Shown here: in pieces, positions 1-26,879 of the stretch | Position numbering within the stretch: the first letter of the stretch is position 1 | How the letters are laid out: each line of letters starts with the position of its first letter | Source of the DNA: Candidatus Binatia bacterium | GTDB lineage: Bacteria > Desulfobacterota > Binatia > UBA9968 | DNA length: 26,879 nucleotides | Direction of reading: 5' to 3' | NCBI GenBank assembly: GCA_041618055.1 | Contig: JBFJNS010000001.1 | Location: 1-26,879 of the forward strand | Program-made: the position numbers and the translations under genes | The notes under the pieces: generated by a model | The model's input: only the letters and a program-made list of their open reading frames with translations | Told to the model about the DNA's origin: nothing | Databases searched by the model: none

Positions 1-233
1 AGGCCGCCCCGCTTGGAGAGCTGGCGGGCTCTCAGCCGCCGGCGTCCCAGCCTTTCGCTCCACAGGGGAGCGAGTTCACAGTGGGCCGACCCGGTCACCG
101 GATCTTCATTGATGCCCAGCTTCGGGAAAAAACAACGGCTGACAAAATCCACTTCATCACCGGGACCAGTGGCGACCACGCCGCGCAGGCCGATGCGCTG
201 GAGCTGTGCGAAATCGGGCCGGAGCTGCCGATG
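1..233 (-). pseudogene. PhzF-family (phenazine biosynthesis-like isomerase) C-terminal fragment, 5'-truncated, runs off the window edge
   Basis: Manual translation of the minus strand from 233 gives HRQLRPDFAQLQRIGLRGVVATGPGDEVDFVSRCFFPKLGINEDPVTGSAHCELAPLWSERLGRRRLRARQLSKRGG, with the PhzF hallmark EDPVTGSAHC and ARQLSxRGG. An in-frame TAG (234-236) lies directly upstream and nrdJ stops at 266, leaving no room for the N-terminal half. Not in the ORF track. Confidence 0.8.
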
Positions 234-265
234 CTAGATTGGCTGCCGCTATTGGGGAAACTGCC

Positions 266-3028
266 TCATGAACAACCGCTGACCGCCCCGCAATTCATGC
301 ATTTGTAACAGGCCCCGCTGCGAATCATGATTGCACCGCAGTCAGGGCATGGCGGAGCATCTTGCTGATACAGACTTGTAACACTGCTGATGCTCGAGAC
401 CGGCGCCCCCCCCCGCGGCGCCTGAGAGGCGATGGGAACGACTTTCTTGGCACGACCCGCGTCCCGCGGTTCGTGCTGTACGATGCCGACTTCTTCCTGA
501 GCGTCGCCATCGAGAAACTTCGTCGCGAGCCAGCGGAAAATATAGTCCATAATTGACTTCGCCATCGGGATGTCAGGATTCTTAGTGAACCCAGACGGCT
601 CGAACCGCATATGGCTGAACTTGTCCACCAAAACTCGCAACGGAACACCGTACTGCAGGGCCATCGAGATCGCCGTTGCGAAGGAATCCATCAGCCCGGA
701 AATCGTCGAGCCTTCCTTAGACATAGTGATAAAGATCTCTCCAGGCTGCCCATCTTCGTACATACCGACCGTGATATAGCCCTCATGACCCGCGATATCG
801 AACTTGTGCGTAATGGATTTTCTCTCATCGGGAAGTTTGCGCCGCAGAGGTCGAGGCTCCTTGGCGTCGCTCGCAGCAACTTTGTTGTCTTGCTTTTCCC
901 TGGAGGTATTAAGCGGCTGGGTTCGCTTCGAGCCATCACGGTAAATCGCCACGGCTTTAAGTCCGAGCTTCCAGGATTCCACATAGGCCAGCATGATTTC
1001 GTCGACGGTGATGTCCGTGGGCATATTGATCGTCTTGGAGATGGCGCCAGAGATGAACGGCTGGACCGCCCCCATCATCTTCACGTGCCCCATGTAATGA
1101 ATAGACCGACTGCCGTTGGCCGGCTTGAAGGCACAATCAAACACCGCCAGATCTTCGTCTTTGAGGTGCGGCGCCCCCTCGATGGTTTCGTGCTCGTCAA
1201 TGTGTTCGACGATCTCTTGAATCTGTCTGACGTCATAACCAAGGCGCCTGAGCGCACGCGGCACGGTGTTGTTAACGATTTTCAAGAGTCCACCGCCGAC
1301 CAGCTTTTTGTATTTGATTAGGGCGATATCTGGCTCGACTCCAGTGGTATCGCAGTCCATCATAAAGGCGATGGTCCCCGTTGGCGCCAGCACGGAAATC
1401 TGAGAATTCCTCACCCCATGGTTCTCGGCTTCGGTACAAGCTTGATCCCACGCTTCCCTGGCCGCCGTGAGCAAATCCAACGGCACATGGGACGGGGAGA
1501 TTTTGTAGGCTTGGGTGCGATGCTTGTTGAGCACGCGCAGCATAGGCTGGCGGTTGACATCGAAACCGGCAAAAGGCTTCGTCGCCGCGGCAACAAGCGC
1601 CGATTGTAAATATCCTTCTCCCGACATCAGCGCGGTCACCGCCGCCGCATAGGCTCTGCCCGCATCGGAATCGTAGGGCAAACCCAGTGACATCAGCAGC
1701 GCCCCGAGATTGGCGTACCCCAAGCCCAGCTCGCGAAAGGCATTGGCGTTAGCCGCGATCTCCTGGGTCGGATAGGAAGAATTGTCGACCAAAATATCCT
1801 GCGCCAAGATAATGACGTCCACCGCACGCTGGAAGGCTTCGGTATCAAACACCCCGTCCTCGCGCAGAAACTTCAGCAGATTCAAGGACGCGAGGTTACA
1901 GGCAGAATTGTCAAGATGCATATATTCGGAGCAGGGATTGGAAGCGTTAATTCGCGCCGTGTTCGAGCAGGTATGCCAGTCATTGATCGTACCATCGTAT
2001 TGCATTCCTGGATCGCCGCAAAAATAGGTGCTTTCCGCTATCATGCGGAGGAGATCCCGTGCCTTGTATGTGCCGCAGACCTCTCCTGATGTGACATAGC
2101 GAGTTTTCCACTCCCGGTCCTCATCCACTGCCTGCATAAACTCGTCGGTGACACGAACCGAGTTGTTGGCATTTTGGAAAAAGACACTGCCATAGGCTGG
2201 ACCATCCAAGCTTGCATCGTATCCGGCCTCGATCAGCGCCCATGCCTTTTTTTCTTCTTCAACCTTGCATTTGATGAATTCCTCAATATCCGGGTGGTCC
2301 ACATTGAGCACCACCATCTTTGCCGCCCGCCGCGTCTTTCCCCCCGACTTGATGACACCGGCAGAGGCGTCGGCGGCCTTCATAAACGACACCGGGCCCG
2401 ATGGCGTGCCACCCCCGGCCAATTGCTCTTTTGACGAGCGGATTTTGGACAGATTGACACCAGACCCAGAGCCGCCTTTGAAGATAATGCCCTCCTTGCG
2501 GTACCAATCCAAGATCGACTCCATGGTGTCATCCACCGATAAAATGAAACAGGCCGAACACTGCGGCCTTTCTTCGATGCCGCAGTTGAACCAAACCGGG
2601 CTGTTAAAAGAGGCTTTCTGATTCACCAGAATATGCGTCAATTCATCTTGGAAGGTCAGCGCATCCTTTTCGCTGGCAAAGTATCCGTCTTTCCTGCCCC
2701 ATCGGGTGATCGTATCGACGACGCGCCCGATCATCTGGCGTACACTGTACTCCCGTTGAGGGCTACCCAGTGGGCCACGAAAGTACTTTGAAACCACGAC
2801 ATTGGTGGCCATCTGCGACCACGCCTTTGGAATCTCGACCTCCGCCTGTTCAAAAACGACTTTGCCCTTTTCGTTAGTGATTGACGCGACACGCAGCTCC
2901 CACTCTATTTCATCATAGGGGCTCACCCCCGCCTGGGTGAAAAAGCGCTCTACACTTATGCCGGTTTTCCGCCCCAAATCCTCATGGCTGGCACTAAAAT
3001 CGGTCACTTGTGACTTTATGGTAGCCAT
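266..3028 (-). CDS. nrdJ: Vitamin B12-dependent (class II) ribonucleotide reductase, 920 aa, with C-terminal TSCPD-like domain and Zn-ribbon
   Basis: Motifs FNSPVWFN, QCSACFI, TNPC-like SNPCSEY (thiyl Cys), LAPTGTI, GAISKTIN, AIYRDGSK, and C-terminal CPDCG...CYKCMNCG. Purine-rich RBS upstream. Confidence 0.96.
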   Translation of the reverse strand: MATIKSQVTDFSASHEDLGRKTGISVERFFTQAGVSPYDEIEWELRVASITNEKGKVVFEQAEVEIPKAWSQMATNVVVSKYFRGPLGSPQREYSVRQMIGRVVDTITRWGRKDGYFASEKDALTFQDELTHILVNQKASFNSPVWFNCGIEERPQCSACFILSVDDTMESILDWYRKEGIIFKGGSGSGVNLSKIRSSKEQLAGGGTPSGPVSFMKAADASAGVIKSGGKTRRAAKMVVLNVDHPDIEEFIKCKVEEEKKAWALIEAGYDASLDGPAYGSVFFQNANNSVRVTDEFMQAVDEDREWKTRYVTSGEVCGTYKARDLLRMIAESTYFCGDPGMQYDGTINDWHTCSNTARINASNPCSEYMHLDNSACNLASLNLLKFLREDGVFDTEAFQRAVDVIILAQDILVDNSSYPTQEIAANANAFRELGLGYANLGALLMSLGLPYDSDAGRAYAAAVTALMSGEGYLQSALVAAATKPFAGFDVNRQPMLRVLNKHRTQAYKISPSHVPLDLLTAAREAWDQACTEAENHGVRNSQISVLAPTGTIAFMMDCDTTGVEPDIALIKYKKLVGGGLLKIVNNTVPRALRRLGYDVRQIQEIVEHIDEHETIEGAPHLKDEDLAVFDCAFKPANGSRSIHYMGHVKMMGAVQPFISGAISKTINMPTDITVDEIMLAYVESWKLGLKAVAIYRDGSKRTQPLNTSREKQDNKVAASDAKEPRPLRRKLPDERKSITHKFDIAGHEGYITVGMYEDGQPGEIFITMSKEGSTISGLMDSFATAISMALQYGVPLRVLVDKFSHMRFEPSGFTKNPDIPMAKSIMDYIFRWLATKFLDGDAQEEVGIVQHEPRDAGRAKKVVPIASQAPRGGAPVSSISSVTSLYQQDAPPCPDCGAIMIRSGACYKCMNCGAVSGCS

Positions 3029-3056
3029 CGTGCCCTCTCCCCCTTCCCGGACAAAT

Positions 3057-3104
3057 CTTCAATATATAGTATGCTAAATTAAGGGAATGTACTAGATTTT
3101 GTAT
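3057..3104. promoter_or_regulatory. Tandem NrdR boxes upstream of nrdJ
   Basis: CAATATATAGT (3060-3070) and CTAGATTTTGT (3092-3102) match the core of the NrdR consensus acaCwAtATaTwGtgt and are 32 bp apart, the usual tandem spacing. TTGACA on the minus strand at 3127-3132 suggests an overlapping promoter. Confidence 0.8.
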
Positions 3105-3262
3105 TGGTAAAGGTTTTGAAGAATTTTGTCAAGAAAAATTTTGCCGCCTGGGAATGCCTTTGATTTTCTTGCTCTTTTGCCGCCCGAAGGGGACGGATGA
3201 TGACAAGAAAACCCGTGGAGTAGCGAATCGATTTTTGCTAGACTGCCCTCCAGCTAAACCCG

Positions 3263-3736
3263 ATGGCCCGCAAAGACAGACAAATCGAACGAATCGGCGC
3301 CGTTCTGGAGCAATCTTTGAGGCGCTTCGATCTCTCCGGTCGGCTAGACGAATACGGCGTCTGGCCGATTTGGAACGACGTCGTAGGTGCAACCGTCGCG
3401 CGCAATGCACAGCCCGAAAAGATACGTAACGGGACTCTGTTTGTGCAGGTAACCAGCCCTGTTTGGATGCAGCAGTTGCAGTTTATGAAAGACATGATCG
3501 TGGAGAAGCTCAATCAGAAGCTCGGGGCGGATATCGTCAGAAAGATTTTCTTCGTCGTAGGCCGGGTCGAGGCCGCAGCCGAAAGACAACCAGCACATCT
3601 TGGCAGAAGCGAAGAAACAGTTGCCGCCGAAGCCCAATTGGACGCGCAATTTCTCGACTCCATCCGGGATCCCGATATTCGCAAAGCCTTTCAAAGGCTG
3701 CTGAACAGCTACTCTCGTCGCCGCAGGAAAAGCTAA
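3263..3736 (+). CDS. dciA: DUF721/DciA family protein (putative helicase-loading factor)
   Basis: W..VVG..VARNAQPEKIRNGTLFVQVTSPVWMQQLQFMK..IVEKLN pattern typical of DUF721, with a basic C-terminal tail. Confidence 0.8.
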   Translation: MARKDRQIERIGAVLEQSLRRFDLSGRLDEYGVWPIWNDVVGATVARNAQPEKIRNGTLFVQVTSPVWMQQLQFMKDMIVEKLNQKLGADIVRKIFFVVGRVEAAAERQPAHLGRSEETVAAEAQLDAQFLDSIRDPDIRKAFQRLLNSYSRRRRKS

Positions 3737-3790
3737 ATCGCAACATCCGATGACTCGTTATGGCGCGAATCCCACCCGCCCACAACTCCG

Positions 3791-4555
3791 CTACCGCGGC
3801 GGCGCGGCAGACGGCTTCGCGCCAACCCCGTCCAACATGCGTCGTACTTCCGCCGTATAAACACTTTTCTGCTCATAGACCACGAGCGGCGCAAGAATCT
3901 CTATTCCCGCCCGTCCGCCCTTGACGCCTTCAACCAACACCATCGTCGCCTCGCCAGTAACGAAAGAATGAACCATTCTCAAGCGTTTGGGTTCAATCTT
4001 GTTCGACCGCATTGCCGTCAGCATGTCGACGCAACGCAGCGCAGAGTAGATGAGCGCCAGTCTTCCCTTTGGAGGCAAAAGGTAAGCAGCCGACCGGACA
4101 AAATCCTGCAGCGTGGCTTTGGTCTCGTGGCGCGCAATCTGCCTTTCTGAATTCCTGCTTAGGCGACCACTGCTGGAAGGACGGTAAGGTGGATTACTGA
4201 CCACGACTTCGAAGCTCTCAGGCGCAAAATGATCCGGCACCGCACACACATCAAGACAAGCGATGCGCACTTGCCTGTCAAATCGATTTAGCCGCACACC
4301 CTCAGCGGCTCGCGCAACCATGCCTTTCTGAAGCTCCACCGCCGTAATCGACAACGATGGATACAGGAAGGCCAGAATCAGGGAAAGAACACCGTTCCCC
4401 GTGCCCAAATCCATTACTTTTTCTCCGCCGCGCACGGCAGCAAAATGGGCCAGCAAGACTGAATCGATAGAGACCCGATAACCCTCACGGCTTTGAACAA
4501 TTTTGATTTTTCCGCCGAACAGCGCATCTACGGTTTCATCATTCTTTTGCAGCAC
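3791..4555 (-). CDS. trmN6: tRNA1(Val) (adenine(37)-N6)-methyltransferase family, SAM-dependent
   Basis: YRVSIDSVLLAHF, SAM motif MDLGTGNG, N6-MTase motif SNPPY, ARHE, and KRLRMVH...MVLVEG. Confidence 0.85.
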   Translation of the reverse strand: MLQKNDETVDALFGGKIKIVQSREGYRVSIDSVLLAHFAAVRGGEKVMDLGTGNGVLSLILAFLYPSLSITAVELQKGMVARAAEGVRLNRFDRQVRIACLDVCAVPDHFAPESFEVVVSNPPYRPSSSGRLSRNSERQIARHETKATLQDFVRSAAYLLPPKGRLALIYSALRCVDMLTAMRSNKIEPKRLRMVHSFVTGEATMVLVEGVKGGRAGIEILAPLVVYEQKSVYTAEVRRMLDGVGAKPSAAPPR

Positions 4556-4686
4556 AGCTTATCCCCCAGGATGATTTTGCAGCGGATGCGGTCTTGAAGT
4601 ATGACCCTGCTGGCATTTTCTCCCACGCGCGGGTTGCCTCAATGGTCGCCTTGCAAACATGAACACTTTTCTATATTTAAATCCAA

Positions 4687-5484
4687 ATGTCTCGGACTTC
4701 TTCAACACAAACCATGGTGAATTTACTTGGCCAAACCGGCCGCTTTACACTTGACCAGTTAGCGGGTTTGGGGAAAATGTTTCTCTTCCTGATCACGGCC
4801 GTGTTATTGGCCTTTCGCCCCCCAGCTAAAATTCGGCTTATTATTTATCACATCAAGACGATTGGTTTGGATTCGCTCTCGGTTGTCGTCTTGTCCGGAT
4901 TTTTCACCGGTATGGTCATGGGGTTTCAAGGCTACTATAGCCTAAGGAAGTTCAATGCCGAAAGCTGGCTCGGGTCGGCGACGGCCCTAGGCCTGTTGCG
5001 TGAACTGGGTCCGGTTCTGTCAGCATTTATGGTGACGGGGCGAACGGGCTCTGCGATGGCTGCGGAACTCGGAACGATGCGCGCTACGGAGCAGATCGAT
5101 GCGCTTTATTCCATGGCCATTAATCCCGTCAAATATTTAGTTTCTCCTCGTATTATTGTCAGTCTCATCGCAATGCCTTTGCTCACTGCTATATTCGATT
5201 CCGTAGGTATTTATGGGTCTTATTTAGTCGGTGTCGGGCTTTTAGGCGTCAGTTCGGGTAGCTTCTTTGCCGGCATCGAGAACAGCGTAGTTTTCAACGA
5301 TGTCTACAGCGGTTTTGTCAAATCCGTTTGGTTCGGTCTGATCATCACCTGGATCTGTTGCTACAAAGGATTTCACGCGCCCCCCATGGCTACCGGCGTT
5401 AGCCAGGCAACTACTGAGTCGGTAGTCCTATCTTTTGTTATCATCCTCGTGTGGGATTATTTTCTGACTTCAATCATGCTGTGA
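4687..5484 (+). CDS. mlaE: MlaE lipid asymmetry ABC transporter permease
   Basis: LLRELGPVLSAFMVTGRTGSAMAAELGTMRATEQIDAL signature and multiple TM segments. Alternative start ATG 4714. Confidence 0.93.
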   Translation: MSRTSSTQTMVNLLGQTGRFTLDQLAGLGKMFLFLITAVLLAFRPPAKIRLIIYHIKTIGLDSLSVVVLSGFFTGMVMGFQGYYSLRKFNAESWLGSATALGLLRELGPVLSAFMVTGRTGSAMAAELGTMRATEQIDALYSMAINPVKYLVSPRIIVSLIAMPLLTAIFDSVGIYGSYLVGVGLLGVSSGSFFAGIENSVVFNDVYSGFVKSVWFGLIITWICCYKGFHAPPMATGVSQATTESVVLSFVIILVWDYFLTSIML

Positions 5485-5488
5485 TTTA

Positions 5489-6235
5489 ATGATCAGGGTC
5501 ACCAATCTGTACAAAAGCTTTGGGAGGCAAAGAGTCCTCAACGGGGTAAACCTCGAGTTTGCGACCGGGAAGATCACGACGATCGTGGGAACGAGCGGTT
5601 GTGGGAAAACAGTCCTGCTAAAGCACCTCAACGCCCTCATGCTGCCCGACCGTGGTGAAGTTTTCGTGGACGGAGTCGATTTAACCAAACTGCGCCAAAA
5701 GGAACTCTACGAGATTCGCGGAAAGTTTGGGGTTCTTTTCCAGGGTGCGGCACTGCTTGATTCTATGACCGTATTTGACAATGTCGCCTTTCCCTTAAGG
5801 GAGAAAACCAAAACGAAGGAAAGCGAGATTGCGAAAAAAGTCGAGGAGCGATTGGAACAGGTGGGGCTGGGCGGAATGGGGACCAAACTTCCTGCGGAAC
5901 TCAGTGGTGGAATGAAAAAAAGGGCCGGGCTAGCCCGCGCCTTGATTATGGACCCGGAGATCGTTTTATTTGACGAACCTACAACCGGCTTGGATCCAGT
6001 CCTGGCAACCAGCATCCATCAACTCATTGCGCGAACTCAGGAAGCTTTTGGTTTTACGGGAGTTCTCGTCAGCCACACGATCCCCCAGGTCTTTGACATC
6101 TCTGACCACATCGCTATGCTCGCCAACGGGGTCATCGAGGAGGTAAGCCCGCCGGAGAGTTTCCGCGCCTCTCAAAATCCGGTTGTGCAACAGTTTATTC
6201 AGGGAAAGACTGAGGGTCCGATTCAAGTCCTTTAG
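5489..6235 (+). CDS. mlaF: MlaF ABC ATP-binding subunit
   Basis: Walker A GTSGCGKT, signature LSGGMKKRAGLARAL, Walker B LFDEPTTGLDP. Confidence 0.93.
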   Translation: MIRVTNLYKSFGRQRVLNGVNLEFATGKITTIVGTSGCGKTVLLKHLNALMLPDRGEVFVDGVDLTKLRQKELYEIRGKFGVLFQGAALLDSMTVFDNVAFPLREKTKTKESEIAKKVEERLEQVGLGGMGTKLPAELSGGMKKRAGLARALIMDPEIVLFDEPTTGLDPVLATSIHQLIARTQEAFGFTGVLVSHTIPQVFDISDHIAMLANGVIEEVSPPESFRASQNPVVQQFIQGKTEGPIQVL

Positions 6236-6246
6236 GAGAAGTAAAA

Positions 6247-6705
6247 GTGAATCAATCACGAACTGACATACTCGTCGGCGTCTTTGTCCTCCTGGGAATC
6301 GTATGCCTTGGCTATTTAGCCATAAACCTCGGGAAACTGGAGTTGTTCGGCAACACGGGCTACGCGGTTTTCGCTGATTTTGCCTCCGTGGCGGGACTCA
6401 AAATCGGTGACCCTGTTGAAATTGCCGGCGTCAGAGTCGGCAAGGTTGAATCCATCGGGTTGGTGGACGACAACGCCCGCGTTACCTTGCGCGTGGAGCC
6501 GCAGGTTAAGTTGCAGGAGGACGTCATCGCTTCTGTGCGGGCACGGGGGCTTATCGGCGATAAATTTATATTGATCAGCCCTGGGGCTTCGGATAAAATA
6601 ATCTCGCCCGGTGGGAAAATTCGTGATACCGAATCACCGCCGGACATTACGGATTTGATTGGCAAGGTTGTGGGCGGAGATCTAACATCGAAGCCAGAAA
6701 AATAG
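6247..6705 (+). CDS. mlaD: MlaD MCE-domain protein
   Basis: N-terminal TM helix, GLKIGDPVEIAGVRVGKV and GLIGDKFILISPG. GTG start with AGGAG RBS. Confidence 0.92.
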   Translation: MNQSRTDILVGVFVLLGIVCLGYLAINLGKLELFGNTGYAVFADFASVAGLKIGDPVEIAGVRVGKVESIGLVDDNARVTLRVEPQVKLQEDVIASVRARGLIGDKFILISPGASDKIISPGGKIRDTESPPDITDLIGKVVGGDLTSKPEK

Positions 6706-6712
6706 GGCAAAA

Positions 6713-7342
6713 ATGTCTCATAATGGACGGGGCTCATCCAAATTTGTCGGCTGGTTTTTCATCGTCGTTCCACTGATATTACCCTCTCTATGTTTAGCTG
6801 GCGGCGCTACAGACCAGATTAGGATGACGGTGGACAAAGCGCTGGTCGTGCTTAAGGATCCGCGGCTCAAAACTGCGGCAAAGGCAACTGAGCGTCGTGA
6901 GCAGCTAAGACAGATTTTATTCGCGCGCTTTGATTTCGCTGAGATGGCCAAGCGTTCCCTCGGTAGCAACTGGCGCCGCCGTACCCCGAGAGAACAGGAA
7001 GAATTCGTCCGCTTGTTTACGGAACTGCTCGAGCGAGCTTACAGCGACACGATCGAATCTTACACGGATGAGAAAATTGTTTACCTGGGCGAAAAGCTGG
7101 ACGGCAGCTACGCCGAGGTCAACAGCAGGATCATTACCAGCAAAGGGCAGGAGTTCACTATTGACTACAAGTCCCGATTGGTCGGCAACGAATGGAAGGT
7201 CTACGACGTCGTTATCGAGAATGTCAGTATGGTCAATAATTTTCGCTCCCAGTTCAACCGGGTCATCAACAATTCTTCCTACGAAGAACTAATTCGGAGA
7301 CTTAAAGAAAAACAAGCCGACGTCAATAGCGTCAAACACTAA
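6713..7342 (+). CDS. mlaC: MlaC/Ttg2D periplasmic phospholipid-binding protein
   Basis: Signal-like N-terminus, FDFAEMAKRSLG..WR, WKVYDVVIENVSMVNNFRSQF. Last gene of the mla operon. Confidence 0.9.
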   Translation: MSHNGRGSSKFVGWFFIVVPLILPSLCLAGGATDQIRMTVDKALVVLKDPRLKTAAKATERREQLRQILFARFDFAEMAKRSLGSNWRRRTPREQEEFVRLFTELLERAYSDTIESYTDEKIVYLGEKLDGSYAEVNSRIITSKGQEFTIDYKSRLVGNEWKVYDVVIENVSMVNNFRSQFNRVINNSSYEELIRRLKEKQADVNSVKH

Positions 7343-7402
7343 TATCCAATTTCATCCGTTCCCCACTACACCGTCGCCGCGATTGCCCCGGCATTTCTAT
7401 CT

Positions 7403-7436
7403 GACGGTCTCTTTCATGACAGACCGTCGCCTTTTT
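7403..7436 (+). terminator. Putative intrinsic terminator after mlaC
   Basis: GACGGTCT (7403-7410) and AGACCGTC (7421-7428) form an 8-bp stem, followed by GCCTTTTT. Confidence 0.5.
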
Positions 7437-7693
7437 ATGCCATCAAAGTCGGTGCGCCTGCAGCAGCGATCAATGCGAAGAACGTAAGCGGCAAACTCGG
7501 CTTGAAAAAACATCATGTTGGGCTGGGGAAGGATTTTTTTGTGAGCTCGATAACGAGCTCACTTTCATGGGGCGAACGCCGGTAGTTAAGAGGCAGATCT
7601 GATTTTGCCTTGACTCGGTTGACCGATCCGCTGTATCCACGGTGCTGGGACTCATGACAGGACATGGTTTAAAATTGCGACTCGGATGAGGCG

Positions 7694-8926
7694 ATGACTC
7701 AATCATATGATCTCACGATTCTCGGCGGAGGGATTATTGGCTTGGCCACAGCGATGAGAATCGCTAAGGCCTATCCGCGCACGGCGCTACTGATCCTGGA
7801 GAAGGAACCTCGAATCGCATGCCACCAGACCGGTCACAACAGCGGGGTCATCCACTCGGGGATCTATTACAAGCCGGGATCGCTGAAAGCCCGAACCTGC
7901 GTCGCAGGGCGCAAGGCTCTACTAGAGTTCTGCTCTCAACATGCCGTTCCCTATGAACTCTGCGGCAAGGTGATCGTGGCCACTTCGGACGAAGAATTGC
8001 CGCGCCTCGAGGAGCTTCATCGCCGCGGCGTAGCCAACGGACTTGAAGGGGTGGAGATGATCGGCCCCGAACGGCTTAGAGAGATCGAACCCAACGCCGC
8101 CGGCGTCAAAGCGCTCTACGTGCCGGCAACGGGTATTATTGACTACACCAGGGTCGCCGAAGCCTATGCTAACGAGATCCGCGCGGCTGGGGGCGAGATC
8201 CGCACTTCAAGCCGAGCCATTGGAATCATCAAAGGCCGGGGCGAGATCATCATCCAATCCGCCAGTGGAGATTACCGCACGAGCCATCTGATCAACTGCT
8301 GCGGCCTCCAATCCGATCTGATCGCCAAAACAATGGGTACCGGCGATGGCGAAGCGCCGGCGGAGGAGCACCGAATCATTCCTTTTCGCGGCGAGTATTA
8401 CCAAGTGACAGCGGAGAAACACCACCTGGTGCGGAACCTCATTTATCCCGTTCCCGACCCCGCTTTCCCATTTCTGGGGGTTCATTTTACGCGCATGATC
8501 AACGGCGGCGTCGAGGCCGGCCCTAACGCCGTGCTGGCCTTCGCCCGAGAGGGTTATCATAAAACCGATCTTAGCATCGGGGACCTTTGGAGCACTCTGT
8601 CCTACAGAGGGTTTTGGGCGATGGTGGGAAAGTACTGGCAGACGGGGTGCGGCGAATTCTATCGGTCTTTGAGCAAGCGGGCTTTTGTCAAAGCGCTACA
8701 GAAACTGCTCCCCGAAATTAAGGCTGATGACCTGGTTGCGGGCGGGTCGGGTGTACGGGCGCAAGCGGTTTCAGCCAATGGAGCACTAGTCGATGACTTC
8801 GTCATCAAGCAAAGCCGCAATGCGATCCACGTACTGAACGCTCCTTCACCTGGCGCCACCGCTTCCCTCGCCATTGGTCAGTCGATCGCCGAGATGGCGG
8901 CAAAACACTTCGCGTTAAAAAATTAA
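7694..8926 (+). CDS. lhgO: L-2-hydroxyglutarate oxidase (FAD-dependent)
   Basis: GGGIIG FAD motif, HQTGHNSGVIHSGIYYKPGSLKA, PVPDPAFPFLGVHFT, GPNAV, GVRAQA, HVLNAPSPGATASLAIG. Confidence 0.92.
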   Translation: MTQSYDLTILGGGIIGLATAMRIAKAYPRTALLILEKEPRIACHQTGHNSGVIHSGIYYKPGSLKARTCVAGRKALLEFCSQHAVPYELCGKVIVATSDEELPRLEELHRRGVANGLEGVEMIGPERLREIEPNAAGVKALYVPATGIIDYTRVAEAYANEIRAAGGEIRTSSRAIGIIKGRGEIIIQSASGDYRTSHLINCCGLQSDLIAKTMGTGDGEAPAEEHRIIPFRGEYYQVTAEKHHLVRNLIYPVPDPAFPFLGVHFTRMINGGVEAGPNAVLAFAREGYHKTDLSIGDLWSTLSYRGFWAMVGKYWQTGCGEFYRSLSKRAFVKALQKLLPEIKADDLVAGGSGVRAQAVSANGALVDDFVIKQSRNAIHVLNAPSPGATASLAIGQSIAEMAAKHFALKN

Positions 8927-9329
8927 CCCCAAACCGACGGAAACTCACATGACTACGCGGTCAGCGAGACCTGTCTAGCCCTTGCTGCGTTCGGAATGAC
9001 AGACTTCAGATTGCAGATCTCAAACTTGCAATTCGAGATTTGCCAATTGCAATCCCAATCGGCATGCCCACGGTTGTAGGGCTTGCGGGCCGAGCAGCTC
9101 TGAAAAAATGTTGCATTCCGGTTAAATTCACGGCTTGGCTGCGACAGTACGACGGGCGCAGAATTCATCAAAGTGGCCCGCCTGCTCTGCACGGATTCAA
9201 CATGGCATTTCTCTCTGATCCTAACCCCGGACCGTGCACCTGCCCTCGCGCCGCCCAGCCAGGTAAGGTCGCGCGCCGAGCAGAACAACTTCAAAGTAAT
9301 TTTGCGCCCTCAATGATTTCGTCTGTCCC

Positions 9330-9404
9330 AAAATTCCCCCTTCCTTTTTTGCAAAGAAGGGATTTGAAAGCCTCCCTTTGTAAAGGGAGATATAGAGGAA
9401 TTTT
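9330..9404. repeat. REP-like branched palindrome
   Basis: Outer stem AAAATTCC (9330-9337) / GGAATTTT (9397-9404) encloses two hairpins, CCCTT(C)CTTT..AAAGAAGGG and CTCCCTTT-GT-AAAGGGAG. Single copy in this window. Confidence 0.55.
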
Positions 9405-9513
9405 GCTCTGGCTCAAGACGACTTTGGCACAAGCCTGCCCGCCAAGACCTAAACTTGATTTCTCATGACCCCTCATCTATCGTCTTGAAATATTCCATGA
9501 AGGGAAGCGCTTG

Positions 9514-10041
9514 ATGATTATTGAATACAGAGGGCATAAACCAAAGATCTCATCAAAGGCGTTTATCGCTCCGACGGCGGTTATTATCGGCGACGTCACT
9601 ATCGGCGATCAGGCCAGCATCTGGTTCGGCGCGGTCTTGAGGTCAGATCAGAACGAGAACCCAATCGTCATTGGCGCCCGTACCAGCGTCCAGGATAACT
9701 GCGTCATTCATTGTGGAGAGGCCCCAAGCATAATAGAAGACGATGTCACGATTGGCCACGGAGCCATTATGGAGGGCTGCATCATCCGGCGGGCGGCCAT
9801 CATCGGGATGAACGTGACCGTCTTGGAGAACACCGAGATCGGAGAGGAATCGCTGATTGCCGCCGGCAGTGTCGTCGTCCCGCACACGAAGATTCCCCCG
9901 CGGGTTCTGGCCGCCGGAAGCCCGGCCAAGGTTAAAAAAGAGATCAGCGGAGAGGCTTTGAACTGGATCAAGATGGGCTCGTCCACCTATGTCAACCTGT
10001 GCCGCAACTACCTCGGGGGAGACTACAAGATTATCGGATAG
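9514..10041 (+). CDS. Gamma-class carbonic anhydrase family / hexapeptide-repeat protein (YrdA/PaaY-like)
   Basis: AFIAPTAVIIGDV.IG..ASIWFGAVLR.D, SVQDNCVIH, TIGHGAI, hexapeptide repeats. TTG at 9511 is an alternative start. Confidence 0.9.
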   Translation: MIIEYRGHKPKISSKAFIAPTAVIIGDVTIGDQASIWFGAVLRSDQNENPIVIGARTSVQDNCVIHCGEAPSIIEDDVTIGHGAIMEGCIIRRAAIIGMNVTVLENTEIGEESLIAAGSVVVPHTKIPPRVLAAGSPAKVKKEISGEALNWIKMGSSTYVNLCRNYLGGDYKIIG

Positions 10042-10336
10042 GCAAATAACGTGAAGAGACTTCTTAAATGATCAGAGTCAGGGAACCCACTCCAAAGCAA
10101 TCTGCTAAGATTGATGTGGCTGCCCTCTCCAAGTGCTCCAACGATTCTCCCTGCAGGTCGCATCTGTCAAGAAAATAATCGTGACTAGACCTAGCTTCTT
10201 TCAGATCTCCAGCACAGACCCCATTCATTAGGCCTACCCCTGTACGGAATCCACACGACGTTTTACGTCGCGCGGGACTAAAATCCGGGCAATTCCAGCG
10301 CGACTTGTCCATGACGCGCTTTGAATTCCAGGGATC

Positions 10337-10370
10337 TTGACAAAATCTATATTTCGATAACAATAGAAAT
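10337..10370 (+). promoter_or_regulatory. arsR promoter with overlapping inverted repeat (probable ArsR operator)
   Basis: TTGACA (10337-10342), -10-like AACAAT (10359-10364), and the imperfect palindrome ATTTCGAT-AACA-ATAGAAAT (10351-10370) ending at the GTG start. Confidence 0.6.
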
Positions 10371-10766
10371 GTGGAACTAAAAGCTGCGGTCATGGCTCTT
10401 GCCGCACTTGCCCAAGAAACTCGCCTTTCAGTTTATCGCCTGCTGGTTGAGGCGGGACCTGAAGGCGTCTCGGTCGGCCGCATCGGCAAGGCCCTCAAAG
10501 TTCCCGGGGCGACGCTATCGTTTCATTTGAAGGAGCTCGCGCGTGCGAGTCTCATCTCTTCGCGTCAAGAGAAGCAGTTTATCTACTATGCGGCAGACTT
10601 CGAGCGCATGGCCGATTTGATGATTTTCCTCACTCAGAATTGTTGCCAGGGGATGCCGGAAAAATGCCTCACTGTCGTCGAGACGGCCTTGGGAAAGTGT
10701 TGTTCGGCTCCGGCAAAATCCAGGAAACCCAAACGAATAAGGAGTCGCTCTCAAAAGCGATTTTAG
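10371..10766 (+). CDS. arsR: ArsR/SmtB family arsenic-responsive repressor with C-terminal Cys site
   Basis: [21 protein letters not shown]...[13 protein letters not shown], and [10 protein letters not shown] matching the C-terminal CC-x5-C As(III) site of Acidithiobacillus-type ArsR. Upstream of acr3. Confidence 0.9.
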
Positions 10767-10859
10767 TTGCATGTCTCACCGAACGATTTCGACGCCAATG
10801 TGCGGTTTTATTCGAAAGTTTTCGGAACGACGCCGCCCGAGATAGGACGTGTCGAATGA
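10755..10859 (+). pseudogene. Remnant of a glyoxalase/VOC (ArsI/CadI-like) gene
   Basis: In the arsR frame the sequence reads [26 protein letters not shown], resembling the ArsI/CadI N-terminus (MKRFHVHV.V.DL...IRFYS.LFG..P). AAGGAG (10739-10744) precedes a position where CAA stands instead of ATG. Internal TAG, and truncated after about 30 codons. Confidence 0.65.
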
Positions 10860-11971
10860 GGATCAACAAAGAAATGGCAGCAGAGGCAACCGAGACCCCC
10901 ATCGCCGACAAACTGTCTCGTTTGGACCGGTACCTAACGGTTTGGATTTTCCTGGCTATGGTGGTCGGCGTCGCAAACGGCTTTTTGTTCACCTCCGCCG
11001 TGCAGGCATTCAACACGGCCGTGTCGGTAGGCACGACCAACATCCCGATTGCCATTGGTTTGATCCTGATGATGTACCCGCCGCTGGCTAAAGTGCGTTA
11101 CGAAGAATTAGGAGACGTGTTTCGTAATTGGCGGGTGCTTGGGCTCTCGCTTGTGCAAAATTGGCTGATCGGGCCGCTCCTGATGTTCGTTCTCGCGATC
11201 CTTTTTTTGCGTGACTATCCCGAATATATGACCGGCCTCATTCTAATCGGCTTGGCGCGTTGTATCGCCATGGTCATCGTGTGGAACGACCTGGCTAAGG
11301 GCGATAGCGAGTATGCCGCGGGGCTAGTGGCGTTTAATAGCGTGTTTCAAGTGCTCCTTTACAGCGTCTATGCGTGGGTATTCATTACCGTTCTACCGAC
11401 TTGGTTCGGCATGAGCGGCGCCCTCGTGGAAATAACCATCGGCGAGATCGCTTGGACCGTGTTTATCTATTTGGGTATTCCGTTCATCGCCGGTTTTCTC
11501 ACGCGCCTTTTTCTGATCCGGGCAAAAGGAAAGGAGTGGTACCAAACGACTTTTGTCCCCAGAATCAGCCCGCTCACGCTGATCGCCTTGCTTTTTACGA
11601 TTATGGTGATGTTCAGTCTAAAGGGCGATCTCATCGTGCAGTTACCAGTGGACGTTGTAAGGATTGCCGTTCCGCTTTTGATTTATTTCGTATTGATGTT
11701 CCTCGTCTCGTTCGTCATGGGCTACAGCATTGGGGCGGATTACCCAAAGACGGCAACGCTCTCGTTTACCGCAGCCAGTAACAACTTCGAGCTCGCAATC
11801 GCCGTGGCAGTCGCCGTATTTGGCATTAACAGCGGCGCCGCCTTCGCTGCGGTGATAGGTCCGCTGATTGAGGTGCCAATCATGATCGGACTTGTTCACG
11901 TGGCCTTCTATCTCCAAGAGCACTTGTTCGGCAAAACAAGCGCGCCTCTAGCAAAAACCGGGGCCCAGTAG
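10856..11971 (+). CDS. acr3: Acr3 family arsenite efflux transporter
   Basis: [74 protein letters not shown]. Likely start ATG 10856 or 10874, not 10640. Confidence 0.95.
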
Positions 11972-12020
11972 GTTCGAGAATTAAGGCGGTCGGCCAGCCC
12001 GTACCTGAGACCAGAGTTAG

Positions 12021-12071
12021 ATGGGACAAAAGAGGAGACAGTTTATTTGGATCGACAATTTGTCTCGGAGT
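12021..12071 (+). pseudogene. Possible decayed arsC (LMW-PTP-type arsenate reductase) N-terminus
   Basis: MGQKRRQFIWIDNLSRS keeps the N/R/S spacing of the CxxNSxRS P-loop. Single-base changes (TGG>TGC, GAC>CAC, TTG>TCG, TCT>GCT/TGT) would give FICIHNS[A/C]RS. It sits directly after acr3. Confidence 0.35.
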
Positions 12072-12122
12072 GGTGATCGGTTGCACACTTCCGGAGAACG
12101 ACTCGATTACAAGGAGACGGAT

Positions 12123-12599
12123 ATGAAGACACTGAAGGTTCGTTGGCAGCGCCTCGTGGACGAACACGGGCGAACCTGTGACCGTTGTGGCACAACCGAA
12201 AAAGCGATCGGGGATGCAGTGGAGAAACTAAAGCGTTCCCTCGGAGAACTGGGGATAGGCGTTGTTCTGGAGAAAGAGGCTCTCAGTCTCTCCACATTCC
12301 ACAAGGACCCGCTCGAGTCGAATCGCATTTGGGTTGGCGGAGAGCCGTTCGAGAGGTGGCTGTCCGCTACAAGTGGCCAGAGTAAGTGTTGTTCGACTTG
12401 CGGCGACTCAGACTGCCGAACTGTAACGGTTGATGGCAAGACTTATGAATCCCTTCCTGCCGAACTGATCGTCAAGGCAGGGCTGCTTGCGAGTGCCCAG
12501 TTGCTTCCCTTCGAGTCCGGTGCCGGATGCTGTCCACCTCCCGAATCGCGGCAAGAAAATTTTGGATGTTATCCACCCTTTTCGCAGCACCAGCGATGA
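12123..12599 (+). CDS. DUF2703 family Cys-rich protein (ars-operon associated)
   Basis: MKTLKVRWQRLV...TCDRC..T, ESNRIW, CCSTCGDSDCRTV...YESLPAELIVKAGL. AAGGAG RBS before ATG 12123. Confidence 0.8.
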   Translation: MKTLKVRWQRLVDEHGRTCDRCGTTEKAIGDAVEKLKRSLGELGIGVVLEKEALSLSTFHKDPLESNRIWVGGEPFERWLSATSGQSKCCSTCGDSDCRTVTVDGKTYESLPAELIVKAGLLASAQLLPFESGAGCCPPPESRQENFGCYPPFSQHQR

Positions 12600-13093
12600 A
12601 AGAAACCATCTAATACACCGGATGCAGGCCACCGCTCCTAGCCCCGCCCGAGTCACCGCGTTGGCGTCTTGGGCGGCCGCATTCATACCAAAATTGCAGC
12701 TGCAATTTAACGGGTCGCTCTGATCAAATTTAAAGCACCTGACACGCAAACCTTGCGACTCGGAAAGGCCCCCGCCAGTTTTGGCCTTACAGGCACGCTT
12801 CAAGCGAGGTAAATTTCAGCAAGCCAGCCTGGCTTTCGCTGCAGACAGCGGATGGAAGGGAGATACTTGAATGGGCTCCCCTACTCTGCGACCTGCTCTT
12901 CGACGACAAGCCGCATTCTCCGGCGCTCGGGCCCCCTGCGGAGATCATGAGTGGGGGCCTGGCATGAAATAAGATATCGGTTCGATTCCCCAGTTGCTAC
13001 TCTTCGGAATTTATCTTATTCCGTGCTAGCGATTGAAGCGCCATTTTTAGACAGGCACAGCTATAGCTGATACCCGGCCAATTTGCGGACAGC

Positions 13094-13558
13094 TTATGTC
13101 TGCCGCGTGGCGGTTTCGACCGCTTTGAAAATCTTGGTGTAGCCGGTGCAGCGGCATAGATTGCCCGCCATGGCGATCTTTACCTCTTCCGGCGTCGGTG
13201 TCGGATTGTGATCCACGAGCGCCTTCAGCGACATTAAAACTCCGGGAGTACAATAACCACACTGCACGGCGCCTTCCTTGATGAAGGCCTGTTGCAGCGG
13301 GTGCAGCTTGCCGTTCTTCGCCAGCCCTTCGATCGTCACGATCTCCTTGCCTTGTGCCGTTGCAGCGAGGACGAGACATGAGTTCACCGGCTTGCCGTCC
13401 AGCAACACCGTGCAGGCGCCGCAGTCCCCGACATCGCAGCCCTTCTTGCTGCCTGTAAGCCGGACCTCCTCGCGCAGCACATCGACCAGAGTTCGGTAGG
13501 GAGCGATGACAAGGTCGTAAGTCTCGCCGTTGACATTGAGTTGCACAGGTATTTTCAT
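13094..13558 (-). CDS. Mo-hydroxylase small subunit, two [2Fe-2S] clusters (CoxS/XdhC-like)
   Basis: GCDVGDCGACTV, QCGYCTPG, GNLCRCTGY. ATG 13558 overlaps the upstream stop (ATGA). Confidence 0.93.
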   Translation of the reverse strand: MKIPVQLNVNGETYDLVIAPYRTLVDVLREEVRLTGSKKGCDVGDCGACTVLLDGKPVNSCLVLAATAQGKEIVTIEGLAKNGKLHPLQQAFIKEGAVQCGYCTPGVLMSLKALVDHNPTPTPEEVKIAMAGNLCRCTGYTKIFKAVETATRQT

Positions 13559-14445
13559 GAGCGGCCCTCCACTTTTTGGTTCCGTGCTCGTTCGAGAGCC
13601 GCTTGCACGGCCCGCCGGCAAAGCACTCGGATCATATCCAGGCGATATTCCGCAGATCCCCGAACGTCTGAGATCGGACGGGCCGCCTCGGCGGCAACCT
13701 CGGCAACCTCATCGATGAGCACGTTGGTGACCTCTTTGTTGTTGATGACATCTTCCGCCGGCCGCGCCCGGATCGGCGTGGGAGCCACCGAACCCATGGC
13801 GATTCGGCATTCGGAGACGAGTTGATCCGAGCCATTCAAGTGAACAGCGACGCCGATTCCCACGATCGCGATCTCCATCGCCTCGCGCCGTCCGAGCTTC
13901 AGGTACGTTGCGCCCCGCCGGCCGGACGCTGGCGGCAAGAAAATTTCCTTTAGGACTTCGTCCGGCTCCAGAACCGTTTGGCGCGGGCCCAGAAAGAATT
14001 CGTTGATCGACACCTTTCTCTCGCCCCGCGCGCTTGCGAGCGTCAGCACGGCATCCATCAATAGCAGCGGTGGAGCGGCATCGGCGGCTGGAGACGCATT
14101 GCAGATATTCCCCCCGACGGTGCCGAGGTTCTGAATTTGTATCGCGCCCACCTGAGAGCACGCCTCCGCCAGGTCCGGATATCGCTGCTGGATAATCGGC
14201 GAGAGCGCCACGTCCCCGTGGCTCGCAAGACTGCCCAGCGTGACTCCGCCTCCGTTCTCGCTGCGAATGAAATTCAACTCCCTGACTCCACCCAGGCTCA
14301 TGACCGTTTCCGCTTTGAGCTTTCCATCTTTCAAGAGCACCAGAAGGTCGGTGCCGCCTGCCAGGACCTTCGCGCTCTCCCGATGAGATTTCTTCATATC
14401 GAGGGCTTCCTGAAGGCTTTTGGGCTGTAATAATTCAAATCTCAT
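13555..14445 (-). CDS. Mo-hydroxylase FAD-binding medium subunit (CoxM-like)
   Basis: LAGGTDLLV, QIQNLGTVGGNICNASPAADAAPPL, PISDVRGSAEYR. Confidence 0.93.
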   Translation of the reverse strand: MRFELLQPKSLQEALDMKKSHRESAKVLAGGTDLLVLLKDGKLKAETVMSLGGVRELNFIRSENGGGVTLGSLASHGDVALSPIIQQRYPDLAEACSQVGAIQIQNLGTVGGNICNASPAADAAPPLLLMDAVLTLASARGERKVSINEFFLGPRQTVLEPDEVLKEIFLPPASGRRGATYLKLGRREAMEIAIVGIGVAVHLNGSDQLVSECRIAMGSVAPTPIRARPAEDVINNKEVTNVLIDEVAEVAAEAARPISDVRGSAEYRLDMIRVLCRRAVQAALERARNQKVEGRS

Positions 14446-16721
14446 GTTTGCGCTCCTTTCTCAGTGCCACGGGAGTTGGCTGCTAAGCCTGACTCCTTCA
14501 GGGCTTTCACGATCTTCTCGCCGGTAATCGGCAGGTCGGAAATGCGCACACCGATGGCATCGAAGACTGCGTTTGCCACCGCAGGGGCAATGGGGCAAGT
14601 GGGCAGCTCGCCGATCGACTTCGCCTGAAACGGACCCGCCCCAGGCGCCCCTTCGATTAACAACGTGACAATCTCCGGCGCATCTCGGGAGGTGCAAAGC
14701 TTGTAGTCCGCCAAGGTGGGGTTAGTCACCTTTCCTTTGTCCCGCTGCATTTCTTCCAGGAGAGCAAAACCTATCCCCTGGACGATGCCCCCCTCGATTT
14801 GCCCTTCGGCGGCTGCCGGGTTTATGGCAAATCCGATGTCGTGGGCGGCGGTGACGCGTTTGACTTCGACGTATCCCCTCTCCGGATCCACCTGCACTTC
14901 GGCGATGTGCGTCGCAAAGCAGGTATCCTCCATCACGCTGCTGGCGAAGGTCTCCTCGGCCATGATCTGAGATTTTTTCACGTTTCTGACCGCCTGGCCG
15001 TAGGAAACTTTTTTACTGGGATCCGACTTTAAGAAAAGAGATCCGTCTCGCACATCGATGAGCTCTTGAGCCTGCTCTGGGGGACATTGCAAAATCTTAC
15101 TGGCGCTCGCAATGAGCTCTCTCTTCACTTCTAGAGCGGCGCGATAAACCGACTGCCCGGCAACGAAAGTCGTTCTGCCCCCGCCGGCGCCCTGATCATA
15201 AGGGGCTGAATCCGTGTCGACGAGATTGATGGTGATTTGTTCCATCGGAACCTTGAGCACCTCGGCGGCGATCTGGCAAAGAATTGTACGCGCGCCGGTG
15301 CCGGGATCCGAGGAGCCGGAGATGATATTGACGCTGCCGTCTCCGTTCACAATGACGACGGCGCTCGATTCTCCCGTTCCCGTGGGGCGCTCTGCGCAAG
15401 CGATGCCGATGCCGTAGTGCTCGTTCGGCTTAGGCTTTCCCCAGCTGCTCGCCTTGACGGCCGCATCCATGACTTCTTTCAGATTGATCCCTTTCCAGGG
15501 CTCCCCGGTGGGTGAGAGATCTCCATCCTCCAGGGCGTTTTGCCAGCGCAGCTGGAAAGGATCCATTTTGAGACCCCCGGCGATCATGTCCATGAAAGAC
15601 TCGACGGCGAAGGATGCTTGAGGGTCTCCAGGCGCTCGGCAGTGGCCGCACGGAAGCGTATGGGTGTAGACGTAATAACCGTCGATGCGTACATGCGGAA
15701 TGCGATAGGTGCCTCCAAGTTTCTTTGTGCCGCCCAAACCCACCTGCGGTTTATAGCCCGCATAGGCTCCGGAGTCGTAGATCGCACTTGCTTCCCAGGC
15801 CACGAGCTCACCTGATTTTTTGACTCCGGCTTTAAGGCGGATGATACTCGAATGGCGCGGGCTGCCAGCCAAGAATTCTTCTTGGCGCGACATCACCATC
15901 TTTACCGGGCGCCCCGCTTTTCGGGCCAGGTAGTAGCACAGAGGCTCGTCAAAAATCATTCCCTTGCCGCCAAAATCTCCTCCCACGAAACTGGGGATGA
16001 CCCGAACCCGAGTAATCGGCACACCTATGATTTCCGCCATCAAGCTGCGCACGCGAAAGGGAACTTTGTCCGAGCTCCAGACGGTGATGTTGCCGTCCGA
16101 AGCGATGTCGACCATGGCCGCATGGGTTTCCATGTAGCCCTGGTGAACCTCGGGAGTCGTAAAGGTGTGCTCGAAGACCAGATCGGCCTGCGCGAATCCT
16201 TGAGATGTCTCCCCTTTCGTGTACGTTTCGTGTAGAAACACATTGGTATTTTTTACCGGCTTCGGCAGACCTGAATAGGTGTGAACATCTTTATGCACGA
16301 GGATCGACTTGTCTTTCATGGCCTCGTTTACGTCCGTCAAGTGCGGTAACTCCTCGTACTCCACATCGATCAGATCCAATGCCTCGCGCGCGGTTTCCTC
16401 ATCGACCGCAGCCACGGCTGCGATTTTCTCGCCCACAAAACGCACTTCATCTCGGGCCAGGATCGGTATATCACGGAGTCTCAATCCGAGCAGAATGTCG
16501 GAAACGTCCGCAGCGGTAATCACCGCCTTGACACCCGGAAGCGCTTGCGCCCGTTCCGTGTTGATGCGCACGATGCGGGCGTGCGAGTGAGGCGAGCGCT
16601 TTGCCAGCCCATAGAGCATGCCGGGCAACATCACATCGGCCGTGTAAACCGCTTCACCGGTAACTTTACTCAAGGAATCGATCCGGGTTACCGATTTCCC
16701 GACGGCGTAAAAGTCGGACAT
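14442..16721 (-). CDS. Xanthine dehydrogenase family molybdopterin-binding large subunit, substrate unknown
   Basis: KVTGEAVYTAD, HQGYMETH, VGGDFGGKG, GQIEGGIVQGIG, AKSIGE. Active-site loop reads GHCRAPGDPQ. Confidence 0.92.
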   Translation of the reverse strand: MSDFYAVGKSVTRIDSLSKVTGEAVYTADVMLPGMLYGLAKRSPHSHARIVRINTERAQALPGVKAVITAADVSDILLGLRLRDIPILARDEVRFVGEKIAAVAAVDEETAREALDLIDVEYEELPHLTDVNEAMKDKSILVHKDVHTYSGLPKPVKNTNVFLHETYTKGETSQGFAQADLVFEHTFTTPEVHQGYMETHAAMVDIASDGNITVWSSDKVPFRVRSLMAEIIGVPITRVRVIPSFVGGDFGGKGMIFDEPLCYYLARKAGRPVKMVMSRQEEFLAGSPRHSSIIRLKAGVKKSGELVAWEASAIYDSGAYAGYKPQVGLGGTKKLGGTYRIPHVRIDGYYVYTHTLPCGHCRAPGDPQASFAVESFMDMIAGGLKMDPFQLRWQNALEDGDLSPTGEPWKGINLKEVMDAAVKASSWGKPKPNEHYGIGIACAERPTGTGESSAVVIVNGDGSVNIISGSSDPGTGARTILCQIAAEVLKVPMEQITINLVDTDSAPYDQGAGGGRTTFVAGQSVYRAALEVKRELIASASKILQCPPEQAQELIDVRDGSLFLKSDPSKKVSYGQAVRNVKKSQIMAEETFASSVMEDTCFATHIAEVQVDPERGYVEVKRVTAAHDIGFAINPAAAEGQIEGGIVQGIGFALLEEMQRDKGKVTNPTLADYKLCTSRDAPEIVTLLIEGAPGAGPFQAKSIGELPTCPIAPAVANAVFDAIGVRISDLPITGEKIVKALKESGLAANSRGTEKGAQT

Positions 16722-16766
16722 GGAAACCTCCTTTGCAGCTTGAAAAATAGGAATTTTTGAAATTTG

Positions 16767-16782
16767 CGCAAATCTTATGCCA
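16767..16782 (-). promoter_or_regulatory. Sigma54 (-24/-12) promoter for the Mo-hydroxylase L-M-S operon
   Basis: Minus strand TGGCATAAGATTTGCG has GG-N10-GC and closely matches TGGCAC-N5-TTGC. It lies about 45 bp upstream of the ATG, which has an AGGAGG RBS (16727-16732). Confidence 0.7.
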
Positions 16783-16842
16783 CTGCTTCAATTGGCAGGA
16801 CAACCTCGTCCCCCGGGCTCGAAGTCAGAGTCATGCGAGAAG

Positions 16843-16858
16843 AGGCAAGAAAGTTGCT
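16843..16858 (+). promoter_or_regulatory. Candidate sigma54 promoter for the OYE/ligase operon
   Basis: AGGCAAGAAAGTTGCT has GG-N10-GC with TTGCT at -12. Confidence 0.5.
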
Positions 16859-17065
16859 AGTAAGATCAACTAATTTCTTCACCCGTTAGCTGGCCGGGAA
16901 GGCGCAGCAAGTGAAAACAGTTAAATGAGTCGAGGCGGAGGCAGGTGGCTTTTTCCCAATCTAGGAAAAGTCCTTGGAAACAGTTGCATAGATAGGAATT
17001 TCGCGCGTCTATGAGGCGAGGGGCCCTTCTCGGATCGTAATGCTCGTCCAAGAGAGGTAATAACG

Positions 17066-18253
17066 ATGCCGCAAGCGAATCTGTTCACTCCGATAACCAT
17101 GCGGGGAGTCACATTTCCAAACCGAATCATGCGCACGTCGATGGTTTCCGGCCTGGCAACCGAAGATGGGTTAGTCACCGATGCGCTGAAGCAGAGGTAT
17201 CAGCGGGAAGCCAAGGGTGGAGTCGGTTCCATTGTTGTCGAGGCGGCCGTAGTTCTCCCTTCGCGCAGCTCCTTCAACCTGCGAATTAGCGACGACCAAT
17301 TTACCGACGGACTGCGAGACCTGGTCACGTCCGTTCGTGCGGCAAACCCGGAAACGATACTCGGCATCCAGATCATGCACTTCTTAAAAATAGCCAGAAG
17401 CGGCTGGCGCCAAAAGGTCGAGGACTTTAAGCCCGAGGATCTGCCTGTCATAGTCCAGCTGCATGCGCAAGCAGCGCGGCGCGCAGTTGCCGCCGGATTT
17501 GACTTCATCGAAATTCACATGGCCCATGCCTACACGCTGGCCTCATTCCTGTCCCGGTCGAATGGAAGAACCGATTCTTACGGTGGCAAGTTGGGCAACC
17601 GCATGCGACTGCCGATCGCAGTCTACGAGTCGGTTCGCGACGCCGTGGGCTCGGATTTCCCGGTTGGCGCGCGCATCAACGGGGAAGATTTCACTGCTTC
17701 GGGAAGTACCCTAATGCAATCCACTCGGGTGGCTGGCAGGCTTGCCAGGTTGGGCGTGGATTATATTAGCGTCTCGGCGGGAAGTAGATTCGAGGATGCC
17801 GCGCCTCCTCCGCCCAACATGCCCCCTGATCCGATGTCGGGATACAGCGGCCACCGAATGAGTCCGTGGTGGTGGTTTCCGGACTTGACGCATGTTTATC
17901 TCGCTCGGAGCATCCGCGAACATCTCCGAGAGCGCGGGTATTCCGTTCCCATCGTCGCCGCGGGAAAGATCCGCACCCCCACCGAGGCTGAGCAGGTCTT
18001 GGCTCAAGGGGGCGCAGATATCATCGGGCTGTGCCGCCCTCTGCTCTGCGATCCGGACTGGCCGCTCAAAGCCAAAAAGGGAAGGAGCAAAGACATTGTC
18101 CGATGCACTTCGTGCAACTGGTGCCTCGAGGCGGACTCCAGGTTTGAAAAAGTCACCTGCTCCCGCTGGCCCGAAGGCGCCGTGGTCGCCCCTGATCCAT
18201 TTTCGGCTGACATTGCCCGGCCGTCTGAATTACCTGAAGACGTGAGTTTGTAA
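17066..18253 (+). CDS. NADH:flavin oxidoreductase / Old Yellow Enzyme family with C-terminal Fe-S Cys motif
   Basis: FPNRIMRTSM, GFDFIEIHMAHAYTLASFLS..NGRTDSYGG.L.NRMR, IIGLCRPLLCDPDWP, and CTSCNWC-x11-C. Confidence 0.9.
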   Translation: MPQANLFTPITMRGVTFPNRIMRTSMVSGLATEDGLVTDALKQRYQREAKGGVGSIVVEAAVVLPSRSSFNLRISDDQFTDGLRDLVTSVRAANPETILGIQIMHFLKIARSGWRQKVEDFKPEDLPVIVQLHAQAARRAVAAGFDFIEIHMAHAYTLASFLSRSNGRTDSYGGKLGNRMRLPIAVYESVRDAVGSDFPVGARINGEDFTASGSTLMQSTRVAGRLARLGVDYISVSAGSRFEDAAPPPPNMPPDPMSGYSGHRMSPWWWFPDLTHVYLARSIREHLRERGYSVPIVAAGKIRTPTEAEQVLAQGGADIIGLCRPLLCDPDWPLKAKKGRSKDIVRCTSCNWCLEADSRFEKVTCSRWPEGAVVAPDPFSADIARPSELPEDVSL

Positions 18254-18362
18254 TCGCGCCGAATAAATTAACGACTCGTTGTCGAAATTCCCGATCCACG
18301 GCGTGCCGATGGCTTCATGTAAATCTGCTGCACACAGACGAGCAAAGACGAGCACAAAGGGT

Positions 18363-19958
18363 ATGTCCCAACCTCGATTCGGGCTAACCATTGGTGATCT
18401 TCCGGACCGTTTAGCCGGCGAGCAGCCGGACCGCATTGCTTTAGTCGGCGACACGGGCCGGCTCACTCGGGCGGAACTCCGCGAGCGGATCCATCGCCTC
18501 GCCGCGTCCTTCCTTGATCTGGGCATCACCAAGGGGGATAGGGTTTTGATCCAACTGCCCAACTGGGCGGAGTTCGTCTACTCCTATTTCGCCCTACAGA
18601 AAATCGGCGCCGCGCCAGTCTTACTCATATCGGGCTACGGCAAGGTGGAAGTCTCACATCTGTGCCGCCTGACGCAAGCCTCGGCGTGGCTCGTCCCGTC
18701 CGTGCACAGAGGCGGGGATTATTGCTCATGGATCGGAGAGGTGAAAGCTGACAACCCGCAACTCAGGCACATCGTGTCGGTGCGGGGTCAGGGCAAAAAC
18801 CGCAATTTCACGGCTAGCCTCGAAGAATTGCTGTGTAGAACCGACGCTCGAAAAGATCAGCCGGCGACGGCGGTGATTAGTCCTCAGCGGGCAGACCTGG
18901 CGCACATCTTGCCCTCGGGCGGGACCACCGGCTTGCCCAAGGCGATTCCCCGCACTCATGAAGACTATCTCAGCAACGTCTACCACCTTCATCGGGCGGG
19001 AGACATGCAGGTCGAAGATATTTGCCTGCTAGTAGTTCCGATCGGACACAACCTTGCCCTGCTCAACGTCGTCGGGGCCATGCTCGTCGGCTACCGACTG
19101 GTGCTGCTGGACTCGACCCGTCCCGGGGATATCTGCCAGTCCATCGAAGCGGAGAGAGTCACCTACTTCCCAACAGTTCCCAGCTTGATCAATCGGGTGC
19201 TGGAATTTGACAAGAAGGGAGATTTCGATCTCACGTCGCTGCGAAAGATTTCGGCTGGGGGCGAGCCGAGCGCCCCGGAGCTGGTAGAAAGATTTTGCCG
19301 GGAACTCAACTCTGTCTATATCAAAGAATTCGGTATGAGTGAGGGACTGCTCTGCCGCACCCGGCTCGACGATGATCTCGAAACGATCTGCGCCACAGTG
19401 GGAAAGCCGGTATGTTCTCAGGATGAAATCAGGATTCTCGACGAAGCGGGTGAAGCGCTCCCTGTGGAAACCGACGGCGAATTGGCGGCGAGAGGACCCG
19501 GGATATTTGCCGGCTATCTGAATAATCCCGAGGAGAACCGAAGAGCTTTTACCCCCGACGGGTTCTTTAGGACCGGCGACCTGGCCAGAATAGACCATTC
19601 GGGCAACCTGAAAATCACGGGAAGAATCAAAGATCTCATCAACCGCGGCGGAGAAAAGATAAGCCCTGCTCAGATCGAGGGGCTTTTGCTCTCTCACCCG
19701 GACATTGTGGATGCCGCGGTGGTCGGCATGCCGGATGCCGCCCTCGGGGAAAAGGTCTGCGCGTATGTTCGGCCCGTGCCGGAAAAACAATACCTAACCC
19801 CTGCCGCGATCGAAGCCTTCCTGGAGAGCCGGGGAGCCTCGAAATTCCTCATTCCCGAGCGCTTCGAGTTTGTCGACGCGTTGCCGCTTACCGAGGCCGG
19901 CAAGCACGACAAAAAGGTCCTGCGCGAAGACATTAAACGAAAACTGGGATTGCTTTAA
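18363..19958 (+). CDS. EntE/DhbE-like adenylate-forming enzyme, probable aryl/acyl-CoA ligase
   Basis: SGGTTGLPKAIPRTH, IGHNLAL, FGMSEG, FFRTGD, GRIKDLINRGGEKI, GEKVCAY, GKHDKK. Start uncertain (18279, 18309 or 18363). Confidence 0.88.
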   Translation: MSQPRFGLTIGDLPDRLAGEQPDRIALVGDTGRLTRAELRERIHRLAASFLDLGITKGDRVLIQLPNWAEFVYSYFALQKIGAAPVLLISGYGKVEVSHLCRLTQASAWLVPSVHRGGDYCSWIGEVKADNPQLRHIVSVRGQGKNRNFTASLEELLCRTDARKDQPATAVISPQRADLAHILPSGGTTGLPKAIPRTHEDYLSNVYHLHRAGDMQVEDICLLVVPIGHNLALLNVVGAMLVGYRLVLLDSTRPGDICQSIEAERVTYFPTVPSLINRVLEFDKKGDFDLTSLRKISAGGEPSAPELVERFCRELNSVYIKEFGMSEGLLCRTRLDDDLETICATVGKPVCSQDEIRILDEAGEALPVETDGELAARGPGIFAGYLNNPEENRRAFTPDGFFRTGDLARIDHSGNLKITGRIKDLINRGGEKISPAQIEGLLLSHPDIVDAAVVGMPDAALGEKVCAYVRPVPEKQYLTPAAIEAFLESRGASKFLIPERFEFVDALPLTEAGKHDKKVLREDIKRKLGLL

Positions 19959-20086
19959 GAAATTCACGCGGAGTCTCGAACTCTCAAGGGGGCAGTACCA
20001 GTTCATCATTGCTGCTCCAGCAACGGGACGGAACTCCAAGGTGTAGTGCGGTGAAAGCGCTAAGAATGCAGCGCAGCCGCTTTACA

Positions 20087-20116
20087 TTGACACTTGGGCA
20101 CTCTTTTCGTTAGCCT
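20087..20116 (+). promoter_or_regulatory. Putative sigma70 promoter of the Ldh_2-family gene
   Basis: TTGACA (20087-20092), 18-bp spacer, TAGCCT (20111-20116). Confidence 0.45.
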
Positions 20117-20158
20117 GTGCGAAAGCGTAACTTTCCACCGAACTCGAAGCAGCAAACC

Positions 20159-21259
20159 GTGAAGAGAGATAAACAAGTCCGGATCTTCAGCTCCGACGAT
20201 CTCAAAACTTTTTCTGCCGAAGTTTTTAGGCATTTCGGCATTGCCGAAGCGGACGCCCGCCAAGCCGCCGATGTCTTGGCCAGGTCCGATCTCAGGGGCA
20301 TCGACTCTCACGGCGTTGCAAGACTGCACACCTATTTCGACATGCTCGAGTCAGGACGAATCAATCCCAAGCCCAACATCAAAATTGTTCGCCAGAAGGC
20401 CAGCGTGGCAAGCATCGACGGCGACAACGGCTTGGGCCTCGTAGTCGGTCCCAAAGCGAACGAAATCGCCATGGACAAGGCGGAGAAGTTCGGCTCGGGT
20501 TGGGTGAGCGTGTCCAACACGAACCATTTCGGCATTGCGGGCTACTATCCCCTGAAGGCGCTGGAGAGAGACCTCATCGGCTGGGCCATGACCAACTCCA
20601 CGAAGCTGGTGGCGCCGTTATGGGGAGCGGAACGAATGCTTGGAACCAACCCCCTCGCCATCGCGTTTCCGGGCTACTCCGAGCCTGCCATTGTGATCGA
20701 CATGGCGACCAGCACCGTCGCTTACGGCAAGATTGAAATTGCCCTGCGCGCCAGGACGAAGATCCCCAAAGGATGGATCATCGATAGGCACGGCCGCGCC
20801 ACCACCAGGCCACAGGATATGATCGAGGGAGGCGCTCAACTCCCGCTCGGCTCCGAGAGAGAAATGGGCGGGCACAAGGGATACGCTCTGGCGGCCATGG
20901 TTGACATCCTTTGCTGCGTCCTGAGCGGCGCCAACTGGGGGCCGTTCGCCCCGCCCTTCGCCTTGAGACAGGAAATTCCTGAACGCAGCGTGGGCAAAGG
21001 CATCGGCCATTTTTTCGGCGCCATGCAGATCGACGGCTTCATCGACAAAAACGAATTCAAGAAACAGATCGACGAGTGGATCAGGGTCTTTCGCAAAACC
21101 AAACCCGCGCCCGGCACCAACGGGCCTTTGATTCCCGGCGATCCCGAAAGGGAAGCGGAAGCGATAAGAAGCAAAGAAGGGATACCGCTCCTTAAACCGG
21201 TGGTGGATGATTTGCTCGATATCTCACGGCGAACCGGAATATCGTTGGGAACAAGATAG
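20159..21259 (+). CDS. Ldh_2 family (malate/L-lactate/L-sulfolactate-type) NAD(P)-dependent dehydrogenase
   Basis: DLRGIDSHGVARL, NHFGIAGYY, LGTNPLAIA, DMATSTVAYGK, GGHKGYALA, IPGDPE. Likely GTG start at 20159. Confidence 0.9.
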   Translation: MKRDKQVRIFSSDDLKTFSAEVFRHFGIAEADARQAADVLARSDLRGIDSHGVARLHTYFDMLESGRINPKPNIKIVRQKASVASIDGDNGLGLVVGPKANEIAMDKAEKFGSGWVSVSNTNHFGIAGYYPLKALERDLIGWAMTNSTKLVAPLWGAERMLGTNPLAIAFPGYSEPAIVIDMATSTVAYGKIEIALRARTKIPKGWIIDRHGRATTRPQDMIEGGAQLPLGSEREMGGHKGYALAAMVDILCCVLSGANWGPFAPPFALRQEIPERSVGKGIGHFFGAMQIDGFIDKNEFKKQIDEWIRVFRKTKPAPGTNGPLIPGDPEREAEAIRSKEGIPLLKPVVDDLLDISRRTGISLGTR

Positions 21260-21276
21260 AAACCGAGATGATGGAG

Positions 21277-22602
21277 TTATGGAACAATGCTAGCGCGCAC
21301 CCGATCTCTCACATCGATCCTCACGAGGCCTGAACTTCGATTCTCATTTGCTCTGTTGCTGCGAATGGAAAACGGAAGATACATATAACCGCTGCCATCC
21401 ATCAGTCCGTTTCCACTAGAGTTGCTACCCCTCAGAACCGAGCTCAAGTCACCCAGCTCTGTTTTCTTGCCCGATTGAATTTCGTACTCGTACAGGTGCA
21501 GGGCACCGTCTCCGCTGCTGGTCGTTCGGGGAATCGTGAAGAGCTTGCGTTCGTCTCTGGATAGAGTCAGATTGCCGAGCCGTCGTACGGTTTCACCACG
21601 GGCAACTCTTTCTTTGGTCAGGATTGACCCCAAATCTTCCAATTTTTCGGCACGGACATTAAAACGATACAATAAACCAATGGTGTTGGCTAAGTAAATC
21701 GTCTTTCCACCTGAGGCTACAGCCATGCCCACAAAGAACCCGTTCGAGAATCGGCTGTCTGTGGGAACAAGCCGGCCCGCCTTACGGTCAAGTTTGAACA
21801 GATAGTCGGGTGCGGCCCCGTAAGCGTATGCTGCAAAAACATCGCCTTGGTTTGTCGCGATCACCACGCGGCCGACGTTTGATCGCTGGTTTTCTGGCAG
21901 GCCGCGTCCATATTTGGTCGTTCTCCCCGTGTTCAAATCATGCAGTAAGACGTTGCCGTTGGGAAAAGTCCACCCCACCAGTTTGTCCTCTTCACGCAGG
22001 ATATTCATTGCGATGATCCCCTCATGGACTATCGAAATTCCGCGGGAATCATTTTTGCTCAGATCGTTAAACTTTCCCGTGGCAAGATCGTAAGAGATGA
22101 AATGCCCACCACGGTGTTTTTCTATATTTTCCAGTGAGTGGTGGTCATGTGTGGAAAAATACATCTTACCGTTGTGCTCAAAAATATCCGAATGAACTTT
22201 CGCAACTCCCTCTGCATGCGGCCAGTGCTCGTTAGGCCCTAGGTTCTTCTCTTCTCTGAGAATTTGGCGCACGGAATTCAAAAACCGCTTTTCCCCCGAT
22301 TTTGTGTCATACGAGAAGATTAGAACATCGCCTGGTAATCCAGACCTTTCCTTTCCATTGCCTATGGCCACGTAAACGATACCGTTATGGTCTATTCCCG
22401 TGCCATGCCAAAATTCACTCAGGGTTTCCCCGCGGGGGGTAACCTCAGAAAAGTCGATGATATCGACGTTTCGAGCCCGCCCCACGTCGACCATCCCCAT
22501 GGCCAGCAGCCACGACACCAGCAGAATCGACTCTAATGCGCAGCCGCGTTTCTTAGCGGAAAAATGTATCTTGAATAGGTCGCTTTTCATGCAAGTTTGC
22601 AC
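21277..22602 (-). CDS. Hypothetical secreted beta-propeller-like protein
   Basis: Long ORF with a hydrophobic N-terminal segment and repeated blade-like motifs (IFSYDTKSG, FISYDLATG, LYRFNVRAEK, LYEYEIQSG). True start probably downstream of 22602. Confidence 0.65.
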   Translation of the reverse strand: MQTCMKSDLFKIHFSAKKRGCALESILLVSWLLAMGMVDVGRARNVDIIDFSEVTPRGETLSEFWHGTGIDHNGIVYVAIGNGKERSGLPGDVLIFSYDTKSGEKRFLNSVRQILREEKNLGPNEHWPHAEGVAKVHSDIFEHNGKMYFSTHDHHSLENIEKHRGGHFISYDLATGKFNDLSKNDSRGISIVHEGIIAMNILREEDKLVGWTFPNGNVLLHDLNTGRTTKYGRGLPENQRSNVGRVVIATNQGDVFAAYAYGAAPDYLFKLDRKAGRLVPTDSRFSNGFFVGMAVASGGKTIYLANTIGLLYRFNVRAEKLEDLGSILTKERVARGETVRRLGNLTLSRDERKLFTIPRTTSSGDGALHLYEYEIQSGKKTELGDLSSVLRGSNSSGNGLMDGSGYMYLPFSIRSNRANENRSSGLVRIDVRDRVRASIVP

Positions 22603-22751
22603 CCAACTCTTTGTCGCTTCGAAGCCCGTAATGACAGTTCTGTTCGGCGAGAGATAATGTTCGACACATTCAAGTCATGTTTTCTTAGTTTCGCGATGAC
22701 GCATTCCAAACCACACCCACCTATATCACGGGATTCCCGTCATCCCAGTGC

Positions 22752-23423
22752 CTAGCGCACCTTCCAAAGGTCCGGGGGCATTTTGATTCGCCTCTCCGCG
22801 GCCAACTTGGCTGCCCGCTCCGCGCCTGCGCGCGCATGTTCGAGTTGCCAGTTGCCGAGCTCTAATCCCAGACCATCGACCACCCGCACTCGGAAGTTGA
22901 AGTACGCGCAGACGTGCACAATGTCGAGGATATCGCGGTCGGTCCACCCTGCGTCTCTCAGCTTTTGGATATCCGCCTCCGTCATGGCGCTGGGAGTCAA
23001 GGTCAATTTCTCGGCATACTCCAGCATCGCGTATTCCGCTGCTGTCAGCTTCATCTCCCGCCAATCGGATTTTACCTGCTCTACCGCTAGATCGTCGCCG
23101 CCTTCTTGACGCAGAAACTCTGCGTGGGCGACCGTTCAGAACCGACAGTTGAGGGTGGCGGACGTCACCGTAGCGATCATTTCGCGCTGGGCCGTCGTCA
23201 GGCGCGACTCGCCGCGCATGATCTCCCACATCAGCTCCGCCGTATGCCACATCGCCTTGGGATTAAGACTGTGCAACATCGGCGGACTCACCGGCGGACC
23301 TCCCGCTTCCTTGTTGCGCTCCTGAACGAGCTTTTCTCCTTTGCGCTGCTCGCCGAGCTTTCTGTAAACCTCTTTCAATTCGCCTTCGGCTTCATGCTCG
23401 GGGATAACTTTAATCCACGGCAC
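22752..23423 (-). CDS. AhpD-like / peroxidase-related (CMD superfamily) selenoprotein, 223 aa, Sec96 encoded by TGA 23138-23136
   Basis: ORFs 23136..23423 and 22752..23054 are in one frame. Read-through gives REMIATVTSATLNCRF-U-TVAHAEFLR...YAEKLTLTP...DILDIVHVCAYFNFRVRVVDGLG, so the AhpD CxxCxxxH motif has TGA at the second Cys. GTG start with AGGAGG RBS, true stop TAG, SECIS-like hairpin downstream. Confidence 0.85.
23097..23135 (-). promoter_or_regulatory. SECIS-like hairpin 3' of the UGA in the AhpD-like gene
   Basis: ACGCAGA-GUU-UCUGCGU (23125-23109) starts 10 nt after the UGA, loop G at +18. Lower stem GUCGCC/GGCGGC. Confidence 0.7.
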
Positions 23424-23587
23424 TTTGATCTCCTCCTTTTTTTGTCATCGTTCCGGGACTCATCTCAAACCGCAGATCGATCCGGATCAAGGATCAGCGG
23501 ACGTTCATAAATCACATAATCACTTAATAGCAAGATATCTGCAAAGCATAGAGGCTCCGCCTCACTCTATTTCAGGATCATCAACAA

Positions 23588-23617
23588 TTGACATCACAGA
23601 ACCTTATCGGCTAGTCT
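23588..23617 (+). promoter_or_regulatory. Putative sigma70 promoter of the OsmC-like gene
   Basis: TTGACA (23588-23593), 18-bp spacer, TAGTCT (23612-23617). Confidence 0.45.
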
Positions 23618-23726
23618 TTTTTACAAACAGGGATGCAGGACCAGCTCAGTTTTTCAGTCGGCAGCATTGCGTTCTGAAGATTAGCCTTTCCCCGACCACG
23701 CCGTTGAACCTCTGAAAGGAGAAGCT

Positions 23727-24287
23727 ATGGAAGAGATCGTCAAAAAACTGGTTTCCCGGACAGCCAAACCTGGAGCGGGGGGGGTCCCCGGCAGCCTTCA
23801 GCCGCATCAGGACCGCGAACTGCGCGTGGCCATCGAGGCTGAAAGTCTGGACGGCATGAAAAAGCGAGCCGTCGTCACTCTTGAACAACCCGAAGGTAGC
23901 ACGTTTTCTATCATATGCGACGAAGGAGCCTATCTTGCAGGCGAGGATACCGCACCACCGCCCCTTGCCTACTTCAGCGCCGGCATCGCATTTTGAATGT
24001 TAACCCAACTGTCCCGGTTCGGGACAATCGCGAAGCTTAACGTTCAGTCAATCCGGCTCAAACAGGTCACACGGTTCTTCATGAAGGGTTCTGCTCTCCA
24101 AGGGACATTACGAGGCGGCGCCATCGGACTTGAGACGCAGATTGAAGTCGAGTCCAGCGAGCCAGCGGAGAAGATCCGCCACCTGATCAAAATGGGCGAG
24201 CAGACCTGCTTCACCCTTCAGTCGCTCGTCAATCCGGTCCCGGTCAAGACGTCGGTCGCACTGAACGGAGAGCCGCTGGTCCTATAG
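23727..24287 (+). CDS. OsmC/Ohr-like selenoprotein, 186 aa, Sec90 encoded by TGA 23994-23996
   Basis: ORFs 23727..23996 and 23997..24287 abut in frame: CDEGAYLAGEDTAPPPLAYFSAGIAF-U-MLTQL...MGEQTCFTLQSL. The TGA occupies the first conserved OsmC Cys (UxxT) and the second Cys (C161) is intact. AAGGAG RBS, true stop TAG. Confidence 0.85.
23997..24046 (+). promoter_or_regulatory. SECIS-like hairpin 3' of the UGA in the OsmC-like gene
   Basis: UGUCCCG-GUU-CGGGACA (24010-24026) starts 13 nt after the UGA, loop G at +21. Lower stem UGAAUGUUAA (23994-24003) / UUAACGUUCA (24037-24046). Confidence 0.72.
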
Positions 24288-24350
24288 GCAAGAGCCGCCC
24301 TAAAGCTCGGTTTTCACCGGTTTGTACGGCAATCCCAGACTTGTCATGGC

Positions 24351-25655
24351 TCAGCGAATCATGCTGTTCGGCAGGACCAGAGCTATTTGCGGGAATACAA
24401 CTAGAACCACGAGTCCCACGCCCATCGCAATCCAGAAGGGAAGGATACCCAGGAAGATGTCGCCCATGGAAACGTTTTCGGCGACTCCCTTGACGACGTA
24501 GACGTTTACTCCCACGGGAGGACTGATTAGCCCCATCTCGAGAACGATCACAACCAGCACGCCGAACCAAATCGGGTCGAACCCCAAGGCCAGAATCAAC
24601 GGGTGCACGATTGGAATCGTCAGTACCAGCATAGCGAAGCCCTCAAGGAACATTCCGAGCACGATGTAGATGAGCAAGATGGAAAACAGGACTGCGTAGG
24701 GCGACAGACCTAAATGGGTCAGGGCCTCGATTAAGTTGGCCGAGACGTGGGTCAGGGCAAGGAAGGGACTGAAGATAAAGGCCCCGATCAGGATGAGGAA
24801 GACAAGGGCGGTGGTGCGAACTGCTTGCAGTAAAATAGTCGAGAGCACATCCAGCGTAAACTTTCCCCGAAACAAGGTGAGCAGAAAGGCTAGACAAGCA
24901 CCGATGCCCGCAGCTTCCGTGGGTGTAAACAGGCCGGCGTAGATCCCGCCAATCGTAATAATCACGATACCGATCATGAAGCCTGCCTGCCGTGTCGCCC
25001 TCAGCTTATCGAGCCAATGGGTCGCCGGCCCCGCGGGACCGAGCTCGGGCTTGATGCGGGTCTGAATATAGATAGCCAGAATAAAAAGAGCGGTCAGGAG
25101 GAGCCCGGGCAACACGCCTGCCAGAAAAAGCCGGCCGATGGATTCTTGCGTTAAGATCGCGTAGATGACAAAGCCGGTGCTGGGCGGGATCAGAATACCC
25201 AGCGTCCCTCCAGCAGCTACACAACCGGTGGCGAGACGGGCATCATACTTGTAGCGGCGCATTTCCGGCAAGGCCACCTGGCCCATTGTCAGTGCGGAAG
25301 CAACGGATGATCCGGATAGCGCGGCGAAACCGGAACAGGCGGCGATCGTGGCCGAAGCGAGGCCACCGCGCCAGTGGCCAACCCAGGCGTAGGCGGCGGC
25401 GTATAGATCGCGGCTCATCCCCGAAACAGTGGCTAGATTTCCCATAAAGATAAAGAGGGGGATAACGATCAGCTCGTAGTTGGAGGAAACGACGAACGGC
25501 TCGGTGGCGAGGAGAGCAAGAGCCGCCGTCCAGCCGTTGGCGAAGCCGAAGCCAACGAAGCCGACCAGTAGCATGGCGATGCCGACCGGCATGCGGAGCG
25601 CGAGAAGGAAAAGAAGCCCCGCAAAACCGGCGATGCCGAGGGCCGTCGGTGTCAT
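24351..25655 (-). CDS. dctM: TRAP transporter large permease
   Basis: IPLFIFMGNL, SGSSVASA, GGTLGILIPPS, FTPTEAA, DPIWFGV, GLISPPVGVNVYV. Confidence 0.95.
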   Translation of the reverse strand: MTPTALGIAGFAGLLFLLALRMPVGIAMLLVGFVGFGFANGWTAALALLATEPFVVSSNYELIVIPLFIFMGNLATVSGMSRDLYAAAYAWVGHWRGGLASATIAACSGFAALSGSSVASALTMGQVALPEMRRYKYDARLATGCVAAGGTLGILIPPSTGFVIYAILTQESIGRLFLAGVLPGLLLTALFILAIYIQTRIKPELGPAGPATHWLDKLRATRQAGFMIGIVIITIGGIYAGLFTPTEAAGIGACLAFLLTLFRGKFTLDVLSTILLQAVRTTALVFLILIGAFIFSPFLALTHVSANLIEALTHLGLSPYAVLFSILLIYIVLGMFLEGFAMLVLTIPIVHPLILALGFDPIWFGVLVVIVLEMGLISPPVGVNVYVVKGVAENVSMGDIFLGILPFWIAMGVGLVVLVVFPQIALVLPNSMIR

Positions 25656-26161
25656 GGGTGTTTTGCCCCCGGCCGGGGGCGAGAGGCTCGGAGCGCTTGC
25701 ACAAAAAGAACCAGGGCGTAGAGCCCAGCGCCTATCGCAATGATGAAGAAGAACGGCGACCGCGGTATTTCAATGAGGTTTGAGGCCTCCCCGTAACGAT
25801 ACGCATCGAGGCCGCGCCTCCAGGTTTGCCAGGCGATATAAGAGAACAAAAGACCGGAAACCGTGTGCACGACGCGATCCGACCACAGCAGTGTGCGAGG
25901 CTTCAATCTGGAGGCGACCACGTCGAGTGCGACGTGCCCCCCGGTCCAGCCGCAGTAGGCCAGGGCGGGGAAAACGACGACGATCAAGCTGACTTCGGAT
26001 AAATCCTGCCCTCCTAGAATAGGCGCGTTGAAAACATAGCGCATGATCACGGCGACGACGGTAAGACCCATCAACCAGAAGAGAGCGATTCCGCTGATGT
26101 AAGCGCATAAGCGAACCGCGCTGCTGACAATCCTATCGAGCCGGTCAGGGCGCTTGTCCAC
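25652..26161 (-). CDS. dctQ: TRAP transporter small permease
   Basis: Four TM segments, V.MRYVFNAPI.G..DLSE, GGHVALD. Between dctP and dctM. Confidence 0.92.
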   Translation of the reverse strand: MDKRPDRLDRIVSSAVRLCAYISGIALFWLMGLTVVAVIMRYVFNAPILGGQDLSEVSLIVVVFPALAYCGWTGGHVALDVVASRLKPRTLLWSDRVVHTVSGLLFSYIAWQTWRRGLDAYRYGEASNLIEIPRSPFFFIIAIGAGLYALVLFVQALRASRPRPGAKHP

Positions 26162-26168
26162 GGCCCTC

Positions 26169-26879
26169 TCAGTTGGCGGCGCCCATTGCAGCCAGTATGG
26201 CTCTTGCCGGAACGCCTTCTTTTTCGAAGTTCGCCACGATCTTATCCCTCGCTTTGATCAGTAGCGAGTTCCCCTTTTTCACCTCGTCGGGCGATAGCAC
26301 AATCACCTCGTGCTTCGCGCTCTTGCGAACGCCATCGAGATCCTCCGCGCCCTCCCTTTCGTAGACTCTGGCACCCATAAGGCTCAGTTCACGACCGGTA
26401 GTCTTGTCGATGACGGCCTTGTGTGGACTCGACAGGCTCTCGTAGGCTCTTTTGTTCATCGCGAGAAAAAAAGGCGACCGCCCAAAGACAAGCCCAATCG
26501 TATAGTATTTGGCCACCTCCCCGATTTTGAACGATGTAATGACGGTGGGAGGAACCATAAGGGCATCCACGACGCCGGTGCTAAGGGCACGGTACATCTC
26601 GCTGGCCGGTAGGGATACGGGGGTAGCGCCTAAGGCTGCAATCAGGTCGGCTTGATCCTTCGACGGCACGCGCATCTTCATGCCCTTAATGTCCTCGACC
26701 TTGCGGATTGGCTTATCTTTCGTCATCAGGATGGGCCCGTCATTTCCCCAAACAGCAAGGACTTTTACCCGCTCGTATTCGGTGGCTAGGTACTTGTCGA
26801 ATATATCCCAGAGCTTGTTGGTTGCCTCGATAGCGTCCGATGCAACTCCAGGGAGTTCGATCATTGTCGTTCTGGGGAA
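26169..26879 (-). CDS. dctP: TRAP transporter substrate-binding protein (5' part outside the window)
   Basis: Frame is open to the window edge (FPRTTMIELPG...). KPIRKVEDIKGMKMRVP retains the carboxylate-binding Arg; EMYRALSTGVVD. Confidence 0.92.
   Translation of the reverse strand, partial: FPRTTMIELPGVASDAIEATNKLWDIFDKYLATEYERVKVLAVWGNDGPILMTKDKPIRKVEDIKGMKMRVPSKDQADLIAALGATPVSLPASEMYRALSTGVVDALMVPPTVITSFKIGEVAKYYTIGLVFGRSPFFLAMNKRAYESLSSPHKAVIDKTTGRELSLMGARVYEREGAEDLDGVRKSAKHEVIVLSPDEVKKGNSLLIKARDKIVANFEKEGVPARAILAAMGAAN

Follow-up and report, generated by a model that had tools for sequence, protein, structure and literature searches.

Divergent AhpD-like and OsmC-like genes with in-frame TGA codons in a Candidatus Binatia genome are probable selenoprotein genes

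Two head-to-head genes on contig JBFJNS010000001.1 of a Candidatus Binatia bacterium, in a window of 26,879 nucleotides (the whole stretch of DNA that was analysed), are each broken by a single TGA at the codon for a redox residue. This raises the question of whether the locus holds four gene fragments or two genes in which UGA is read as selenocysteine (Sec) and, if the latter, whether their products work together.

Two reading frames, each with one in-frame TGA

The AhpD-like gene, which encodes a CMD-fold 'peroxidase-related enzyme' of family TIGR01926, occupies 22752..23423 on the minus strand (223 codons, GTG start, TAG stop at 22754-22752), and the OsmC-related (seleno)protein gene, which matches NF041052 and Pfam OsmC, occupies 23727..24287 on the plus strand (186 codons, ATG start, TAG stop at 24285-24287). 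The 303-bp divergent spacer that separates them in the sequence (23424..23726) holds both ribosome-binding sites: AGGAGGAG at 23430-23437 on the minus strand, ahead of the GTG start at 23423, and AGGAG at 23717-23721 on the plus strand, ahead of the ATG start at 23727. The initial annotation had described this layout, with one in-frame TGA per gene at the redox Cys, a hairpin downstream of each and TAG stops, and all of these features were confirmed. It had also foreseen that standard annotation would split the genes, and relatives are called as 95+126 aa and 89+106 aa. Both genes, together with hundreds of public relatives, are thereby reduced to small hypothetical open reading frames, and the Sec reading restores two antioxidant enzymes.

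The AhpD-like protein scored 128.4 bits against TIGR01926 (cut-off 81.8) and 43.9 bits against Pfam CMD (cut-off 23). Its UGA (23136..23138, minus strand) falls at position 96, the second redox position of the motif C93-R-F-U96, and lines up with the latter Cys of the CxxC motif both in full-length homologues and in the structure 6K40, where the corresponding residues are CVYC; the core helix begins with a CxxC-type motif. The partner of Sec96 in this CxxU motif, Cys93 (TGT, 23145..23147, minus strand), was read from the sequence and lies in a conserved alignment column. In 80/80 metagenomic orthologues TGA stands at the codon that matches U96, and the same holds for every AhpD-like paralogue found in scans of the phylum and the order. 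The orthologue group differs from the Cys forms of approximately 185 aa in its longer N-terminal insert and in a C-terminal tail of about 35 residues. The nearest solved structures are 6K40 and 3C1L rather than M. tuberculosis AhpD. Identification as AhpD proper (Mycobacterium-type) was rejected, and we use 'AhpD-like' only as a name, because the score against the AhpD core-domain model TIGR00778 is below its cut-off (27.3 versus 27.8) and there is no ahpC gene adjacent to the AhpD-like gene. Membership of NF041238 (AhpD_rel_CFYUT) was likewise rejected, at only 56.8 bits versus 175.

The OsmC-like protein scored 172.4 bits against NF041052 (cut-off 95) and 35.9 bits against Pfam OsmC, so that both genes belong, as the initial annotation had proposed, to named selenoprotein families with Sec at the redox Cys. 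An AlphaFold model (pLDDT 80) had 3CJE as its best Foldseek match (E 1.8e-10, TM 0.79), followed by many OsmC/Ohr structures, and the OsmC fold is confirmed at the level of the predicted structure. The UGA (23994..23996, plus strand) occupies position 90 in the motif U-M-L-T (U-x-x-T), the place of the first conserved OsmC-family Cys, which is Cys in full-length homologues and in 3CJE. In characterised OsmC and Ohr proteins the first conserved Cys is the peroxidatic one. The second Cys, Cys161 (TGC, 24207..24209, plus strand), is invariant in the family alignment and, by analogy with OsmC/Ohr, would be the resolving residue. Among 94 gene copies from several phyla, position 90 is encoded by TGA in 29, by TGC or TGT in 58 and by a Ser codon in 7, and Cys is encoded at position 161 in all 80 primary OsmC-like loci, in the gene of the window and in most tandem paralogues. 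The seven copies with Ser at position 90 are tandem paralogues; six of them also have Ser at 161 and the seventh is uncovered there. With the alignment of the AhpD site to the Cys of CxxC homologues, these counts bear out the exchange of Cys and TGA codons that would be expected of selenoprotein genes. The family alignment also contains an invariant C-D-E motif (C64-D65-E66), and the protein carries the N-terminal extension seen across NF041052. There is no invariant Arg in this alignment, and the catalytic Arg of canonical OsmC/Ohr is therefore not confirmed; judged by its sequence, the protein is probably not a canonical OsmC or Ohr. By analogy, it may nonetheless act as a peroxidase.

Neither family is new: both have been recognised since 2005, and curated models exist for them (TIGR01926 and NF041052), and the initial annotation was correct that each had been described individually (PMC1088965). 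The first report of AhpD-like selenoproteins (COG2128/TIGR01926, CxxU) came from the Sargasso Sea metagenome (PMC1088965), and they are abundant in GOS data (PMC2398784); the OsmC-like selenoproteins (PF02566, NF041052, UxxT) are described in PMC1088965 and PMC13188914. The AhpD-like protein shares with its known counterparts the TIGR01926 model, CxxU with Sec second, a SECIS after the UGA and widespread Cys homologues, and the OsmC-like protein shares with its own the UxxT motif, the invariant second Cys and the OsmC fold; in neither case did we see an essential difference. The locus thus reveals no new protein family, decoding mechanism or kind of system.

Selenocysteine decoding at the TGA codons

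Downstream of each UGA, folding and comparison of homologues identified a SECIS-like hairpin with a GUU loop: ACGCAGA-GUU-UCUGCGU in the AhpD-like mRNA (7 bp, 10 nt past the UGA; 23109..23125, minus strand) and UGUCCCG-GUU-CGGGACA in the OsmC-like mRNA (7 bp, 13 nt past the UGA; 24010..24026, plus strand). Because their single-sequence fold z-scores are modest (-1.33 and -2.72, respectively), their significance rests on conservation across homologues. The AhpD stem is paired at 97.5% over 74 distinct homologous sequences, compared with 21-68% in slid controls, and one of its pairs switches between CG and GC (47 versus 26 times), a compensatory change. At the OsmC site a hairpin is present in 29/29 TGA forms, with differing stem sequences, and the mean minimum free energy of the 30 nt downstream is -9.8 kcal/mol in the 29 TGA forms versus -2.6 in the 58 Cys forms (Mann-Whitney p = 7e-14, for sequences that are not independent). 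Hairpins at this site accompany TGA forms only and are lost in Cys forms. Aligned without gaps, the OsmC SECIS regions gave no RNAalifold consensus, since their stem register shifts by 1 nt from clade to clade; per-sequence folds with the Cys-form control were used in place of a consensus. An Rfam scan of 22000-25000 returned chance-level matches only, with no SECIS family among them. Each 7-bp hairpin, placed 10-13 nt past its UGA, would serve as a bacterial SECIS that recruits SelB and Sec-tRNA(Sec), so that the UGA would be read as selenocysteine.

The two genes could instead be pseudogenes that arose by nonsense mutation, or the TGAs or the junction could be sequencing or assembly artefacts. 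Such an origin is in keeping with the splitting of both genes by standard gene calling, and one relative (L014) does carry a truly disrupted OsmC-like copy, beside transposases. The whole spacer, moreover, is spanned by no single independent contig and is covered by tiling only. Against this, contigs from independent runs and studies tile 22991-24274, overlap in the spacer and show 0 differences at either TGA; since the TGAs are identical in contigs from independent runs, they are not sequencing errors, and TGC or TGT, which the initial annotation had named as a warning sign, appeared at neither site in these contigs. The TGA recurs in the 80/80 and 29/94 homologues with coding sequence conserved on both sides, codon usage is coding-like by score on either side of the TGA in both the AhpD-like and the OsmC-like gene, and the hairpins are kept by compensatory changes. 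We consider a pseudogene or artefact extremely improbable.

The Sec machinery, to which the initial annotation had looked for support, was recovered in part. A tRNA-Sec gene (selC) is present in the MAG (76.7 bits; ARAGORN call SeC(tca), UCA anticodon), and neither HMM nor tblastn searches found selA, selB or selD in this MAG, which is 66% complete, is divided into 544 contigs and lacks even EF-Tu. A weak SelD match was identified as ThiL, and weak matches to SelA (a PLP enzyme) and SelB (a GTPase) were far below the family cut-offs. Among relatives, selD is present in 4/5 same-family genomes, where it is itself Sec-containing, and in 47/61 same-class genomes, and three genomes (G263, G036 and G020) have selA, selB, selC and selD together. 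One same-family genome rated 100% complete (G291) keeps TGA forms of both families without any of the four genes.

This last case and the selA, selB and selD searches of the MAG would fit an alternative in which UGA is decoded as an amino acid other than Sec, either as Cys through a Sec-like tRNA(Cys)/SelB variant or, by a genome-wide reassignment of TGA, as Trp or Gly, to give full-length selenium-free proteins; two database homologue translations have W at the site, probably as a gene-caller artefact. TGA is, however, a normal stop for many genes, including the neighbouring DctM gene, whose TGA lies at 24351-24353, the tRNA-Sec is canonical, SECIS-type hairpins occur with TGA forms only, the same-family selD genes contain Sec, and the missing sel genes have to be set against the incompleteness of the MAG. 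Non-Sec decoding therefore appears very unlikely.

The same MAG holds at least 12 further TGA-containing matches to selenoprotein families, including two GrdB-family proteins, UGSC, HdrA, Grx-like, Prx/Trx-like and MerB-like proteins and second copies of both the AhpD-like and the OsmC-like families. A crude genome-wide scan for TGA read-through frames gave hundreds of false positives, reduced to 116 by a codon-usage filter, and 20 hand-picked candidates were compared with NCBIfam; five of these (C136, C142, C102, C216 and C155) matched no NCBIfam family, and two others, C147 (SufB then NifS) and C26, proved to be adjacent genes in frame, not selenoproteins. The host, whose nearest relatives are labelled Binatia, 'Deltaproteobacteria' or Syntrophobacteraceae, comes from marine and sediment metagenomes and is a bacterium that uses selenium and is rich in selenoproteins. 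Together, these results make it highly probable that the AhpD-like and OsmC-like proteins are both selenoproteins, and the best overall explanation of the locus, to which we assign a probability of about 0.85, is that it contains two intact selenoprotein genes, not four fragments.

Gene neighbourhood in relatives

The initial annotation had regarded the divergent pair as a co-regulated module whose conservation could be traced in relatives. No other head-to-head pair turned up among 80 genome loci, 80 metagenome loci and 31 genomes of the order, and this form is absent from the loci closest on the OsmC side (L015-L020) and on the AhpD side (L106-L111 and L223). The centre of the spacer (23443-23712) has no counterpart in relatives, with synteny breaking between these positions, and a conserved divergent pair is thus not upheld. 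Neither a sigma-70-like promoter nor an operator-like palindrome was scored inside the spacer (23424-23726), and a search there for a shared promoter or operator gave nothing above shuffles; the sole promoter-like match of the scan lies outside it, at 22631-22658. In one case a weak inverted repeat in the spacer overlaps the OsmC ribosome-binding site.

The two families do recur as neighbours in other arrangements. An OsmC-family gene lies no more than 3.5 kb from the AhpD-like orthologue in 17/80 metagenome loci (about 20%), in 13 of 57 clusters after dereplication at 95% identity and, among the 33 loci flanked on each side by 1 kb or more of sequence, within 1 kb in seven. All ten neighbours tested match Pfam OsmC, with NF041052 as the best match. 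The background density of OsmC-family genes is 2 matches in 3.15 Mb, and the enrichment over it is approximate because the loci are related. The adjacency takes at least five geometries, including convergent, co-directional and divergent ones, and two further adjacent AhpD-like/OsmC-like pairs occur in the same family (G372 and G368). An earlier conclusion that the pairing is absent from relatives, drawn from 80 OsmC-side genome loci and six AhpD loci, was overturned by this AhpD-side metagenome scan. The two families are therefore genomically linked in the lineage, loosely and with repeated rearrangement, and the head-to-head layout in the window represents a local arrangement rather than a conserved operon. 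In the literature searched, an AhpD-like/OsmC-like pairing is not mentioned.

The linkage admits a reading in which both proteins are genuine selenoproteins but independent antioxidant enzymes, placed together by a general tendency of redox genes and selenoprotein genes to cluster (arrays of AhpD-like and OsmC-like paralogues) and each recycled by a separate donor, such as lipoyl proteins in the case of the OsmC-like enzyme, without direct electron transfer between them. The unconserved arrangement is consistent with this, as are the roughly 80% of orthologous AhpD-like loci without a neighbouring OsmC gene. When the OsmC-like gene is taken as the starting point, an AhpD-like gene lies within 5 kb in only 3/80 genome loci, and more than 1 Mb separates the two orthologues in complete genomes from the order, for instance in G338. 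The AhpD-like orthologue is followed by further AhpD-like Sec paralogues in 27/80 loci, more often than by OsmC, and OsmC-like genes are more often in tandem with their own paralogues. Lipoylated proteins can also reduce OsmC and Ohr directly, and AhpD-like proteins may themselves be active as peroxidases (PMC8945050). On the other side, OsmC-family genes are far denser near the AhpD-like orthologue than in the background, the two families have become neighbours in several distinct layouts and there is experimental precedent for AhpD-like proteins that preferentially support OsmC (PMC10460364). We regard independent action as a real possibility, at odds somewhat below even.

A possible hydroperoxide-reducing relay

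As the two families are recurrently placed side by side in relatives, they probably serve the same peroxide-detoxifying pathway, and we tentatively suggest, at odds approaching even, that the AhpD-like and OsmC-like proteins act in it as direct redox partners. The AhpD-like product would be a thiol/selenol oxidoreductase with the redox motif Cys93-x-x-Sec96, and the OsmC-like product would carry Sec90 at the peroxidatic position with Cys161 as its partner. The Sec90 selenolate would reduce an organic hydroperoxide and become a selenenic acid, which would react with Cys161 to form a selenenylsulfide. The CxxU centre of the AhpD-like protein could then re-reduce this selenenylsulfide, and a dihydrolipoyl protein or thioredoxin-type donor could in turn recycle the AhpD-like protein, as in the Cys-type AhpD/OsmC system of C. 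glutamicum. The module proposed by the initial annotation therefore keeps some support in the recurrent neighbourhood and in the known reduction of Cys-form OsmC by an AhpD-like protein (PMC10460364), and loses that of a conserved divergent pairing.

In C. glutamicum, the AhpD-like protein CgAhp, with Lpd/SucB/NADH, preferentially supports OsmC and Ohr (PMC10460364; PMC8945050). This system, attributed to Si et al. 2019 in the account given by PMC10460364, resembles the mechanism proposed here in that an AhpD-fold oxidoreductase recycles an OsmC-family organic hydroperoxide reductase. Its redox residues are all Cys, and its genes are not reported in that account as a pair, whereas in the window both proteins carry Sec and a coupling between them is proposed from gene neighbourhood only; the motif of CgAhp is C-P-G-C, and we liken this protein to the AhpD-like one by function, not by sequence relatedness. 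The AhpC-AhpD-DlaT-Lpd relay of M. tuberculosis similarly uses a lipoamide-fed AhpD-fold CxxC disulfide reductase to serve a peroxidase (PMC8945050), but there the partner is the peroxiredoxin AhpC, encoded in an ahpC-ahpD operon, and the protein described here is AhpD-like only.

A more far-reaching and rather doubtful extension is a dedicated all-selenium hydroperoxide-reducing relay in the Binatia-like lineage, in which Sec90 and Sec96 would exchange through a selenenylsulfide or diselenide. The pair would then be part of a larger, reshuffled selenoprotein cluster (2-4 AhpD-like and 1-2 OsmC-like genes) that is undescribed in the literature searched. Either form of relay, if true, would amount to a selenium counterpart of the AhpD-to-OsmC electron relay already known, in poorly studied, selenoprotein-rich sediment and groundwater bacteria, and the reshuffled but recurrent linkage of the Sec-containing AhpD-like and OsmC-like genes makes it a concrete, testable hypothesis. 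The known adjacent genes for Prx-like and AhpD-type selenoproteins offer a parallel, in that neighbouring peroxidase-type and AhpD-type genes suggest a common redox process; the partner in the window is OsmC-like, not Prx-like.

Gene layout and decoding of the in-frame TGAs

The AhpD-like gene (22752–23423, minus strand) is a 223-codon frame running from a GTG at 23423, with the ribosome-binding site AGGAGGAG 6 nt upstream, to a TAG at 22754–22752, and it contains a single in-frame TGA (23138–23136) in the read-through motif N-C-R-F-U-T-V-A-H. Across a 303-bp spacer (23424–23726), the OsmC-like gene on the plus strand spans 186 codons from an ATG at 23727, preceded by AGGAG, to a TAG at 24285–24287, with its single in-frame TGA (23994–23996) in the motif G-I-A-F-U-M-L-T. 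In each mRNA a hairpin with a 7-bp stem and a GUU loop follows the UGA, at 10 nt in the AhpD-like and 13 nt in the OsmC-like transcript. Direct reading of the sequence thereby confirmed the layout in the initial annotation: two divergent genes, each with one TGA, a downstream hairpin and a TAG stop.

The AhpD-like product matched Pfam CMD and the peroxidase-related NCBIfam model TIGR01926 (128 bits, cut-off 81.8), and the OsmC-like product matched Pfam OsmC and the OsmC-related (seleno)protein model NF041052 (172 bits, cut-off 95). The closest solved structures to the AhpD-like protein by sequence are AhpD-like hexamer proteins (6K40, 3C1L, 2OYO and 2PFX), in which the second Cys of CxxC aligns with U96. 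For the OsmC-like protein the closest is 3CJE, whose two Cys align with U90 and C161; an AlphaFold model (pLDDT 80) matched 3CJE with a TM score of 0.79, followed by many OsmC/Ohr structures. In the NF041052 family alignment C64-D65-E66 is invariant and no Arg is, so that canonical OsmC/Ohr catalysis is putative for this protein.

We compared the U90 position across 80 species-representative genome loci carrying OsmC-like relatives, together with their tandem paralogues, and found TGA in 29, TGC/TGT in 58 and Ser in 7, while C161 was retained in all primary copies. The TGA forms came from MAGs labelled Binatia, Acidobacteriota, Actinomycetota, Chloroflexota (Dehalococcoidia, SAR202 and Thermomicrobiales), Tectomicrobia and others. 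All 29 TGA forms had a hairpin at the same place with differing stem sequences (for example, UGUCCCG/CGGGACA, CUCGCUC/GAGCGAG and GUGUCGC/GCGAC), and positions +11 to +40 (30 nt) had a mean fold energy of −9.8 kcal/mol, compared with −2.6 kcal/mol in the 58 Cys forms; the hairpin was gone in the closest Cys forms (loci L023 and L024). At the AhpD-like site, position 96 is Cys in full-length database homologues and TGA in 80/80 close orthologues from metagenomes. As expected of genes split by standard annotation, more than 100 close AhpD-like homologues are recorded only as the approximately 126-aa piece after the TGA. Across 74 distinct AhpD-like stem sequences 97.5% of cells were paired, compared with 21–68% when the partner was slid, and one pair was C-G in 47 sequences and G-C in 26. 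The weight of both hairpins lies in this comparison with homologues, since the single-sequence fold z-scores (−1.33 for AhpD-like, −2.72 for OsmC-like) are unremarkable taken alone.

Codon usage scored as coding-like both before and after each TGA. TGA also serves as an ordinary stop nearby, the neighbouring DctM gene ending in TGA at 24351–24353. Both TGAs were unchanged in contigs from separate runs and studies, neither site reading TGC or TGT, and overlapping tiles covered 22991–24274 across the spacer. Together, the Cys/TGA alternation, the TGA-linked hairpins, the stem covariation and the flanking coding signal agree with the earlier proposal that both are selenoprotein genes, and the assignment of both TGAs as selenocysteine (Sec) codons is strongly supported on comparative grounds.

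Selenocysteine machinery in the host genome and its relatives

The genome containing the window (G000) is a 3.15-Mb MAG of 544 contigs, rated 66% complete. It encodes a tRNA-Sec (Rfam 76.7 bits, gathering score 47; ARAGORN call SeC(tca)), so that the expected selC is present, but selA, selB and selD were not found in this 66%-complete assembly with family HMMs or by tblastn with proteins of the same class. Weak SelD-, SelA- and SelB-type matches proved to be ThiL and unrelated PLP or GTPase proteins. The tblastn search with SelB did not pick up EF-Tu in G000 either, consistent with low completeness. Among relatives, selD occurs in 4/5 other genomes of the family and 47/61 of the class, with one in-frame TGA in about 32/48 class-level matches; some others, of approximately 750–800 aa and with no TGA, look like fusion proteins.

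A scan for read-through ORFs checked against NCBIfam yielded at least 12 further G000 ORFs with one in-frame TGA that match selenoprotein or redox families, candidates by family match of which several score under curated cut-offs. They comprise a second OsmC-related (seleno)protein (contig C362:2275–2841), a second TIGR01926 protein (C342:2794–3345), a YciW-related CMD protein (C383:1339–1923), a UGSC family (seleno)protein (C111:2132–2962), two GrdB-family selenoprotein B proteins (C103:854–2155 and C143:4430–5791), HdrA (C52:2–1240), a UGPC glutaredoxin-like protein (C380:2600–2860), two UxxC Prx/Trx-fold proteins (C11:2656–3141 and C316:76–582) and two MerB-like proteins (C79:6388–6876 and C262:1179–1697). 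From the tRNA-Sec, these family matches, selD in relatives and the incompleteness of the MAG, we regard the organism as one that uses Sec, with its remaining sel genes probably just left unassembled.

One genome does not fit this picture. G291, of the same family and rated 100% complete, carries OsmC-like and AhpD-like genes in their TGA forms, the SECIS-like hairpin being intact (C113:1918–2337, C189:21976–22521 (L096/L117) and C238:640–963), and neither selA, selB and selD nor selC was found in it; a direct DNA search with the G000 selC gave no match in G291, although this query detects the gene in a genome of a more distant relative. The bin may have missed the sel loci, or else the lineage lost or changed its machinery.

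Separately, an RtcB-family RNA ligase ORF (G000:C101:2222–3670; L137) has an in-frame TGA in Y-D-I-N-U-G-V-R at about residue 100, and its strong family match starts directly past the TGA. This codon may stand for a metal ligand, Sec or Cys-equivalent, or may just belong to an in-frame upstream ORF.

Genomic linkage and a possible electron relay

The divergent arrangement was not borne out as a conserved feature. An AhpD-like gene lies within 5 kb in only 3/80 OsmC-side genome loci (L092, L085 and L034), none divergent. The six closest OsmC orthologues (82–90% identity) neighbour a tandem OsmC-like paralogue or unrelated genes, and the closest AhpD orthologues in the first comparison (L106–L111, 80–90%) have other neighbours and no OsmC pairing. 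Nucleotide synteny with L016 and L018 covers window 23713–26879 (the OsmC-like gene and TRAP transporter), that with L106 and L111 covers 22751–23442 (the AhpD-like gene), and 23443–23712 has no counterpart in these four relatives; two conserved blocks thus meet inside the spacer. Because the divergent form was found in none of the other loci and genomes compared and the blocks abut there, the head-to-head form is, judging by these alignments, a local, lineage-specific rearrangement.

On the other side of the AhpD-like gene, a 441-aa ORF that lacks any Pfam match and has a signal-peptide-like N-terminus (21277–22602) separates it from an Ldh_2 gene. In L106, whose AhpD-like protein is 90% identical, the gene is directly followed by 73 bp (1376–1448) sharing 89% identity with the window Ldh_2 gene at its 3′ end (21187–21259), which suggests that the ORF was inserted or deleted between the two loci.

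Scanning from the AhpD side altered the earlier reading, based on 80 OsmC-side loci, which had spoken against a module. In 17/80 metagenome loci with a 72–89% identical AhpD-like Sec gene, one or two OsmC-family genes lie within 3.5 kb; 10/10 neighbours tested matched Pfam OsmC with NF041052 as best match, 6/10 above its cut-off. The neighbours are convergent at about 280–360 nt in L148, L153 and L155 (Sec forms) and in L161 (an orthologue 89% identical to the window OsmC-like protein); co-directional and immediately upstream at 75–230 nt in L160, L175, L196 and L143 (Cys forms) and L150 (Sec form); and 0.8–3.4 kb away in either orientation in L152, L171–L173, L186, L187, L201 and L207. After dereplication of AhpD-like proteins at 95% identity, window included, 13/57 clusters contain a locus with an OsmC neighbour. 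Of the 33 loci flanked on both sides by 1 kb or more, 7 have an OsmC-family gene within 1 kb. As background, the same HMM has 2 matches in the 3.15 Mb of G000.

Among 31 genomes of the order, 29 have NF041052 Sec forms and 12 have AhpD-like matches, and the two are adjacent in three: the window (divergent), G372 (convergent, 115 nt apart, both Sec) and G368 (OsmC-Cys directly upstream, with a Sec OsmC-like gene 2.4 kb away). In the others, closed genomes included, the orthologues are far apart. Several independent juxtapositions thus link the two families well beyond what chance would give; the fold-enrichment is approximate, since the loci are related.

Each Sec family was already described individually. 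The Sargasso Sea selenoproteome includes, with SECIS elements, 27 AhpD-like (COG2128, CXXU) and 3 OsmC-like (COG1765, UXXT) sequences (PMC1088965); the GOS counts are 299 Sec and 902 Cys sequences for AhpD-like 1, and 5 and 161 for OsmC-like (PMC2398784); a 2026 review includes both (TIGR01926 CxxU, PF02566 UxxT; PMC13188914), and the OsmC-related (seleno)protein has an NCBI model of its own. Also known are adjacent selenoprotein genes as a general phenomenon and the transfer of electrons from AhpD to OsmC. Recurrent linkage of the Sec forms was not found in the literature searched and may be new.

The analysis shows which families the proteins belong to, that Sec occupies their redox positions, that SECIS elements are present and that the genes are linked; the steps of the proposed relay are extrapolated from the chemistry of OsmC/Ohr and AhpD (PMC8945050). 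An organic hydroperoxide would oxidise Sec90 of the OsmC-like protein, and the selenenic acid so formed would condense with Cys161 to a selenenylsulfide; the C93-x-x-U96 centre of the AhpD-like protein would reduce this bond and would itself be re-reduced by a lipoyl protein/NADH system or a thioredoxin-type donor. There is precedent for the Cys forms: an AhpD-like protein of Corynebacterium glutamicum, together with Lpd/SucB/NADH, supports OsmC and Ohr by preference when cumene hydroperoxide is the substrate (kcat/Km of 1.9e6 and 1.1e6 M−1 s−1; PMC10460364), whereas the window pair has Sec at the redox positions of both proteins.

We put direct partnership at slightly below even odds (about 0.4–0.45). 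The main rival is that two independent antioxidant enzymes sit in a neighbourhood rich in redox genes. A promoter and operator scan that included the spacer found no element shared by the pair. The co-regulated all-selenium couple proposed initially is a plausible candidate with the neighbourhood statistics (17/80 loci) behind it, but the pair is not a conserved divergent module.

Tandem arrays and altered copies

One to three additional AhpD-like or CMD genes, most of them Sec forms, come immediately after the AhpD-like orthologue on its own strand in 27/80 metagenome loci (examples within L141–L220 are L172:2162–6610, L173:4001–8066, L145 and L149). Most of these extra genes have their own TGA and hairpin, and OsmC-like genes sometimes flank the array; such a multi-selenoprotein redox cluster is absent from the window.

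OsmC-like genes are themselves often tandem. The upstream copy is a Sec form in L016 (1206–1634) and L018 (826–1176), and both copies have TGA in the closest relatives. Ser occupies the first redox position of the upstream copy in seven Acidobacteriota-type and related loci (L046, L047, L050, L052, L055, L061 and L066), and both positions in 6/7 (L061 is uncovered at position 161), which suggests a redox-inactive partner subunit. On a 3.36-Mb metagenome contig, a truncated OsmC-like copy (L014:4001–4339; 70–81% identity in its first ~100 residues) has several transposase genes on its flanks and, unlike the intact Sec forms, appears to be genuinely disrupted.

Follow-up and report, generated by a model that had tools for sequence, protein, structure and literature searches.

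AhpD-like selenoproteins carrying a CxxU motif (COG2128) have been described since 2005, when 27 sequences were found in the Sargasso Sea metagenome (Zhang, Fomenko & Gladyshev 2005, PMC1088965). In the GOS data they are represented by AhpD-like 1 and AhpD-like 2, both with CxxU, and rank fourth among prokaryotic families by selenoprotein number (PMC2398784). A 2026 review has entries for 'AhpD-like protein, TIGR01926, CxxU' and for 'OsmC-like protein, PF02566, UxxT', with no measured activity for any selenoprotein member of TIGR01926 (PMC13188914), and a dedicated database holds an AhpD-like family page (PMC13326102). The proton relay of AhpD consists of Glu118, Cys130, His132, Cys133 and His137 in the M. 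tuberculosis enzyme, and that of PA0269 of Glu36, Cys48, Tyr50, Cys51 and His55 (PMC3141380).

Here we analyzed a stretch of 26,879 nucleotides (the window) from a metagenome-assembled genome (MAG) of a Candidatus Binatia bacterium, positions 1 to 26,879 of contig JBFJNS010000001.1 in assembly GCA_041618055.1. The minus strand holds a single frame of 223 codons, running from a GTG at 23423 to the TAG at 22754-22752, and its lone interruption is a TGA at 23138-23136, codon 96. Judged from its sequence, 23423..22752 is almost certainly a selenoprotein gene. Its product is very probably one 223-residue AhpD-like 'peroxidase-related enzyme' of the CMD fold, with UGA codon 96 recoded to selenocysteine (Sec). 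The features of the reading frame are as follows:

22752..23423, minus strand: AhpD-like (TIGR01926) CDS of the putative selenoprotein, 223 codons plus TAG (translation with TGA read as U, TIGR01926, Pfam CMD)
23432..23437, minus strand: Shine-Dalgarno sequence AGGAGG, 8 nt upstream of the GTG (23423-23421), read directly from the sequence
23136..23138, minus strand: in-frame UGA, codon 96, second position of the CxxU redox motif (TGA column in the orthologous loci, Cys in homologues)
23124..23183, minus strand: active-site helix-turn-helix E81-x11-C93-x-x-U96-x3-H100, the AhpD proton-relay signature (alignment, model, known spacing)

The window gene is a further member of this known selenoprotein family. 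Like the other members it scores above the TIGR01926 cut-off, has CxxU with Sec in the second place and is followed at a short distance by a SECIS-type hairpin with a G in its loop, and here, as in the family, Cys-containing homologues are widespread. Unlike the family proteins of about 185 aa, those of the window group have 223 aa, the extra parts being a Pro-rich insert (about residues 30-48) and, at the C-terminus, a helical tail (about 188-223), and the hosts are MAGs of Binatia, 'Deltaproteobacteria' and Dehalococcoidia. The Pro-rich insert, the C-terminal helix and the distribution over Binatia-type bacteria and Dehalococcoidia are the only traits that set the group apart.

The Cys-type proteins of known structure (6k40, 3c1l, 2oyo, 2pfx and 2prr) resemble the window protein with 22-34% identity, target-normalised TM-scores of 0.81-0.89 and an E...CxxC...H helix-hairpin in the same place, but they have Cys where Sec is predicted here and are without the N-terminal insert and the C-terminal tail. 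M. tuberculosis AhpD (1GU9), the characterised reductant of AhpC, shares the Glu-x11-Cys-x-x-Cys-x3-His spacing and the all-helical CMD fold, whereas its chain topology differs, its identity to the window protein is very low and Phe95 takes the place of its His132; in addition, ahpD adjoins ahpC in M. tuberculosis, which the window gene does not. The NF041238 family (AhpD_rel_CFYUT (seleno)protein) also has a C-x-x-U-T motif in a CMD-type domain, but it is a 357-residue family, and with 56.8 bits against a cut-off of 175, and 223 aa against about 357 aa, the window protein is not a member. The family NF053654 (YciW-related selenoprotein) was rejected on score.

With translation table 11 two ORFs are called here, one of 95 aa (23423..23136) and one of 100 aa (23054..22752). 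The original prediction, made from the sequence alone, held that these are parts of one ORF, and we found that the frame is open apart from the TGA, with both the coordinates and the residue number Sec96 correct. The 81 nt separating both ORFs (23135-23055) are in frame and stop-free, and encode the same 27 residues, TVAH...DWRE, that had been read there before. The start signals were likewise borne out. The AGGAGG stands at a proper place ahead of GTG 23423, while the sole purine run upstream of the internal ATG at 23054, GGGAG, abuts the Met codon with zero spacer, and this Met is retained in only 54% of 41 orthologues, the others having Ile, Ala or Leu. Start and end of the read-through protein agree with the orthologues, which begin with M-P-W-I-K and end with W-x-V-R.

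Orthologous loci showed the same interruption throughout, as a TGA was found at the codon-96 column in 51 of 51 loci, which come from MAGs of Binatia, 'Deltaproteobacteria', Syntrophobacteraceae and Dehalococcoidia. Eleven relatives of the same order have an orthologue with 56-87% identity and exactly one in-frame TGA each, in the context C-R-[FY]-U-T-[VI]-x-H. The named genomes that were scanned contributed a further 39 loci, in MAGs labelled Deltaproteobacteria, Candidatus Binatia, Syntrophobacteraceae, Dehalococcoidia/SAR202 and Chloroflexota, and every one has the TGA in this column. More distant full-length homologues carry Cys at the U96 column (P0003 with CSFC, P0005 with CRYC, and P0107-P0121 except P0116); P0116, with Trp there, is the lone non-TGA homologue without Cys at this position. 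The TGA and Cys sequences together make up a classical Sec/Cys pair.

Pairwise comparison of close orthologues (Nei-Gojobori) gave dN/dS values of 0.03-0.12 on both sides of the TGA. Selection on the two sides had been named in the original prediction as a check to make, and it is purifying on each. Purifying selection also acts on the 27 codons that lead from the TGA to the internal ATG, 'intergenic' under table 11, with pN of 0.016-0.14 and pS of 0.37-0.52 against close relatives.

When loci of Dehalococcoidia/SAR202/Chloroflexota (L046-L070) are set against those of Binatia/'Deltaproteobacteria' (L033-L045), orthologues show 70-77% identity to the window protein across phyla. The nucleotides of the candidate SECIS hairpin are near-identical between these two sets of loci. 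Horizontal transfer of the gene together with its putative SECIS between phyla would be compatible with these sequences.

The main value of the finding is for annotation, as the window gene stands in the records in truncated fragments (95-126 aa), and the same holds for well over a hundred relatives in public databases. The public records P0002 and P0004-P0106 mostly contain one end of the protein, either about 126 aa from the C-terminus or about 127 aa from the N-terminus, with more than 100 matches of about 126 aa, and the JGI record P0002 prints a W at the TGA (CRFWTVAH). Because the records hold fragments, and one prints W, the enzyme is invisible in these lineages, and mis-annotation thereby hides what is probably a selenium-dependent redox enzyme in soil, groundwater and marine lineages. 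The locus also adds one more well-supported instance to a known selenoprotein family, in a MAG that is rich in candidate selenoproteins.

The active-site motif reads in full E81-x11-C93-R-F-U96-T-V-A-H100. It had been predicted that the TGA occupies the second Cys of a CxxCxxxH site, and CRF-U-TVAH was indeed found, with the Cys of Cys-type homologues aligned to the TGA; Cys also stands opposite U96 in 6k40 and 3c1l, the two alignments that were printed. An alignment of 26 sequences shows no change at C93 and H100, and at least 90% conservation at E81 and position 96. The spacing of Glu, Cys, Cys (Sec) and His is identical to that in M. tuberculosis AhpD and PA0269, and the window protein keeps four of the five positions of the AhpD proton relay, the middle residue being Phe95 here and Tyr in some orthologues.

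An HMM search with the read-through protein, also proposed in the original prediction, placed it in the expected family. With Cys substituted for Sec, the PF02627 (Pfam CMD) match spans the TGA (43.9 bits over residues 55-138; cut-off 23), and NCBIfam TIGR01926 'peroxidase-related enzyme' is passed with 128.4 bits against a cut-off of 81.8. The AhpD-like identity was thus upheld as that of an AhpD-like 'peroxidase-related enzyme', but this falls short of a demonstrated AhpD, and ahpC is not adjacent. By sequence, the best solved structure is D. radiodurans AhpD (6k40, E=1.7e-25), with further matches to Mlr4105 (3c1l), 2oyo, 2pfx and 2prr. AlphaFold2, with the 26-sequence alignment as input, predicted one compact all-helical domain of 11 helices (pLDDT 94.6, pTM 0.91), in which the motif lies where helices 77-90 and 94-106 join, with the TGA at the turn between them. 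Foldseek matched the model to 3c1l, 6k40 and 2prr with E values of about 2e-9 and target-normalised TM-scores of 0.84-0.89, and the debrominase Bmp8 is among the fold matches with a target-normalised TM-score of 0.80. Because the CMD match and the predicted single fold both cross the TGA, the two halves are not separate domains, and according to the model neither half of the gene could form a CMD domain alone.

Downstream of the UGA the mRNA can be folded into a hairpin, which overlaps the coding sequence:

23099..23130, minus strand: candidate bacterial SECIS (MFE and centroid fold, 12-orthologue consensus, synonymous constraint)

Its upper hairpin (23125-23109) has 17 nt, with a 7-bp stem ACGCAGA/UCUGCGU and the apical loop GUU, and begins 10 nt past the UGA, and a lower stem of 4 bp pairs 23130-23127 with 23102-23099. 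In the minimal E. coli SECIS the upper stem-loop has about 17 nt, stands about 11 nt away from the UGA and carries G/U in its apical loop, and we take the geometry of the 23125-23109 hairpin to agree with it. Six stem pairs are the same in all 12 orthologues of the consensus fold, and the seventh is A-U in ten and G-C in two. In other MAGs the A-U to G-C variant was seen again, together with A-U to G-U wobbles, and the apical loop is GUU or GGC among the orthologues, with a G in the loop. A two-sided compensatory change occurs in one stem pair only, the stem overlapping conserved codons.

Synonymous diversity was markedly reduced at the hairpin. Over 41 distinct orthologous coding sequences the normalised synonymous entropy of the hairpin codons 100-105 is 0.15, as compared to 0.77 at other conserved degenerate codons, and the 6-codon window with the lowest synonymous diversity in the whole gene begins at codon 100. 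Concurrently, pS is lower in the 27 codons after the TGA than in the remaining downstream part. The folding energy of the hairpin is unexceptional against shuffled sequences (z = -0.3 for 66 nt, -1.45 for 41 nt), and since these scores are weak alone the case for the hairpin is built on synonymous constraint and covariation. An Rfam scan of 22600-24400 at E<=10 gave no SECIS or other credible RNA family, a result that is uninformative because bacterial SECIS elements are poorly represented in Rfam. The conservation of the hairpin, the synonymous constraint and the compensatory pair are as expected for a bacterial SECIS, and we therefore regard it as a candidate for one.

A tRNA-Sec is encoded in contig C183 of the MAG (Rfam RF01852, 76.7 bits against a gathering score of 47; anticodon TCA according to ARAGORN). 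In the same MAG (66% complete, 544 contigs) selA, selB and selD were not found, as the searches gave weak paralogue matches only, the selD-like one being ThiL. Of the 29 relatives searched, 28 have selA and selD above the cut-offs and 26 have selB, usually side by side in a selA-selB-selD cluster. In an assembly that is 66% complete and encodes a tRNA-Sec, the failure to find these genes says little against Sec use. In most relatives (G001-G035) selD itself carries one in-frame TGA, which suggests that SelD is a selenoprotein there.

The MAG holds at least eight further TGA-interrupted redox genes, namely two AhpD-like, two OsmC-like and four AhpC-TSA frames, and from these sequences it appears that this incomplete genome has a large redox selenoproteome. 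Six of the frames are:

C11:2746-3120, C316:88-462, C49:6174-6569, C39:9572-9937, C342:2800-3321 and C383:1345-1845: four AhpC-TSA (peroxiredoxin-like) and two AhpD-like frames, one TGA each

Two other readings of the interrupted frame were weighed against Sec insertion. The TGA could be a true or nonsense stop, leaving two separate small genes or a pseudogene, with a 95-aa fragment and a 100-aa restart at ATG 23054. Table 11 yields exactly these two ORFs, public gene callers routinely give such fragments in relatives (the >100 matches of about 126 aa), and selA, selB and selD are not in the 66%-complete assembly. We nevertheless find this reading hardly credible. A TGA retained in every one of the 51 orthologues across two phyla, dN/dS of about 0.05-0.1 to either side of it and also in the 27 'intergenic' codons, an internal Met that only about half of the orthologues have and that is without a spaced Shine-Dalgarno sequence, and a CMD domain and predicted single fold that span the TGA all argue against it. 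Alternatively, the UGA could be read without selenium, if the codon were reassigned throughout the genome (code 4 or 25) or if Trp or Cys were inserted by a near-cognate tRNA, and the W printed in the JGI record P0002 is what a caller using an alternative code would give. This is highly improbable, as TGA is the commonest ordinary stop, ending 272 of 639 long open frames genome-wide and 7 of the 17 long ORFs of the window. Moreover, homologues have Cys at the site rather than Trp or Gly, with P0116 as the one exception, the genome has a dedicated tRNA-Sec(UCA), a SECIS-type hairpin follows the UGA, and relatives encode SelA, SelB and SelD.

If the UGA is recoded to Sec by the canonical bacterial mechanism, SelB with Sec-tRNA(Sec) would bind the 17-nt hairpin 10 nt past the UGA, and Sec would be delivered at codon 96 instead of release factor 2. 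At the N-terminus of its active-site helix the product would then bear a selenenylsulfide redox centre, C93-x-x-U96, between Glu81 and His100. The attacking nucleophile of M. tuberculosis AhpD is the second Cys of its motif, and Sec96 would therefore sit where a low-pKa, highly nucleophilic selenolate is most useful. The chemistry would most likely be that of a thiol/selenol oxidoreductase in hydroperoxide or disulfide reduction. We propose a role in hydroperoxide/protein-disulfide reduction because of the family membership and because OsmC-like genes lie nearby, here and at the loci of five relatives, and we give a function as hydroperoxide-related reductase about an even chance. An AhpC/AhpD pair of the M. 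tuberculosis type is unsupported because no ahpC is adjacent; in the window no AhpC-TSA gene was found near the selenoprotein gene, and the AhpC-TSA matches of the genome are on other contigs. Rather unlikely, by our estimate, is a selenoprotein with some other CMD-fold chemistry, such as Bmp8-like reductive dehalogenation, protein disulfide or persulfide reduction, or metal/metalloid handling. Such chemistry would be in line with the missing ahpC neighbour and the Bmp8 fold match, with the many orthologues in Dehalococcoidia and the tandem paralogue arrays, which suggest diversified substrates, and with a TIGR01926 selenoprotein group for which no activity has been measured (PMC13188914). On the other hand, the AhpD proton relay is kept at four of its five positions, the nearest solved relatives carry annotations as AhpD or as proteins of antioxidant defence, and OsmC-like genes of hydroperoxide-reductase type recur nearby, in this window and at five relatives' loci.

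The divergently transcribed neighbour of the window gene (23727-24287, plus strand) encodes an OsmC-like protein (Pfam OsmC, 35.9 bits). A single TGA interrupts its frame at codon 90 (23994-23996), and the residues around it, GIAF-U-MLT, show the UxxT motif known from OsmC-like selenoproteins. Behind this TGA comes a hairpin of 7 bp with a GUU loop, set within a long lower stem (z = -2.6). A second OsmC-like copy, 87% identical and with the TGA retained, is located on contig C362:2281-2835. As a conserved operon partner the head-to-head OsmC-like gene was rejected, since the close copy adjoins the AhpD-like gene only in this window and at 5 of 51 loci a distant OsmC-like gene occurs no more than 3 kb away from the orthologue:

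L034:660-1094, distant OsmC-like gene near an orthologue
L037:789-1223, distant OsmC-like gene near an orthologue
L041:5513-6055, distant OsmC-like gene near an orthologue
L038:2402-2767, distant OsmC-like gene near an orthologue
L064:2552-2923, distant OsmC-like gene near an orthologue

Three of these have an in-frame stop at the column of the TGA in the window's OsmC-like gene (GF*MFSQL), and two have Cys. The loose but recurring association of OsmC-like and AhpD-like genes may reflect a functional link.

At 22 of the 51 loci, among them L014, L015, L034-L038, L042, L053, L062 and L064, one to three AhpD-like paralogues (33-47% identity) start within about 20 nt after the orthologue, most of them with one TGA. 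At the window locus this array is absent, and the downstream gene is a 441-aa ORF (21277-22602) without a Pfam match.

It is tempting to view the window group as a distinct 223-aa AhpD-like selenoprotein subfamily, marked by its N-terminal insert and C-terminal helix, with 70-77% identity between Binatia/'Deltaproteobacteria' and Dehalococcoidia, and heading TGA-bearing paralogue arrays in Binatia/'Deltaproteobacteria'. Its members might pair with the divergently transcribed OsmC-like putative selenoprotein in a two-selenoenzyme relay for hydroperoxide reduction, where the CxxU protein recycles the UxxT peroxidase, and the module might have spread horizontally. We consider this extended scheme improbable and offer it as speculation.

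The genes flanking the putative selenoprotein pair have no obvious tie to it; on one side they encode Oxidored_FMN, an AMP-binding ligase and an Ldh_2 dehydrogenase (17066-21259, plus strand), and on the other the TRAP transporter components DctP, DctQ and DctM (24351-26864, minus strand).

What the first reader, a model, noticed from the sequence alone, without database searches (positions are those of the whole stretch)
23097..24046. Both UGA codons are followed by the same hairpin design (7-bp stem, GUU loop): possible lineage-specific SECIS consensus
Seen: ACGCAGA-GUU-UCUGCGU (10 nt after UGA) and UGUCCCG-GUU-CGGGACA (13 nt after UGA). The stem sequences are unrelated but stem length and loop are identical, in unrelated genes on opposite strands. 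The OsmC-like element also has a 10-bp lower stem that sequesters the UGA. Established: bacterial SECIS elements lie just 3' of the UGA with a G at the start of the apical loop, and SelB contacts a GU at the tip of the E. coli fdhF SECIS. Inference: convergence on a SelB-binding motif that can be used to find more selenoproteins in this lineage.
Basis: partly seen in the sequence, partly recalled or inferred. Interest (0 to 1): 0.66.

Follow-up and report, generated by a model that had tools for sequence, protein, structure and literature searches.

The report
Two ordinary bacterial SECIS hairpins
The two matching hairpins are genuine selenocysteine-insertion signals in two selenoprotein genes, but their shared design is the standard bacterial one described in 2005, not a signature of this lineage.

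Summary
An AhpD-like gene (22752-23423, minus strand, motif CRFU) and an OsmC-like gene (23727-24287, plus strand) each carry one in-frame UGA. A perfect 7-bp stem with a GUU loop follows 10 nt and 13 nt later.

These hairpins are SECIS elements:
- They are conserved with compensatory base changes in about 100 Sec-encoding homologues.
- They are absent from most Cys-encoding homologues.
- 12 of 16 independently identified selenoprotein genes of the same genome have the same kind of hairpin (5-9 bp stem, G[U/G]N three-base loop, 10-17 nt after UGA). The background rate is 0.34% of codons.

The "lineage-specific" reading is not supported:
- The design satisfies every rule of the published bacterial SECIS model: G[G|U]N loop core, 16-37 nt from UGA to loop, MFE at or below -7.5 kcal/mol.
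- GUU is only one variant in this genome; GGC, GUA, AGGU and others also occur.
- Equivalent three-base loops sit at the same place in AhpD-like genes of several other phyla.
- The OsmC-like gene's 10-bp lower stem is not conserved, even in 88-91% identical orthologues.

The motif did recover more selenoprotein genes. One is RtcB with Sec at its catalytic Cys, which I did not find reported. On its own the hairpin is too common to be a specific search tool.

The parts
22752..23423 (-). AhpD-like / peroxidase-related selenoprotein gene (223 codons, GTG start, motif C93-R-F-U96)
   Evidence: Read-through translation. TIGR01926 scores 128.4 bits against a cut-off of 81.8, and Pfam CMD spans the UGA. 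All 29 mapped homologues in related genomes carry TGA at the same codon.
23136..23138 (-). Sec-UGA codon of the AhpD-like gene (U96)
   Evidence: In frame. It aligns with TGA in 105 homologues and with TGC/TGT in 4 Cys forms.
23109..23125 (-). SECIS apical hairpin A: ACGCAGA-GUU-UCUGCGU, 10 nt after UGA, 17 nt from UGA to loop
   Evidence: -8.2 kcal/mol. 99% of cells are paired in 30 homologues, 2 pairs show compensatory changes, and 0 of 500 shuffles reach the covariation score. It is the RNAalifold consensus.
23097..23132 (-). Possible lower helix flanking hairpin A. Arms: GUCGCC (23132-23127) pairing with GGCGGC (23102-23097) or, three bases further 3', GGCGAC (23099-23094)
   Evidence: It appears in the MFE folds of most close orthologues. 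In the register counted on the alignment (5' arm paired with GGCGAC at 23099-23094), 84% of cells pair across 21 orthologues, with one compensatory pair. It is not in the RNAalifold consensus, so support is weak.
23424..23726 (.). Divergent intergenic region between the two head-to-head selenoprotein genes
   Evidence: Gene coordinates. Not analysed further.
23727..24287 (+). OsmC-like selenoprotein gene (186 codons, motif GIAF-U90-MLTQ)
   Evidence: Read-through translation. NF041052 OsmC_like_Se scores 172.4 bits against a cut-off of 95. TGA is conserved in nearly all homologues in 59 of 60 related genomes.
23994..23996 (+). Sec-UGA codon of the OsmC-like gene (U90)
   Evidence: It aligns with TGC/TGT in 20 Cys paralogues.
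24010..24026 (+). SECIS apical hairpin B: UGUCCCG-GUU-CGGGACA, 13 nt after UGA, 20 nt from UGA to loop
   Evidence: -9.8 kcal/mol. It is the RNAalifold consensus of 23 homologues. The helix is 92% paired and 3 pairs show compensatory changes.
23994..24046 (+). 10-bp lower stem (23994-24003 pairing with 24037-24046) that would sequester the UGA. Present in this copy only.
   Evidence: It folds in the window sequence. Only 51.7% of cells pair across 23 homologues, and five of the ten pairs are unpaired in 15-22 sequences, including the 88-91% identical orthologues.

Best explanation
Both hairpins are canonical bacterial selenocysteine insertion sequences (bSECIS) in two known selenoprotein families, AhpD-like (CxxU) and OsmC-like.

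Mechanism (inferred from the E. coli and Moorella systems, not tested here): when the ribosome places UGA in the A site, the 17-nt hairpin 10-13 nt downstream sits at the mRNA entrance. The C-terminal winged-helix domain of SelB, carrying GTP and Sec-tRNA(Sec), binds the helix backbone and the exposed G and U of the loop. Sec is then delivered before RF2 can terminate.

The shared design reflects convergence on this common SelB recognition core. It is a perfect 7-bp helix with a G-U-N three-base loop and 17-20 nt from UGA to loop. It is the minimal form of the general bacterial consensus, and GUU is simply the commonest of several allowed loops in this genome.

Shown here: the position, the conservation, the compensatory changes, the restriction to Sec-encoding forms, the recurrence across the genome's selenoprotein genes, and the presence of tRNA-Sec in the genome and SelB in relatives.

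Inferred: SelB binding and actual Sec insertion.
For: 1. Both genes are members of curated selenoprotein families, and the family domain spans the UGA.
2. All four rules of the published bSECIS model are met (PMC13188914): a 3-nt loop, a 7-bp stem, a G[G|U]N loop, 17 and 20 nt from UGA to loop, and -8.2 and -9.8 kcal/mol. The geometry equals the 17-nt minimal E. coli element placed 11 nt from UGA (PMC8659212).
3. Same genome: coding potential plus NCBIfam gave 16 selenoprotein genes without using hairpins. Of these, 11 have a stem of at least 6 bp with a G[U/G]N three-base loop 8-18 nt after UGA, and 12 if 5-bp stems count. The background is 0.34% of coding codons, 0.34% of Cys codons, and 3 of 721 true TGA stops.
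4. The GUU loop falls in all three codon registers in six unrelated families, derived from the spacer and stem lengths (rhodanese and MerB-like 2). This points to selection at the RNA level.
5. AhpD-like family: the hairpin is at +10 in all 29 relatives and in 69 of 76 Sec forms from many phyla. Covariation is C-G to G-C and A-U to G-C.
6. OsmC-like family: 27 of 30 Sec homologues have the hairpin against 1 of 20 Cys paralogues.
7. L093, a Cys form, encodes the same HAEFLR peptide with other codons and has no hairpin.
8. RtcB orthologues at 77-88% identity: 11 of 11 Sec forms keep the hairpin. Cys forms keep it only when they sit next to Sec forms on the tree, and lose it on the deeper Cys branches.
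9. A tRNA-Sec gene is present. Full-length SelB is present in 17 of 19 relatives.
Against: - No experiment shows SelB binding or Sec insertion.
- selA, selB and selD were not found above their cut-offs in this 66%-complete assembly.
- Whole-segment folding z-scores are weak.
- Three of nine Cys-encoding RtcB orthologues keep an intact hairpin. The hairpin can therefore persist through inheritance and the codon choice of the same peptide, without a UGA.
- Four of 16 validated genes have other loops (AGGU, AGUUG, CGUGC, CAGUGC). Rfam has no matching family.
- Homologues are related to one another, so the Fisher and shuffle statistics are overstated.
Confidence: 0.88

Rival explanations
1. One reading: the 7-bp stem with a GUU loop is a SECIS consensus peculiar to this lineage. 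It would reflect a SelB with narrowed specificity and would distinguish this lineage from other bacteria.
For: GUU is the commonest loop in this genome. It accounts for 6 of the 12 three-base loops, in six unrelated families, against a naive expectation of 1 in 8. Stems are unusually regular: perfect, 5-9 bp, with no bulged U. In the AhpD-like family, GUU loops occur only in the records labelled Syntrophobacter, Binatia or deltaproteobacterium.
Against: - The design is the core of the general bacterial model, G[G|U]N closed by a base pair.
- In the same genome, GGC (two GrdB, AhpD-like 2, GST-like), GUA (OsmC-like 2, UGSC), AGGU (HdrA) and longer loops serve equally.
- The OsmC-like genes of another family in the same order use GUA.
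- GGC, GUC and GGU three-base loops with 6-8-bp stems sit at the same site in AhpD-like genes of Dehalococcoidia, Ardenticatenaceae, Halanaerobiaceae, Symbiobacteriaceae, Pyrinomonadaceae and Udaeobacter.
- The GUU or GGC choice follows the encoded residues (Glu-Phe or Glu-Ala). This is phylogenetic signal from a single gene family.
Confidence: 0.1
2. The hairpins are by-products of conserved peptide motifs and inherited codon choice (HAEFLR, SRFGT). They have no role in decoding.
For: Both hairpins lie over conserved peptide segments. Three Cys-encoding RtcB orthologues keep the identical hairpin.
Against: - Compensatory double changes keep the pairing.
- A Cys form encoding the same HAEFLR peptide has no hairpin (L093).
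- 19 of 20 Cys OsmC paralogues have no hairpin.
- The same design appears in 12 unrelated Sec genes in three reading registers.
- Cys RtcB branches distant from Sec forms have lost it.
Confidence: 0.02

Closest known systems
Bacterial SECIS consensus model (bSECISearch, Zhang and Gladyshev 2005, as summarised in PMC13188914 Fig. 2)
   Same: It lies in the coding region just 3' of UGA. The apical loop is 3-9 nt and the upper stem 4-16 bp. [quoted passage not shown] UGA to loop is 16-37 nt, and MFE is at or below -7.5 kcal/mol. Both window elements meet every rule.
   Different: Nothing qualitative. These are the minimal version, with no extra loop nucleotides and a perfect helix.
E. coli fdhF SECIS (minimal 17-nt upper hairpin placed 11 nt from UGA, with G23/U24 in the loop and a bulged U17)
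   Same: The hairpin is 17 nt and starts 10-13 nt from UGA. G and U are adjacent at the tip of the loop (PMC8659212).
   Different: There is no bulged U in the 5' arm, and the loop is the three-base GUU rather than the four-base GGUC. A GGUC/GGUCU form does occur in some homologues, such as RtcB L191, L197 and L203 and the AhpD-like genes of Acidimicrobiia and Planctomycetes.
Published SECIS elements of AhpD-like and OsmC-like selenoproteins from the Sargasso Sea metagenome (PMC1088965, Figs 3-4)
   Same: The two protein families are the same. [quoted passage not shown]
   Different: The organisms differ (marine metagenome there, a Syntrophobacter/Binatia-like assembly here). The figures are not held, so I could not compare base by base.

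Membership tests
Bacterial SECIS (bSECIS consensus model) | Stem-loop inside the coding region immediately 3' of an in-frame UGA that aligns with Cys or Sec in homologues | tested here: met
   The UGA aligns with TGA in more than 130 homologues and with TGC/TGT in 24 Cys forms.
Bacterial SECIS (bSECIS consensus model) | Apical loop of 3-9 nt and upper stem of 4-16 bp | tested here: met
   Both elements have a 3-nt loop and 7 Watson-Crick pairs.
Bacterial SECIS (bSECIS consensus model) | G in one of the first two loop positions, typically G[G|U]N closed by a base pair | tested here: met
   The loop is GUU in both, closed by A-U in the AhpD-like element and G-C in the OsmC-like element. G is invariant in the 30-sequence alignment.
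Bacterial SECIS (bSECIS consensus model) | 16-37 nt between UGA and the apical loop | tested here: met
   17 nt (10+7) and 20 nt (13+7). The 12 three-base-loop elements among the 16 validated genes of this genome span 17-23 nt.
Bacterial SECIS (bSECIS consensus model) | MFE at or below -7.5 kcal/mol | tested here: met
   -8.2 and -9.8 kcal/mol for the 17-nt hairpins alone.
Bacterial SECIS (bSECIS consensus model) | Bound by SelB and required for Sec insertion at the UGA | not testable with these tools
   Indirect evidence only. tRNA-Sec is in the genome and SelB is above its cut-off in 17 of 19 relatives. SelB was not found in the 66%-complete assembly itself.
E. coli fdhF-type SECIS | Bulged U in the 5' arm of the upper stem, and a GGUC four-base loop | tested here: not met
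   The stems are perfect with no bulge, and the loop is GUU.
   Loops in the 16 validated genes of this genome: six GUU, four GGC, two GUA, and one each of AGGU, AGUUG, CGUGC and CAGUGC.
   G[G/U]N three-base loops with 6-8-bp stems occur at +9 to +12 in AhpD-like genes of at least six other phylum-level groups. The design is also described as the majority pattern in the published model.
AhpD-like selenoprotein (TIGR01926, CxxU) | Score above the curated cut-off, and a CxxU motif at the redox site | tested here: met
   128.4 bits against a cut-off of 81.8; motif C93-R-F-U96.
OsmC-related (seleno)protein (NF041052) | Score above the curated cut-off, and Sec at the peroxidatic Cys position (UxxT) | tested here: met
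   172.4 bits against a cut-off of 95; motif U90-M-L-T. The UxxT form is listed in PMC13188914.

The most novel reading that the evidence does not exclude
SelB of this Syntrophobacter/Binatia-like lineage may have settled on an unusually compact and regular SECIS: a perfect 5-9-bp helix, a G[U/G]N three-base loop with GUU favoured, and no bulge. Combined with open-reading-frame context, such a regular element could serve as a lineage-tuned search model. That model already exposes selenoprotein forms absent from the 2026 catalogue of prokaryotic selenoprotein families I consulted, namely RtcB with Sec at its catalytic Cys and a MetE-like H-x-U protein.
Probability: 0.15. Interest if true: 0.45.

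Novelty: new member of a known kind. Interest (0 to 1): 0.25.

Why it matters
For the finding itself, little changes. It confirms that two gene fragments which annotation would split at the stop codon are single selenoprotein genes with standard SECIS elements. It also shows that the apparent convergence is the expected signature of SelB recognition.

Practical value:
- It adds two well-supported examples, with covariation and Cys-form controls, of the minimal bacterial SECIS.
- It shows that the hairpin alone is a poor search tool. The relaxed pattern follows TGA 3.1 times per 1000, the same as after other triplets. It becomes useful only with reading-frame context.
- The genome is selenoprotein-rich, with at least 18 such genes in a 66%-complete assembly.
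- Following the motif turned up a natural Sec-containing RtcB RNA ligase, conserved in at least 11 related species. This may be an uncatalogued selenoprotein form and deserves its own follow-up.

Tried and rejected
- **Rfam.** A scan of 22700-24400 with permissive thresholds gave no match.
- **Cross-family covariance model.** I did not build one. The elements share no sequence and have variable spacers, so a MAFFT alignment of them would be meaningless. I ran an explicit pattern scan in Python instead.
- **Raw pattern enrichment.** The relaxed hairpin follows TGA 3.11 times per 1000. It follows nine other triplets 2.35-3.42 times per 1000. There is no bulk enrichment, so I dropped the idea that the motif alone marks Sec codons.
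- **fdhA, selD and selA as named test cases.** No Sec-containing FdhA, and no SelD or SelA above its cut-off, is present in the held part of the assembly. I used GrdB, HdrA, Prx-like and UGSC as the known selenoproteins instead.
- **OsmC_like_Se in five distant genomes** reached through AhpD-like loci. Only stop-free, weak matches were found, so there is no cross-phylum test for hairpin B.
- **Candidates not validated.** C67, C36, C430 and C295 matched no family. In C64 the VapC domain ends before the TGA. C102 (BNR/Ycf48-like, motif CFUG) remains doubtful.
- **TGA as a sense codon genome-wide.** Rejected: 721 long ORFs end in TGA.
- **Global MFE z-scores as evidence.** Too weak to use.
Full report
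**What is there**

The window is contig C1 of a 3.15-Mb, 544-contig, 66%-complete assembly with 55% G+C. Two head-to-head genes each contain one in-frame TGA.

- Gene A (22752-23423, minus strand) reads through to a 223-aa CMD/AhpD-like "peroxidase-related enzyme". TIGR01926 scores 128 bits against a cut-off of 81.8. The redox motif is C-R-F-U96.
- Gene B (23727-24287, plus strand) reads through to a 186-aa OsmC-related (seleno)protein. NF041052 scores 172 bits against a cut-off of 95. Sec is at position 90.

Both families are in the published catalogue of prokaryotic selenoproteins, as AhpD-like CxxU and OsmC-like UxxT (PMC13188914).

**Check of the observation**

On the minus strand, UGA (23138-23136) is followed by 10 nt and then ACGCAGA-GUU-UCUGCGU (23125-23109). 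On the plus strand, UGA (23994-23996) is followed by 13 nt and then UGUCCCG-GUU-CGGGACA (24010-24026). RNAfold recovers both hairpins in 71-nt and 111-121-nt contexts. Folded alone they give -8.2 and -9.8 kcal/mol. The OsmC-like lower stem (23994-24003 with 24037-24046) also folds. Whole-segment z-scores are modest at -0.57 and -2.14, so stability by itself proves nothing.

The exact design is rare. Only 15 hairpins in the genome have 7 Watson-Crick pairs and a GUU loop, counting both strands. Four of them sit 10-16 nt after an in-frame TGA with open frames on both sides: the two in the window, RtcB on C101, and a glutaredoxin-like gene on C380.

**Is it the genome's SECIS?**

I listed selenoprotein genes without using hairpins. 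I took TGA codons flanked by open, coding-like sequence in the same frame. I picked 20 of these by eye from the flanking peptide, noticing some hairpins while doing so. NCBIfam then tested whether a family domain spans the TGA. Together with the two window genes, 16 genes passed:

- AhpD-like A and AhpD-like 2
- OsmC-like B and OsmC-like 2
- a YciW-related gene
- RtcB
- a Grx-like gene
- a rhodanese-related gene
- two GrdB-family genes
- a Prx-like gene
- two MerB/SaoL-like genes
- HdrA
- a GST-like gene
- a UGSC-family gene

Their proximal hairpins, given as spacer / stem / loop:

| Gene | Spacer (nt) | Stem (bp) | Loop |
|---|---|---|---|
| AhpD-like A | 10 | 7 | GUU |
| OsmC-like B | 13 | 7 | GUU |
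| RtcB | 13-14 | 8-9 | GUU |
| Grx-like | 15 | 8 | GUU |
| Rhodanese-related | 17 | 5 | GUU |
| MerB-like 2 | 11 | 7 | GUU |
| OsmC-like 2 | 14 | 6 | GUA |
| UGSC | 11 | 8 | GUA |
| GrdB-1 | 11 | 7 | GGC |
| GrdB-2 | 12 | 6 | GGC |
| AhpD-like 2 | 10 | 7 | GGC |
| GST-like | 11 | 8 | GGC |
| MerB-like 1 | 11 | 6 | CGUGC |
| Prx-like | 11 | 5 | AGUUG |
| HdrA | 15 | 7 | AGGU |
| YciW-related | 11 | 6 | CAGUGC |

So 11 of 16 match [quoted passage not shown], and 12 of 16 if 5-bp stems count. The background is 0.34% of 574,246 in-frame codons of long ORFs, 0.34% of Cys codons, and 3 of 721 genuine TGA stops.

The GUU loop lies in all three codon registers: G|UU in AhpD-like A, OsmC-like B and Grx-like; GU|U in RtcB and rhodanese; GUU| in MerB-like 2. 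This is derived from the spacer and stem lengths (rhodanese and MerB-like 2). It argues for selection on the RNA rather than on a shared peptide.

**Conservation and covariation**

AhpD-like family:
- All 29 homologues mapped in 60 related genomes have TGA at the same codon. All have a 7-bp hairpin starting 10 nt later, with loop GUU, GGC or GUC.
- A scan of species-representative genomes gave 80 more loci from many phyla: 76 Sec forms and 4 Cys forms.
- 69 of the 76 Sec forms have a hairpin there. The loops include 14 GGC, 21 CGGGU or CGGGA, 8 GUU, 4 GGUCU, 3 GGUC and 3 GGU.
- On a 30-sequence alignment, 99% of cells pair. Two pairs switch C-G to G-C (13 sequences) and A-U to G-C (7 sequences). 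No shuffle out of 500 reaches the covariation score, and sliding the partner columns collapses pairing to 29-61%.

OsmC-like family:
- 27 of 30 Sec homologues from three families of the same order have a hairpin of at least 6 bp, with loop GUU, GUA or GUC.
- RNAalifold returns only this helix as the consensus. It is 92% paired, and three pairs show compensatory changes.

Test 1: do Cys homologues keep the hairpin?

| Family | Sec forms with hairpin | Cys forms with hairpin |
|---|---|---|
| OsmC-like | 27 of 30 | 1 of 20 (its loop is CCGC) |
| AhpD-like | 69 of 76 | 0 of 4 |
| RtcB | 11 of 11 | 3 of 9 intact, 1 weakened |

In the AhpD-like family, L093 encodes the identical HAEFLR peptide with other codons and a downstream MFE of -0.8 kcal/mol.

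RtcB gives the sharpest test, because Sec and Cys orthologues of 77-88% identity coexist in the same family. Five of the nine Cys forms lack the hairpin, counting L194, where a Val-to-Ala codon change disrupts it. On a maximum-likelihood tree, three of the four Cys forms that retain some form of it (L187, L190, L195) sit beside Sec forms; L187 is sister to L191 with 100/97 support. The fourth, L196, is sister to the Cys form L194 inside a mixed Sec/Cys clade. The deeper Cys branches (L198/L200, L202, L204) have lost it. I read this as repeated recent Sec/Cys switching with relic hairpins that decay. It is also a warning that a hairpin without a UGA can persist for a while.

All homologue counts involve related sequences, so the p-values are upper bounds on significance.

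Test 2: do known selenoproteins of the same genome have it? GrdB (two genes), HdrA, Prx-like and UGSC do, with G-containing loops. Sec-containing FdhA and SelD are not present in the held contigs, so they could not be tested.

**Is it lineage-specific?**

No. The published bacterial model requires four things (PMC13188914 Fig. 2; see also PMC1088965):
- a 3-9-nt loop on a 4-16-bp stem;
- a G in the first two loop positions, "mostly" as N1(0-1)G[G|U]N N2(0-1)N(0-2) with N1 and N2 paired;
- 16-37 nt from UGA to loop;
- MFE at or below -7.5 kcal/mol.

The window elements are the bare core of that pattern: GUU closed by A-U or G-C, 17 and 20 nt from UGA. Their geometry equals the 17-nt minimal E. 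coli element set 11 nt from UGA, with G23 and U24 at its tip (PMC8659212).

Within this genome GUU is only the commonest loop. Outside the lineage, G[G/U]N three-base loops on 6-8-bp stems occupy the same site of AhpD-like genes. They occur in records labelled Dehalococcoidia, Ardenticatenaceae, Halanaerobiaceae, Symbiobacteriaceae, Pyrinomonadaceae, Udaeobacter and others.

In that family GUU itself is confined to records labelled Syntrophobacter, Syntrophobacteraceae, Binatia or deltaproteobacterium. It also tracks the encoded Glu-Phe pair, whereas Glu-Ala gives GGC. That is the phylogeny of one gene family, not evidence of a lineage rule.

A mild GUU preference in this genome (6 of 12 three-base loops) remains possible and untested against other phyla.

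**Lower stems**

The 10-bp stem that would sequester the OsmC-like UGA pairs in only 51.7% of cells over 23 homologues. It is broken even in the 88-91% identical orthologues L024-L026. It is a feature of this copy with no conserved role.

Hairpin A has a possible 6-bp lower helix, GUCGCC with GGCGAC. It pairs in 84% of cells over 21 orthologues and has one compensatory pair. It is not in the RNAalifold consensus, so support is weak.

**Can the motif find selenoproteins?**

Partly.
- The exact pattern has a precision of 4 in 15 and finds 4 of about 18 genes.
- The relaxed pattern follows 306 TGAs, which is no more frequent than after other triplets.
- Combined with open frames and family checks, the relaxed pattern added a second GST-like gene (C100: 10 nt / 9 bp / GGA). 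It also added a MetE-like gene with H-I-U at the zinc-ligand motif (C481: 12 / 7 / GGU; NF005085 spans the TGA) and a probable DUF411 gene (C414).

**Machinery and lineage**

- One tRNA-Sec gene is present in the assembly.
- selB, selA and selD are not found above their cut-offs in this incomplete assembly.
- SelB is present at full length in 17 of 19 relatives.
- The closest named records are assemblies labelled Candidatus Binatia, Syntrophobacteraceae and Syntrophobacter.

**Verdict**

The elements are canonical bacterial SECIS hairpins in two known selenoprotein families. Their similarity is the expected convergence on the SelB recognition core, not a lineage-specific consensus. The main side product is a natural Sec-containing RtcB.

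Noticed in passing
G000 contig C101:2222-3670 (+), locus L016; orthologues L185-L204: The RNA ligase RtcB has an in-frame TGA at the catalytic, metal-binding Cys. The motif is GYDIN-U-GVRL, and U100 aligns with the Cys of GYDINCGVRL in the solved Pyrococcus RtcB. Pfam RtcB scores 566 bits across the TGA. A GUU SECIS hairpin follows. The TGA is conserved in 11 of the 20 closest orthologues, and 9 have Cys, with at least 4 switches on the tree. RtcB is absent from the selenoprotein table of the 2026 review. Full-text searches found only an engineered Sec98 RtcB.
   Followed up: partly
G000 contig C481:87-1187 (-), locus L216: A cobalamin-independent methionine-synthase-like protein (NF005085, 232 bits, match spanning residues 4-366) has TGA at residue 241 in F-H-I-U-R-G-N. 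From my own knowledge of MetE, not tested here, this looks like the His-x-Cys zinc-ligand position. A 7-bp stem with a GGU loop follows 12 nt later. Conservation in relatives was not checked.
   Followed up: partly
G000, whole assembly (contigs C1, C11, C52, C55, C79, C100, C101, C103, C111, C143, C189, C262, C342, C362, C380, C383, C481): At least 18 family-validated selenoprotein genes occur in a 66%-complete assembly. They include two GrdB-family genes, HdrA, two MerB/SaoL-like genes, UGSC, a rhodanese-related gene, Prx-like, Grx-like, two GST-like genes, three AhpD/YciW-like genes and two OsmC-like genes. This is a very selenoprotein-rich organism.
   Followed up: partly
G000 contig C414:2423-2974 (-), locus L215; G000 contig C102:6564-7478 (+), locus L006: Two unvalidated candidates. 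The first is a DUF411 protein with T-U-G-C-C-S-S-W upstream of the Pfam match and a 7-bp stem with a GGU loop. The second is a BNR/Ycf48-like protein with C-F-U-G and an E. coli-like GGUC loop.
   Followed up: partly
Relatives: G013:C860:2356-5802, G009:C119:3836-6890, G023:C4:124974-133906: AhpD-like selenoprotein genes, often several paralogues in a row, lie within a few kb of OsmC-like selenoprotein genes in several related genomes. The pairing seen in the window therefore recurs (coordinates).
   Followed up: no
window 21277-22602 (-) and 24351-25655 (-): The two selenoprotein genes are flanked by a 441-aa ORF and a 434-aa, very hydrophobic ORF. Neither was examined.
   Followed up: no

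Follow-up and report, generated by a model that had tools for sequence, protein, structure and literature searches.

Positions 23727-24287 of the window, by which we mean the whole stretch of 26,879 nucleotides that was analysed, very probably hold one OsmC-related selenoprotein gene, in which an in-frame UGA is read as selenocysteine (Sec) by means of a hairpin lying 3' of it. We infer that Sec is inserted at residue 90 in a SelB-dependent manner, and consider this highly probable. The original prediction had placed Sec at the position of the normally peroxidatic Cys, and this is supported by the Cys found at that column in homologs, by 42 relatives with TGA at the same site and by a hairpin that accompanies the Sec forms and is absent from the Cys forms. 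The family is already known, NCBI curating the model NF041052 for it, and the gene is one of its ordinary members. Its features are as follows.

23716-23721, + strand: Shine-Dalgarno sequence AAGGAG, 5 nt 5' of the ATG at 23727, read directly from the sequence
23727-24287, + strand: OsmC-related selenoprotein gene, a single gene of 186 residues when translated with TGA as U; stop codon TAG at 24285-24287
23916-23918, + strand: TGC codon of C64, a third Cys, in the CDEG motif (IICDEG)
23994-23996, + strand: in-frame UGA for the predicted selenocysteine U90, with which the UxxT motif (U-M-L-T) begins
24010-24026, + strand: SECIS-like hairpin found by folding, with a 7-bp stem (24010-24016 paired with 24020-24026) and the loop GUU (24017-24019), encoding L-S-R-F-G
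24207-24209, + strand: TGC codon of C161 (EQTCF), the conserved second (resolving-type) Cys

Family membership is clear for the joined protein, which scores 172.4 bits against NCBIfam NF041052, "OsmC-related (seleno)protein" (cut-off 95), with residues 34-181 matching profile positions 2-144 of 144, and 35.9 bits against Pfam OsmC (PF02566; gathering threshold 27.5). A search over 5.8 billion proteins yielded 65 homologs. When the full-length Cys-form homologs were aligned with the query, the U90 column was Cys in 29 of 29, as was the column of C161, and T93 was invariant, giving a CxxT/UxxT motif; in seven full-length homologs a true TGC or TGT at the U90 column was verified in the DNA. The alignment proposed earlier as a check on the Sec assignment thus bears it out, the U column being an invariant Cys in these homologs and aligning with the first conserved Cys of solved OsmC-family proteins. 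C64 is conserved in at least 90% of the subfamily, some members having Ser, Thr or Ala instead (Ser in the homolog L024, Thr in PDB 3cje), and D65, E66 and K46 are invariant across the subfamily alignment. The original prediction had also described an N-terminal extension of about 45 residues. The N-terminus is indeed longer, but it is no peculiarity of this gene: the NF041052 domain begins at residue 34, and residues 1-33 are common to the homologs of about 190 residues and typical of the subfamily. The Pfam OsmC match begins at residue 72, and the strands modeled at residues 34-65 are part of the fold.

Structural comparisons lead to the same family. A profile built from the homologs finds the OsmC-like protein 3cje (Jann_2040 from Jannaschia sp. 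CCS1) at E = 8e-23 as the closest known structure by this measure, and the columns of U90 and C161 align with both of its Cys; 3cje differs from the protein described here in having Cys instead of Sec and Thr at the position of C64. The same two columns align with the Cys of the "...GAC..." and "CPV" motifs in 9wo1, an OsmC. An AlphaFold2 model built with 30 sequences (pLDDT 90.3, pTM 0.82) has the OsmC/Ohr fold, and its best Foldseek match is 2opl (GSU2788 from Geobacter sulfurreducens; E = 2e-9, TM 0.67-0.69), followed by 3cje (E = 7e-9, TM 0.53-0.64). Among the best 50 PDB matches listed, almost all bear the name OsmC or Ohr, and one is an unnamed structural-genomics entry. The model predicts the features expected of an OsmC fold, namely an N-terminal beta-sheet, a long helix alpha-1 with the first Cys column and a kinked helix alpha-2 with the second: U90 is placed within the helix 79-101 (alpha-1), and the kink of alpha-2, where helix 147-160 gives way to helix 162-168, holds C161.

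What such a protein may do can be sketched by analogy. The hairpin at 24010-24026 would recruit SelB with Sec-tRNA(Sec), so that the UGA at 23994-23996 is read as Sec and not as a stop. Sec90 would then replace the first conserved Cys of the fold, which is carried by helix alpha-1 and is peroxidatic in the characterised OsmC and Ohr enzymes, the second Cys being the resolving one (PMC8945050). The selenolate of Sec90 could attack a hydroperoxide or another oxidised substrate and become a selenenic acid, which C161 on the kinked helix alpha-2 might resolve to give an intramolecular selenenylsulfide, and this in turn may be reduced by a dithiol donor such as a lipoyl protein or an AhpD-like or Trx-like protein. 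We lean slightly towards peroxidase-type chemistry of this kind, which is taken over from the OsmC/Ohr paradigm. The preference is no stronger because the published assignment of the OsmC-like selenoprotein family is to COG1765/YhfA (PMC1088965; PMC9312934), a branch of the superfamily whose members retain both Cys but are reportedly without the catalytic Arg and Glu that Ohr/OsmC proteins have, and whose biochemistry is uncharacterised (PMC8945050).

The same assignment supports the one alternative that deserves serious weight, although we consider it the less probable: that Sec is inserted into a putative YhfA-type (COG1765) redox protein that is not a peroxidase, perhaps a selenosulfide/disulfide oxidoreductase or a protein that detoxifies another electrophile. 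This would be in keeping with the fact that the best structural matches, 2opl and 3cje, are structural-genomics entries. It also agrees with the low identity (12-19%) to characterised OsmC and Ohr enzymes. E. coli OsmC (1qwi/1nye) and Ohr (1n2f, 1zb9, 6ebg), which are lipoyl-dependent organic hydroperoxide reductases, nevertheless share the fold and the two-Cys arrangement with this protein, which differs from them in having Sec at the peroxidatic Cys and a longer N-terminal region. The match in fold and in two-Cys geometry speaks for a peroxidase, as does the observation that replacements of Cys by Sec are typically located at redox-active catalytic residues (motif tables in PMC1088965).

The reading of the gene as a single frame, on which both kinds of chemistry depend, is far more secure. 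The open reading frame 23727-23996 closes with the TGA, and the ATG at 23997-23999 follows in the same frame with zero gap and remains open to the TAG at 24285-24287. The TTT TGA ATG TTA junction therefore joins the two frames without interruption, as had been noticed in the original prediction, and with TGA read as U the product is ...APPPLAYFSAGIAF-U90-MLTQ..., of 186 residues. Translation likewise places GIAF-U-MLTQ, C64 in IICDEG and C161 in EQTCF where they had been reported. One might instead see two separate small genes here, the first stopping at the TGA at 23994 and the second starting independently at the ATG directly 3' of it. Gene callers do split the gene at UGA-ATG, as was anticipated, and the closest database relatives are present only as half-length "hypothetical proteins" (P0011, P0012, P0013, P0020, P0046 and P0048). 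An independent start at 23997 driven by its own ribosome-binding site had been named as one observation that would overturn the single-gene reading. The sequence 5' of this ATG, however, contains no Shine-Dalgarno or other purine-rich ribosome-binding site, and the codon after the TGA in the first 32 distinct Sec forms is CTG in 21, CTC in 2, CTA in 2, CTT in 1 and ATG in 6, so that 26 of the 32 carry a Leu codon that is no usual start codon. The ATG at 23997 is thus a Met/Leu column of the motif rather than a conserved start. Nor does either half reach the Pfam cut-off alone (the second scores 20.1 bits against PF02566, and the first has no OsmC match), whereas the joined protein passes; each Cys-form homolog is one continuous protein of about 190 residues, and the fold needs both halves. 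Taken with these observations, a pair of independent genes is very improbable.

A single gene could still have been inactivated, as TGC or TGT becomes TGA by one base change, and the failure to see selA, selB and selD in the organism's own assembly would suit a pseudogene. The distribution of the TGA argues strongly against this. When 40 genomes of the same order were searched in six frames, every one of them had homologs, nearly every match having exactly one in-frame TGA, the column of which was inspected in the closer homologs; one match in the genome G029 has two. The TGA stands at the identical column, in the context F-U-[M/L][L/M]-T, in all 42 distinct sequences inspected, whose identity to the query ranges from 91% down to about 35% and which come from genomes under several phylum labels. 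The second copy in the same genome (on contig C362) has the TGA too, no further stops are present, the downstream half is conserved as protein, and a hairpin specific to Sec forms accompanies the TGA. A single conserved TGA column, with protein conservation on both sides of it, excludes a recent nonsense mutation, and we give the pseudogene reading very little credence.

The 40 genomes contain up to six OsmC-like homologs each, and up to about five homologs per genome bear a TGA; distant paralogs at 23-30% identity are among the matches with a single in-frame TGA. The second OsmC-like selenoprotein gene of the genome studied here (G000:C362:2281-2832; L039) is 87% identical and has the same TGA and hairpin. 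The TGA-bearing relatives include metagenome-assembled genomes (MAGs) labelled Binatia, Deltaproteobacteria, Syntrophobacteraceae, Methylomirabilota, Acidobacteria, Blastocatellia, Actinomycetota and Thermomicrobiales. Among the orthologs L061-L069, those in MAGs with the first six of these labels are 82-90% identical, and those labelled Actinomycetota and Thermomicrobiales are 64-70% identical. This spread over phylum labels suggests either that the selenoprotein gene has been transferred horizontally or that there are errors in binning or labelling.

The hairpin itself provides a further line of evidence for Sec insertion. It starts 16 nt after the U of the UGA and occupies nt 17-33 relative to that U. 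This geometry may resemble that of the E. coli fdhF element, in which an upper stem-loop lies about 11 nt past the UGA and has GU in its apical loop. The hairpin was found in every Sec form, with GUU, GUA or GUC as the loop and GU at positions 24-25 throughout, and is absent from the seven verified TGC/TGT forms, none of which makes the pair 21-29. The mean minimum free energy over nt 11-42 is -9.9 kcal/mol in the Sec forms, compared with -4.8 in those seven Cys forms. Across the 42-sequence alignment, 94.9% of the hairpin cells are paired and compensatory changes occur in three of the seven pairs: pair 18-32 changes from U-A to G-C or C-G, pair 19-31 from U-G or U-A to G-C, and pair 21-29 from C-G to G-C. 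The covariation score is 0.214, compared with 0.083 for column shuffles (0 of 500 reach 0.214) and with at most 0.066 for slid controls; these figures come from mutually related sequences in which three of the seven pairs covary, and hairpin conservation is partly confounded with conservation of the codons for S-R-F/Y-G. No Rfam family matched the window at its gathering threshold, the hairpin included, so that a curated model for it is either absent or present without firing.

The comparison with the Cys forms also indicates what the hairpin costs the protein. It codes for S-R-F/Y-G in the Sec forms, while the nearest Cys forms have S-R-F/Y-A; in these the Gly codon GGG is gone and the stem is disrupted as a result. 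The protein sequence is therefore under constraint from the RNA element, and the Sec versus Cys comparison offers a clean case of a bacterial SECIS shaping its own product.

The genome has part of the machinery needed to read UGA in this manner. A tRNA-Sec gene (G000:C183:2876-2966, - strand) scores 76.7 bits against RF01852 (cut-off 47), and ARAGORN calls the same locus tRNA-SeC with the anticodon TCA. Searches of the organism's own assembly for selA, selB and selD (PF03841, PF09107, TIGR00474, TIGR00475 and TIGR00476) gave nothing above cut-off, the sub-threshold matches being paralog-like. With its 544 contigs, this assembly reaches a completeness of 66%, and the relatives possess the genes: among five relatives checked, three of which have an ortholog 88-91% identical, selA and selD pass the cut-off in five of five and selB in four of five, G009 having a partial selB match. 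For these two reasons we treat the absence of the three genes from this MAG as an assembly gap and not as real loss, and count it as weak counter-evidence. The genes lie adjacent in the relatives (G003:C119:12064-16660, with equivalents in G012, G028 and G036), where selD carries one in-frame TGA and is probably itself a selenoprotein SelD. Genome-wide reassignment of TGA to Trp or Gly (codes 4 and 25), with a residue other than Sec at position 90, might be suspected from the homolog P0003, whose database sequence shows W where its DNA has TGA, but this is the least probable reading of all and was rejected on stop-codon usage, TGA being the commonest stop of 1,310 long ORFs in the genome (TGA 539, TAG 387, TAA 384); the presence of tRNA-Sec, and of exactly one TGA in nearly all homologs, at the Cys column where inspected, also stand against it.

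The family to which this gene belongs has been known for some time. In 2005 a study of the Sargasso Sea metagenome described an OsmC-like selenoprotein family with the UxxT motif and drew its SECIS (Zhang, Fomenko and Gladyshev; PMC1088965), and the family has been relisted since (PMC9312934; PMC13188914). The present gene agrees with the NF041052/UxxT family in its U-M-L-T motif, its Sec/Cys column, its second Cys and its post-UGA SECIS with G in the apical loop. It differs in coming from a MAG lineage of soil or groundwater type (Binatia, and genomes labelled "Deltaproteobacteria") instead of marine metagenomes, and in standing head-to-head with an AhpD-like gene that has a CxxU motif; substantive differences there are none. 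With family, motif and SECIS in print since 2005 and an NCBI model in place, no new biological question is opened here. The main value lies in annotation, where joining half-length calls, or correcting calls made with TGA as W, restores a complete predicted redox enzyme.

The neighbourhood of the gene comprises the following features.

21277-22602, - strand: ORF of 441 aa adjoining the AhpD-like gene, with no Pfam match at E <= 0.001
22752-23423, - strand: split gene for an AhpD-like/CMD "peroxidase-related enzyme" (TIGR01926, 128 bits, cut-off 81.8), divergent from the OsmC-like gene
24351-26864, - strand: TRAP transporter genes DctP, DctQ and DctM, downstream of the OsmC-like gene
Upstream: Ldh_2, AMP-binding and Oxidored_FMN genes

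None of the neighbouring genes suggests a specific substrate for the OsmC-like protein. The AhpD-like gene has an in-frame TGA at 23136-23138, giving C-R-F-U96, and CxxU is a published motif for AhpD-like selenoproteins (PMC13188914); 13 nt past the U of this UGA, a 7-bp hairpin with the loop GUU begins. It is tempting to see in the head-to-head pair (22752-24287) an all-selenium peroxidase/reductase couple, and in the Sec-OsmC paralogs of the lineage an unusual dependence on selenium for peroxide defence. The AhpD-dependent regeneration of OsmC in Corynebacterium glutamicum, as cited in PMC8945050, may be offered as a parallel. We nevertheless consider this idea improbable. A search of about 58 loci of relatives (tblastn of the AhpD-like protein P0002, 0.5-3 kb flanks) found no AhpD-like gene beside the OsmC-like gene, and a conserved two-gene module was rejected as a general feature, the pairing being present only at the window's own locus. 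Five of the relatives' loci (L013, L014, L062, L063 and L064) have a second OsmC-like homolog nearby instead, some of them in tandem, and in L014 and L062 this second copy has the TGA at the same column.
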